A stretch of DNA of 47,511 nt from the IMG/VR virus record IMGVR_UViG_2541047920_000001; one strand, given 5' to 3'. The notes beneath the pieces were generated by a model. The model had not been told where the DNA came from, ran no database searches, and saw only the letters and a list, made by a program, of their open reading frames with translations. This document shows, in pieces, positions 1 to 47,511 of the stretch; the first letter of the stretch is position 1, and each line of letters starts with the position of its first letter. This DNA is from a virus (taxonomy: Duplodnaviria; Heunggongvirae; Uroviricota; Caudoviricetes). The position numbers and the translations under genes are program-made.

Positions 1-1
1 A

Positions 2-1282
2 TTAATTTTTCATTGCTTCGTTATGGGGCATGGTTGGGGCAAACTCGCTTAACTGTGTATTTAACAAAGCTACCTGTGCATTATTGTTTTCAGACATCCA
101 TTTTCCGTATACCTGAAATACCATTTGCGCATCTGCATGGCCCATCTGGTTTGCTATAAATGCCGGGTTAGCACCAGCTGTCAGCGACCAGCAGGCATAA
201 GTATGTCTCGACTGATATGATTTTCGATGGCGGAGTCCGGCACGTTTTATCGCTGCGTCCCACATCTGCCTTATTGAGTCAACGGTAAAATGGTCACCAT
301 AATTTTTTACTCTCGCTGACACTTCAGGTTGAAAAACAAAGGTGCATTTTTGTTTTTCTGTTCTGCCATACTCTCTGAGGTGAACATCAATGATATGCTC
401 TTTGCTCAGTCTCGTTAATGTCATCTGACTCCGAAGAGCGTCGATTGCTGGCTTAATAAGATGAATGACCCGATTGGTTCCCGCCTGTGTTTTTGGTACC
501 GTGAAACGGTCTTTTGCTAAATTTCTCCTGATCATCATTGTTCCATTTTTCAGATCTATGTCCTCCCATCCAAGTGCACACAGCTCACCAGGGCGAACGC
601 CAGTATAAACAGAAACACACCATAAATTTTTTGCTTGCTGATTTCTGCACGCATCGATAAGACGGATAAATTCCTCCCGCGAAAGAGGATCCGGAATGGT
701 TCTTGATTCCTTTAATGGCGAGATCCCCTTAAACGGATTATCTGGCAGGTAACCGTTATCAACACCAAACTGGAACACGGCGTTAAGATTTGTCATGTAA
801 TTATTTACAGTTACAGCCGATCTCCCTGGTTGTGTAACAATATAGTTACTTTTGGGGATCTGGTATCCAGTCAGTAGCTCTTTACGAACCTCCAGTAATT
901 TTTCTTTATTAATCGATGAGGCAAGATTTTTTTCACCGATTATGCTCAGGATATTTTTGATGACGGCACGGTATGTGTTGAGTGATGTTTTGGCGACTTC
1001 AGTTTCTTTCAGTGCCAGAAATTTTTCAGCCAGTTCTTTTATGGTTAAATCTTGTCGGGCCTCACCAAATTTTTCCAGATTGCGTGAGGAGGGAAACTGT
1101 TTTGCATAGTCGAAAACACCAGTTTTTATTGCGTAACAAACAGAGGCGCGTAGTTCACCTGCAACGCGCCTGTTTTTTGCTGTGTCAGGAACCCCCAGAT
1201 TTTCCCTGACTCTTACGCCTTTATAAACAAACCAGATACGTAATTTCCCTCCATGGTTTTCCACGCCTGTCGGATATTTCAT
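2..1282 (-). CDS. Phage integrase, tyrosine recombinase family
   Basis: 431-aa ORF 2..1297 on minus strand; start set at second Met (MKYPTG) which has an AGAGAGG RBS. Sits at the prophage end next to an excisionase-like gene, with the tyrosine-recombinase C-terminal catalytic region (…RHTYACW…). Stop codon is at positions 2-4, so the gene is complete. Confidence 0.85.
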   Translation of the reverse strand: MKYPTGVENHGGKLRIWFVYKGVRVRENLGVPDTAKNRRVAGELRASVCYAIKTGVFDYAKQFPSSRNLEKFGEARQDLTIKELAEKFLALKETEVAKTSLNTYRAVIKNILSIIGEKNLASSINKEKLLEVRKELLTGYQIPKSNYIVTQPGRSAVTVNNYMTNLNAVFQFGVDNGYLPDNPFKGISPLKESRTIPDPLSREEFIRLIDACRNQQAKNLWCVSVYTGVRPGELCALGWEDIDLKNGTMMIRRNLAKDRFTVPKTQAGTNRVIHLIKPAIDALRSQMTLTRLSKEHIIDVHLREYGRTEKQKCTFVFQPEVSARVKNYGDHFTVDSIRQMWDAAIKRAGLRHRKSYQSRHTYACWSLTAGANPAFIANQMGHADAQMVFQVYGKWMSENNNAQVALLNTQLSEFAPTMPHNEAMKN

Positions 1283-1316
1283 TTCAACCTCTCTCATTAG
1301 TTAGTGTGGCTTTTAG

Positions 1317-1568
1317 TCAAGTAAGATGACGTCTTGGTCTCGCTGATGCCTGGCGCTCAATCCAGCGATCAATTTCTTCCAGGTTGTAAAAGCATGGACT
1401 GTTATCCCATGGCATACCGTCATGAGCGACATGCTTATATTCCCTTCCTTCCATAAACGATTTTTCCCGGGCCTTTTTTAACGTACCTTTTTTTATTCCT
1501 TTCAGCGCAATTAACTGCTCTTCGGATACCCATTTGCCGGGAGAGACAATCATGATTACTTCGCTCAT
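1317..1568 (-). CDS. Excisionase-like small protein (Xis-like)
   Basis: 83-aa ORF immediately upstream of int on the same strand, basic C-terminus; position and size typical of lambdoid xis. Confidence 0.55.
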   Translation of the reverse strand: MSEVIMIVSPGKWVSEEQLIALKGIKKGTLKKAREKSFMEGREYKHVAHDGMPWDNSPCFYNLEEIDRWIERQASARPRRHLT

Positions 1569-1640
1569 CGATTTCTTTATCTCTTACATCAGACGAGCGC
1601 CGGTTGCAGAATACCAGTCACAACCGGCGACAGTTGAACA

Positions 1641-4112
1641 TTAAGAATCAGCCTGACTCGGGATCAGTTTTTGCCAGATAACTGAAACGTATTTTGCCTG
1701 GTAACGGGCGTCATCAAGTGCATTATGCCGCTCACCTTCGAATGGAATAGCCGTTCTGGCATCGAAGTCTATGGCTTTCCCCAGCTCAACGATTGTGCGT
1801 ACATCGCGATCGTTGTAGTAACGCCACGGGCAGGGGATCCCCTGCCGTTCGTATGAACGGCGCAAAATCGTGTTGTCGAAGTTGGCTCCATTTCCCCAGA
1901 CCTGAACAAAAAATTCACCGGAGTTTTCGTCGATAAATTCCCGCAATTGTAACAGTGCATCATCTAACGGGATTTCATCGGTCATAATGGCAGACTGCGC
2001 TTCACGTGATTGCTTCAGCCACCATTTAATGACGTCACGATCAATGACTCCGCCAGCAGTATTCAGATCTATGGTCTTGCTAAATTCCGGTCCCATATCT
2101 CCGGTTTGTGGATCGAAAAATATTGCGCCTATTGAGATAATCGGGGCATCAGGATTTTTTCCCATGGTTTCAAGGTCGATCATTAGATGGTCACACGTCC
2201 TGCTGGTGGATGTGATAACGTGATGACCGTTCACCGTAATTAAGGGATCTGCCGTCTCGCCAGTTTCACTATCGCTGGCGTGGTCCTGAGCGCTGCCAGC
2301 ATTCTCCTTGTGTGGATGTTCAGCGCCTTCCATTTTCTCCGAATCGTCTTCCTGAACTTCAACCTGGTTCTTGTCATCGAATGTTTCCTGGTATGTTGCG
2401 TCGCCCATCACCGCACCACATTCAGGGCAGTTGCCGCCGCCGGTCTGACCGCAGGCGGTGCAGATTTTTTCCGCTTCCTGTTGCGCTACTGGCTCAGGTT
2501 GTTTCGTTTCTGGCTCGTTTTGTAACGCATTTGGGCTGTTTTGTTCCGCTTTCTGGTCGTTCTGTTCCGTTTCTTGCTCGTTCTGGTTCACTGAATCGCG
2601 GGTTTCAATCCCCTTCACCCATTTCGGATCATTCGGATCGCTAATCCCTGCAACAAATTCACCACGTGATACAGCAAGCAACTGATTGGCGTCAGGCTGG
2701 CTGATATTGGCTGCCTGCATAATTTTGTTTACTTCGTCAGCGGTAATTTTTACCGGCTCTGGTTGTGCGGTCGTGTCAGATGCACCAGTATTTTGTTGTG
2801 AACCTGAGTATGTACCGTTTTTGCGGGCGAAATATTCTTCTTTCGTGATTTCAGTAGCCCCGGCAGCCAGCGCCTTATCCAGACCAGAAAGTTTGTTTGC
2901 GCGACCGTATTTTTCGCCATCCTTGTCGGTAAAGAGGAAGTAGAACGGCCCCTCACGCTCTACAGATGGTTCGACTTCCACTTTGCATTCAGTTTTTTCG
3001 TTGCCCGGAATTGCCGTTTCCACTGCATCAGTTTCTGGTACTGGCGACGAGAGAGTATCAGTTGCGCTCTGATTTGTTCCTTCATCTTCAAACACGCCCT
3101 TTGTAGTCAGGTATTTAGTAATGTATTTGTTCAGTGCCACAGGGTCTTTGTGAATGTCGATCGGACGTTCACGGACAAGGCCAAAAATAGTCTGGCGGTC
3201 GTAGCGAAGGGCATCAGGCTGTTTGCGCATTGATGCCGAGATACGCTTCCAGTCTTCGCGGTCGTTGTCGATAACTTCATTTTTTGCCCAGCGATGGATG
3301 CTGCCGTCAATGTTTCCGGCATCCACATCACCAGGCCAGAGAGCGTAGGCCAGTTCGTCATCCAGTGTTTTCCATGTCTGCTTGTATTCGCGATGAGTGG
3401 CAGCAATGACCGGGTTGATTTTTCCTGTTGAATTTTCAGTGTGCTGTTGATTGGCTCTGGCGCGGGCGAGATCAACAACAGACGTGTATTTTCCGGTTTC
3501 CTTGCGTTCATTTTCGCGACGTTTTTTCCAGATGCGCATCTCTGCCTGAATTTCGGGCCATTTAGCTCCAGGATTACATTTATGTTTAACCCACCCGATG
3601 GCATGCAGCTTAAGCTCCGGATACATGGCGTTAACTTCTGGCATTTTCATCAACGCTTCAACGATATGTCCGTCGAATGTTGCCATGTCTTCCTGCAACA
3701 ATTCCTGCGCGCTAATCACCATATCAACGGTGATGTTTTCACATGTGTCGAACTTAACCATGACAGCGTTCTGTACTTCAGGGGCCAGCTTGTCAAAAGT
3801 GACGTTCATCGGATCTGATTCAGTCTCAACCGGGACAAAGGAAGCAGACTCCTCATCCCAGCGGTTTTCCTGCATATATTCAGCATCCCAGGAATCGAGG
3901 GCAGGGCGGGGTATACCGGGTTTATCCTCGCAAACAAGAAATTTATAAGCGCAGTCCTGAGCAACCGGATAATGTTCCAGGAATTGCCAGTGAAATTTTG
4001 CGCGGGCGCGACGTTCATCACCGGCTTCAATGGCAGTGGCTACAGCGATTGCACCTTCTTCCTTTATTGCCTGTTCGTCCGGAATGGCGGCGCAAATAAA
4101 GACTTTACTCAT
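1641..4112 (-). CDS. Large early-region protein with C-terminal DEDDh (DnaQ/RNase T-like) 3'-5' exonuclease domain; YdfE-like
   Basis: 823-aa ORF. C-terminal about 180 aa carry exonuclease motifs (…IDLETMG…, …HNALDDARY…); central CxxC…CPxC zinc-ribbon-like motif; acidic Q/E-rich repeat region. Confidence 0.7.
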   Translation of the reverse strand: MSKVFICAAIPDEQAIKEEGAIAVATAIEAGDERRARAKFHWQFLEHYPVAQDCAYKFLVCEDKPGIPRPALDSWDAEYMQENRWDEESASFVPVETESDPMNVTFDKLAPEVQNAVMVKFDTCENITVDMVISAQELLQEDMATFDGHIVEALMKMPEVNAMYPELKLHAIGWVKHKCNPGAKWPEIQAEMRIWKKRRENERKETGKYTSVVDLARARANQQHTENSTGKINPVIAATHREYKQTWKTLDDELAYALWPGDVDAGNIDGSIHRWAKNEVIDNDREDWKRISASMRKQPDALRYDRQTIFGLVRERPIDIHKDPVALNKYITKYLTTKGVFEDEGTNQSATDTLSSPVPETDAVETAIPGNEKTECKVEVEPSVEREGPFYFLFTDKDGEKYGRANKLSGLDKALAAGATEITKEEYFARKNGTYSGSQQNTGASDTTAQPEPVKITADEVNKIMQAANISQPDANQLLAVSRGEFVAGISDPNDPKWVKGIETRDSVNQNEQETEQNDQKAEQNSPNALQNEPETKQPEPVAQQEAEKICTACGQTGGGNCPECGAVMGDATYQETFDDKNQVEVQEDDSEKMEGAEHPHKENAGSAQDHASDSETGETADPLITVNGHHVITSTSRTCDHLMIDLETMGKNPDAPIISIGAIFFDPQTGDMGPEFSKTIDLNTAGGVIDRDVIKWWLKQSREAQSAIMTDEIPLDDALLQLREFIDENSGEFFVQVWGNGANFDNTILRRSYERQGIPCPWRYYNDRDVRTIVELGKAIDFDARTAIPFEGERHNALDDARYQAKYVSVIWQKLIPSQADS

Positions 4113-4205
4113 TTTGTTTTAACCTCATGACAGATTTAAGGGTGAACAAATCCCTGCCATTGCTGGCATATAAGAATGAAATCGGATGTTTATTACGGAA
4201 CTGTT

Positions 4206-4397
4206 TTAAAGACCTGCCGGGATTTCGTTATTATCCTGGTGAATAACTTTATCGACAGGGTAACAGTTACCGGGAATTTTCTGTTCGGTTGCTGCAGTCA
4301 CACACTCCTGCATTGTCCTGTGAACACTGACTGCAATATCAACTGGTTCTCCGGAAACAAGAAAAACTGTCAGAACAAGTGCAAATGCTGTATTCAT
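4206..4397 (-). CDS. ydfD: YdfD-like small membrane (lysis) protein
   Basis: 63-aa product MNTAFALVLTVFLVSGEP… with hydrophobic N-terminus; start overlaps dicB stop (ATGA); matches my recollection of Qin YdfD. Confidence 0.6.
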   Translation of the reverse strand: MNTAFALVLTVFLVSGEPVDIAVSVHRTMQECVTAATEQKIPGNCYPVDKVIHQDNNEIPAGL

Positions 4398-4582
4398 TGC
4401 CAGCATCCTTTTTGTATCGGACGTAAACGGGCCAGCATTGAAAGAATGCATACTTTATTTAATAGCTCCCGTTCTTGTTTTCTCTTGTTAATGGCATCTT
4501 CAGTAAATACTGGGTTACTGATAGTGACACCAATTTCAAAACAACCTTCAGACGTATTAACGTTTGGTAATAACGTTTTCAT
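4394..4582 (-). CDS. dicB: DicB-like cell-division inhibitor
   Basis: 62-aa product MKTLLPNVNTSEGCFEIGVTISNPVFTEDAINKRKQERELL… recognised as DicB of the Qin/Kim prophage; lies just downstream of a DicF-like sRNA. Confidence 0.75.
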   Translation of the reverse strand: MKTLLPNVNTSEGCFEIGVTISNPVFTEDAINKRKQERELLNKVCILSMLARLRPIQKGCWQ

Positions 4583-4751
4583 TATCGCGTCCTCAACAAT
4601 GAATTTTGTGATGCAGTGCCTGGTGCCTCCAGGTGACGTTAACCAGTTAACAATTAACGTCGGATACAGAGAATCCACCCATAACACTGTTTTTGGTTTT
4701 AACTGTTCCGCGTGCGCTCAGCCGCATTCACCGCATCACAAAATTCACTTT

Positions 4752-4809
4752 AAAAACGGCGGCAGAGCAGTCACGGAGTAAAACTGATACCGCCAAACGT
4801 CACCAGAAA
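4752..4809 (-). ncRNA. dicF: DicF-like small regulatory RNA
   Basis: Minus-strand sequence UUUCUGGUGACGUUUGGCGGUAUCAGUUUUACUCCGUGACUGCUCUGCCGCC followed by a U-tract matches the DicF sRNA as I remember it; located between ydfA/B/C-like genes and dicB as in K-12. Confidence 0.7.
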
Positions 4810-5068
4810 ATTGATAACAGAGGGCGTTGCAGCGGGGTTGTCACTTAAGCGTATGGTCAACCTGACAACCCGGTGTCCTCAACGGGGAAGGAATAACCCC
4901 GCCATACTTACCGCCGCGCCATTTTGCGGGTTGCCACAACCGGAAGCGCACGGTCGAATTAAATTTAACGACACCGTACAGTGAGACGAACTTCGCCGTG
5001 CGCTTTCGTGTTGTGTGCCTGCTTTTAACCACGTCAGGCGAGGTGGTATCCTTAAAATCACCACAGTT

Positions 5069-5644
5069 TTAAGGATTCATTAAGCAATGTCGCAACCACC
5101 AATAAATCCGCTTAAGAACATGAAAATTGATTACTGGTATAAAGCGCTTACAGTTGTTGGCGCTGCGTTGTTTGTCTTTAATGGAACGTCTTTTTTTGAC
5201 AGATATCCCGTTGTTCCATTGGGTTTTTTGTCCTCCGGCATCTTTTTTATTGGTTTGGGGGAGTGGATTAATCACCCTCTCAAAGTGAGATTTATTGGTC
5301 CTGGAGTTTGGACTCGTGGATATAATCGTTCTTCGTGCGCACTCGGTATCATCTTCGACATACTTGGTTGTTTCCTGATTGTTACAGGAGTCGTCAAGTT
5401 CTTCTGATGTAAAACCGCAAATGGGGCACGTAACGGGAATTTTGAAAAGCGTTTCTCCGGGTTCCAGAACAAAATTTTCTGCGGTCTGATTTTGCTTCTC
5501 ATATTTGTGCTCCGCGTCATTGTGAGAGCACATTCTTATTCTGAGTGCCTGTTTAAACTCACTGAAGCTGAGAGCTTCTTCGCCTTCGGCAAGGCCTTCG
5601 AAGTATTCTTCGTAAGCCTTTTCCATGATTGTGTCGAAATCCAT
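5069..5644 (-). CDS. YdfB/YdfC-like early protein (extent uncertain)
   Basis: Start MDFDTIMEKAYEEYFEG… with CPICGF zinc-ribbon-like motif; N-terminal about 90 aa look protein-like, the C-terminal K/R/N-rich tail may be read-through; overlaps a plus-strand hydrophobic ORF. Confidence 0.4.
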   Translation of the reverse strand: MDFDTIMEKAYEEYFEGLAEGEEALSFSEFKQALRIRMCSHNDAEHKYEKQNQTAENFVLEPGETLFKIPVTCPICGFTSEELDDSCNNQETTKYVEDDTECARRTIISTSPNSRTNKSHFERVINPLPQTNKKDAGGQKTQWNNGISVKKRRSIKDKQRSANNCKRFIPVINFHVLKRIYWWLRHCLMNP

Positions 5645-5645
5645 A

Positions 5646-5801
5646 TCACTCACCTGAGTTTCTTTCCAGCCAGCGACGGGCACCATTTTCGGTTTTAAAC
5701 GTTTTGCTTTTGGTATACGTCATCGCGGTGAACGTGCCGTCCTGGTTGGGAAACACGCCGTACACCAGAGATTCGCTGTTGCCAAGATCGATAGTATCCA
5801 T
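5646..5801 (-). CDS. ydfA: YdfA-like small protein
   Basis: 51-aa product MDTIDLGNSESLVYGVFPNQDGTFTAMTYTKSKTFKTENGARRWLERNSGE; first gene downstream of the repressor gene on the minus strand. Confidence 0.55.
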   Translation of the reverse strand: MDTIDLGNSESLVYGVFPNQDGTFTAMTYTKSKTFKTENGARRWLERNSGE

Positions 5802-6093
5802 GCTGACCTCATTTCCCCTTAACGCCGGGGTAGCGGAACAAAAACCTGCTGCATAGTTATTAAAGTTGAACCCTGCCGTCATGTTCTTACGCCTCGGGCT
5901 GGCTACTTAACCCCTGACCACTGCCTGGTAACTCGAAGTATTGCCCTGCATTCTGTGGGGCGGGGTGAGAGAATGAATGAAGTTTAGAAAAATGAACATT
6001 TAAGGTCAATGTTTTTTTATCAAAACATTTTAAGCAGGCAGCTGTTACGCCATCACTACGATGGCATACAGTTAATCAAATAGATGAGGTTGG

Positions 6094-6732
6094 TTAAATA
6101 TCTTGTTGAATTTTAAAGCATACTCCCAATATGCAAGATAGATCATCCAGCATAATTGAAGGGTAGCGAGGATTCGTGGGGACTAAAAGAATATCCGGCC
6201 CTTCTATCTCCAGTTTGCGAATGACAGGCGTTGTGGTCCCTTTGGGTAAGGCAAGGACAATATTTCCTGGTTGTACGATTCGATCGGGATCAACAAAAAC
6301 TGTTGAACCATTTGGGATGGAAACTCCACCACCAGATGTCGACATACTGTCACTCTCTAGAACAACAGCAAAGGTATTGGCCGGGATTTCTCCGACAAGC
6401 TGCACACAAGAGGTTATTGAGGAATTTTTCATATAATCACTCCAGCTTGCTGCCTGCTGAAGTGATAGTAGCGGAACCGTTTTTATCGGCGGTAAAGATA
6501 GATCAAGCGAATCACCTGTATTTAACTCTCCTCCATTAAGAAGCCAATTTTCGTTTACTTTCAATATCTTTGCCAGTGAGCTTATGTAACGCGAGGACGG
6601 CGCTCCTCCACCGTTCATCCATTGACTTACGGAGCCTTTTGATGCGCCAGTGGCATTGACAAGGTCTTTGCCTTTCAAGTTTAGCGCATGCATACGTTGG
6701 GTTATGCGTTCAGATATTGTTTGCTTGTTCAT
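6094..6732 (-). CDS. CI-like prophage repressor (HTH domain + LexA/S24-type autopeptidase domain)
   Basis: 212 aa; N-terminal HTH (…LKGKDLVNATGASKGSVSQWMNG…), C-terminal S24-like segment; divergent from a cro-like gene. Confidence 0.85.
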   Translation of the reverse strand: MNKQTISERITQRMHALNLKGKDLVNATGASKGSVSQWMNGGGAPSSRYISSLAKILKVNENWLLNGGELNTGDSLDLSLPPIKTVPLLSLQQAASWSDYMKNSSITSCVQLVGEIPANTFAVVLESDSMSTSGGGVSIPNGSTVFVDPDRIVQPGNIVLALPKGTTTPVIRKLEIEGPDILLVPTNPRYPSIMLDDLSCILGVCFKIQQDI

Positions 6733-6794
6733 GTTTTGATTTTAAAACACAGATGGTTTTGTTTCTTGACTTTCTTTGGTTTTGATTATTAAAC
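6733..6794. promoter_or_regulatory. Divergent promoter/operator region with two similar 16-bp operator-like sites
   Basis: GTTTTGATTTTAAAAC (6733-6748) and GTTTTGATTATTAAAC (6779-6794) share a GTTTT…AAAC inverted-repeat frame; TTGACT -35-like hexamer at 6765-6770 for rightward transcription. Confidence 0.4.
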
Positions 6795-6823
6795 TTTTGG
6801 CGTTCAGTTTTATGGAGCGAATC

Positions 6824-7066
6824 ATGAAAAAATCAGAAGTATTAGGCTATTTTGGCGGAGTTGTTAAAACAGCCGCCGCTCTAGGAACGTCAAAAACCAC
6901 AGTCAGCATGTGGGGGGAAGACGTTCCGTGGAAATGGGCGTTGCTAATTCAGGCAGTCACTGCCGGGGCGCTCAAATATGAGTTACACATACCGACGGTT
7001 GTCATTCCCGGTTCTGATCATAATCCGCCTTCTAACCAAGGGGGGATTCATGAAAATCAAGCATGA
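6824..7066 (+). CDS. Cro-like / YdaS-like small HTH regulator
   Basis: 80 aa from ATG at 6824 (GGAG RBS); divergent from repressor; small protein typical of lambdoid cro position. Confidence 0.6.
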   Translation: MKKSEVLGYFGGVVKTAAALGTSKTTVSMWGEDVPWKWALLIQAVTAGALKYELHIPTVVIPGSDHNPPSNQGGIHENQA

Positions 7067-7475
7067 ACACATCCGCATGGCGATGAATGCCTGGGCACGT
7101 CCTGATGGCGAAAAAGTTCCGGCAGCTGGAATAACCCAGGCTTATTTTGAGTTGGGTATGACGTTTCCTAAACTGTACGACGACAGCCATCCGGAAGCCC
7201 TGGCTCGCAATACCCAGAAAATTTTCCGCTGGATAGAGAAAGACACCCCTGATGCAGTTGAAAAAATTCAGGCGTTGTTACCAGCGATCGAAAAGGCAAT
7301 GCCACCTTTGCTGGTGGCCAGAATGCGCAGCCACAGTTCAGCTTATTTTCGGGAGCTGGTGGAGACGCGGGAGCGACTGGTGAGAGACGCTGATGATTTT
7401 GTCGCAGTGGCAATCGCCGGTTTCAATCAGATGAACCGTGGTGGCCCGGCTGGAAATGCTGTGGCAGTACATTGA
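7050..7475 (+). CDS. CII-like / YdaT-like regulatory protein
   Basis: 141 aa (MKIKHEHIRMAMNAWARPDGEKV…) in the cII position between cro-like and replication genes. Confidence 0.5.
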   Translation: MKIKHEHIRMAMNAWARPDGEKVPAAGITQAYFELGMTFPKLYDDSHPEALARNTQKIFRWIEKDTPDAVEKIQALLPAIEKAMPPLLVARMRSHSSAYFRELVETRERLVRDADDFVAVAIAGFNQMNRGGPAGNAVAVH

Positions 7476-7546
7476 CTGACAATAGCCATATCGAATCGCT
7501 TCCGGCAACTCGTGAGTAAAAAGATTCGGTATCAGAAGAGGTGAGT

Positions 7547-8617
7547 ATGGCTAACGCCTGGCTCAGATTATGGCATGACATGCCAAATGACCCTAAGTGG
7601 CGAACAATTGCCAGGGTGTCAGGGCAGCCAATTGCAACAGTGATGGCAGTGTATATCCACCTCCTGGTGAGCGCGTCACGAAATGTCACGCGAGGTCACA
7701 TTGATGTCACGACAGAAGATTTGGCAAGTGCGCTCGACGTGACAGAAGAGGTAATTGATTCAATTTTGCAGACGATGCAGGGGCGGGTACTTGATGGTGA
7801 TTTAATCACTGGATGGGAAAAACGCCAGGTGCTGAAAGAGGACAACGGTAATATTTCGCAAACCGCAAAATCTCCGGCAGAGCGCAAGAGGGCGCAGCGA
7901 GAGAGGGAAAGAAAGCGGGAACAAAATGGCGATTGTCACGGCGAGTCACGAAATGTCACGCACATGTCACGACGAGTCACGACAGATAAAGATACAGATA
8001 AAGATACAGATCAAGAAGATCAAAACACTATGGTCCATGGCGTAAAAAACGCCGCGAACCAGGCAGGGGATGTTCAGACCGTCAATCTTGGTCAGCCAGC
8101 AGGCACGACACCGGAAGCCGATTCAGCGTATGCGCTGAAAGCCGATTCGGGCGCTGTGCAGCAGGTGATGACCGCAAGGCAGGAGCAATCACACCAACTT
8201 CAGCAGCCTGAAGCCGATTCCGCCATTCAGCGGGAAGCCGATCGGGTAGTCCCGGAAAACACCGGGCAGCCTGTGGGACGAGTGGATTATCCTGATGTGT
8301 TCGAACAGGTCTGGCGGGAATACCCGTTGCGTGCCGGGGCAAGCCCGAAGAAATCCGCTTTCAGTGCCTGGAAGGCCAGATTACGCGAGGGGGTGCCACC
8401 AGAGGCCATGCTGGATGGCGTGAGGCGTTACGCAAGATACCTGGCGGCTACCGGGAAAACGGGAACGGAATTTGTTCAGCGAGCGACGACGTTTTTTGGA
8501 CCGGACCGGAATTTTGAAAACCCCTGGTTGCTCCCGGTAAGCGGTACGAACAACCAGCGTTGTGTGAATCATATTTCTGAACCGGATACCGAAATTCCAC
8601 CGGGCTTCAGGGGGTAA
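7547..8617 (+). CDS. Replication initiation protein (lambda O-like position) carrying internal origin iterons
   Basis: 356 aa; N-terminus …WLRLWHDMPNDPKWRTIARVSG…; GTCAC(G) iteron clusters lie within its coding sequence. Confidence 0.65.
   Translation: MANAWLRLWHDMPNDPKWRTIARVSGQPIATVMAVYIHLLVSASRNVTRGHIDVTTEDLASALDVTEEVIDSILQTMQGRVLDGDLITGWEKRQVLKEDNGNISQTAKSPAERKRAQRERERKREQNGDCHGESRNVTHMSRRVTTDKDTDKDTDQEDQNTMVHGVKNAANQAGDVQTVNLGQPAGTTPEADSAYALKADSGAVQQVMTARQEQSHQLQQPEADSAIQREADRVVPENTGQPVGRVDYPDVFEQVWREYPLRAGASPKKSAFSAWKARLREGVPPEAMLDGVRRYARYLAATGKTGTEFVQRATTFFGPDRNFENPWLLPVSGTNNQRCVNHISEPDTEIPPGFRG
7672..8012 (+). repeat. Putative replication origin: two GTCACG iteron clusters plus adjacent GATAAAGATACAGA direct repeat
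   Basis: GTCAC(G/A) at 7675, 7685, 7695, 7706 and at 7935, 7945, 7955, 7966, 7976 with about 10-11 bp phasing; 17-mer GTCACGAAATGTCACGC occurs twice; followed by gataaagatacagataaagatacaga (7983-8012). Confidence 0.5.
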
Positions 8618-8657
8618 GTGTGTATTTCAGGTCATGAGGTAATTTTCAGGAGGACTT

Positions 8658-9083
8658 GTGGCAAAAGTTTTTACACAAGAAGAGCGAGAAAAAATTAAGG
8701 GGCTGGTTGTTGAACTTGTACGTCTGAGTGGTCGCGAGACGTTACGGGCTCTGGAGGCTAAAACCGGTGCATCAAGGTATTACATAAGCACTCTCGCCAG
8801 AGAGCTGGTTGCCAGCGGCGATGTATACAACTCTGGTTACGGATTATTCCCGTCTGAACAGGCTCGTAAGGACTGGCAAAATGCCCGCAAAAAACTCTCA
8901 AGGGCAAAGCTGAAGAAAAAAACATCTGTGGTTGATCCGGACCTTATCTGGTCATTACCTGACGGAGAAATACGTCGCTACGACAGTCGTCTAAACATAA
9001 TCTGTCGCGAGTGCCGGAAGAGCGAAGTTATGCAGCGTGTTCTGACGTTTTATCAGGGGAATTATCGGGAGGTGATGCTGTGA
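8658..9083 (+). CDS. Hypothetical protein, possible HTH-containing nin-region protein
   Basis: 141-aa ORF with GTG start after AGGAGGA RBS; basic K/R-rich segment. Confidence 0.5.
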   Translation: MAKVFTQEEREKIKGLVVELVRLSGRETLRALEAKTGASRYYISTLARELVASGDVYNSGYGLFPSEQARKDWQNARKKLSRAKLKKKTSVVDPDLIWSLPDGEIRRYDSRLNIICRECRKSEVMQRVLTFYQGNYREVML

Positions 9084-9313
9084 GTACATCGGCTACCATT
9101 CTCGACATGTGCTGTGGCAGTCGCATGCTCTGGTTCGATAAGAATGACGAATGGTCGATATTTAGCGATATCAGGAAAGAGGAACATTCGCTATGTGATG
9201 GACGTCACCCGATTATTAATCCCGACATTATCGCTGATTTTCGTGCGCTGCCGTGGTTGTCTGCTTTGCATCAAAAGCAGACATTACCAGATTTAGACAT
9301 CTGTTTCCGATAG
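9080..9313 (+). CDS. Small ORF with class-I methyltransferase motif-I-like N-terminus (possible gene remnant)
   Basis: 77 aa from GTG (GGGAGG RBS); sequence …[14 protein letters not shown]… resembles a SAM-binding motif I but the ORF is far too short for a methyltransferase. Confidence 0.3.
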
Positions 9314-9366
9314 CCCGTTCTGATGCTACACTTTTTGCTATTTTCATGAACCTCATAAACACATTT

Positions 9367-10032
9367 ATGACTGTTGCTGATTTCAAACGCCCCAAATTGG
9401 AGCTCCCAAACGGGGCAAAAAAACTATTACTGCACTCTTGCTGTGCTCCATGTTCCGGTGAAGTGATGGAGGCGCTTCAGGCCTCGGGAATCGACTACAC
9501 CATCTTTTTCTACAACCCGAACATTCATCCTCAGAAAGAGTATTTAATTCGTAAGGATGAGAATATTCGCTTTGCTAAACAACACGGCGTGCCATTTATT
9601 GATGCTGATTACGACACAGACAACTGGTTTGAGCGAGCCAAAGGAATGGAATGGGAGCCTGAACGAGGGATCCGTTGTACCATGTGTTTTGACATGCGTT
9701 TTGAGCGGACTGCACTGTATGCCGCTGAAAATGGTTTCAGTGTGATCAGTAGCTCACTGGGCATTTCACGCTGGAAAAATATGCAGCAGGTTAACGACTG
9801 TGGACGGCGAGCCGTCGCGCATTATCCGGGCATGGTGTACTGGGATTATAACTGGCGAAAACAGGGCGGCTCTTCCCGCATGATTGAAATCAGCAAGCGC
9901 GAACAATTCTATCAGCAGGAATATTGTGGCTGCGTGTATTCACTGCGCGATACCAATCTACACCGCAAATCTCAGGGACGCCCTCTAATCAAAATTGGTC
10001 AACTGCACTACGGTAAGGAAGGACAGGAATGA
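9367..10032 (+). CDS. queH: QueH-like (DUF208) epoxyqueuosine reductase homologue
   Basis: N-terminal …[14 protein letters not shown]… and later …RCTMCF… and …EYCGCVYS… cysteine motifs that I recognise as the QueH/DUF208 signature; about 221 aa (alternative start 9346). Confidence 0.65.
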
Positions 10033-10644
10033 TTTTATATTATGCCAACGGAGCGTAGCAGTGTTTCTATATATAGTACGCCTACCTTAATTTTCAAATA
10101 ATCATGATTAATGAGCAGGTCATCAGTGCAAGCAATGACCTGCTCATCTTGTTGAAATTAGAGGAAATCTTGCAGCCATGATATGGCTTAAAATAACGTT
10201 TGATTATTTTACCTGCTGTTTGTCCCTGGTTTAAAGTCGGTTGTCTGATTTGATTACGCGCAACTGACGCTTACGTATTGAAGTAACGAGCACGAAGACA
10301 CATATTTATCAGTGCCTGTATACGTCAAGAGCAGGAGATTTATGTGCTGGTTCTCAAATGCACGCTGGCTATTGTGGCTGTAATGGCAATTTATTGTCTT
10401 GTTATTGTTCTTATGGATCACCTTTCTGATTGATTTCATATTGGCGAGGTAGCGGTAGTTAAGTAGAATGGCTGCGGGTGCTTGAGGCTATCTGCCTCGG
10501 GCATGAACACCAACGGCAGATAGAGAAAAGCCCCAGTTAACATTACGCGTCCTGCAAGACGCTTAACATTAATCTGAGGCCAATTTCATGCTAGACACAT
10601 GTAGGTTAGCCTCTTACGTGCCGGAAGGCAAGGAGAAGCAGGCT

Positions 10645-10800
10645 ATGAAGCAGCAAAAGGCGATGTTAATCGCCCTGATCGTCATCTGTTTAACCGTCAT
10701 AGTGACGGCACTGGTAACGAGGAAAGACCTCTGCGAGGTACGAATCCGAACCGGCCAGACGGAGGTCGCTGTCTTCACAGCTTACGAACCTGAGGAGTAA
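10645..10800 (+). CDS. hokD: Hok/Gef family membrane toxin (HokD/RelF-like)
   Basis: 51-aa product MKQQKAMLIALIVICLTVIVTALVTRKDLCEVRIRTGQTEVAVFTAYEPEE; RBS GGAGAAG; an in-frame upstream extension gives the listed ORF 10588..10800. Confidence 0.85.
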   Translation: MKQQKAMLIALIVICLTVIVTALVTRKDLCEVRIRTGQTEVAVFTAYEPEE

Positions 10801-10870
10801 GAGACTAGGCGGGGGAGAAATCCCTCGCCACCTCTGATGAGTCAGGCATCCTCAATGCACCCGCGCTTAA

Positions 10871-10889
10871 CCCGCTTCGGCGGGTTTTT
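10871..10889 (+). terminator. Rho-independent terminator downstream of hok
   Basis: CCCGC-TTCG-GCGGG hairpin followed by TTTTT. Confidence 0.7.
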
Positions 10890-10966
10890 CTAGCATCTAT
10901 CTGGTTGACAAAGTCGATGTTAAATGGAAATATGGTTGACACCAAAACAACAAGGATATTACGGTC

Positions 10967-11581
10967 ATGCAGAATTTATCTCAACAGTTGTTAGAAGCAT
11001 ATGACAAGGAGTGCCGCAAAGAGCTTTCGATCGCGTTAGCACAGGCTTATCTTCATTCGCATATGAAGGCAAAAGAGTTTGGTTCTTTTTGGGCTCAAGC
11101 ACAGTCATATTTGCGCTGGTTTTATGCCGATGCATTGCTTGAGAATGCGGCTAAGCGTGTGGGGCTGGATTTTGAAGTCGGTAGCAATGCTGCTAAAAAT
11201 TGTAAACACATTGCGATTCACTCGAACAACTGGAAAATGACGGCACATCATTTATCGGGTAATGCGCCACTTCCTAAGCAGGCATTGTATAGAGCTGTTT
11301 ACGCTAATCAAAATTATGAATTGAATTTTGGGGATGAAAATGCCGACTCCCTGGATGGGAGAGCGTCTGGTGGACATGTTTATATGTTACATGATGGCAG
11401 TAATCAGCACTTGTCCAAACTGAATTTAACTGTTCCTTCTTCGGATAATTACGGGATTCTTTATACTGAGTCTTTACCAATTATGACGATGGTAGAAGTT
11501 GAAGCAGAAAATGTGGATTCTGAGATTGAAGATAAAATCAAGATTCTTACCGAACAAATAATTAAATCACAGCAATCATGA
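10967..11581 (+). CDS. Hypothetical protein, upstream partner of the HTH-ImmA/IrrE gene (candidate effector)
   Basis: 204-aa ORF with no motif I recognise; stop overlaps the start of the next gene (ATGA), implying translational coupling; lower GC than flanks by eye. Confidence 0.6.
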   Translation: MQNLSQQLLEAYDKECRKELSIALAQAYLHSHMKAKEFGSFWAQAQSYLRWFYADALLENAAKRVGLDFEVGSNAAKNCKHIAIHSNNWKMTAHHLSGNAPLPKQALYRAVYANQNYELNFGDENADSLDGRASGGHVYMLHDGSNQHLSKLNLTVPSSDNYGILYTESLPIMTMVEVEAENVDSEIEDKIKILTEQIIKSQQS

Positions 11582-12723
11582 GCATGAATATCGCACAAAC
11601 ACCATTTACTGATAAATCGTTTAATCCTCGTCGCCTTGAGGAGGCAAGAGAGGCAAAAGGGTTGACGATGGCTGAACTTGCCAGAGTGCTCAATATTTCA
11701 AGACAAGCTATTTCGTCATTTGAGAAGGGGTTGAAGTCTCCCTCTGCTGATACACTTTCTGCAATAGCCAAGGTGTTAGGATTTCCAGAACGATTTTTCT
11801 TAGCCTCCAGTGCTTCTCCATCTCTGGAGGGGGCGATTCATTTTAGAAGTCGTTCAACTGCGACCAAAAAGGCTCGAGTTACAGGGAAAACACGTGGGCG
11901 TTGGGCGGCATTAATATTGGATGAATGTCTAAAATATGCTCAATTACCAGATGTGGTTCTGCCTGAATTCGATATTATTGATTTTGAGGTTCTGTCTCTA
12001 TCTGATATTGAGGATATGTCCACCCAATTAAGGCGTTTTTGGGGGTTAGGTGATGGTCCAATACTCAATTTAACTAGACTTGTTGAAAATAAAGGAATCG
12101 TGGTTTCTCATTTACCTTCTGGTGAGAAAGTTGATGCCTTTTCGTTCTGGCATAATGGGCGGCCTTTAATTATGTTAGATAGCTCGAAGACGGCTGTTCG
12201 CATGCGATTTAGTCTTGCTCATGAACTTGGCCATTTAATTATGCATAGGGCAGTGGAGGATGACTACCTGAATGATAAAGAATTATTCGACCTGGTGGAG
12301 TTGCAGGCCGATTATTTTGCCTCCAGCTTTTTAATGCCAGCCACCACTTTCGGGCGTGAATTTTATAGTCCAAATTTATCAGCGTTAGAACGATTAAAAC
12401 TACGTTGGATTACATCTATCGGTAGTATTGCCATGAGGAGTCATAGCCTTAAGTTAATCAGCGATAATCAGAAAAGCTATATATTTAAGCAATTAGCGCC
12501 ATTCCATCGTAGGGAGCCGTTAGATGATGCAATCCCAAAAGAAGAGCCTGAGTTACTTAATAAGTTACTTTTACTTCTTGATAAGCATTCAATCATAAAG
12601 GTAACTGAGTTAACTGATATCTTTGCTCTTCCCTTAAATGAGTTATCTGCAATTACACGATTTAAAGAATCAGATATGATTCATTCTGACAATGTTATTT
12701 CATTTACCATAAAACAAAAATAA
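11578..12723 (+). CDS. HTH-XRE DNA-binding domain fused to ImmA/IrrE-family zinc metallopeptidase (DUF955-like) with C-terminal extension
   Basis: 381 aa; N-terminal HTH (…LTMAELARVLNISRQAISSFEKG…); HEXXH motif in …SLAHELGHLIMH…; low-GC region ending in a terminator. Confidence 0.8.
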   Translation: MSMNIAQTPFTDKSFNPRRLEEAREAKGLTMAELARVLNISRQAISSFEKGLKSPSADTLSAIAKVLGFPERFFLASSASPSLEGAIHFRSRSTATKKARVTGKTRGRWAALILDECLKYAQLPDVVLPEFDIIDFEVLSLSDIEDMSTQLRRFWGLGDGPILNLTRLVENKGIVVSHLPSGEKVDAFSFWHNGRPLIMLDSSKTAVRMRFSLAHELGHLIMHRAVEDDYLNDKELFDLVELQADYFASSFLMPATTFGREFYSPNLSALERLKLRWITSIGSIAMRSHSLKLISDNQKSYIFKQLAPFHRREPLDDAIPKEEPELLNKLLLLLDKHSIIKVTELTDIFALPLNELSAITRFKESDMIHSDNVISFTIKQK

Positions 12724-12735
12724 TTCTCATTCATA

Positions 12736-12755
12736 CCCGCCTCGGCGGGTTTTTG
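12736..12755 (+). terminator. Rho-independent terminator after the two-gene cassette
   Basis: CCCGCC-TC-GGCGGG hairpin plus TTTTTG. Confidence 0.7.
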
Positions 12756-12829
12756 TTTTACGTATTCTGGTTTACAATCCACAGGCCAGCCTGAACAACT
12801 GGCACCTGCTGCGCCAGCAGAGACAACCG

Positions 12830-13108
12830 ATGGCGCACGATACCAAATTACACAATTCTGATGATTCTGCCGTCTTTGCCAGCAGGCACGGGCGGCGCTC
12901 TCACGCATTTAAATCTGATTGGTACCAGCATCCCCCATGCACTGAAGAACAGGCCGAATGGCTGATTCATTCTTACCGCAGGCGCGGGTTCGAGGTTAAG
13001 AAAGCTCTCAGTCTCGACTATCGGCACTGGATAATCTCTGTCAGGCTGCCTTATTCCGAACGCCCACCACGTGCGTCCCGCACTTTCCAGCAACGGATCT
13101 GGAGGTAA
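12830..13108 (+). CDS. Rem-like small protein
   Basis: 92-aa ORF immediately upstream of the ydfU-like gene; TAA stop two bases before the GTG start of the next gene. Confidence 0.45.
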   Translation: MAHDTKLHNSDDSAVFASRHGRRSHAFKSDWYQHPPCTEEQAEWLIHSYRRRGFEVKKALSLDYRHWIISVRLPYSERPPRASRTFQQRIWR

Positions 13109-13109
13109 C

Positions 13110-14159
13110 GTGCGGGTATTACTTAGACCTGTTCTGGTGCCAGAGCTTGGGCTGGTGGTCCTTAAACTAGGCCGTGAATCCATGCCGGTATTCCACAATA
13201 CCCGGGTACTGGTGGAGCCGGAACCGAAAAGCATGCGTAATCTGCCGTCCGGGGTCGTTCCTGCCGTTCGCCAGCCGCTGGTGGAAGACAAAACATTGCT
13301 GCCGTTTTTCAGTAACGCACGGGTGATTCGTGCTGCTGGTGGTGCTGGTGCATTGTCTGACTGGCTGTTGCGCCATATTAAATCCTGCCAGTGGCCGCAC
13401 GGCGATTATCATCACAGCGAAACCGTCATTCACCGTTATGGTACCGGCGCAATGGTGTTGTGCTGGCACTGCGACAACCAACTGCGTGACCAGACATCCG
13501 AATCACTCGAGCAACTTGCTCATCAAAACCTGTCAGCATGGATGATTGACGTCATCGGTCACGCAATAAGCGGTACGCAGGAGCGTGAATTATCTCTGGC
13601 TGAATTATCCTGGTGGGCGCTCCGCAATCAGGTGGCGGACGCGCTACCGGAAGCGGTATTACGTCGTTCGCTGGGATTACCAGCGGAAAAAATCTGCTCG
13701 GTGTACCGCGAGAGCGACATCGTACCGGGAGAGCAGACCGCCACCAGCATATTGAAACAACGCACAAAAAATCTTGCACCGTTGCCTTACGCCCACCAGC
13801 AACAAAAACCACCACAGGAAAAGACGGTGGTAAGCATCACCGTTGATCCAGAGTCTCCGGAATCTTTCATGAAGCTGCCTAAACGTCGCCGCTGGGTTAA
13901 GGAGAAATACACACGTTGGGTTAAGACACAGCCGTGTGCTTGCTGCGGTATGCCAGCCGACGATCCGCATCATCTGATTGGTCACGGGCAGGGCGGAATG
14001 GGAACAAAAGCACATGATCTCTTTGTGTTGCCTTTGTGCAGAAAGCATCACAACGAGCTGCATACGGATACAGTGGCATTTGAAGAGAAGTATGGCTCCC
14101 AACTGGAGCTGATATTTCGTTTTATCGATCGCGCGCTGGCAATTGGCGTACTGGCGTAA
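13110..14159 (+). CDS. YdfU-like DUF968 protein
   Basis: GTG start with GGAGG RBS gives 349 aa; C-terminal cysteine/histidine cluster (…QPCACCG…DPHHLIGHG…CRKHHNELH…) typical of DUF968. Confidence 0.6.
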   Translation: MRVLLRPVLVPELGLVVLKLGRESMPVFHNTRVLVEPEPKSMRNLPSGVVPAVRQPLVEDKTLLPFFSNARVIRAAGGAGALSDWLLRHIKSCQWPHGDYHHSETVIHRYGTGAMVLCWHCDNQLRDQTSESLEQLAHQNLSAWMIDVIGHAISGTQERELSLAELSWWALRNQVADALPEAVLRRSLGLPAEKICSVYRESDIVPGEQTATSILKQRTKNLAPLPYAHQQQKPPQEKTVVSITVDPESPESFMKLPKRRRWVKEKYTRWVKTQPCACCGMPADDPHHLIGHGQGGMGTKAHDLFVLPLCRKHHNELHTDTVAFEEKYGSQLELIFRFIDRALAIGVLA

Positions 14160-14172
14160 GTGGATAACGAGC

Positions 14173-14925
14173 ATGAACCTTGAAGCCTTACCGAAATATT
14201 ACTCCCCGAAATCTCCAAAACTGAGCGATGACGCACCGGCGACAGGCTCTGGTGGTTTAACAATTACGGATGTAATGGCAGCGCAGGGGATGGTGCAGTC
14301 GAAAGCACCACTTGGGTTGGCCTTATTTCTGGCAAAAGTTGGTGTTCAGGACCCTCAGTTTGCGATTGAAGGCCTGCTAAATTACGCGATGGCACTGGAT
14401 AACCCGACATTGAACAAATTGAGTGAAGAAATCCGGTTACAGATTATTCCTTACCTCGTGAGTTTTGCCTTTGCTGATTACTCCAGGTCTGCGGCAAGTA
14501 AGGCTCGCTGTGAGCATTGTTCAGGTACGGGATTTTATAATGTATTGCGCGAAGTGGTGAAACACTACAGACGCGGGGAATCTGTAATCAAGGAAGAATG
14601 GGTGAAGGAACTATGTCAGCATTGCCATGGTAAGGGCGAAGTCAGCACAGCGTGCAGAGGGTGTAAGGGTAAAGGGATTGTTCTGGATGAAAAAAGAACC
14701 CGGTTTCATGGCGTACCGGTATATAAGATTTGTGGGCGTTGTAATGGAAACCGGTTTAGTCGTTTACCGACCACGCTGGCACGACGTCATGTCCAGAAGC
14801 TGGTACCAGACCTGACCGATTATCAGTGGTATAAGGGGTATGCGGACGTCATTGATAAACTGGTAACAAAGTGCTGGCAGGAAGAAGCATACGCGGAAGC
14901 GCAATTGAGGAAGGTGACGAGATAA
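14173..14925 (+). CDS. Late-gene antiterminator Q-like protein
   Basis: 250 aa from MNLEALP; multiple CxxC zinc-finger motifs ([31 protein letters not shown]); followed by a promoter/terminator unit. Confidence 0.7.
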
Positions 14926-14956
14926 ATGATTTTTGCTGAAGATGGCGACATGATGT

Positions 14957-14985
14957 TTGCATTTTTCAAAAAACATGGATAAGAT
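14957..14985 (+). promoter_or_regulatory. Candidate late promoter (pR'-like)
   Basis: TTGCAT (14957-14962) and TAAGAT (14980-14985) with 17-bp spacing, about 30 bp after the Q stop and about 50-70 bp before a strong terminator. Confidence 0.3.
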
Positions 14986-15032
14986 TTTCTCAACGATGGG
15001 CTTTGTGTATCCGACGTTTAGAAAAAAGTAGA

Positions 15033-15057
15033 AAACCCGCTGATAAGCGGGTTTTTG
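15033..15057 (+). terminator. Rho-independent terminator (tR'-like) downstream of Q
   Basis: AAACCCGC-TGATAA-GCGGGTTTTT hairpin. Confidence 0.65.
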
Positions 15058-15600
15058 TGCTTTAAATGGGGCAATAGAGATATTGAATCTCATCCCGGGA
15101 TAAACATTGGGAGTTGAAGGTCCACGCGAACCATTTATCCGGCAAAATTCCACGCGTAATCCTGTGGTAATTTCTTCTGCATCTCGAAGATTGAGAGCTG
15201 AAACGTGAAGCTGGGCATCGATACGCCATCGGATGGGAATATAAGACCTTTGCTGCTTTTGTAGTCAAAGTTTTTGACAATTCCTGTCATTTTAGGGGAC
15301 AGAAAAACTCCTTAATACTGATAACCTGGTGCACCATACACACGTTCCTGGAGAAAACTACTTTGTTGATAGGGTTGAAGGTGGCTGGATGTCTAAAATA
15401 AACATTGCTTCATATGTTCAACTATGAGTTAATGACTGCGTCGGTTTGAAGAACAGACGATATACGAAGTAGTTTACTAAAGCAGTTCTCATTTCAGGTG
15501 TTATTCACTTATTCCTTCTTTGAGTCTCTCCAATTAAGTACGAAGTCGTTTCTGTTATGCAAACCATTTATGCCGAAAGGCTCAAGTTAAGGAATGTAGA

Positions 15601-15816
15601 ATGTCAAATAAAATGACTGGTTTAGTAAAATGGTTTAACGCTGATAAAGGTTTCGGCTTTATTTCTCCTGTTGATGGTAGTAAAGATGTGTTTGTGCATT
15701 TTTCTGCGATTCAGAATGATAATTATCGAACCTTATTTGAAGGTCAAAAGGTTACCTTCTCTATAGAGAGTGGTGCTAAAGGTCCTGCAGCAGTAAATGT
15801 CATCATTACTGATTAA
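15601..15816 (+). CDS. cspB: Cold-shock protein, CspA family (CspB-like)
   Basis: 71-aa product [23 protein letters not shown]… with RNP1-like KGFGFI and VFVHF motifs; long 5' leader. Confidence 0.85.
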
Positions 15817-16097
15817 AATTCATCGCTCGTCTGTATACGATAACGAAGAAGGCTGATGCCTGAGTAGAGATACGGACAGAGTAGTGAATATTGGATCTCT
15901 TTAATAAAAAGTAAGGAGGTCCAATACATGAAACAATGGCCAGCATATTTGGCAAAATCTTAATCAGGAAAAGTATGCTAACCATTGTGGTGAAGTGCAG
16001 GTTTGCTGCATGAATAGTTTTACAGCAGAAGCTAACTGCTGGCATGGCAAAACAAAGTGCGTAAGTGGATGACTCCCACAAAAAGCACCACAATCTC

Positions 16098-16120
16098 AAA
16101 CCCGCTCAGGCGGGTTTTTT
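16098..16120. terminator. Rho-independent (possibly bidirectional) terminator between cspB-like gene and convergent small gene
   Basis: AAACCCGC-TCAG-GCGGGTTTTTT. Confidence 0.6.
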
Positions 16121-16179
16121 ATTATCTGCTTTAAATATATTATTAAAATATAAAAAATACTTGTTACTAATAAAATCAA

Positions 16180-16350
16180 TCAGGCTACAGCTTTAAGATT
16201 TGTCTGGAATACTTTGTTGCAATGAGGGCAGATCAAAAGGGCACCTTTTTGTACTCTTGAAAAACTGTGTTCTGACTCTTGGGTGCAGTTTGGGCAGGAA
16301 CATTTAACGAGATAATTACGGCGTGATTTTGAGTCTTTACGTTCTGACAT
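16180..16350 (-). CDS. Small zinc-ribbon protein (hypothetical)
   Basis: 56 aa from MSERKDSK; two CxxC pairs (CSCPNC, CPHC). Confidence 0.45.
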   Translation of the reverse strand: MSERKDSKSRRNYLVKCSCPNCTQESEHSFSRVQKGALLICPHCNKVFQTNLKAVA

Positions 16351-16569
16351 AGGCTTTTCCTGTATAAATGGCCGTATACAGTACACTAAATATGAAAACA
16401 TTTCTCGTATTATTATTTTATATATAACTTTCTTTCAAAATAATTACTCACATTTTTAATGTGTATGTTTCTTTAGCGCCGTTGAGAACAACGTGTGCTG
16501 TCAAAACTACCCCGTAGACTCCGATCTTTTCAAACATATTGCACCATCCGTGTACATCGGGGTGAGGAT

Positions 16570-16785
16570 ATGAAATCAATGGATAAGTTAACAACAGGTG
16601 TTGCCTATGGCACATCGGCGGGTAATGCTGGTTTCTGGGCATTGCAGTTACTCGATAAAGTAACTCCGTCACAGTGGGCTGCAATCGGTGTGCTGGGTAG
16701 CCTGGTTTTTGGCCTGCTGACGTATCTGACAAATCTTTATTTCAAGATTAAAGAAGACAGGCGTAAGGCTGCGAGAGGAGAGTAA
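16570..16785 (+). CDS. Class II holin (S21/EssD-like) with dual-start MKSM motif
   Basis: 71 aa; two predicted TM segments; N-terminal MKSMDK dual start; first gene of the lysis cassette. Confidence 0.8.
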
Positions 16786-16789
16786 TCCA

Positions 16790-17097
16790 ATGACTCAAGA
16801 CTATGAACTGGTTGTGAAAGGAGTCCGTAATTTTGAGAATAAAGTTACGGTAACTGTAGCCTTACAGGACAAAGAACGCTTTGACGGTGAAATTTTTGGC
16901 CTGGATGTCGCCATGGACCGTGTTGAAGGAGCTGCGCTGGAGTTTTATGAGGCAGCAGCCAGAAGGAGCGTCCGGCAAGTCTTCCTGGAAGTAGCAGAAA
17001 AATTGTCAGAAAAAGTTGAGTCTTATCTGCAGCATCAGTACTCCTTTAAGATTGAAAATCCTGCCAATAAGCACGAGCGTCCTCATCATAAATATAT

Positions 17098-17101
<4 letters not shown>
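16790..17101 (+). CDS. YdfR-like protein (DUF1327) in lysis cassette
   Basis: 103-aa ORF between holin and endolysin. Confidence 0.6.
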
Positions 17102-18125
<1,024 letters not shown>

Positions 18126-18487
18126 GGTAATATTAAATCGGAACATTTACATCGCGGAATGTAAAATTTAAATAAAAAGGACTCTTCCATGAGCCAAAAT
18201 TCCTGAAATCTTAAGGGTAAGATAAAAGGTCTTAATCAGAATGACACGTTTTATTAATAAATAAAGCTATTCTTTCATTGCTGTGTTTTTCTTTACAAAA
18301 GTAATCCTTGCTATGGGTGGTTAATCATGCGTTAATGGTGTTCTGGTTTGTTACAAATTTATCTGAAGCAGTCATTGTTATAATTTTATTATTTGTACCT
18401 CTTGAGATTTCCTTGTTGGTTTTTCTCTCTGATATTTTTTTTCGGACCATTCTGCCCAAGGGCTAATTTCTTCAAAAGGTAATAATT

Positions 18488-18700
18488 ATGTCTAACAAAA
18501 TGACTGGTTTAGTGAAATGGTTTAACCCTGAAAAAGGTTTTGGTTTCATCACGCCGAAAGATGGCAGCAAAGATGTGTTTGTCCATTTCTCAGCAATTCA
18601 GAGCAACGATTTCAAAACATTAACTGAGAATCAGGAAGTTGAATTTGGTATTGAGAACGGACCTAAAGGTCCTGCCGCTGTTCATGTAGTGGCGCTTTGA
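18488..18700 (+). CDS. cspI: Cold-shock protein, CspA family (CspI-like)
   Basis: 70-aa product [39 protein letters not shown]…; long AT-rich leader. Confidence 0.85.
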
Positions 18701-18971
18701 GGTAGACAATATTACAAACCATATTCACTTTAGATGCCCGTGTTGTCATGGTTCCCAGTATAGAACATCATCTTTTGATGTTTCTGACATGAATCCTTTC
18801 GGGGCAAAATGTATCTTTTGTAAATCAATGATGATTACATTTGATAATATTTCACAATACTTAAATGCCAGCCGTCTGTCGTTGGATTTAAAAAAGTGAA
18901 AATGAAGGCTCCTTCGGGAGCTTTTTTGCTTGGTATCTATTCGATGGATACTCACATACTACGGTAACATC

Positions 18972-19202
18972 ATGAAAAAAATCATAGTTTTTTTTAACTC
19001 TGAACCAGCAGTGGTAGTGCCAGCGATGACTGGAGTTAACACCATCATGCGTGAATATCCAAATGGCGAAAAAACACACCTTACTGTAATGGCCGCAGGG
19101 TTTCCATCTCTGACCGGAGATCATAAAGTCATTTATGTAGCCGCGGATCGACATGTTACTTCAGAAGAAATTCTGGAAGCAGCAATAAGGCTCTTGAGTT
19201 GA
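18972..19202 (+). CDS. Hypothetical small protein
   Basis: 76 aa from MKKIIVFF…; weak RBS. Confidence 0.35.
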   Translation: MKKIIVFFNSEPAVVVPAMTGVNTIMREYPNGEKTHLTVMAAGFPSLTGDHKVIYVAADRHVTSEEILEAAIRLLS

Positions 19203-19370
19203 TTTGATGCTATTGTATTGATAATTCAGGAAAATTCTCTTTGTCTGTTTGTGTAAAATTTAGACTATCGTATGTTGATTATTGCGATGTTTCATCTTAT
19301 CTTTTACACGTTTGCACCATATAATCGACTTACTGTGTAACTGGAAAGTCATAACAGACTAAAAGAGGAA

Positions 19371-19547
19371 ATGATGAATATTGAAAACTTAAAAACAAAA
19401 GCAGAAGCAGATATTTCTGAATATATAACAAAAAAAATTATTGAACTTAAGAAAAAGACCGGGAAAGAAGTTACCAGTATTCAGTTTACCGCACGGGAAA
19501 AAATGACGGGTCTTGAAAGCTATGATGTCAAGATTAATTTAATCTGA
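19371..19547 (+). CDS. gnsB: GnsA/GnsB-family small protein
   Basis: 58-aa ORF (below the 60-aa ORF-track cutoff) MMNIENLKTKAEADISEYITKKIIELKKKTGKEVTSIQFTAREKMTGLESYDVKINLI; RBS AAGAGGAA. Confidence 0.65.
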   Translation: MMNIENLKTKAEADISEYITKKIIELKKKTGKEVTSIQFTAREKMTGLESYDVKINLI

Positions 19548-19698
19548 TGTATTCAATAATAAAATTTATCCATAAACCTCGTTTTTACGGGGTTTTGTTA
19601 TATTTGAATGGTTCCGAATATCTAAATCACAATTGTTGATGGTTTTTATTAAACCAATGCAGTCCGGCTCAGGAGTGAGAGAAGCCGGACGTTATGGT

Positions 19699-20109
19699 TT
19701 AGCGTGGTAAGATCTGTGTAGTTTTCTGGATGCTTTCAGTAAATAGTAATGAGTTATCAAAGGCATAGTAATATCTTTGGTGTTCCTGGATATTTGTAAC
19801 CCATCGGAAAACTCCTGCTTTAGCAAGATTTTCCCTGTATTGTTGAAATGTGATTTCTTTTGATTTCAACTTATTATAGGAGGTCTCTATAAGATGTTTG
19901 TTTCTGGAGAATTTAACATTTACAACCTTTTTGAGTCCTTTTACTAACACTATGTTGTCGTTTTCTAACACAATGTGAATATTATCTGTGGCTAAATAGT
20001 AAATATAAAGTGAGACATTGTGACGTTTTAGCTCAGAATAAAATAATTCACAGTTTAAATCTTTACGCACTTGATCGAATATTTCTTTAAAAATGGCAGC
20101 CTGAGCCAT
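19699..20109 (-). CDS. ydfO: YdfO-like protein (DUF1398)
   Basis: 136 aa from [19 protein letters not shown]…. Confidence 0.65.
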
Positions 20110-20409
20110 TGGTAAACCTTCCATGTGATACGATGGCGCGTAGTTTGCATTATCGTGTTTATTGTTTCAATCTGGTCTGACCTCTTTGTGTTTTGTTGAT
20201 GATTTATGTCAAATATTAAGCCTGTTTTTAATGAATAGTGTTGATTGCGTAACAAAATTGAGCCTTGCTGGCATCCAGGAGGGATATGCAACCGACAGAT
20301 GTATGTAAGGTCGATGTACTCAAACTTTCATACTTTTCCTCTTTTATGCAGTAAGATTTGAAGTAATATTTTAACCGCTAGATGACGAGCAAACGCATGG
20401 AGCGACAAA

Positions 20410-20616
20410 ATGAATAAAGAACAATCTGCTGATGAACTCTCGTTGGATCTGATTCGTGTAAAAAATATGCTTAATAGCACCATTTCTATGAGTTACCCGG
20501 ATGTTGTAATTGCATGTATAGAACATCAGGTGTCTCTGGAAGCATTCAGGGCAATTGAGGCAGCGTTGGTGAAGCACGATAAGAATTCGAAGGATTATTC
20601 CCTGGTGGTTGACTGA
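20410..20616 (+). CDS. Hypothetical small protein
   Basis: 68-aa ORF with GGAG RBS upstream of the cos region. Confidence 0.4.
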
Positions 20617-20939
20617 GCACCATAACTGCTAATCATTCAAACTATTTCACCTGTGACAGAGTCAATATCGCATTCTGTCACTGTCAGGTTAATACAGAGC
20701 TGCAATTCAACTACTGCAATGTCCTCGTAATTAGGTGAATTTACAATATCGTCCTGTTCGGATGCCGGCTGCATTGCTGAAGATGAGGCATTTATGGTTC
20801 GCATATTTTCCCCTCATGCTCGTCAGTCCTGTGCGTAGGAAGAAACAGGACACTCACACTAATTTGTGTGGGCATGCTGTGATGTCCTTCTGAATTATTC
20901 CTATGCCATTATGTAAAGCGCTGTATCAGATGCTCGTCA

Positions 20940-21176
20940 CGGCTGTCAGGCTGTCAGGCTGTCGGGTCCTCCCGGTGGGGGCCCCTGTCACGGGGCGGGA
21001 GCGTCGCGGAAAAAGGCTAGTTTTTGCATTTCCATGGCGGCGGCAGCATGTTTGGTAATTTATTGATAATTAAAAGTTATTTCTCTTTTCACCTGTACAA
21101 TATTTTTTTCTTCCTGTCATTAGACCAGTTTGCAATTAATTGAAATATATAAATAAACCTGATTTTCACCTGCCAG
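20940..21176 (+). other. Putative cos region (cosQ-cosN-cosB) upstream of the terminase small-subunit gene
   Basis: GC-rich segment …CACGGGGCGGGAGCGTCGCGG… (about 20988-21009) resembles lambda cosN (GGGCGGCGACCTCGCGGG) as I recall it; tandem CTGTCAGG/CTGTCGGG repeats at 20942-20966; AT-rich tract before Nu1-like gene. Confidence 0.45.
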
Positions 21177-21188
21177 ATGGAGTTGCTT

Positions 21189-21716
21189 ATGTCAAATGTG
21201 AGCGGGATCGGTGATGCTTATTACTGGAGTGTTTTTAAAATCGCCGAGGCCTTTGGGCTTCACCGGGACACAGTAAAAAAACGGCTCCTCGCGGCCAACA
21301 CTCCTGTGGCTGCGACTGTCAGGGGGAACCCCGTTTACGCCCTGCAGCATGTCGGGCCCGCCCTGTTTAGTGTGAAGCATGAGGCAGCAGACTCTGTTCA
21401 TGATCCATCCCGTATGGAGCCGAAAGAGAGAAAGGACTGGTACCAGTCTGAAAATGAAAGGATCAAGCTGGAAAAGGAGCAGCGAAAACTCATCCCAGTT
21501 GATGAAGTAGTCATCGTCTATTCGTCCATGAGAAAGGCTGTCGTCCAGGTTCTGGAGACAATTCCGGATGTTCTTGAACGCGATTGCGCTCTGACTCCTC
21601 AGGCCGTCGGCGTTGTACAGCAGGCCATTGATGACCTGCGATACACTCTTCAGGAAAAATCCTACGAGGCTTGTGCTGCTGAATTAATTCCTGATGAGGA
21701 AGGAGAGAGTCTCTAG
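21189..21716 (+). CDS. Terminase small subunit (Nu1-like)
   Basis: About 175 aa; immediately upstream of and coupled to the large terminase gene; start chosen at ATG with GGAG RBS. Confidence 0.7.
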   Translation: MSNVSGIGDAYYWSVFKIAEAFGLHRDTVKKRLLAANTPVAATVRGNPVYALQHVGPALFSVKHEAADSVHDPSRMEPKERKDWYQSENERIKLEKEQRKLIPVDEVVIVYSSMRKAVVQVLETIPDVLERDCALTPQAVGVVQQAIDDLRYTLQEKSYEACAAELIPDEEGESL

Positions 21717-21724
21717 GAGGAATA

Positions 21725-23824
21725 ATGGGTTTTTCATCAGCCCGAAATTTGGGAAGGGACATATCGGCAGGATTTTCCCCACCACGTCGCATGCCGATTT
21801 CGGAGGCTGTTAAAAAATTCATGCGTGTTCCCAAGGGGGCTGGTAACTCGGTGCCATGGGATCCTGAACTGACACCCTACATCATTGAGCCCATGAACTG
21901 CCTGGCATCGCGTGAATACGATGCGGTGATTTTTGTTGGTCCTGCGCGAACAGGGAAGACCATTGGTCTGATCGATGGATGGATTGTCTATACCATCGTT
22001 TGCGATCCTTCGGACATGCTCGTTGTGCAGATGACCGAAGATAAGGCCCGCGAGCATTCTAAAAAGCGCCTCGACAGAACGTTCAGAAGCAGTGCGGCGG
22101 TAAAGAAAAGAATGAGTCCACGTCGTAACGACAATAATGTCCATGATAAGACGTTCAGGGATGGCTCGTTCCTTAAAATTGGTTGGCCCTCGGTCAACAT
22201 TATGTCGTCGTCGGATTACCGGTTTGTCGCCTTAACCGATTACGACCGTTTTCCGGAGAATATCGACAGCGAGGGTGATGGTTTCTCCCTGGCCTCAAAA
22301 CGTACCACCACATTTATGTCCGCCGGGATGACTCTGGTGGAGAGCTCGCCGGGACGTGACATCTGCGACAGTAAATGGCGACGTAAGTCGCCTCATGAAG
22401 CGCCACCGACGACTGGTATTCTTTCCCTTTACAATCGTGGTGACCGCCGCCGCTGGTACTGGCCATGTCCGCACTGCGGTGAATATTTTCAGCCAGCTAT
22501 GGATGCCATGACCGGCTACCGTAATGAACCGGATCCCTTTAAAGCCAGTGAGGCGGCGTATCTACTTTGCCCGCACTGCAGCGGCATTATCACTGCGGAG
22601 AAAAAGCGTGAGCTCAATAGTGCAGGAGTCTGGTTGCGTGAAGGTCAGGTCATTGATCGTAACGGCAACGTTTCCGGTGAACCGCGCCGCTCCCGTATCG
22701 CCAGTTTCTGGATGGAAGGGCCAGCTGCTGCGTATCAGACCTGGGCGCAACTGGTTTACAAATTACTGACTGCAGAACAGGAGTATGAAGCGACAGGAAG
22801 CGAAGAAACACTCAGGGCGGTTATCAACACCGACTGGGGATTGCCTTATCTTCCTCGTGCCAGCATGGAGCAACGAAAAAGTGAACTGCTTGAGCAGCGG
22901 GCAGAGCCAGTTCCTTCCTGCAGTGTGCCGGATGGCGTTAATTTCCTTGTGGCGACAGTGGATGTGCAGGCGGGACGTCATCGCCGTTTTGTGGTTCAGG
23001 TAACGGGCTATGGCAGTCGTGGCGAACGCTGGATTATTGATCGTTACAATATCACGCAGTCATTGCGCAGTGACTGCGACGGGGAGAGCCAGCGAATTGA
23101 TCCGGCCAGCTATCCGGAAGACTGGGATGTCCTGCTGACGGATGTTTTTCATAAAAGCTGGCCGCTGGCCTCCGATCCTTCTCAACAAATGCGACTGATG
23201 GCAATGGCGGTGGACTCCGGCGGTGAAGACGGGGTCACTGATAATGCCTATAAATTCTGGCGTCGTTGCCGTCGTGATGGCCTTGGTAAACGTATTTACC
23301 TGTTTAAGGGCGACAGCATCCGGCGCGCAAAACTGATCACCCGTACATTCCCTGATAACACCGGACGAACGGGCCGACGGGCGCAGGCCGCAGGTGATGT
23401 GCCGCTCTGGCTTCTTCAGACGGATGCACTGAAAGACCGGGTGAATAACGCGTTATGGCGTGACTCGCCAGGTCCCGGCTATGTGCATTTCCCTGACTGG
23501 CTGGGGAGCTGGTTTTACGACGAACTGACGTATGAAGAGCGGAGCAGTGACGGGAAATGGAGTAAGCCGGGTCGCGGTGCCAACGAAGCTTTTGACCTGA
23601 TGGTGTATGCCGAGGCTCTGGTCATTCTGCATGGATACGAAAAGATCCGCTGGCCGGATGCACCGGAGTGGGCGAGCCGGGAAACCTGGCTGGAGTGTGT
23701 CCCGGACAGTACCGAACCGTCACCCTCACCGGAACCGGTATCCACGCCTGTTAAAAAACAAAAACGGAAGAAAACAGTAACTGACGATGTTAACCCCTGG
23801 CTGACTTCCGGAGGATGGTTATGA
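21725..23824 (+). CDS. Terminase large subunit (lambda gpA-like)
   Basis: 699 aa; Walker A-like …VGPARTGKT…; CPHCG zinc motifs; position between Nu1-like and W/portal genes. Confidence 0.85.
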   Translation: MGFSSARNLGRDISAGFSPPRRMPISEAVKKFMRVPKGAGNSVPWDPELTPYIIEPMNCLASREYDAVIFVGPARTGKTIGLIDGWIVYTIVCDPSDMLVVQMTEDKAREHSKKRLDRTFRSSAAVKKRMSPRRNDNNVHDKTFRDGSFLKIGWPSVNIMSSSDYRFVALTDYDRFPENIDSEGDGFSLASKRTTTFMSAGMTLVESSPGRDICDSKWRRKSPHEAPPTTGILSLYNRGDRRRWYWPCPHCGEYFQPAMDAMTGYRNEPDPFKASEAAYLLCPHCSGIITAEKKRELNSAGVWLREGQVIDRNGNVSGEPRRSRIASFWMEGPAAAYQTWAQLVYKLLTAEQEYEATGSEETLRAVINTDWGLPYLPRASMEQRKSELLEQRAEPVPSCSVPDGVNFLVATVDVQAGRHRRFVVQVTGYGSRGERWIIDRYNITQSLRSDCDGESQRIDPASYPEDWDVLLTDVFHKSWPLASDPSQQMRLMAMAVDSGGEDGVTDNAYKFWRRCRRDGLGKRIYLFKGDSIRRAKLITRTFPDNTGRTGRRAQAAGDVPLWLLQTDALKDRVNNALWRDSPGPGYVHFPDWLGSWFYDELTYEERSSDGKWSKPGRGANEAFDLMVYAEALVILHGYEKIRWPDAPEWASRETWLECVPDSTEPSPSPEPVSTPVKKQKRKKTVTDDVNPWLTSGGWL

Positions 23825-24033
23825 ACCAGAATGATATCGAAGCCATGATTCAGCGTTATACGGAAGCTGAAATGGCGGTGCTGGACGGAAAATCCGTCAC
23901 CTTTAATGGTCAGCAGATGACCATGGAAAACTTATCTGAGATCCGGCAGGGACGGCAGGAGTGGGAGCGCCGCCTTGCGGCTCTGATTACACGACGACGG
24001 GGGCATCCCGGGTACCGGCTGGCGAGGTTCTGA
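23821..24033 (+). CDS. Head-tail joining protein (lambda gpW-like)
   Basis: About 70 aa ending …RRRGHPGYRLARF, similar in length and C-terminus to gpW; stop overlaps the portal start (TGATG). Confidence 0.65.
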   Translation: MNQNDIEAMIQRYTEAEMAVLDGKSVTFNGQQMTMENLSEIRQGRQEWERRLAALITRRRGHPGYRLARF

Positions 24034-25541
24034 TGGCAATTCTTGATGATGTGATTGGCGTTTTTTCACCAGGATGGAAAGCGGCAAGGCTGCGTTCCCG
24101 GGCGGTGATCCAGGCTTATGAGGCCGTAAAAACGACGCGGACACACAAAGCCCGGCGGGAAAACCGAACTGCCGACCAGTTAAGCCTCTACGGGGCCGTG
24201 TCGTTACGTGAGCAGGCCCGTTACCTTGATAACAACCACGATCTGGTCATTGGTGTATTTGACAAGCTGGAAGAACGGGTGGTGGGGAAAAACGGGATTA
24301 TTGTCGAGCCACATCCGGTATTACGCAATGGGGCCATTGCCCGTGATCTGGCAGCGGAGATACGCACCCGATGGAGTGAATGGTCTGTCAGTCCGGAAGT
24401 TACCGGGCAGTTTACCCGTCCGATGCTGGAACGTCTGATGCTGCGTACCTGGCTGCGCGATGGTGAGGTGTTTGCCCAGATGGTTTCCGGGCGCATAAAC
24501 AGCCTGACGCCTTCTGCCGGTGTTCATTTCTGGCTGGAGGCACTCGAGCCAGACTTTATTCCCATGACCAGTGATGAGAGCAACAGGCTGAATCAGGGCG
24601 TGTTTGTTGATGACTGGGGGCGTCCCGAAAAATATCTGGTGTATAAAAGTCGTCCTGTATCCGGACGGCAGATGGAAACCAAAGAAGTGGATGCAGAGCG
24701 AATGCTGCATCTTAAATTTGTTCGCCGTCTGCACCAGATGCGCGGGACGTCTTTATTGTCCGGTGTGCTGATCCGCCTCAGTGCCCTGAAAGAATATGAA
24801 GATTCTGAGCTGACTGCAGCAAGGATCGCTGCTGCTCTGGGGATGTACATCCGCAAAGGCGACGGACAGAGCTATGAAACGGATGGTAATGACAGCAAGG
24901 AGAATGAACGCGAGCTTACCATTCAGCCAGGCATTATTTACGACGATCTGAAACCCGGCGAAGAAATCGGAATGGTGAAGTCGGATCGCCCCAATCCTAA
25001 CCTTGAAACTTTTCGTAATGGTCAGTTGCGTGCCGTGGCGGCGGGCAGTCGTCTGAGTTTTTCCAGTACAGCGCGCAACTATAACGGCACTTACAGCGCC
25101 CAGCGTCAGGAGCTGGTTGAATCCACTGATGGCTACCTGATCCTGCAGGACTGGTTTATTGGTGCCGTCACCCGCCCGATGTATCGTGCCTGGCTGAAAC
25201 AGGCTGTGGCATCCGGTGTTATCAGGCTACCCCGCGATCTTGACCGTTCTTCACTGTATACCGCGGTGTATTCCGGACCGGTGATGCCGTGGATTGACCC
25301 TGTTAAGGAGGCTGAGGCCTGGAAAATTCAGATTCGTGGTGGAGCGGCGACAGAATCAGACTGGGTACGTGCAGGTGGTCGTAATCCGGATGATGTCAAA
25401 CGTCGGCGCAAGGCAGAAATTGATGAAAACCGCAAGCTGGATCTGGTATTTGATACCGATCCGGCCAGTGATAAAGGAGGCAGCAGTGCCGCAACGAAAC
25501 GACAGGAGCCGCAGCACACCGACGACCAGTCCGAAGAATAA
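24033..25541 (+). CDS. Portal protein (lambda gpB-like)
   Basis: 502 aa from MAILDD…; acidic C-terminus; gene order W-B-C as in lambda. Confidence 0.8.
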   Translation: MAILDDVIGVFSPGWKAARLRSRAVIQAYEAVKTTRTHKARRENRTADQLSLYGAVSLREQARYLDNNHDLVIGVFDKLEERVVGKNGIIVEPHPVLRNGAIARDLAAEIRTRWSEWSVSPEVTGQFTRPMLERLMLRTWLRDGEVFAQMVSGRINSLTPSAGVHFWLEALEPDFIPMTSDESNRLNQGVFVDDWGRPEKYLVYKSRPVSGRQMETKEVDAERMLHLKFVRRLHQMRGTSLLSGVLIRLSALKEYEDSELTAARIAAALGMYIRKGDGQSYETDGNDSKENERELTIQPGIIYDDLKPGEEIGMVKSDRPNPNLETFRNGQLRAVAAGSRLSFSSTARNYNGTYSAQRQELVESTDGYLILQDWFIGAVTRPMYRAWLKQAVASGVIRLPRDLDRSSLYTAVYSGPVMPWIDPVKEAEAWKIQIRGGAATESDWVRAGGRNPDDVKRRRKAEIDENRKLDLVFDTDPASDKGGSSAATKRQEPQHTDDQSEE

Positions 25542-25554
25542 TTCCTGGTTCAGG

Positions 25555-27513
25555 ATGCAGGCTGGTCACCAGAGTGACGCGGATATTTATATTTATGACG
25601 AGATTGGTTTCTGGGGTGTTACAGCGAAGCAGTTTATCAGTGATCTGAATGCACTGGGCGATATCACCCACATTAATCTCCATATCAATTCACCGGGTGG
25701 CGATGTCTTTGAAGGCATCGCCATTTTTAATGCGCTGAAAACACATGGTGCGTCCATTACCGTTTATGTCGACGGTGTGGCGGCGTCAATGGCGTCGGTC
25801 ATTGCGATGGTGGGAAACCCGGTCATTATGCCGGAAAACACCTTCATGATGATTCATAAACCATTTGGCTTTACGGGCGGTGATGCGGAGGACATGCGCA
25901 CCTATGCCGACCTGCTCGATAAGGTTGAGGCGGTTCTGTTACCCGCTTATGCACAGAAAACCGGGAAAACCACCGATGAAATTGCTGCCATGCTGGCGGA
26001 TGAGACCTGGATGTCCGGTGCCGAATGTCTGGCACATGGATTTGCTGATCAGGTGACGCCAGCCGTTAAGGCAATGGCATGTATTCAGTCAAAACGTACA
26101 GAGGAATTTAAAAAGATGCCGGAATCCATTCGAAACATGATTACTCCGCCACGCAACAGTGCTCCACGCGTACAGGATGATGAACCTGCAGCCTCCCGGA
26201 CGCCAGTGCAGGCAGCAGCACCCGTGGTGGATGAAAACAGTATCCGTGCGCAGGTACTGGCAGAGCAAAAAGCGCGTGTAAACGGTATTAATGATCTGTT
26301 TGCCATGTTTGGCGGGCGTTATCAGACGCTGCAGGCTCAGTGTCTTGCCGATCCTGAGTGTTCGCTGGAGCAGGCCCGCGAAAAGCTGTTGAACGAGATG
26401 GGGCGCGAGTCCACGCCATCCAATAAAAATACACCGGCTCATATTTATGCCGGTAACGGTAATTTTGTGGGGGACGGGATCCGCCAGGCGCTGATGGCGC
26501 GTGCCGGATTTGAAAAAACCGAACGTGATAATGTCTACAACGGGATGACCCTGCGTGAATATGCCCGTATGTCACTGACTGAACGGGGTATTGGGGTTTC
26601 CGGTTATAACCCGATGCAGATGGTCGGTGCGGCGTTCACCCACAGTACGTCTGACTTCGGTAATATTCTGCTGGATGTTGCGAACAAAGCCATTCTGCAG
26701 GGCTGGGAAGATGCTCCTGAAACCTATGAACAATGGACGCGGAAAGGTCAGTTGTCTGATTTTAAAATTGCCCATCGTGTGGGTATGGGGGGCTTCAGTG
26801 CTCTGCGTCAGGTGCGTGAAGGGGCGGAATATAAATACGTCACCACCGGAGATAAACAGGCCACTATTGCACTGGCGACCTATGGCGAGCTGTTCAGTAT
26901 CACCCGTCAGGCCATTATCAATGATGATCTGAATATGCTGACCGATGTCCCGATGAAACTGGGCCGTGCGGCGAAATCCACTATTGCCGATCTGGTTTAT
27001 GCCATTCTGACGTCTAACCCGAAAATCTCCACAGATAATGTAAGTCTGTTCGATAAAGCGAAACATGCAAACGTACTGGAGAGCGCTGCAATGGACGTGG
27101 CATCGCTGGATAAAGCCCGCCAGTTGATGCGCGTTCAGAAAGAGGGGGAGCGTCATCTGAATATTCGTCCTGCGTTCGTACTGGTACCGACGGCGATGGA
27201 GTCTGTTGCTAACCAGGTCATTCGCTCCTCAAGTGTCAAGGGGGCTGACATTAACGCCGGTATTATTAACCCGGTGAAAGATTTTGCGACCGTTATTGCA
27301 GAGCCTCGTCTTGATGATAACAGCCAGACCACCTTCTACCTGGCTGCGTCAAAAGGCTCCGATACGATTGAAGTGGCTTATCTCAACGGTGTGGATACGC
27401 CATATATTGATCAGATGGAGGGCTTCAGTGTGGATGGCGTGACAACGAAAGTGCGTATTGACGCCGGTGTCGCGCCAGTTGATCACCGCGGTCTGGTGAA
27501 ATGTACGGCGTAA
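25555..27513 (+). CDS. Prohead protease (ClpP/S49-like) - scaffold - major capsid protein, single ORF
   Basis: 652 aa from MQAGHQ; N-terminal ClpP-like domain (…NSPGGDV…MAASMASVIAM…), Ala/Gln-rich middle, C-terminal capsid-like domain. Confidence 0.75.
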   Translation: MQAGHQSDADIYIYDEIGFWGVTAKQFISDLNALGDITHINLHINSPGGDVFEGIAIFNALKTHGASITVYVDGVAASMASVIAMVGNPVIMPENTFMMIHKPFGFTGGDAEDMRTYADLLDKVEAVLLPAYAQKTGKTTDEIAAMLADETWMSGAECLAHGFADQVTPAVKAMACIQSKRTEEFKKMPESIRNMITPPRNSAPRVQDDEPAASRTPVQAAAPVVDENSIRAQVLAEQKARVNGINDLFAMFGGRYQTLQAQCLADPECSLEQAREKLLNEMGRESTPSNKNTPAHIYAGNGNFVGDGIRQALMARAGFEKTERDNVYNGMTLREYARMSLTERGIGVSGYNPMQMVGAAFTHSTSDFGNILLDVANKAILQGWEDAPETYEQWTRKGQLSDFKIAHRVGMGGFSALRQVREGAEYKYVTTGDKQATIALATYGELFSITRQAIINDDLNMLTDVPMKLGRAAKSTIADLVYAILTSNPKISTDNVSLFDKAKHANVLESAAMDVASLDKARQLMRVQKEGERHLNIRPAFVLVPTAMESVANQVIRSSSVKGADINAGIINPVKDFATVIAEPRLDDNSQTTFYLAASKGSDTIEVAYLNGVDTPYIDQMEGFSVDGVTTKVRIDAGVAPVDHRGLVKCTA

Positions 27514-27599
27514 ACGTCGCAGACAACAACTCTGATGGCCCGTAAGGGCTTTTTTTGTACCTGAAATCAGCCCCTGAACGGGGCTGTGCGGAGACAGTT

Positions 27600-27923
27600 A
27601 TGGCAAAGAATTTTGTAGAAGAAGGAAAAACGGTGGCGATTGTTGCCAGTGCAGCCATCAGCAGCGGAGAGCTGGTGCAGGTGGGTGATGTTTTTGCGGT
27701 GGCGCTGACCGATATTCCACAGGGTGAAACAGGCGACGGCATGACCGAAGGTGTGTTTATGCTGCCTAAGCTGAAAACGGATGACATGAAAACGGGTAAG
27801 AAGGTTTATCTGAAGTCCGGAAAAGTTCAGCTGACTAACAGCGGCTCTGATCCGCTGGTCGGGGTTGTCTGGGCAGATGCCGGAACCAGTGCAGAAGAAG
27901 TGCCGGTAAAACTCAATGTCTGA
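27600..27923 (+). CDS. Putative head-associated protein (FI-position / decoration-like)
   Basis: 107 aa from MAKNF (GGAG RBS), between the capsid and an FII-like gene. Confidence 0.45.
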   Translation: MAKNFVEEGKTVAIVASAAISSGELVQVGDVFAVALTDIPQGETGDGMTEGVFMLPKLKTDDMKTGKKVYLKSGKVQLTNSGSDPLVGVVWADAGTSAEEVPVKLNV

Positions 27924-28191
27924 TCCCTTTTCCCGGCTGGCAGCGCGTATGGATGCGATCACGGTCAGAAAGATGGGAAAGACAGCCTCGATTAATGATG
28001 TCGATATGACTGTGATCCCGGGAGAAACACTGGCAGAGCTGAATGCTCTGTCCGGACCTGCGGTCTCTCTGGTGGTGTTTTCTTCGGGATACCGCCCACG
28101 GCGCGGGGATCGCGTTGTTTATGACGGACAACAATGGACGGTCACACGGCATGAACGCTTTAACGGTAAGCCAATGATCTTTATTGAGTAA
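27916..28191 (+). CDS. Head-tail joining protein (lambda gpFII-like)
   Basis: 91 aa; …RRGDRVVYDGQQWTV… resembles gpFII …RRGDTLTIGEENFWV…; located before Z- and U-like genes. Confidence 0.6.
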   Translation: MSDPFSRLAARMDAITVRKMGKTASINDVDMTVIPGETLAELNALSGPAVSLVVFSSGYRPRRGDRVVYDGQQWTVTRHERFNGKPMIFIE

Positions 28192-28202
28192 GGAGGTGTG
28201 GG

Positions 28203-28793
28203 ATGAAGGGGCTTGAGAATGCCATCCGCAATCTGAACAGCCTTGATACCCGTATGATGCCACAGGCCAGCGCATGGGCGATAAACCGTGTGGCACAGAA
28301 AGCGGTCTCGGTTGCCACCCGGCAGGTTGCCGGGAATACCGTTGCGGGAGATAACCAGGTGAAAGGGATCCCCCTGAAACTGGTACGTCAGCGTGTCCGG
28401 GTGTTTAAAGCCAGTCCGTCAGGAAAAATGACGGCCAGGATCCGCGTTAACCGGGGCAATCTGCCCGCCATCAAACTGAACACAACACGGCGGCGTGCTG
28501 GTGAAGGACTGAGAGTGGGAAAATACTTTTTCCGGGGGGCATTTGTTCAGCAACTGGCGAATGGCCGCTGGCATGTTCTGAGGCGTCTTCCTGAAGCGCG
28601 TTTTGCAACAGGGCATGACCATCAGGGCAGGCCAAGAAAAAATCGTCTTCCTGTGGAGGTAGTGAAAATCCCGCTGTCCGGACCGCTGACACAGGCATTT
28701 GAAGATGCCCGCGACCACATCATTGCTGCGGAAATGCCGAAACAGCTGGGGTATGCACTGAAACAACAACTGAGGTTATGGCTGACCCGATGA
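28203..28793 (+). CDS. Tail completion protein (lambda gpZ-like)
   Basis: 196 aa; strong similarity to gpZ as recalled (MxKGLE…AINRVA…, …QQLxNGRWHV…VVKIP…LGYAL). Confidence 0.8.
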   Translation: MKGLENAIRNLNSLDTRMMPQASAWAINRVAQKAVSVATRQVAGNTVAGDNQVKGIPLKLVRQRVRVFKASPSGKMTARIRVNRGNLPAIKLNTTRRRAGEGLRVGKYFFRGAFVQQLANGRWHVLRRLPEARFATGHDHQGRPRKNRLPVEVVKIPLSGPLTQAFEDARDHIIAAEMPKQLGYALKQQLRLWLTR

Positions 28794-29191
28794 ACCGACA
28801 TACACAAATCCGCCAGGTCGTACTGGCACGCCTTCGGGAACAGTGTGGAGACAGCGCCACGTTTTTTGACGGGCTTCCGGCATTTATTGATGCGCAGGAA
28901 CTGCCTGCCGTGGCGGTGTGGCTGAGTGATGCTCAGTACACCGGAAAAATGACGGATGAAGATGACTGGCAGGCTGTTCTGCATATTGCCGTCTTCATCC
29001 GGGCACAGGCACCGGATTCAGAGCTGGATATGTGGATGGAGAGCACCATTTTCCCGGCCCTGAATGATGTACCGGCACTTTCCGGACTCATCGACACCCT
29101 GAACCCACTCGGTTTTAACTATCAACGTGATAATGAGATGGCCACCTGGGCGATGGCGGAAATCACGTACCAGATCACGTACACGAATTAA
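28778..29191 (+). CDS. Tail terminator protein (lambda gpU-like)
   Basis: 137 aa; …ATFFDG…PAVAVWL…YTG…W…HI…F…AQ.PDSELD.WMES.I.P…PALS.LI… matches gpU. Confidence 0.8.
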   Translation: MADPMNRHTQIRQVVLARLREQCGDSATFFDGLPAFIDAQELPAVAVWLSDAQYTGKMTDEDDWQAVLHIAVFIRAQAPDSELDMWMESTIFPALNDVPALSGLIDTLNPLGFNYQRDNEMATWAMAEITYQITYTN

Positions 29192-29201
29192 GGAGGTGGT
29201 A

Positions 29202-29945
29202 ATGACCACACCAAATCCACTGGCAAAGACGAAAGGTGCGGGGACGACGTTCTGGATGTATACCGGCAACGGCGATGCGTTTGCGAACCCTTTGTCGGAC
29301 ACTGACTGGCTGCGTCTTGCGATGGTGAAGGATCTGCAACCTGGCGAAATGACCGCTGATGCAGAAGATGACACTTATCTCGATGATGAAGATGCAGACT
29401 GGAAAACGACAACCCAGGGGCAGAAATCCGTTGGTGATACTTCGGCGACGCTGGCCTGGCGTCCGGGTGACAGCGGGCAGAAAAAACTGGTTCAGTTGTT
29501 CGACTCCGGTGAAGTCTGCGCGTTTCGTATCAAATATCCCAACGGCACTGTTGATGTTTTCCGTGGCTGGCTGAGCTCACTGGGTAAAACCATTGCCTCA
29601 AAAGACGTGATGACCCGCACTGTGAAAATCAGCGGTGTGGGGCGTCCGTATCTGGCAGAGGAAGGCACTGAAACCGTGAGCGTTACCGGGCTGACAGTAT
29701 CACCGGCGTCTGCCAGTGTAAAAGTGGGAGCAACCACCACGCTGACCTTTACAGTAAAACCTGACGGAGCCAGTGACAAAGCGATCAGGGTGCATTCGTC
29801 AGATCCACAGACTGCCACGGTTACCCTGAACGGACTTGTGGCCACGGTAAAAGGCGTGAAGCAGGGCAGTGTCAGCATTGTGGGCATGACCGCTGACGGG
29901 AATTTTGTGGCTGTGACTGCGGTGACTGTCAGCGCCGCAGGTTAA
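29202..29945 (+). CDS. Major tail protein (lambda gpV-like) with C-terminal Ig-like domain
   Basis: 247 aa from MTTPNP (AGGAGG RBS); C-terminal Thr/Val-rich Ig-like segment. Confidence 0.8.
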   Translation: MTTPNPLAKTKGAGTTFWMYTGNGDAFANPLSDTDWLRLAMVKDLQPGEMTADAEDDTYLDDEDADWKTTTQGQKSVGDTSATLAWRPGDSGQKKLVQLFDSGEVCAFRIKYPNGTVDVFRGWLSSLGKTIASKDVMTRTVKISGVGRPYLAEEGTETVSVTGLTVSPASASVKVGATTTLTFTVKPDGASDKAIRVHSSDPQTATVTLNGLVATVKGVKQGSVSIVGMTADGNFVAVTAVTVSAAG

Positions 29946-29965
29946 CAGGACGATACTCATCATTT

Positions 29966-29989
29966 GCCCCGGTTATGCGGGGCTTTTTT
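29966..29989 (+). terminator. Hairpin plus T-tract between V and G (attenuator-like)
   Basis: GCCCCG-GTTAT-GCGGGGC followed by TTTTTT. Confidence 0.5.
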
Positions 29990-30002
29990 GCAGGTGGAGA
30001 AC

Positions 30003-30392
30003 ATGATGTTTCTGAAACAGGACACGTTTAATTATGAAAAACAGTCCGTGGTGCTCAGTGAGCTGTCCGGGCTGCAGAGAATTGAATATCTGACGTTTGT
30101 TCAGCAGCGAACGGCAAAGTTTGATGCCGTGGAGGGAGAACTGCCGGAGGCTGAACGACAGATTGCTTTTCTGCGGATGGGGATGGATATCAATGCCTGG
30201 CTGGTTTCCCGCTCACTGTGGAATGCGGATCAGTCTAAGGATGTAGAGACGCTTTGCGCATCCGTTATTACAACATGGTCGTATGATGCCCTGGGTGCGG
30301 GGGCGGAGATGGTTCTGTCGCTGAGCGGTATGGGGGCCATTGATAATGCCGTGGATGATGAGCATGAGGCGCTGACGCCGGAAAAGTCCTGA
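30003..30392 (+). CDS. Tail assembly chaperone (lambda gpG-like)
   Basis: 129 aa MMFLKQDTFNYEKQSVVLSELSGLQRIEYL… resembles gpG. Confidence 0.8.
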   Translation: MMFLKQDTFNYEKQSVVLSELSGLQRIEYLTFVQQRTAKFDAVEGELPEAERQIAFLRMGMDINAWLVSRSLWNADQSKDVETLCASVITTWSYDALGAGAEMVLSLSGMGAIDNAVDDEHEALTPEKS

Positions 30393-30730
30393 CGCGGGAA
30401 ATGCAGTTTGTCATGCGGCTTGCCCGGGAGTTCCGGCGGGCAGACTGGCGGCGGATGCTGTCGGAAATGTCGGCCACTGAGCTTGGTGAGTGGGGCGATT
30501 ATTTCCGGATGCAGAGCTTCAGTGATGTGTGGATGGATGCGCAGTTTGCCTCGCTGAAGGCATTGATCGTGAGAATGGTGTCCGGCAGCAGTGATGCTGC
30601 GGTGGCTGATTTCAGCCTTTTACCGGAAGAGAACGGGATACCGGAGCGAACGGACGAAGAACTGATGCATCTTGGGGAAGGTATTTCCGGAGGTGTGCGT
30701 TATGGACCAGATAGCCAACCTGGTCATTGA
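30368..30730 (+). CDS. Tail assembly chaperone T domain, -1 frame relative to G (expected G-T programmed frameshift product)
   Basis: Open frame in the -1 phase from 30368 overlapping the 3' end of G; no independent RBS; G then G-T arrangement matches lambda. Confidence 0.6.
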   Translation, partial: GADAGKVLTREMQFVMRLAREFRRADWRRMLSEMSATELGEWGDYFRMQSFSDVWMDAQFASLKALIVRMVSGSSDAAVADFSLLPEENGIPERTDEELMHLGEGISGGVRYGPDSQPGH

Positions 30731-33700
30731 TTTGGGGATTGATGCGGCAGAGTTTAAAAATGAAATTCCCCGTATCAAAAACCTTCTGAATGGTGCAGCC
30801 AGCGATGCAGAACGGTCTTCTGCCCGTATGCAGCGTTTTATGGAGCGTCAGACTCAGGCCGCCCGGCAGACAACGCAGGCAGCTTCTTCGGCTGCAACAG
30901 CCGCATCCGTCCATGCGCAGACGGTGGAGAAGAACGCACAGGCTCATGAACGCATGGCCCGCGAGGTGGAGAAAACCCGCCAGCGCATGGAGGCACTGAG
31001 CCAGAAAATGCGCGAGGAACAGGCGCAGGCCATGGCTCTGGCGGAGGCTCAGGATAAAGCGGCTGCTGCGTTTTATCGTCAGATTGACAGTGTGAAACAG
31101 GCCAGTGCGGGGCTGCAGGAATTACAGCGTATTCAGCAGCAGATCCGACAGGCCAGAAACAGTGGCGGGATTGGTCAGCAGGATTATCTGGCGCTGATTT
31201 CTGAGGTTACGGCGAAAACCCGTGTTCTTACGCAGGCTGAGGCAGAGGCTACCCGACAGAAAGTGGCGTTTATCCGTCAGCTTAAAGAGCAGGCAACCCG
31301 CCAGAATCTTTCTTCTTCTGAGTTGCTTCGTGCCAGGGCTGCCCAGCTGGGGGTAAGCAGTGCTGCAGAAGTGTATATCCGCAAAATGGAGCGGGCAGGA
31401 AAAGCCACGCATTCGCTGGGTCTGAAAAGTGCAGCGGCCCGCCAGGAGATAGGCGTTCTGATAGGTGAACTGGCCCGCGGCAATTTAGGGGCGCTGAGGG
31501 GATCCGGGATAACGCTGGCTAACCGTGCCGGATGGATAGACACACTGATGTCACCGAAAGGCATGATGCCAGGTGGGGTTATTGGTGGTATTGCCGCGGC
31601 TGTCTATGGTCTGGGTAAAGCCTGGTATGACGGTCAGAAGGAGGGGGAAGAATTTAACCGCCAGCTGTCGCTGACGGGGCATTATGCCGGAGTCACTGCC
31701 GGGCAGCTGTGGACGCTCAGTCGTGCTATTTCCGGGAATGGTATCACGCAACATGCTGCAGCCGGTGCGCTGGCTCAGGTGGTGGGGAGTGGTGCATTTC
31801 GTGGAAACGATATCGGTATGGTGGCGAGAGCTGCCGCACAGATGGAGCGATCGGTTGGCCAGTCGGTCAGCGATACCATAAATCAGTTTAAGCGGCTGAA
31901 GGATGATCCTGTAAATGCCGCGAAGTCTCTGGACAATGAGCTGCATTTTCTTACTGCCACTCAGCTTGAGCAGATACGCGTCCTTGGAGAGCAGGGGCGG
32001 TCCAGTGATGCGGCACGGATAGCCATGTCTGCACTGGCAGAGGAAACCGGTCGGCGTACTGCGGATATTGATAATAACCTCAATGCGCTGGGCAGTACGC
32101 TGCAAACTTTGTCTGACTGGTGGAAGCAGTTCTGGGATGCGGCCATGAATATTGGTCGTGAAGATTCGCTGGATGCGCAGATTGCCACTTTGCAGGAGAA
32201 AGTGTCGCGGGCGAAAAGACTCCCCTGGACGGCGTCATCTTCTCAGGTTGAATACGATCAGCAGCGTCTTAACGATCTTCAGGAGAAAAAACGCCAGAAG
32301 GATTTGCAGGATGCAAAAGAGCAGGCAGAGCGGAATTATCAGGAGCAACAGAAACGCCGTAATGCTGAAAATGCTGCACTGAACCGGATGAATGAAACGG
32401 AAGCTGCACGACATCAGCGTGAAATTGCGCGTATTAATGCCATGCAGTACGCCGATCAGGCTGTCAGGGATGCGGCGATACAACGTGAAAATGAACGTTA
32501 CGAGAAAGCCCTGGCATCCGGTAAGAAAAAAACACGCGAAACCCGTAATGATGAGGCCACCCGGTTATTGCTGCAGTACAGTCAGCAACAGGCACAGGTG
32601 GAAGGACAGATTGCTGCTGCCAGACAGTCAGCAGGCATTGCCACGGAAAGGATGACAGAAGCGCATAAACAGCTTCTGGCTCTGCAGCAGCGCATCAGCG
32701 ACCTGGACGGGAAAAAACTGACGGCAGATGAAAAGAGTGTGCTGGCCCGTAAAGATGAACTGATTCAGGCACTGACGCTGCTGGATGTAAAACAGCAGGA
32801 GCTTCAGAAACAGACGGCACTCAACGAGCTGAAGAAAAAAACAATTCAGCTGACCAGTCAACTGGCTGAAGAAGAGCGCGCTCAGCGTCAGCAACATGAC
32901 CTGGATATCGCCACGGTGGGTATGGGTGATCAGCAGCGACAGCGATATCAGGTACAACTGAGTCTTCGCCAGAAATACCAGCAACAGCTGGAGCAGTTGA
33001 GGCGGGATAGTGAGCAGAAAGGGACATATAACACGGATGACTACAGAAAGGCCGAGCAGGCGCTGACGGAGAGCCTGAACCGACAACTGAATGAGAATCG
33101 CCGTTACTGGCAACAGCTTGAAGTTGTGCAGGGTAACTGGAAAAACGGAGTCCTGCGTGCATTTCAGGATTTTACCGTGGATGCAGATAATACGGCAGAA
33201 ACAGCAGAACAGGTGTTCTCGTCAGCCTTCAGCAACATGGGAAATGGCCTGGCAACTTTTGTCACTACCGGCAAACTCAATTTCAAATCCTTCACCTCTT
33301 CTGTGCTGTCAGATATGGCGAAAATCCTGGCGCAGGCAACCATGATGAAATCGATAAAAGGGATTGGCAGTGTACTGGGATTTGATCTCAGCAGCCTTTC
33401 CCTGAATGCCAATGGGGGGATTTATCAGTCTGCTGATTTGAGTCGTTACAGTGGCACGGTGGTTAACCGTCCGACGTTTTTTGCTTTTGCAAAAGGCGCG
33501 GGTGTGATGGGGGAAGCGGGACCTGAAGCCATTCTGCCATTGCGTCGTGGTGCTGACGGTAAGCTGGGGGTTGTGGCGGATATTGGGGGTTCAGGTATGG
33601 CGATGTTTTCCCCGCAGTACAACATCGAGATCAATAACGATGGCACGAACGGGCAGATAGGTCCGGCTGCCCTGAAGGCGGTTTATGACCTCGGGAAAAA

Positions 33701-33767
33701 AGCGGCAGCGGACTTTATGCAACAGCAGGCCCGTGATGGTGGTCGGTTAAGTGGAGCATATCGGTAA
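30702..33767 (+). CDS. Tail tape-measure protein (lambda gpH-like)
   Basis: About 1021 aa, long Ala/Gln/Glu-rich coiled-coil protein between G-T and M. Confidence 0.85.
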   Translation: MDQIANLVIDLGIDAAEFKNEIPRIKNLLNGAASDAERSSARMQRFMERQTQAARQTTQAASSAATAASVHAQTVEKNAQAHERMAREVEKTRQRMEALSQKMREEQAQAMALAEAQDKAAAAFYRQIDSVKQASAGLQELQRIQQQIRQARNSGGIGQQDYLALISEVTAKTRVLTQAEAEATRQKVAFIRQLKEQATRQNLSSSELLRARAAQLGVSSAAEVYIRKMERAGKATHSLGLKSAAARQEIGVLIGELARGNLGALRGSGITLANRAGWIDTLMSPKGMMPGGVIGGIAAAVYGLGKAWYDGQKEGEEFNRQLSLTGHYAGVTAGQLWTLSRAISGNGITQHAAAGALAQVVGSGAFRGNDIGMVARAAAQMERSVGQSVSDTINQFKRLKDDPVNAAKSLDNELHFLTATQLEQIRVLGEQGRSSDAARIAMSALAEETGRRTADIDNNLNALGSTLQTLSDWWKQFWDAAMNIGREDSLDAQIATLQEKVSRAKRLPWTASSSQVEYDQQRLNDLQEKKRQKDLQDAKEQAERNYQEQQKRRNAENAALNRMNETEAARHQREIARINAMQYADQAVRDAAIQRENERYEKALASGKKKTRETRNDEATRLLLQYSQQQAQVEGQIAAARQSAGIATERMTEAHKQLLALQQRISDLDGKKLTADEKSVLARKDELIQALTLLDVKQQELQKQTALNELKKKTIQLTSQLAEEERAQRQQHDLDIATVGMGDQQRQRYQVQLSLRQKYQQQLEQLRRDSEQKGTYNTDDYRKAEQALTESLNRQLNENRRYWQQLEVVQGNWKNGVLRAFQDFTVDADNTAETAEQVFSSAFSNMGNGLATFVTTGKLNFKSFTSSVLSDMAKILAQATMMKSIKGIGSVLGFDLSSLSLNANGGIYQSADLSRYSGTVVNRPTFFAFAKGAGVMGEAGPEAILPLRRGADGKLGVVADIGGSGMAMFSPQYNIEINNDGTNGQIGPAALKAVYDLGKKAAADFMQQQARDGGRLSGAYR

Positions 33768-34096
33768 TGGAGACGTTTCACTGGAAAGTGCGCCCGGATA
33801 TGAATGTGGTATCAGAGCCGAAAGTGGTGACAGTGAAGCTGGGCGATGGTTATGAACAGCGTCGTGCGGCGGGACTGAATAACCAGTTGTCGACTTACAG
33901 CGTGACGATACGTGTTCGTAAATGTGAACACCCATCTTTAAAAGCCTTTCTGGAACGGCACGGTGGCGTCCGTGCATTTCAGTGGACGCCACCTTATGAC
34001 TGGAAACCGATCAGGGTGGTTTGTCGTAAATGGTCGGCAAGCGTGGGGGCGCTGTGGGTAACCATAACGGCAGATTTTGAACAGGTCGTGGCATAG
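33767..34096 (+). CDS. Minor tail protein M
   Basis: 109 aa, similar to lambda gpM; start overlaps the H stop. Confidence 0.8.
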   Translation: METFHWKVRPDMNVVSEPKVVTVKLGDGYEQRRAAGLNNQLSTYSVTIRVRKCEHPSLKAFLERHGGVRAFQWTPPYDWKPIRVVCRKWSASVGALWVTITADFEQVVA

Positions 34097-34105
34097 GAGG
34101 CTCTG

Positions 34106-34804
34106 ATGCAGGATATTCCACAGGAAACACATCATGAGACGACACGCCTCACTCAGTCAGCCCAGGTGGTGCTCTGGGAAATCGATCTGACAGAGGTCGG
34201 TGGTGAACGTTATTTTTTCTGTAATGAGCAGAACGAAAAAGGTGAGCCGGTTACCTGGCAGGGGCGGCAGTATCAGGCATACCCCATTCAGGGGACGGGA
34301 TTTGAACTGAACGGCAAGGGCAGTACTGCCCGTCCGACACTGACGGTTTCTAACCTGCACGGAATGGTCACCGGGATGGCGGAAGACCTGCAGAGTCTGG
34401 TCGGCGGAACGGTGGTCAGGCGTAAGGTTTACGCCCGTTTTCTGGATGCGGTGAACTTCGTCAACGGAAACAGTGACGCCGACCCGGAGCAGGAGGTGGT
34501 CAGCCGCTGGCGCATCGAGCAGTGCAGCGAACTGAGCGCGGTGAGCGCCTCTTTTGTACTGTCCACGCCGACGGAAACGGATGGCGCTGTTTTTCCGGGG
34601 CGCATCATGCTGGCCAACACCTGTACCTGGACCTATCGCGGTGATGAGTGCGGTTATAGCGGTCCGGCTGTCGCGGATGAATATGACCAGCCGACGTCCG
34701 ATATCACGAAGGATAAATGCAGCAAATGCCTGAGTGGCTGTAAGTTTCGCAATAACGTCGGCAACTTTGGCGGCTTCCTTTCCATTAACAAACTTTCGCA
34801 GTAA
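34106..34804 (+). CDS. Minor tail protein L
   Basis: 232 aa, near-identical in many stretches to lambda gpL as recalled (…VVLWEIDLTEVGGERYFFCNEQNEKGEPVTWQGRQYQ…). Confidence 0.9.
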   Translation: MQDIPQETHHETTRLTQSAQVVLWEIDLTEVGGERYFFCNEQNEKGEPVTWQGRQYQAYPIQGTGFELNGKGSTARPTLTVSNLHGMVTGMAEDLQSLVGGTVVRRKVYARFLDAVNFVNGNSDADPEQEVVSRWRIEQCSELSAVSASFVLSTPTETDGAVFPGRIMLANTCTWTYRGDECGYSGPAVADEYDQPTSDITKDKCSKCLSGCKFRNNVGNFGGFLSINKLSQ

Positions 34805-34809
34805 ATCCC

Positions 34810-35553
34810 ATGACAGAGACAGAATCAGCGATTCTGGCGCACGCCCGGCGATGTGCGCCAGCGGAGTCGTGCGGCTTCGTGGTGAGAACGCCGGAGGGGG
34901 AAAGATATTTTCCCTGCGTGAATATCTCCGGTGAGCCGGAGGATTATTTCCGGATGTCGCCGGAGGACTGGCTGCAGGCAGAAATGCAGGGTGAGATTGT
35001 GGCGCTGGTCCACAGCCACCCCGGTGGTCTGCCCTGGCTGAGTGAGGCCGACCGGCGGCTGCAGGTGCAGAGTGATTTGCCGTGGTGGCTGGTCTGCCGG
35101 GGGACGATTCATAAGTTCCGCTGTGTGCCGCATCTCACCGGGCGGCGCTTTGAGCACGGGGTGACGGACTGTTACACGCTGTTCCGGGATGCTTATCATC
35201 TGGCGGGGATTGAGATGCCGGATTTTACGCGGGAGGATGACTGGTGGCGTCACGGTCAGAATCTCTATCTGGATAATCTGGAGGCAATGGGGCTGTATCA
35301 GGTGCCGTTGTCAGCGGCGCAGCCGGGCGATGTGCTGCTGTGCTGCTTTGGTTCATCGGTGCCGAATCATGCCGCCATTTACTGTGGTGACGGCGAGCTG
35401 CTGCACCATATTCCTGAACAACTGAGCAAACGAGAGAGGTATACCGACAAATGGCAGCGACGCACACACTCCCTCTGGCGTCACCGGGCATGGCACGCAT
35501 CTGCCTTTACGGGGATTTACAACGATTTGGTCGCCGCATCGACCTTCGTGTGA
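34810..35553 (+). CDS. Tail tip assembly protein K (NlpC/P60 + MPN/JAB-like)
   Basis: 247 aa, lambda gpK-like; HSHP motif. Confidence 0.85.
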   Translation: MTETESAILAHARRCAPAESCGFVVRTPEGERYFPCVNISGEPEDYFRMSPEDWLQAEMQGEIVALVHSHPGGLPWLSEADRRLQVQSDLPWWLVCRGTIHKFRCVPHLTGRRFEHGVTDCYTLFRDAYHLAGIEMPDFTREDDWWRHGQNLYLDNLEAMGLYQVPLSAAQPGDVLLCCFGSSVPNHAAIYCGDGELLHHIPEQLSKRERYTDKWQRRTHSLWRHRAWHASAFTGIYNDLVAASTFV

Positions 35554-36098
35554 AAACGGGGGCTGAAGCCATCCGGGCGCTGGCCACGCAGCTTCCGGCG
35601 TTTCGTCAGAAACTGAGCGACGGCTGGTACCAGGTACGCATTGCCGGGCGTGATGCCGGTGAAACCGAATTGTCTGCCCGTCTTAATGAGCCGCTGGCAA
35701 ATGGTGCCGTGATCCACATCGTGCCGCGTCTGGCGGGAGCTAAAAGTGGCGGTGTGTTTCAGGTGGTGCTGGGGGCGGCGCTGATTGCGGTGGCATGGTG
35801 GAACCCTGTGGGCTGGCTGGGAGCCGCGGCTGTATCGGGTATGTATGCGGCAGGGGCCAGTATGATCCTGGGCGGAGTGGCGCAGATGCTGGCACCGAAA
35901 GCCAGGACGCCCACGGCAGCAAGTACAGATAACGGCAAACAGAACACCTATTTCTCCTCACTGGATAACATGGTTGCCCAGGGCAATGTTCTGCCCGTTC
36001 TGTACGGTGAAATGCGCGTGGGGTCACGGGTGGTTTCTCAGGAGATCAGCACGGCAGACGAAGGGGATGGTGGTCAGGTTGTGGTGATTGGTCGCTGA
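35451..36098 (+). CDS. Tail tip assembly protein I
   Basis: 215 aa MAATHTLPLASPGMARICLYGDLQRFG…, lambda gpI-like; overlaps the 3' end of K. Confidence 0.85.
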   Translation: MAATHTLPLASPGMARICLYGDLQRFGRRIDLRVKTGAEAIRALATQLPAFRQKLSDGWYQVRIAGRDAGETELSARLNEPLANGAVIHIVPRLAGAKSGGVFQVVLGAALIAVAWWNPVGWLGAAAVSGMYAAGASMILGGVAQMLAPKARTPTAASTDNGKQNTYFSSLDNMVAQGNVLPVLYGEMRVGSRVVSQEISTADEGDGGQVVVIGR

Positions 36099-36117
36099 TG
36101 AAAAACGTTTTATGTGA

Positions 36118-36138
36118 AACCGCCTCCGGGCGGTTTTG
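36118..36138 (+). terminator. Hairpin plus T-tract between I and J
   Basis: CCGCC-TCCG-GGCGG followed by TTTTG. Confidence 0.35.
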
Positions 36139-36158
36139 TCGTTTATGGAGCGTTAGGA

Positions 36159-39100
36159 ATGGGTAAAGGCAGCAGTAAGGGGCATACTCCGCGCGAAGCG
36201 AAGGACAACCTGAAGTCCACGCAGTTGCTGAGTGTGATCGATGCCATCAGCGAAGGGCCGGTTGAAGGTCCGGTAGGTGGATTAAAAAGCGTGCTGCTGA
36301 ACAGTACGCCAGTGCTGGACATTGAGGGGAATACCAACATCTCCGGCGTCACGGTGGTGTTCCGGGCCGGTGAGCAGGAGCAAACACCGCCGGAGGGATT
36401 TGAATCCTCCGGCTCCGAGACGGTGCTGGGTACGGAAGTGAAATACGACACGCCGATCACCCGGACCATCACGTCGGCAAACATTGACCGACTGCGTATT
36501 ACCTTCGGCGTGCAGGCACTGGTGGAAACCACCTCAAAGGGGGACAGGAATCCGTCGGAAGTCCGCCTGCTGGTTCAGATACAACGTAACGGTGGCTGGG
36601 TGACGGAAAAAGACATCACCATTAAAGGCAAAACCACCTCACAGTATCTGGCCTCGGTGGTGGTGGGTAACCTGCCGCCGCGCCCGTTCAATATCCGGAT
36701 GCGCAGGATGACGCCGGACAGCACCACAGACCAGCTGCAGAACAAAACGCTCTGGTCGTCATACACCGAAATCATCGATGTGAAACAGTGCTACCCGAAC
36801 ACGGCACTGGTTGGCGTGCAGGTGGACTCGGAGCAGTTCGGCAGCCAGCAGGTGAGCCGTAATTATCATCTTCGCGGGCGCATTCTGCAGGTGCCGTCGA
36901 ACTATAACCCGCAGACGCGGCAATACAGCGGTATCTGGGACGGAACGTTAAAACCGGCATACAGCAACAACATGGCCTGGTGTCTGTGGGATATGCTGAC
37001 CCATCCGCGCTACGGCATGGGGAAACGTCTTGGTGCGGCGGATGTGGATAAATGGGCGCTGTATGTCATCGGCCAGAATTGCGACCAGTCGGTGCCGGAC
37101 GGCTTTGGCGGCACGGAGCCGCGCATCACCTGTAACGCTTACCTGACCACACAGCGCAAGGCGTGGGATGTGCTCAGTGATTTCTGCTCGGCGATGCGCT
37201 GTATGCCGGTATGGAACGGGCAGACGCTGACGTTCGTGCAGGACCGACCGTCGGATAAGGTGTGGACCTATAACCGCAGTAATGTGGTGATGCCGGATGA
37301 TGGCGCGCCGTTCCGCTACAGCTTCAGCGCCCTGAAGGACCGCCATAATGCCGTTGAGGTGAACTGGATTGACCCGAACAATGGCTGGGAGACGGCGACA
37401 GAGCTTGTTGAAGATACGCAGGCCATTGCCCGTTACGGTCGTAATGTCACGAAGATGGATGCCTTTGGCTGTACCAGCCGGGGGCAGGCGCACCGCGCCG
37501 GGCTGTGGCTGATTAAAACAGAACTGCTGGAAACGCAGACCGTGGACTTCAGCGTGGGCGCAGAAGGGCTTCGCCATGTACCGGGTGATGTTATTGAAAT
37601 CTGCGATGATGACTATGCCGGTATCAGCACCGGTGGGCGCGTGCTGGCGGTGAACAGCCAGACCCGGACGCTGACGCTCGACCGTGAAATCACGCTGCCA
37701 TCCTCCGGTACCACGCTGATAAGCCTGGTTGACGGAAGTGGCAATCCGGTCAGCGTGGAGGTTCACTCCGTCACCGACGGCGTGAAGGTGAAAGTGAGCC
37801 GTGTTCCTGACGGCGTTGCTGAATACAGCGTGTGGGGGCTGAAGCTGCCGACGCTGCGCCAGCGCCTGTTCCGCTGCGTGAGTATCCGTGAGAACGACGA
37901 CGGCACGTATGCCATCACCGCCGTGCAGCATGTACCGGAAAAAGAGGCCATCGTGGATAACGGGGCGCACTTTGACGGCGAACAGAGTGGCACGGTGAAT
38001 GGTGTCACGCCGCCAGCGGTGCAGCACCTGACCGCAGAAGTTACTGCAGACAGCGGGGAATATCAGGTGCTGGCGCGATGGGACACACCGAAGGTGGTGA
38101 AGGGCGTGAGCTTCCTGCTCCGTCTGACCGTAACAGCGGACGACGGCAGTGAGCGGCTGGTCAGCACGGCCCGGACGACGGAAACAACATACCGCTTCAG
38201 GCAGCTGGCGCTGGGGAACTACAGGCTGACAGTCCGGGCAGTAAATGCCTGGGGGCAGCAGGGAGACCCGGCGTCGGTATCGTTCCGGATTGCCGCACCG
38301 GCAGCGCCGTCACAGATTGAGCTGACTCCGGGCTATTTTCAGATAACCGCCACGCCGCATCTTGCGGTTTATGATCCGACGGTACAGTTTGAGTTCTGGT
38401 TCTCGGAAAAGCGGATTGCGGATATCAGGCAGGTTGAAACCACAGCACGCTATCTTGGCACGGCGCTGTACTGGATAGCCGCCAGTATCAATATCAAACC
38501 GGGCCATGATTATTATTTTTACATCCGCAGTGTGAACACCGTTGGCAAATCGGCATTTGTGGAGGCTGTTGGCCAGCCGAGTGATGATGCATCCGGCTAT
38601 CTGAATTTTTTCAAAGGAGAGATAGGGAAAACCCATCTGGCTCAGGAGCTGTGGACGCAGATTGATAACGGTCAGCTTGCGCCTGACCTGGCGGAAATCA
38701 GAACGTCCATCACGGATGTCAGTAATGAAATCACGCAGACCGTCAATAAGAAACTGGAAGACCAGAGTGCGGCAATCCAGCAGATACAGAAGGTTCAGGT
38801 TGATACAAATAATAACCTGAACAGCATGTGGGCTGTGAAGCTGCAGCAGATGCAGGACGGACGCCTTTATATCGCGGGTATTGGTGCCGGTATTGAGAAT
38901 ACCCCTGACGGTATGCAGAGTCAGGTGCTGCTGGCGGCGGACAGGATTGCGATGATTAATCCTGCGAATGGCAACACAAAACCGATGTTTGTTGGTCAGG
39001 GCGATCAGATATTCATGAACGAAGTGTTCCTGAAATATCTGACGGCTCCCACCATTACCAGCGGCGGTAATCCTCCGGCATTTTCCCTGACACCGGACGG

Positions 39101-39638
39101 GCGGCTGACGGCGAAAAATGCCGATATTAGCGGTAACGTGAATGCGAACTCCGGGACGCTCAACAACGTCACGATTAACGAGAACTGCCGGGTTCTGGGA
39201 AAACTGTCCGCGAACCAGATTGAAGGCGATCTCGTTAAAACAGTGGGCAAAGCTTTCCCCCGGGACTCCCGTGCACCGGAACGGTGGCCATCAGGGACCA
39301 TTACCGTCAGGGTTTATGACGATCAGCCGTTTGACCGGCAGATTGTTATTCCGGCGGTGGCATTCAGCGGCGCTAAACATGAGAGAGAGCATACTGATAT
39401 TTACTCCTCATGCCGTCTGATAGTGCGGAAAAACGGTGCTGAAATTTATAACCGTACCGCGCTGGATAATACGCTGATTTACAGTGGCGTTATTGATATG
39501 CCTGCCGGTCACGGTCACATGACGCTGGAGTTTTCGGTGTCAGCATGGCTGGTAAATGACTGGTATCCCACAGCAAGTATCAGCGATCTGCTGGTTGTGG
39601 TGATGAAGAAAGCCACCGCAGGCATCAGTATCAGCTGA
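36159..39638 (+). CDS. Tail tip / host-specificity protein J
   Basis: About 1159 aa from [26 protein letters not shown]…, long identity to lambda gpJ N-terminal and central regions as recalled; C-terminal about 150 aa diverge. Confidence 0.9.
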
Positions 39639-39666
39639 ATTTTATAACCCATATACGGGCGCCAGA

Positions 39667-39691
39667 AATGGCGCCTTTTTTATTGCAGAAA
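39667..39691 (+). terminator. Rho-independent terminator after J
   Basis: GGGCGCC-AGAAAT-GGCGCC followed by TTTTTT. Confidence 0.7.
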
Positions 39692-39705
39692 AGCGAGAGG
39701 TAATT

Positions 39706-40305
39706 ATGCGTAAAGTTTGTGCCGCCATTTTTTCCGCAGCCATTTGTCTGGCCGTATCCGGTGCGCCTGCATGGGCATCTGAACATCAGTCCACGCTGAG
39801 CGCGGGGTATCTTCATGCCTCGACGAACGTTCCCGGCAGCGATGATCTGAACGGGATTAACGTGAAATACCGTTATGAGTTTACGGACACACTGGGGATG
39901 GTGACGTCATTCAGCTATGCAGGAGACAAGAATCGCCAGCTTACCCGTTACAGCGATACCCGCTGGCATGAAGATTCCGTGCGTAACCGCTGGTTCAGCG
40001 TGATGGTGGGGCCGTCTGTGCGCGTGAATGAATGGTTCAGCGCGTATGCGATGGCGGGTATGGCTTACAGCCGTGTTTCGACTTTCTCCGGAGATTATAT
40101 CCGCGTAACTGACAACAAGGGGAAAACGCACGATGTGCTGACCGGAAGTGATGACGGTCGCCACAGCGACACGTCTCTGGCATGGGGGGCTGGCGTGCAG
40201 TTTAACCCGACCGAATCCGTGGCCATTGATATTGCTTATGAAGGTTCCGGCAGTGGCGACTGGCGCACTGACGGTTTCATCGTTGGTGTCGGTTATAAAT
40301 TCTGA
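39706..40305 (+). CDS. lom: Lom-like outer-membrane beta-barrel protein (Ail/PagC/OmpX family)
   Basis: 199 aa with signal peptide and C-terminal …GVGYKF; own terminators on both sides (moron). Confidence 0.8.
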
Positions 40306-40333
40306 TTAGCCAGGTAACACAGTGTTATGACAG

Positions 40334-40357
40334 CCCGCCGGTTCAGGCGGGCTTTTT
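40334..40357 (+). terminator. Rho-independent terminator after lom
   Basis: GCCCGCC-GGTTCAG-GCGGGC followed by TTTTTT. Confidence 0.7.
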
Positions 40358-40369
40358 TGTGGAGTGGAT

Positions 40370-42775
40370 ATGGCAGCAGTAAAAATCTCAGGTGTGCTGA
40401 AAGATGGTGCGGGAAAACCAATACAGAACTGCACTATTCAACTGAAGGCAAAGCGTAACAGCACCACGGTACTGGTCAACACAGTGGCCTCTGAAAATCC
40501 GGATGAAGCCGGGCGTTACAGCATGGATGTTGAGTATGGCCAGTACAGCGTCACCCTGCTGGTTGAAGGTTTTCCGCCTTCACATGCCGGAACCATTACC
40601 GTCTATGAAGGTTCCAGACCAGGTACGCTGAATGATTTTCTCGGTGCCATGACGGAAGATGATGTCATGCCGGAGGCATTGCGTCGTTTTGAGGAAATGG
40701 TGGAAGAAGCGGCACGCAACGCTGAAGCCGCCTCTCAGAGCGCAGCGGCGGCAAAGAAATCCGAAACTGCAGCGGCATCATCGAAGAACGCGGCGAAAAC
40801 CTCAGAAACGAATGCAGCTAACAGCGCACAGGCGGCAGCGGCCTCGCAGACTGCATCGGCAAACTCCGCAACAGCAGCTAAAAAATCAGAAACCAACGCG
40901 AAAAATAGCGAGACAGCCGCAACGACAAGCGAAACCAACGCAAAGTCCAGCCAGACGGCAGCGAAGACCAGCGAAACGAATGCTAAAGCCAGTGAAACTG
41001 CAGCAAAAAACAGCCAGGTTTCAGCAGCCCAAAGCGAGAGCGCGGCAGCCGGTTCTGCGACTTCAGCAGCTGGATCAGCAACTGCTGCGGCTAACAGCCA
41101 GAAAGCTGCGAAGACGAGTGAAACTAACGCAAAGTCCAGCCAGACGGCAGCGAAGACCAGCGAAACGAATGCCAAAGCCAGTGAAACTGCGGCGAAAAGC
41201 AGTCAGGATGCAGCGGCCCAAAGCGAGAGTGCCGCAGCCAGTTCTGCAAGCGCGGCGGCTGCTTCTGCCACTGCATCAGCTAACAGTCAAAAAGCAGCAA
41301 AAACCAGTGAAACCAACGCAAAGGCGAGCGAGACTGCGGCGGCGAACTCGGCGCAAGCATCGGCAGCAAGCCAGACAGCAGCTAAAGCAAGTGAAGACGC
41401 AGCCAGAGAGTATGCAAGCCAGGCAGCGGAGCCGTATAAACAAGTTTTGCAGCCGTTGCCCGATGTGTGGATACCGTTTAATGATTCACTGGATATGATT
41501 ACGGGCTTTTCGCCATCATATAAAAAAATTGTTATTGGCGACGATGAAATAACAATGCCTGGCGACAAGATTGTAAAGTTTAAACGCGCATCGAAAGCAA
41601 CTTACATTAATAAATCTGGTGTGCTGACAGAGGCTGCCATTGACGAGCCACGATTTGAACGTGATGGCCTGCTTATTGAGGGGCAAAGAACTAACCTGCT
41701 AATCAATTCAACAAATCCGACTAAATGGAACAAGTCGTCAAATATGATCTTAAGTGCATCAGGTGTAGATGATTTCGGATTCCAGTACGCAAAATTTACA
41801 TTAAAACCAGAAATGGTAGGGCAAATTTCAGCGATTAACATAGTAACCGTTTCCGGCAGTAAAGGTTTTGATGTAACAGGCGGAGAAAAGTATGTAACCA
41901 TATCATGCAGGGTGCAAAGTGGCACTCCAAATTTAAGATGCCGATTACGATTTGAAAACTATGATGGTTCTACCTACACATTCTTAGGTGACGCTTACTT
42001 AAATACGACAGATTTATCTATTGATAAGACGGGTGGTGCCGCTAATCGCATTACTGCAAGAGCTGTTAAAGATGAAGCAAGCAAATGGATCTTTTTTGAG
42101 GCGACAATTAAGGCACTTGATACAGAAAATATGATAGGTGGAATGGTTCAGTATGCCCCGGCAAAAGGAGTGGGCACTGGCGCGGATGATTATATTTATA
42201 TTGCGACCCCTCAAGTTGAAGGTGGGGCATGCGCTTCATCGTTTATTATAACAGGCGCATCCCCTGTAACACGCGCCAGCGATATTGTAACGGTCCCCAT
42301 TTCTCTAAATTGGTGCAATCCCGCTATTAGTTCATTAGCAGAAGTTAATACCAATTGGGATGAATCGCCAAACAAAGAAGGTAGCGCACGTATTCTTAAT
42401 ATTTCCACTACGGGAGATACAACTGAAATTGCAGATGAAAGTTATATGTATTTGGGGTATACATCTTTGGGAGCACGCGCAATCATTACAAATGGTAAAG
42501 GCACTAAAATAGAATATAAAAGCGTTATAGAACGACCAGAGAGAAAAAGCATTATCGGCTTTAGATTCACAGAAAGTCGAGAATTGTGTGTTGTGGTTAA
42601 CGGTAATATTGGTGCTAAGGTAGTTTCTCCTTATAAAAAACACAAATATACAGGAGGCTTCATTAATATTGGTGGTCAATCATCATCCGGCAACCGTCAC
42701 CTATTTGGACACGTTCGAAATCTGCGTATTTGGCACAAGGCATTGACTGATGCTCAGATGGGGGAGTCAATCTAA
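40370..42775 (+). CDS. Side tail fibre protein (Stf-like) with repeat-rich shaft and distinct low-GC C-terminal receptor-binding module
   Basis: About 801 aa; N-terminus matches lambda Stf (MAVKISGVLKDGAGKPIQNCTIQLKA…); central 14-residue KTSETNAK(A/S)SETAA-type repeats; last about 400 aa AT-rich, ending in a LamG-like …LFGHVRNLRIWHKAL… segment. Confidence 0.8.
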   Translation: MAAVKISGVLKDGAGKPIQNCTIQLKAKRNSTTVLVNTVASENPDEAGRYSMDVEYGQYSVTLLVEGFPPSHAGTITVYEGSRPGTLNDFLGAMTEDDVMPEALRRFEEMVEEAARNAEAASQSAAAAKKSETAAASSKNAAKTSETNAANSAQAAAASQTASANSATAAKKSETNAKNSETAATTSETNAKSSQTAAKTSETNAKASETAAKNSQVSAAQSESAAAGSATSAAGSATAAANSQKAAKTSETNAKSSQTAAKTSETNAKASETAAKSSQDAAAQSESAAASSASAAAASATASANSQKAAKTSETNAKASETAAANSAQASAASQTAAKASEDAAREYASQAAEPYKQVLQPLPDVWIPFNDSLDMITGFSPSYKKIVIGDDEITMPGDKIVKFKRASKATYINKSGVLTEAAIDEPRFERDGLLIEGQRTNLLINSTNPTKWNKSSNMILSASGVDDFGFQYAKFTLKPEMVGQISAINIVTVSGSKGFDVTGGEKYVTISCRVQSGTPNLRCRLRFENYDGSTYTFLGDAYLNTTDLSIDKTGGAANRITARAVKDEASKWIFFEATIKALDTENMIGGMVQYAPAKGVGTGADDYIYIATPQVEGGACASSFIITGASPVTRASDIVTVPISLNWCNPAISSLAEVNTNWDESPNKEGSARILNISTTGDTTEIADESYMYLGYTSLGARAIITNGKGTKIEYKSVIERPERKSIIGFRFTESRELCVVVNGNIGAKVVSPYKKHKYTGGFINIGGQSSSGNRHLFGHVRNLRIWHKALTDAQMGESI
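40770..41400 (+). repeat. Imperfect tandem coding repeats (about 42 bp units) within the stf shaft
   Basis: Repeated units such as …gcgaagaccagcgaaacgaatgc(t/c)aaagccagtgaaactgc… seen many times; also generates spurious alternative-frame ORFs. Confidence 0.7.
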
Positions 42776-43056
42776 TGAAAGATTTAACACTCAAATTTGC
42801 CGACAGGGCCGACTTTTCGGCCTTTATGGGAAGTATTGGCTATTATAATGACGAGTCGATGCAGGATGATATTCTGATTGATGTGATAGGTAACGTGTAC
42901 AAAGAAACCGGAGAGCTGACTGAAGATGGCGAACCGGTATGTGTTAAGGAAGATGGATATTTTGTAAACGTGCGCATTATTAAGGATACGCAAATATCGT
43001 CATTATTCGATGAATACGCGGTTGCTGTTGAGCATCAACTTCGTGGCTGGATGTGA
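42775..43056 (+). CDS. Hypothetical acidic protein downstream of stf (possible fibre accessory or chaperone)
   Basis: 93-aa ORF whose start overlaps the stf stop (TAATG); low GC; no similarity to Tfa noted. Confidence 0.45.
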   Translation: MKDLTLKFADRADFSAFMGSIGYYNDESMQDDILIDVIGNVYKETGELTEDGEPVCVKEDGYFVNVRIIKDTQISSLFDEYAVAVEHQLRGWM

Positions 43057-43065
43057 GGTAGAGAA

Positions 43066-43770
43066 ATGGCTACATCAACAGTAATTCCGGGAGACATCAC
43101 CACGCTGAAGGGAGATGTTAGTAAAGCAAAGGAAGATATTTCCTCTATTAACGGAAAAGTATCAACGCTTCAGACTGATATGGCCAGTGCAAAGCAGGAT
43201 ATCAGCACCAGATACACAAAAACTGAAGTTGATAATAAGCTGAAAAACAAAGTGGAAGTGAACGATCTGGAAAGTGGTCGTTATGGCGGAGATTTTTACC
43301 CGCTGACTGGCCGTGAAGCGTTTTATTTATGGGGATTGGGCACAACTACAGCGGCGGCAAATCTTTATCTTAATCCTGACCCTGCAATTTCGTCTGTGCT
43401 GCGGTCAACATCGTCTATCCGCTATAAACATTCAGTAGAGACGATAGATTCAGAGCACGCCGATCTCATTTTCAGGATGCGCCCTGTGTGGTACAGGTCG
43501 CAATGCGAAAATGACAGGCGTGACTGGGGATTCTATGGATTGATTGCCGAGGAAGTTGGAGAAATTGCCCCTCAGTTTGTTCACTGGCGACCAGCCAACG
43601 AAGATGATGCACCGGAAACCATTTCCAGCAATGGCCTTGTTGCCGAAGGTGTAATGTACGAACGTCTGGTTGTTCCACTGATTCACCATATCCAGAAGCT
43701 GACTGAAAGAGTTGATGAACTTGAGTCAGAATTAAAGTTGTTATCCGTTTCCCGAAGCGATATCGGATAA
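43066..43770 (+). CDS. Coiled-coil protein with C-terminal S74-type intramolecular-chaperone (auto-processing) domain motif
   Basis: 234 aa; C-terminal …SSIRYKHSVETID…RMRPVWYRSQ…WGFYGLIAEEVGEIAPQFV…ELESELKLL follows the S-x-R-x-K … RPV.Y … G.IAEEV pattern of tail-fibre/endosialidase C-terminal chaperone domains. Confidence 0.5.
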   Translation: MATSTVIPGDITTLKGDVSKAKEDISSINGKVSTLQTDMASAKQDISTRYTKTEVDNKLKNKVEVNDLESGRYGGDFYPLTGREAFYLWGLGTTTAAANLYLNPDPAISSVLRSTSSIRYKHSVETIDSEHADLIFRMRPVWYRSQCENDRRDWGFYGLIAEEVGEIAPQFVHWRPANEDDAPETISSNGLVAEGVMYERLVVPLIHHIQKLTERVDELESELKLLSVSRSDIG

Positions 43771-43780
43771 AGGAGGCGTA

Positions 43781-44074
43781 ATGGATATAACACCTTTCCT
43801 TCATGCACTTTGTGCTGTGGCTGCGCAGGTACTGGTTGGTCTTTTTACCGGAAACTGGGCTTACGGGGCGATAGCTGGTTGTACGTTCTTCATTGCGCGT
43901 GAACATACCCAGGCAGAATATCGCTGGATTGAAATGTTCGGGCATGGCAAGCGTATGAATATGCCGTGGTGGGGCGGTTTTGATCCGCGTGCGTGGGATG
44001 TGGCAAGCCTGATGGATTTTGCTGTGCCGGTGGTGGCGTGTCTGCTGGTCTGGCTGTTGGTTAATCGTGGGTGA
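43781..44074 (+). CDS. Small integral membrane protein (hypothetical; candidate moron)
   Basis: 97 aa with two or three hydrophobic segments; AGGAGG RBS; host-like GC. Confidence 0.5.
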   Translation: MDITPFLHALCAVAAQVLVGLFTGNWAYGAIAGCTFFIAREHTQAEYRWIEMFGHGKRMNMPWWGGFDPRAWDVASLMDFAVPVVACLLVWLLVNRG

Positions 44075-44084
44075 AAAAAGGTGA

Positions 44085-44204
44085 GCTGTATATGCAACGG
44101 AGGAAGAAACCTCGTTGCGGGAAGCCTGGAAGAAGTATCGGGTGTTGCTGAACCGTGTTGATACGTCAACTGCACAGGATATTGAATGGCCAGCACTGCC
44201 GTAG
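44085..44204 (+). pseudogene. 3' remnant of a tail fibre assembly (tfa) gene
   Basis: Open frame without a start codon encoding …[34 protein letters not shown], the conserved C-terminal end of Tfa proteins; begins directly after a stop codon. Confidence 0.6.
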
Positions 44205-44301
44205 GGTAAAACATATAAATTCTATAATTAGATGTATCTTTCCATTTACGGCAAGGAAGGGGGCTTGGAAGACGTAAGGCATCTCACACCGAGATTATTT
44301 T

Positions 44302-44892
44302 TTATATGTCAGGTGTCTGAAGTTTTGCTTTGGCTCTTAAAATGGTTTGCCGCGAGGTTTTGAATTCCCGGGCAATGGCACTTATACTTACACCTGACTT
44401 AATCCGTTCGAATACCACCTGTTTCTGTTCTTCATTTAACACAGGTGGTCGACCAAAACGTTTCCCTGCGCCCCGGGCTCTTACTATCCCGGAATGAGTG
44501 CGTTCAAGTAAAAGGTCTCGTTCAAATTCAGCGACTGCTGAAATTACTTGCATCATCATTTTTCCTGTTGGACTGGTCAGGTCAATGCCCCCCAATGCTA
44601 AGCAATGCACTCTGATACCTGTTTCGGTCAGTTGTTCCACTGTTTTCCTGATATCCATTGCATTACAACCAAGGCGATCCAGTTTTGTCACAATCAATTG
44701 ATCACCACATTTCAGGCGAGCAAGCAACCGGTTAAAACCAGGACGCTCACTGGTTGCTGCTGAGCCGCTAATGTGTTCTTCGATTATTTGCTGAGGTTTG
44801 ATTTTAAAACCTGCACTTTCGATTTCCCGGCGTTGATTTTCGGTGGTCTGATCCAGCGTTGATATCCGACAGTAAGCAAAAATTCGAGACAT
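44302..44892 (-). CDS. pin: Pin-type serine DNA invertase (Hin/Gin/Pin family)
   Basis: 196 aa; N-terminal catalytic …[11 protein letters not shown]… (Ser nucleophile context), C-terminal HTH; adjacent to tail-fibre genes. Confidence 0.9.
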
Positions 44893-45208
44893 AGTGAGAC
44901 TCTATACGAAATTGGTGTTCATATCATAATGCATCTCAGAAAATAATTTTGATTATTTTTGTGCATGTTTGTATGTACACGTTCGAAAATAAACGAATGC
45001 GTATGCAACCCCGTAATTTTGGTGAGACCCAAAATCGATTTTGTGAAAAATGGCTTTAACTCGGTTTGTTTTTCGAGTTCCGGGCGGACTCAAGGAAGAA
45101 GAATAGTGTTGCGTGTTATTTTAACCAGATTTCAAGTTGTTTGGTCGTGGAAAAGTGGAGCAAAATGTTGTTAAAGTGGAAAAATGATAAAAAAGTAAGT
45201 TTATTATA

Positions 45209-45442
45209 TTACATTTTACCATTTAAATTTTGGTTGTCTTTAAGAACTGATATCGCTGTTTGTAATAATTCTTTGTTATCCAGCCATGATTTTTTCTTTA
45301 TGTTTCCTTCAATGTAATCAAGCAATGTTCTGGTATTGATAGGTCTTCCCTGTTTTGCTACTTCCACTACAGCATCCCCTAGGATAATTCTGACTTCAGG
45401 AAGCTGCGCAGGGAACCACTTTAGGGTGTCTTTTGATTTCAT
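45209..45442 (-). CDS. ydfK: YdfK-like cold-shock-inducible small protein
   Basis: 77 aa from MKSKDTLKWFPAQLPEVRIILGDAVVEVAKQGRPINTRTLLDYIEGNIKKKSWLDNKELLQ…. Confidence 0.7.
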   Translation of the reverse strand: MKSKDTLKWFPAQLPEVRIILGDAVVEVAKQGRPINTRTLLDYIEGNIKKKSWLDNKELLQTAISVLKDNQNLNGKM

Positions 45443-46227
45443 GAATATATTCCTTAAAATATTATTGATTTTCATTGCGATATTGTATGTCTGATTCAGG
45501 ATATGTTGACTTATACATCGGTTTTGTCTGGGTTATTGGATATGCCAATCCCTAATTTTATTAGAGCATGACTAAAAATGCTGAATATGATAAGGAGCGA
45601 AGTGATTATCAGTATGCTGTTCATATAGCCTCGAATTAGTAATGTGTTATATATGATATAGTTGACAATTTTTATCCTGGGTGTTCTTAAAGTTCGTAGA
45701 TAAACATTGTCGTTTCAGGTATACAGGAATGCTAACAGATGGCGGCAAAAATCAGGCGGTTTATGGCGCAAGCTGAAGTGGCAACTGCAAACTATCTTAT
45801 GCAGAGACTCTACACGGATTGGGTTTAAAAGTATACATAGATAACAGTTTTTATCTGAAGAAGAAAAATATCAAGGTGATATAGCCTATATGCCTTTGAT
45901 GCGGAGGAATGAATGTGATGGGAGTGATGTATCTGAATAGTTGAAAAACCGCAGACACGCCTTATGCAAGAACGTGCTGCGGTTGGCTGGTAAATTTTTC
46001 GATAGTGCGAGTATTGAATGATTTCCAGCCGTTATTGATTTTACGCGTAACTCCATGAAAAAACTACTTATCTGTTGAGGAGTTTTTTTGGGGCATATAT
46101 GGGACAGAAATAGGCCCCAGATAGACACTGAGATCGAACTTAGGATGCTTTTTAAAAAATGCAACTATCTGAAAAAACCTAGAAAACGCCAAGGAAACCA
46201 CAGGATGGGAAAAAACACCTGTGAATT

Positions 46228-47511
46228 ATGGACTTCCAGTTATATTCGCTCGGCGCAGCGTTAGTGTTTCATGAAATATTTTTTCCTGAATCATCAACGG
46301 CAATGGCGTTAATTCTGGCAATGGGAACCTATGGTGCAGGTTATGTGGCACGTATTGTCGGAGCATTTATTTTCGGCAAAATGGGCGACAGAATAGGGCG
46401 TAAAAAAGTGCTCTTTATTACCATCACCATGATGGGGATCTGTACCACCTTAATTGGTGTGTTACCGACTTATGCACAAATTGGTGTTTTTGCCCCCATC
46501 TTGCTGGTGACGCTGCGTATTATTCAGGGGTTGGGTGCAGGTGCGGAAATTTCCGGTGCCGGTACGATGCTGGCGGAATATGCGCCAAAAGGTAAGCGCG
46601 GAATTATCTCCTCATTTGTGGCTATGGGAACTAACTGCGGAACCCTGAGCGCAACGGCAATCTGGGCCTTTATGTTCTTCATTCTCAGTAAAGAGGAACT
46701 GCTGGCGTGGGGATGGCGTATACCTTTCCTGGCGAGCGTTGTCGTGATGGTCTTTGCTATCTGGTTGCGTATGAATCTGAAAGAAAGCCCGGTCTTTGAG
46801 AAGGTTAACGACAGCAACCAACCGACAGCAAAACCTGCACCTGCTGGTAGCATGTTCCAGAGCAAATCCTTCTGGCTGGCAACAGGGCTGCGTTTTGGTC
46901 AGGCTGGTAACTCAGGTTTAATTCAGACTTTCCTTGCAGGCTATTTAGTGCAGACGTTATTGTTTAACAAAGCAATTCCAACAGATGCATTGATGATCAG
47001 TTCGATTCTCGGCTTTATGACCATTCCGTTCCTTGGTTGGTTATCCGATAAAATTGGTCGCCGGATCCCGTATATTATTATGAATACCTCTGCGATTGTG
47101 CTGGCATGGCCAATGCTTTCTATCATCGTAGATAAAAGCTATGCCCCGAGCACCATTATGGTTGCACTGATTGTGATTCATAACTGTGCGGTGCTTGGAT
47201 TATTTGCTCTGGAAAACATTACCATGGCAGAAATGTTCGGCTGTAAAAACCGCTTTACCCGAATGGCTATTTCTAAAGAAATTGGTGGTCTTATCGCTTC
47301 CGGTTTTGGTCCTATCCTGGCGGGGATTTTCTGCACCATGACGGAATCCTGGTATCCGATCGCCATTATGATCATGGCATATTCTGTGATTGGTTTAATC
47401 TCTGCGCTGAAAATGCCAGAAGTGAAAGACCGTGATTTAAGTGCGCTGGAAGACGCCGCAGAAGATCAACCACATGTTGTAAGAGCTGCACAACCGTCCA
47501 GAAGTCTGTAA
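46228..47511 (+). CDS. ydfJ: MFS transporter (MHS family, YdfJ-like), apparently lacking the first transmembrane segment; host gene at prophage boundary
   Basis: 427 aa; MFS signature GxxxDRIGRKK occurs at residue about 52, i.e. about 35-40 residues earlier than expected, consistent with 5' truncation; 12-TM-like hydrophobic profile otherwise. Confidence 0.75.
   Translation: MDFQLYSLGAALVFHEIFFPESSTAMALILAMGTYGAGYVARIVGAFIFGKMGDRIGRKKVLFITITMMGICTTLIGVLPTYAQIGVFAPILLVTLRIIQGLGAGAEISGAGTMLAEYAPKGKRGIISSFVAMGTNCGTLSATAIWAFMFFILSKEELLAWGWRIPFLASVVVMVFAIWLRMNLKESPVFEKVNDSNQPTAKPAPAGSMFQSKSFWLATGLRFGQAGNSGLIQTFLAGYLVQTLLFNKAIPTDALMISSILGFMTIPFLGWLSDKIGRRIPYIIMNTSAIVLAWPMLSIIVDKSYAPSTIMVALIVIHNCAVLGLFALENITMAEMFGCKNRFTRMAISKEIGGLIASGFGPILAGIFCTMTESWYPIAIMIMAYSVIGLISALKMPEVKDRDLSALEDAAEDQPHVVRAAQPSRSL

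Follow-up and report, generated by a model that had tools for sequence, protein, structure and literature searches.

For decades, PinQ and PinR have carried the annotation of DNA invertases, and they have lately been described as the first anti-phage system to be activated by a recombinase. The DNA analyzed here (the window; 47,511 nucleotides, IMG/VR record IMGVR_UViG_2541047920_000001, Caudoviricetes) carries a gene of this kind on its minus strand, beside a fragment of a tail fiber assembly gene (tfa). This raises the question of where the gene came from and what its product now does. A preliminary description, made from the sequence alone, took the gene as what was left of a Pin/Gin-type tail fiber switch that had otherwise been deleted or replaced, with one degenerate gix-like crossover site inside the tfa fragment, and suggested that the enzyme might still act in trans. 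Here, we report an analysis of the locus, its relatives in prophages, phages, and plasmids, and the published work on its product.

The host element is a lambdoid prophage in ydfJ (the Qin attachment site), with the pinQ region at its right end (Table 1). Window positions 42700 to 46300 matched the Escherichia coli genome GABEEC10 at 100%, and two more genomes were listed at 100.0%. In GABEEC10, PGAP named the recombinase gene pinQ and called a tail fiber assembly pseudogene, marked incomplete, at the position of the tfa remnant. Among K-12 proteins, the recombinase of the window matches PinR at 100% identity and PinQ at 99%, and is called PinQ below; it contains the Pfam domains Resolvase (2.5e-36) and HTH_7 (3.8e-11), and no NCBIfam family was assigned at cut-off. 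The neighboring tfa remnant is 111 bp long, nucleotide homology with K-12 tfaQ and tfaR begins at 44093 in the alignment, and only these terminal codons, rather than a full-length tfa (Tfa; Caudo_TAP), follow the side tail fiber gene (stf). Both the recombinase gene and the 3′ remnant of tfa next to it are therefore real, as first described; the gix resemblance is not.

Table 1. Features of the right end of the prophage (window coordinates)
Feature	Position	Strand	Basis or remark
lom	39706-40305		Rightward series, after the tail tip protein gene
Side tail fiber gene (stf), 803 aa	40364-42775		After lom
Three small genes (93, 234, and 97 aa)			Between stf and the tfa fragment
tfa 3′ remnant, last 37 codons including stop	44094-44204	+	Translation, tfaQ/tfaR alignment, PGAP pseudogene
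Sequence previously described as gix-like	44100-44125		Chance resemblance within tfa coding sequence
AGGAA, left copy of putative 5-bp target-site duplication	44254-44258		Just outside IRR
Degenerate terminal inverted repeat, tnpR side (IRR)	44259-44296	+	26/38 positions match the perfect repeat of the ISSba14-like element (manual count on the alignment); 3-nt deletion
pinQ, 196-aa small serine recombinase	44302-44892	-	Intact; read as the relic tnpR
Codon 76, TGT (Cys)	44665-44667	-	Aligns with catalytic Arg71 of Tn3/gamma-delta resolvase
Degenerate res region	44893-45005	-	Collinear with transposon res
res site III	44903-44921
-10 homologue	44920-44932
res site II	44934-44965
res site I	44980-45005
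Candidate second terminal inverted repeat, tnpA side (IRL)	45046-45092	-	Ungapped match to the transposon left end
AGGAA, right copy of putative target-site duplication	45093-45097		Just outside candidate IRL
ydfK, ynfT			Beyond pinQ
Truncated ydfJ	From 46228		After ydfK and ynfT

The supposed crossover site was scored with a half-site matrix built from gixL/R (Mu), pixL/R (e14), and cixL/R (P1), all read from their records, plus the two hix sites. In register, it reached -18.6 bits, versus 29 to 32 bits for the authentic sites of Mu, e14, and P1, and it was outscored by about 7,100 further 26-mers of the window. Its core has three mismatches to AAACCNNGGTTT; cores with at most two mismatches were not enriched in the window (21 found, 24.4 expected by chance), and the proposed site is not one of the 21. 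Intact tfaQ and tfaR carry the same stretch as AGGAAGAAATCTCGTTGCTGGAA (two further differences), which makes it a normal piece of the tfa reading frame, and its likeness to gix is due to chance.

A search of the whole 47.5 kb for 26-bp gix- or pix-like repeats rose no higher than shuffled sequence (best 26-mer, 11.8 bits; mean of shuffle maxima, 11.8 ± 2.5). An inverted-repeat pair of the e14 kind was absent, the region from 38 to 47.5 kb giving pairs at chance level (longest, 28 nt at 75%). Paired inverted 26-bp dyad sites bounding an adjacent segment, as expected of a Din invertase, were thus not found, nor were opposed alternative tail fiber or tfa genes: none of the five largest open reading frames on the antisense strand from 40.3 to 44.2 kb matched a tail protein in PHROGs. 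The absence of an intact invertible segment and of minus-strand tail fiber genes, both noted at the outset, was borne out. Two other candidates were discarded. The tfa breakpoint does not fit a site-specific crossover, as homology starts at 44092/44093, 20 bp before the supposed crossover center; and in two palindromes upstream of pinQ (45017 to 45042 and 45058 to 45079), considered as invertase sites, the orientation of the motifs relative to the center was wrong. The latter palindrome overlaps the candidate IRL.

The arrangement at this locus is widely shared. In K-12 Rac and Qin, full-length stf and tfa are followed by convergent pinR or pinQ, then by ynaE or ydfK and ynaM or ynfT, with no invertible segment. 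The isolated phages Turner (with a Rac-like stf-tfa) and HannyBb have the gene at the same place and no second, inverted fiber set; HannyBb is 99.4% identical to window positions 43780 to 46239, tfa fragment included, and has the same tfa junction. The pinQ relic is carried by about half of the complete E. coli genomes (2,868 of 5,426). A convergent stf-tfa/pinQ arrangement without an invertible segment is the standard state, and the gene itself is ordinary and known, never accompanied by a local invertible segment. Comparison with the switches of e14 (pinE), Mu, and P1 pointed the same way: there, two tfa-type genes meet 3′ to 3′ in the middle of the segment, and the crossover sites lie within the fiber genes, so that the 3′ ends of tfa are not found at a crossover site. 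The tfa fragment is therefore read as the scar of a module replacement and not of a decayed switch, and this swap of the tail fiber module is an event separate from the one that brought in pinQ. The replacement covers the C-terminal part of stf and the three small genes behind it; its right-hand junction falls within tfa, at 44092/44093.

The protein itself also stands apart from the enzymes of these switches. Identity to PinQ is 39% for PinE, 36% for Gin, and 37% for Cin, three proteins that are 75 to 82% identical to one another; gamma-delta resolvase is 38 to 39% identical to the same three and 33% identical to PinQ. The best match of PinQ among solved structures is Gin (E value, 2.7e-29). 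Since PinQ is as far from PinE, Gin, and Cin as gamma-delta resolvase is, it falls outside the close mutual relationship of the Din invertases, and, judged by sequence, it is not a Gin/Cin/Pin/Hin-type invertase. Of the "complete Pin-family serine invertase" first described, the complete gene stands and the family does not. A remnant of a local fiber switch was suggested by the tfa fragment and by the position of a serine recombinase beside tail fiber genes, a position that Mu, P1, and e14 also show. Set against this are the site that dissolves into chance and normal tfa coding sequence, the mid-segment position of tfa 3′ ends in real switches, the same pinQ layout in prophages with intact stf-tfa and in isolated phages lacking a second fiber set, the low identity to Din invertases, and the relics of a Tn3-family inverted repeat and res that flank the gene (see below). 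An ancestral local switch is therefore unsupported, and we regard it as highly improbable.

The closest kin of pinQ are transposon genes. Beyond the PinQ/PinR cluster, the nearest relatives in the protein database were 78 to 86% identical, and many were plasmid-borne. Copies at 80 to 90% identity were present in 163 records of the plasmid collection and copies at 60 to 80% in 1,490; the related ISSba14-like element was present in 1,897. The TnpR proteins of two intact elements, an E. coli plasmid transposon and ISSba14, are 84% and 79% identical to PinQ, respectively. The plasmid tnpR (196 aa) is divergent from a Tn3-family transposase gene (994 aa when intact; PF01526 at 1.5e-123, plus DUF4158), and pinQ is orthologous to this tnpR. 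The 3.8-kb plasmid element ends in perfect inverted repeats (38 bp plus, starting GGGGTCCGCTTGGAAAACGGAAAATATCCCACGCTAAG), and PGAP named the Shewanella copy "ISSba14 family." Between tnpA and tnpR, the intact elements carry TGT(C/A)CGAAA dyads with an 8-bp spacer in site I and a 14-bp spacer in site II. The E. coli element and that of Shewanella both retain these dyads, and in site II a symmetric change affects both halves (TCCGAAA...TTTCGGA versus TACGAAT...TTTCGTA). The order tnpA, res, tnpR is the classic arrangement of Tn3 and gamma-delta.

Relics of the same elements surround pinQ. The plasmid element aligned with window positions 44257 to 44949 (blastn; 83% over 698 bp), the alignment stopping at the outer GGGG of the inverted repeat, and a degenerate copy of a 38-bp terminal repeat adjoins the gene. 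The relic res sites were identified by collinear homology in an alignment that included both intact elements and a further two lineages from prophages; their half-sites keep 5 to 8 of 9 consensus positions (manual count), with the dyads' own score not above chance. A 20-bp insertion in site I, considered at one stage, was superseded by the collinear alignment once more lineages were included. The candidate IRL lies about 40 bp beyond res site I, in the expected orientation and position; positions 45046 to 45089 are identical to the transposon left end at 29 of 44 positions (ungapped, manual count), a score reached by 2 to 3 of 300 shuffles (empirical p of about 0.01) and weak on its own. The AGGAA copies just outside the two repeats extend to CAAGGAAG at 44252 to 44259 and 45091 to 45098; the target duplication expected for Tn3-family elements is five base pairs.

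No remnant of tnpA was detected in the window, in the K-12 prophages Rac and Qin, or in the phages HannyBb and Turner (tblastn, 914-aa TnpA), and we call the element a relic because its Tn3-family transposase gene is gone. The empty site (flanks joined, with one AGGAA) had no match in 5,426 E. coli genomes and 50,697 phage records. Both junctions of the window recur in two further lineages in which prophages carry the gene (P0008 and P0009; 85 to 86% identical), which implies a single ancestral insertion. Transposon sequence forms part of a mosaic in P0008; the prophage and transposon pools therefore do meet and recombine.

Taken together, window positions 44259 to 45092 are probably the 834-bp remains of a Tn3-family transposon related to ISSba14, in which case no local inversion switch would ever have included the gene. 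In the history we propose, the transposon would have landed behind tfa, at a distance of about 55 bp, in a lambdoid phage ancestor of the Rac/Qin type and later have lost its transposase gene by internal deletion. What remains would be one terminal inverted repeat, the intact resolvase gene (pinQ/pinR), a decayed res that overlaps the presumed pinQ promoter region, probably the second inverted repeat, and the flanking AGGAA duplication. The stretch from IRR through tnpR to res is the secure part of this reading; the second repeat and the target duplication of the 834-bp element are moderately supported. Two points make the detail of an internally deleted element less secure than the IRR-tnpR-res part, namely, the weakness of the second repeat and the lack of a match to the empty site in the genomes and phage records searched.

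A resolvase origin leaves the present function of PinQ to be considered, and here one residue matters. By alignment to gamma-delta resolvase and Gin, Cys76 of PinQ corresponds to catalytic Arg71, and the transposon copies have CGT (Arg) at this codon. The equivalent residue is Arg in 112 of 120 representatives of homologue clusters and Cys in 5, namely, four PinQ/PinR-type clusters and prophage lineage P0009. PinQ keeps Y7, R9, S11, D72, and R73; the catalytic set (Y6, R8, S10, R68, R71, and others in Tn3 numbering) is broken at Cys76, and all other residues of the Tn3 resolvase mutant study of Olorunniji and Stark (PMC2794168) that are conserved in the PinQ clade are retained. In that study, R71A and R71K gave no in vivo resolution and about 1,000-fold lower cleavage but were "not inert" (PMC2794168); those changes were made in activated Tn3 resolvase, whereas the change in PinQ is to Cys.

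The open reading frame is maintained, with relaxed constraint, as far as substitution rates indicate: between the two Cys-bearing prophage lineages, dS was 0.22 and dN/dS 0.37, versus a dN/dS of 0.08 for the transposon copies, and the frame is full length across lineages at dS values of 0.22 to 0.6, with dN/dS below 1. Relaxed constraint, a lost catalytic residue, and a decayed inverted repeat and res would suit a functionless pinQ, an intact-looking hitchhiker with the conserved right end of the prophage. We consider this unlikely given the full-length frame at such divergence with dN/dS below 1, the retention of the gene in isolated phages, and the deletion phenotypes reported for pinQ/pinR (PMC12529663; bioRxiv 10.1101/2022.03.29.486199).

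The most direct published claim concerns e14. According to Kirigo et al. (NAR 2025; PMC12529663), the inverted share of the e14 P segment rises from about 30% to 88% when K-12 PinQ is overproduced, and inversion yields a chimeric StfE2 that blocks adsorption of phage T2; deletion of pinQ sensitizes cells to T2, an effect that requires stfP, stfE, and e14. The same paper reports no inversions within Qin or Rac in the authors' database searches, and that deletion of pinE, with pinQ and pinR present, locks the segment. A term search of that paper returned no mention of a Tn3 relationship, of catalytic residues, or of an active-site mutant (PMC12529663). Action in trans, raised in the preliminary description, has thus already been published, and it sits uneasily with Cys76 and with the locking of the segment on pinE deletion.

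One way to take these data is that PinQ is a fully competent invertase selected to flip Din-type segments in trans, as with the e14 P segment, StfE2, and the T2 block. The inversion level and the T2 sensitization just described favor this, as do the identity of the window allele to K-12 PinR and a loose resemblance of pix half-sites (e.g., CTCGAAAACC) to the TnpR-clade half-site TGTCCGAAA. Against it count the replacement of the catalytic Arg by Cys76, the lack of a catalytic-site mutant among the results of the term search, and the locked segment in the pinE deletion; moreover, resolvase ancestry predicts a need for accessory res sites, not for the Fis-dependent enhancer that Din systems have in the 5′ portion of the invertase gene. 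The distribution of the two partners does not match either, with the pinQ relic in 2,868 genomes versus a K-12-like P segment with pinE (at least 80% query coverage) in 170 of the same 5,426, and the icd site of GABEEC10 (the one 100%-match genome inspected, at this site) is occupied by a lambdoid prophage rather than e14. A role as a fully competent trans invertase is less likely than not.

Today, PinQ probably acts through DNA binding, and its own recombinase activity would be weak or absent, a view taken from its residues and their conservation. It would be expected to bind DNA because the helix-turn-helix, Ser11, and the other catalytic-site residues of the clade are kept, and its targets may include its own relic res, which would allow autoregulation. 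Because there is no partner site in cis (a res-type dyad scan of the 47.5 kb found none), any recombination role would be played in trans, the mode of action that Kirigo et al. report on the P segment of e14 (PMC12529663). The 88% inversion on PinQ overproduction in that paper is counterevidence to weak catalysis and argues for real recombinase activity, and the Tn3 resolvase mutants at R71 likewise keep some activity ("not inert"; PMC2794168). We put forward only tentatively the fuller version, that PinQ is an exapted Tn3-family resolvase carrying the equivalent of R71C and acting mainly through sequence-specific DNA binding, with strand exchange performed by PinE; PinQ might then serve as an autoregulator, or as a modulator that biases PinE-catalyzed inversion or represses other genes. 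A 2022 preprint credits PinR with transcriptional repression (bioRxiv 10.1101/2022.03.29.486199).

The targets could also lie on incoming DNA. The recognition helix of the transposon TnpR (TTRQTILRVR) has a nearly identical counterpart in PinQ, which might act as a resolvase or res-binding protein on arriving ISSba14-like transposons and the plasmids that bear them, either by resolving their cointegrates in trans or by disturbing the expression of tnpA and tnpR. Besides the helix, the abundance of the related element in plasmid records and the recombination between pools seen in the P0008 mosaic speak for such encounters. Efficient catalysis is hard to reconcile with Cys76, and selection at the level of the phage for such a role is speculative; we rate this explanation as quite unlikely.

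Literature searches on pinR together with tnpR, and on ISSba14, returned nothing on a Tn3 origin. Neither the Tn3-family origin nor the Cys76 change was found in the searchable literature, and both appear to be unreported. An origin as a resolvase fossil would explain why no cognate segment has been found next to pinQ and suggests that the long-standing annotation as a DNA invertase misleads. The change from Arg to Cys is a concrete, testable caveat to the view, published in 2025, that inversion of e14 DNA is carried out by PinQ itself as a defense against phage.

Among known systems, K-12 PinQ (b1545, Qin) and PinR (b1374, Rac) represent the same gene with the same neighbors (ydfK/ynaE and ynfT/ynaM), placed after tfa and convergent to it as in the window; they differ in that tfaQ and tfaR are full length, whereas the upstream tail fiber module of the window has been replaced. 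With Gin, Cin, PinE, and Hin, PinQ shares the small serine recombinase fold, the C-terminal helix-turn-helix, and a place beside tail fiber genes, as well as the reported flipping of the e14 P segment (PMC12529663); 26-bp crossover sites, an invertible segment, and a second set of fiber genes set the Din systems apart from the pinQ locus. A third comparison is with the ISSba14-like elements of Shewanella baltica pSbal02 and E. coli IncF, IncI, and IncK plasmids. Unlike them, the pinQ locus has no transposase gene and its inverted repeats and res are decayed, and PinQ differs from their TnpR at Cys76 and in the C-terminal eight residues. Like them, it encodes a 196-aa protein (79 to 84% identity), has an inverted repeat directly after the stop codon and, by collinear homology, res dyads upstream, and is 83% identical to them in nucleotides across the gene.

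Two overlapping perfect palindromes lie upstream of pinQ, the serine recombinase gene read as a relic tnpR, where they fall within the 40-bp gap from res site I to the candidate second terminal inverted repeat, and they were kept in every prophage lineage compared. Features are listed with their coordinates in the table.

Coordinates of features in the window and in compared genomes
Feature	Location	Strand	Details
Palindromes upstream of pinQ	window 45017-45042	read on the pinQ-sense minus strand	TTTTGGGTCTCACCAAAA and AAAATCGATTTT
Replacement module for stf-C/tfa	window 42775-44074		three genes (93, 234, and 97 aa)
Antisense open reading frame	window 40735-41175	minus	in tail-fibre gene
P0008 gene copy	L014 6001-6591		E. 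coli chromosome, prophage
Second tfa-end piece, Turner	L006 4954-5028		75 bp
icd-site prophage, GABEEC10	L016, 2173942-2200000		lambdoid

P0008, a pinQ homologue of another prophage lineage, was mosaic: the bulk of the gene was near-identical to tnpR of a plasmid transposon (dS 0.13), with Arg at the catalytic position, and prophage-type sequence was found at the last residues and in both flanks. This pattern suggests recombination of a plasmid-borne transposon with the prophage relic.

The module replacing stf-C/tfa encodes a phrog_1361 protein (93 aa), a protein resembling tail fibres that carries an intramolecular chaperone domain of the Peptidase_S74 type (234 aa), and a hydrophobic phrog_1443 protein (97 aa). 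The isolated phage HannyBb, which also carries pinQ, shares the 97-aa gene with the window but has a longer upstream fibre gene; the window-type arrangement was found in about 321 of 5,426 genomes. The antisense open reading frame, which lies inside the alanine-rich repeats of the tail-fibre gene, matched phrog_560 (9.4e-08), a PHROG with unknown function; this match is most likely a low-complexity artefact.

In Turner, another isolated phage with pinQ, the far side of the gene holds a second piece that shares 84% identity with the 3' end of tfa. Its orientation matches that of the real tfa, and therefore a direct repeat of tfa-end sequences flanks the pinQ block.

In GABEEC10, the best-matching E. 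coli genome, the icd-adjacent site that holds e14 in K-12 was filled by a lambdoid prophage carrying an ompC-like porin gene and iss.

Lambdoid phages HK225 (JQ086371.1) and mEpX1 (PV340543.1) carry a recombinase annotated as "DNA invertase." Since these proteins are only about 35% identical to PinQ, the same range as the Din-family invertases Gin (Mu) and Cin (P1), genuine Din-type fibre switches may exist among such lambdoid phages and, if so, would illustrate an intact switch.
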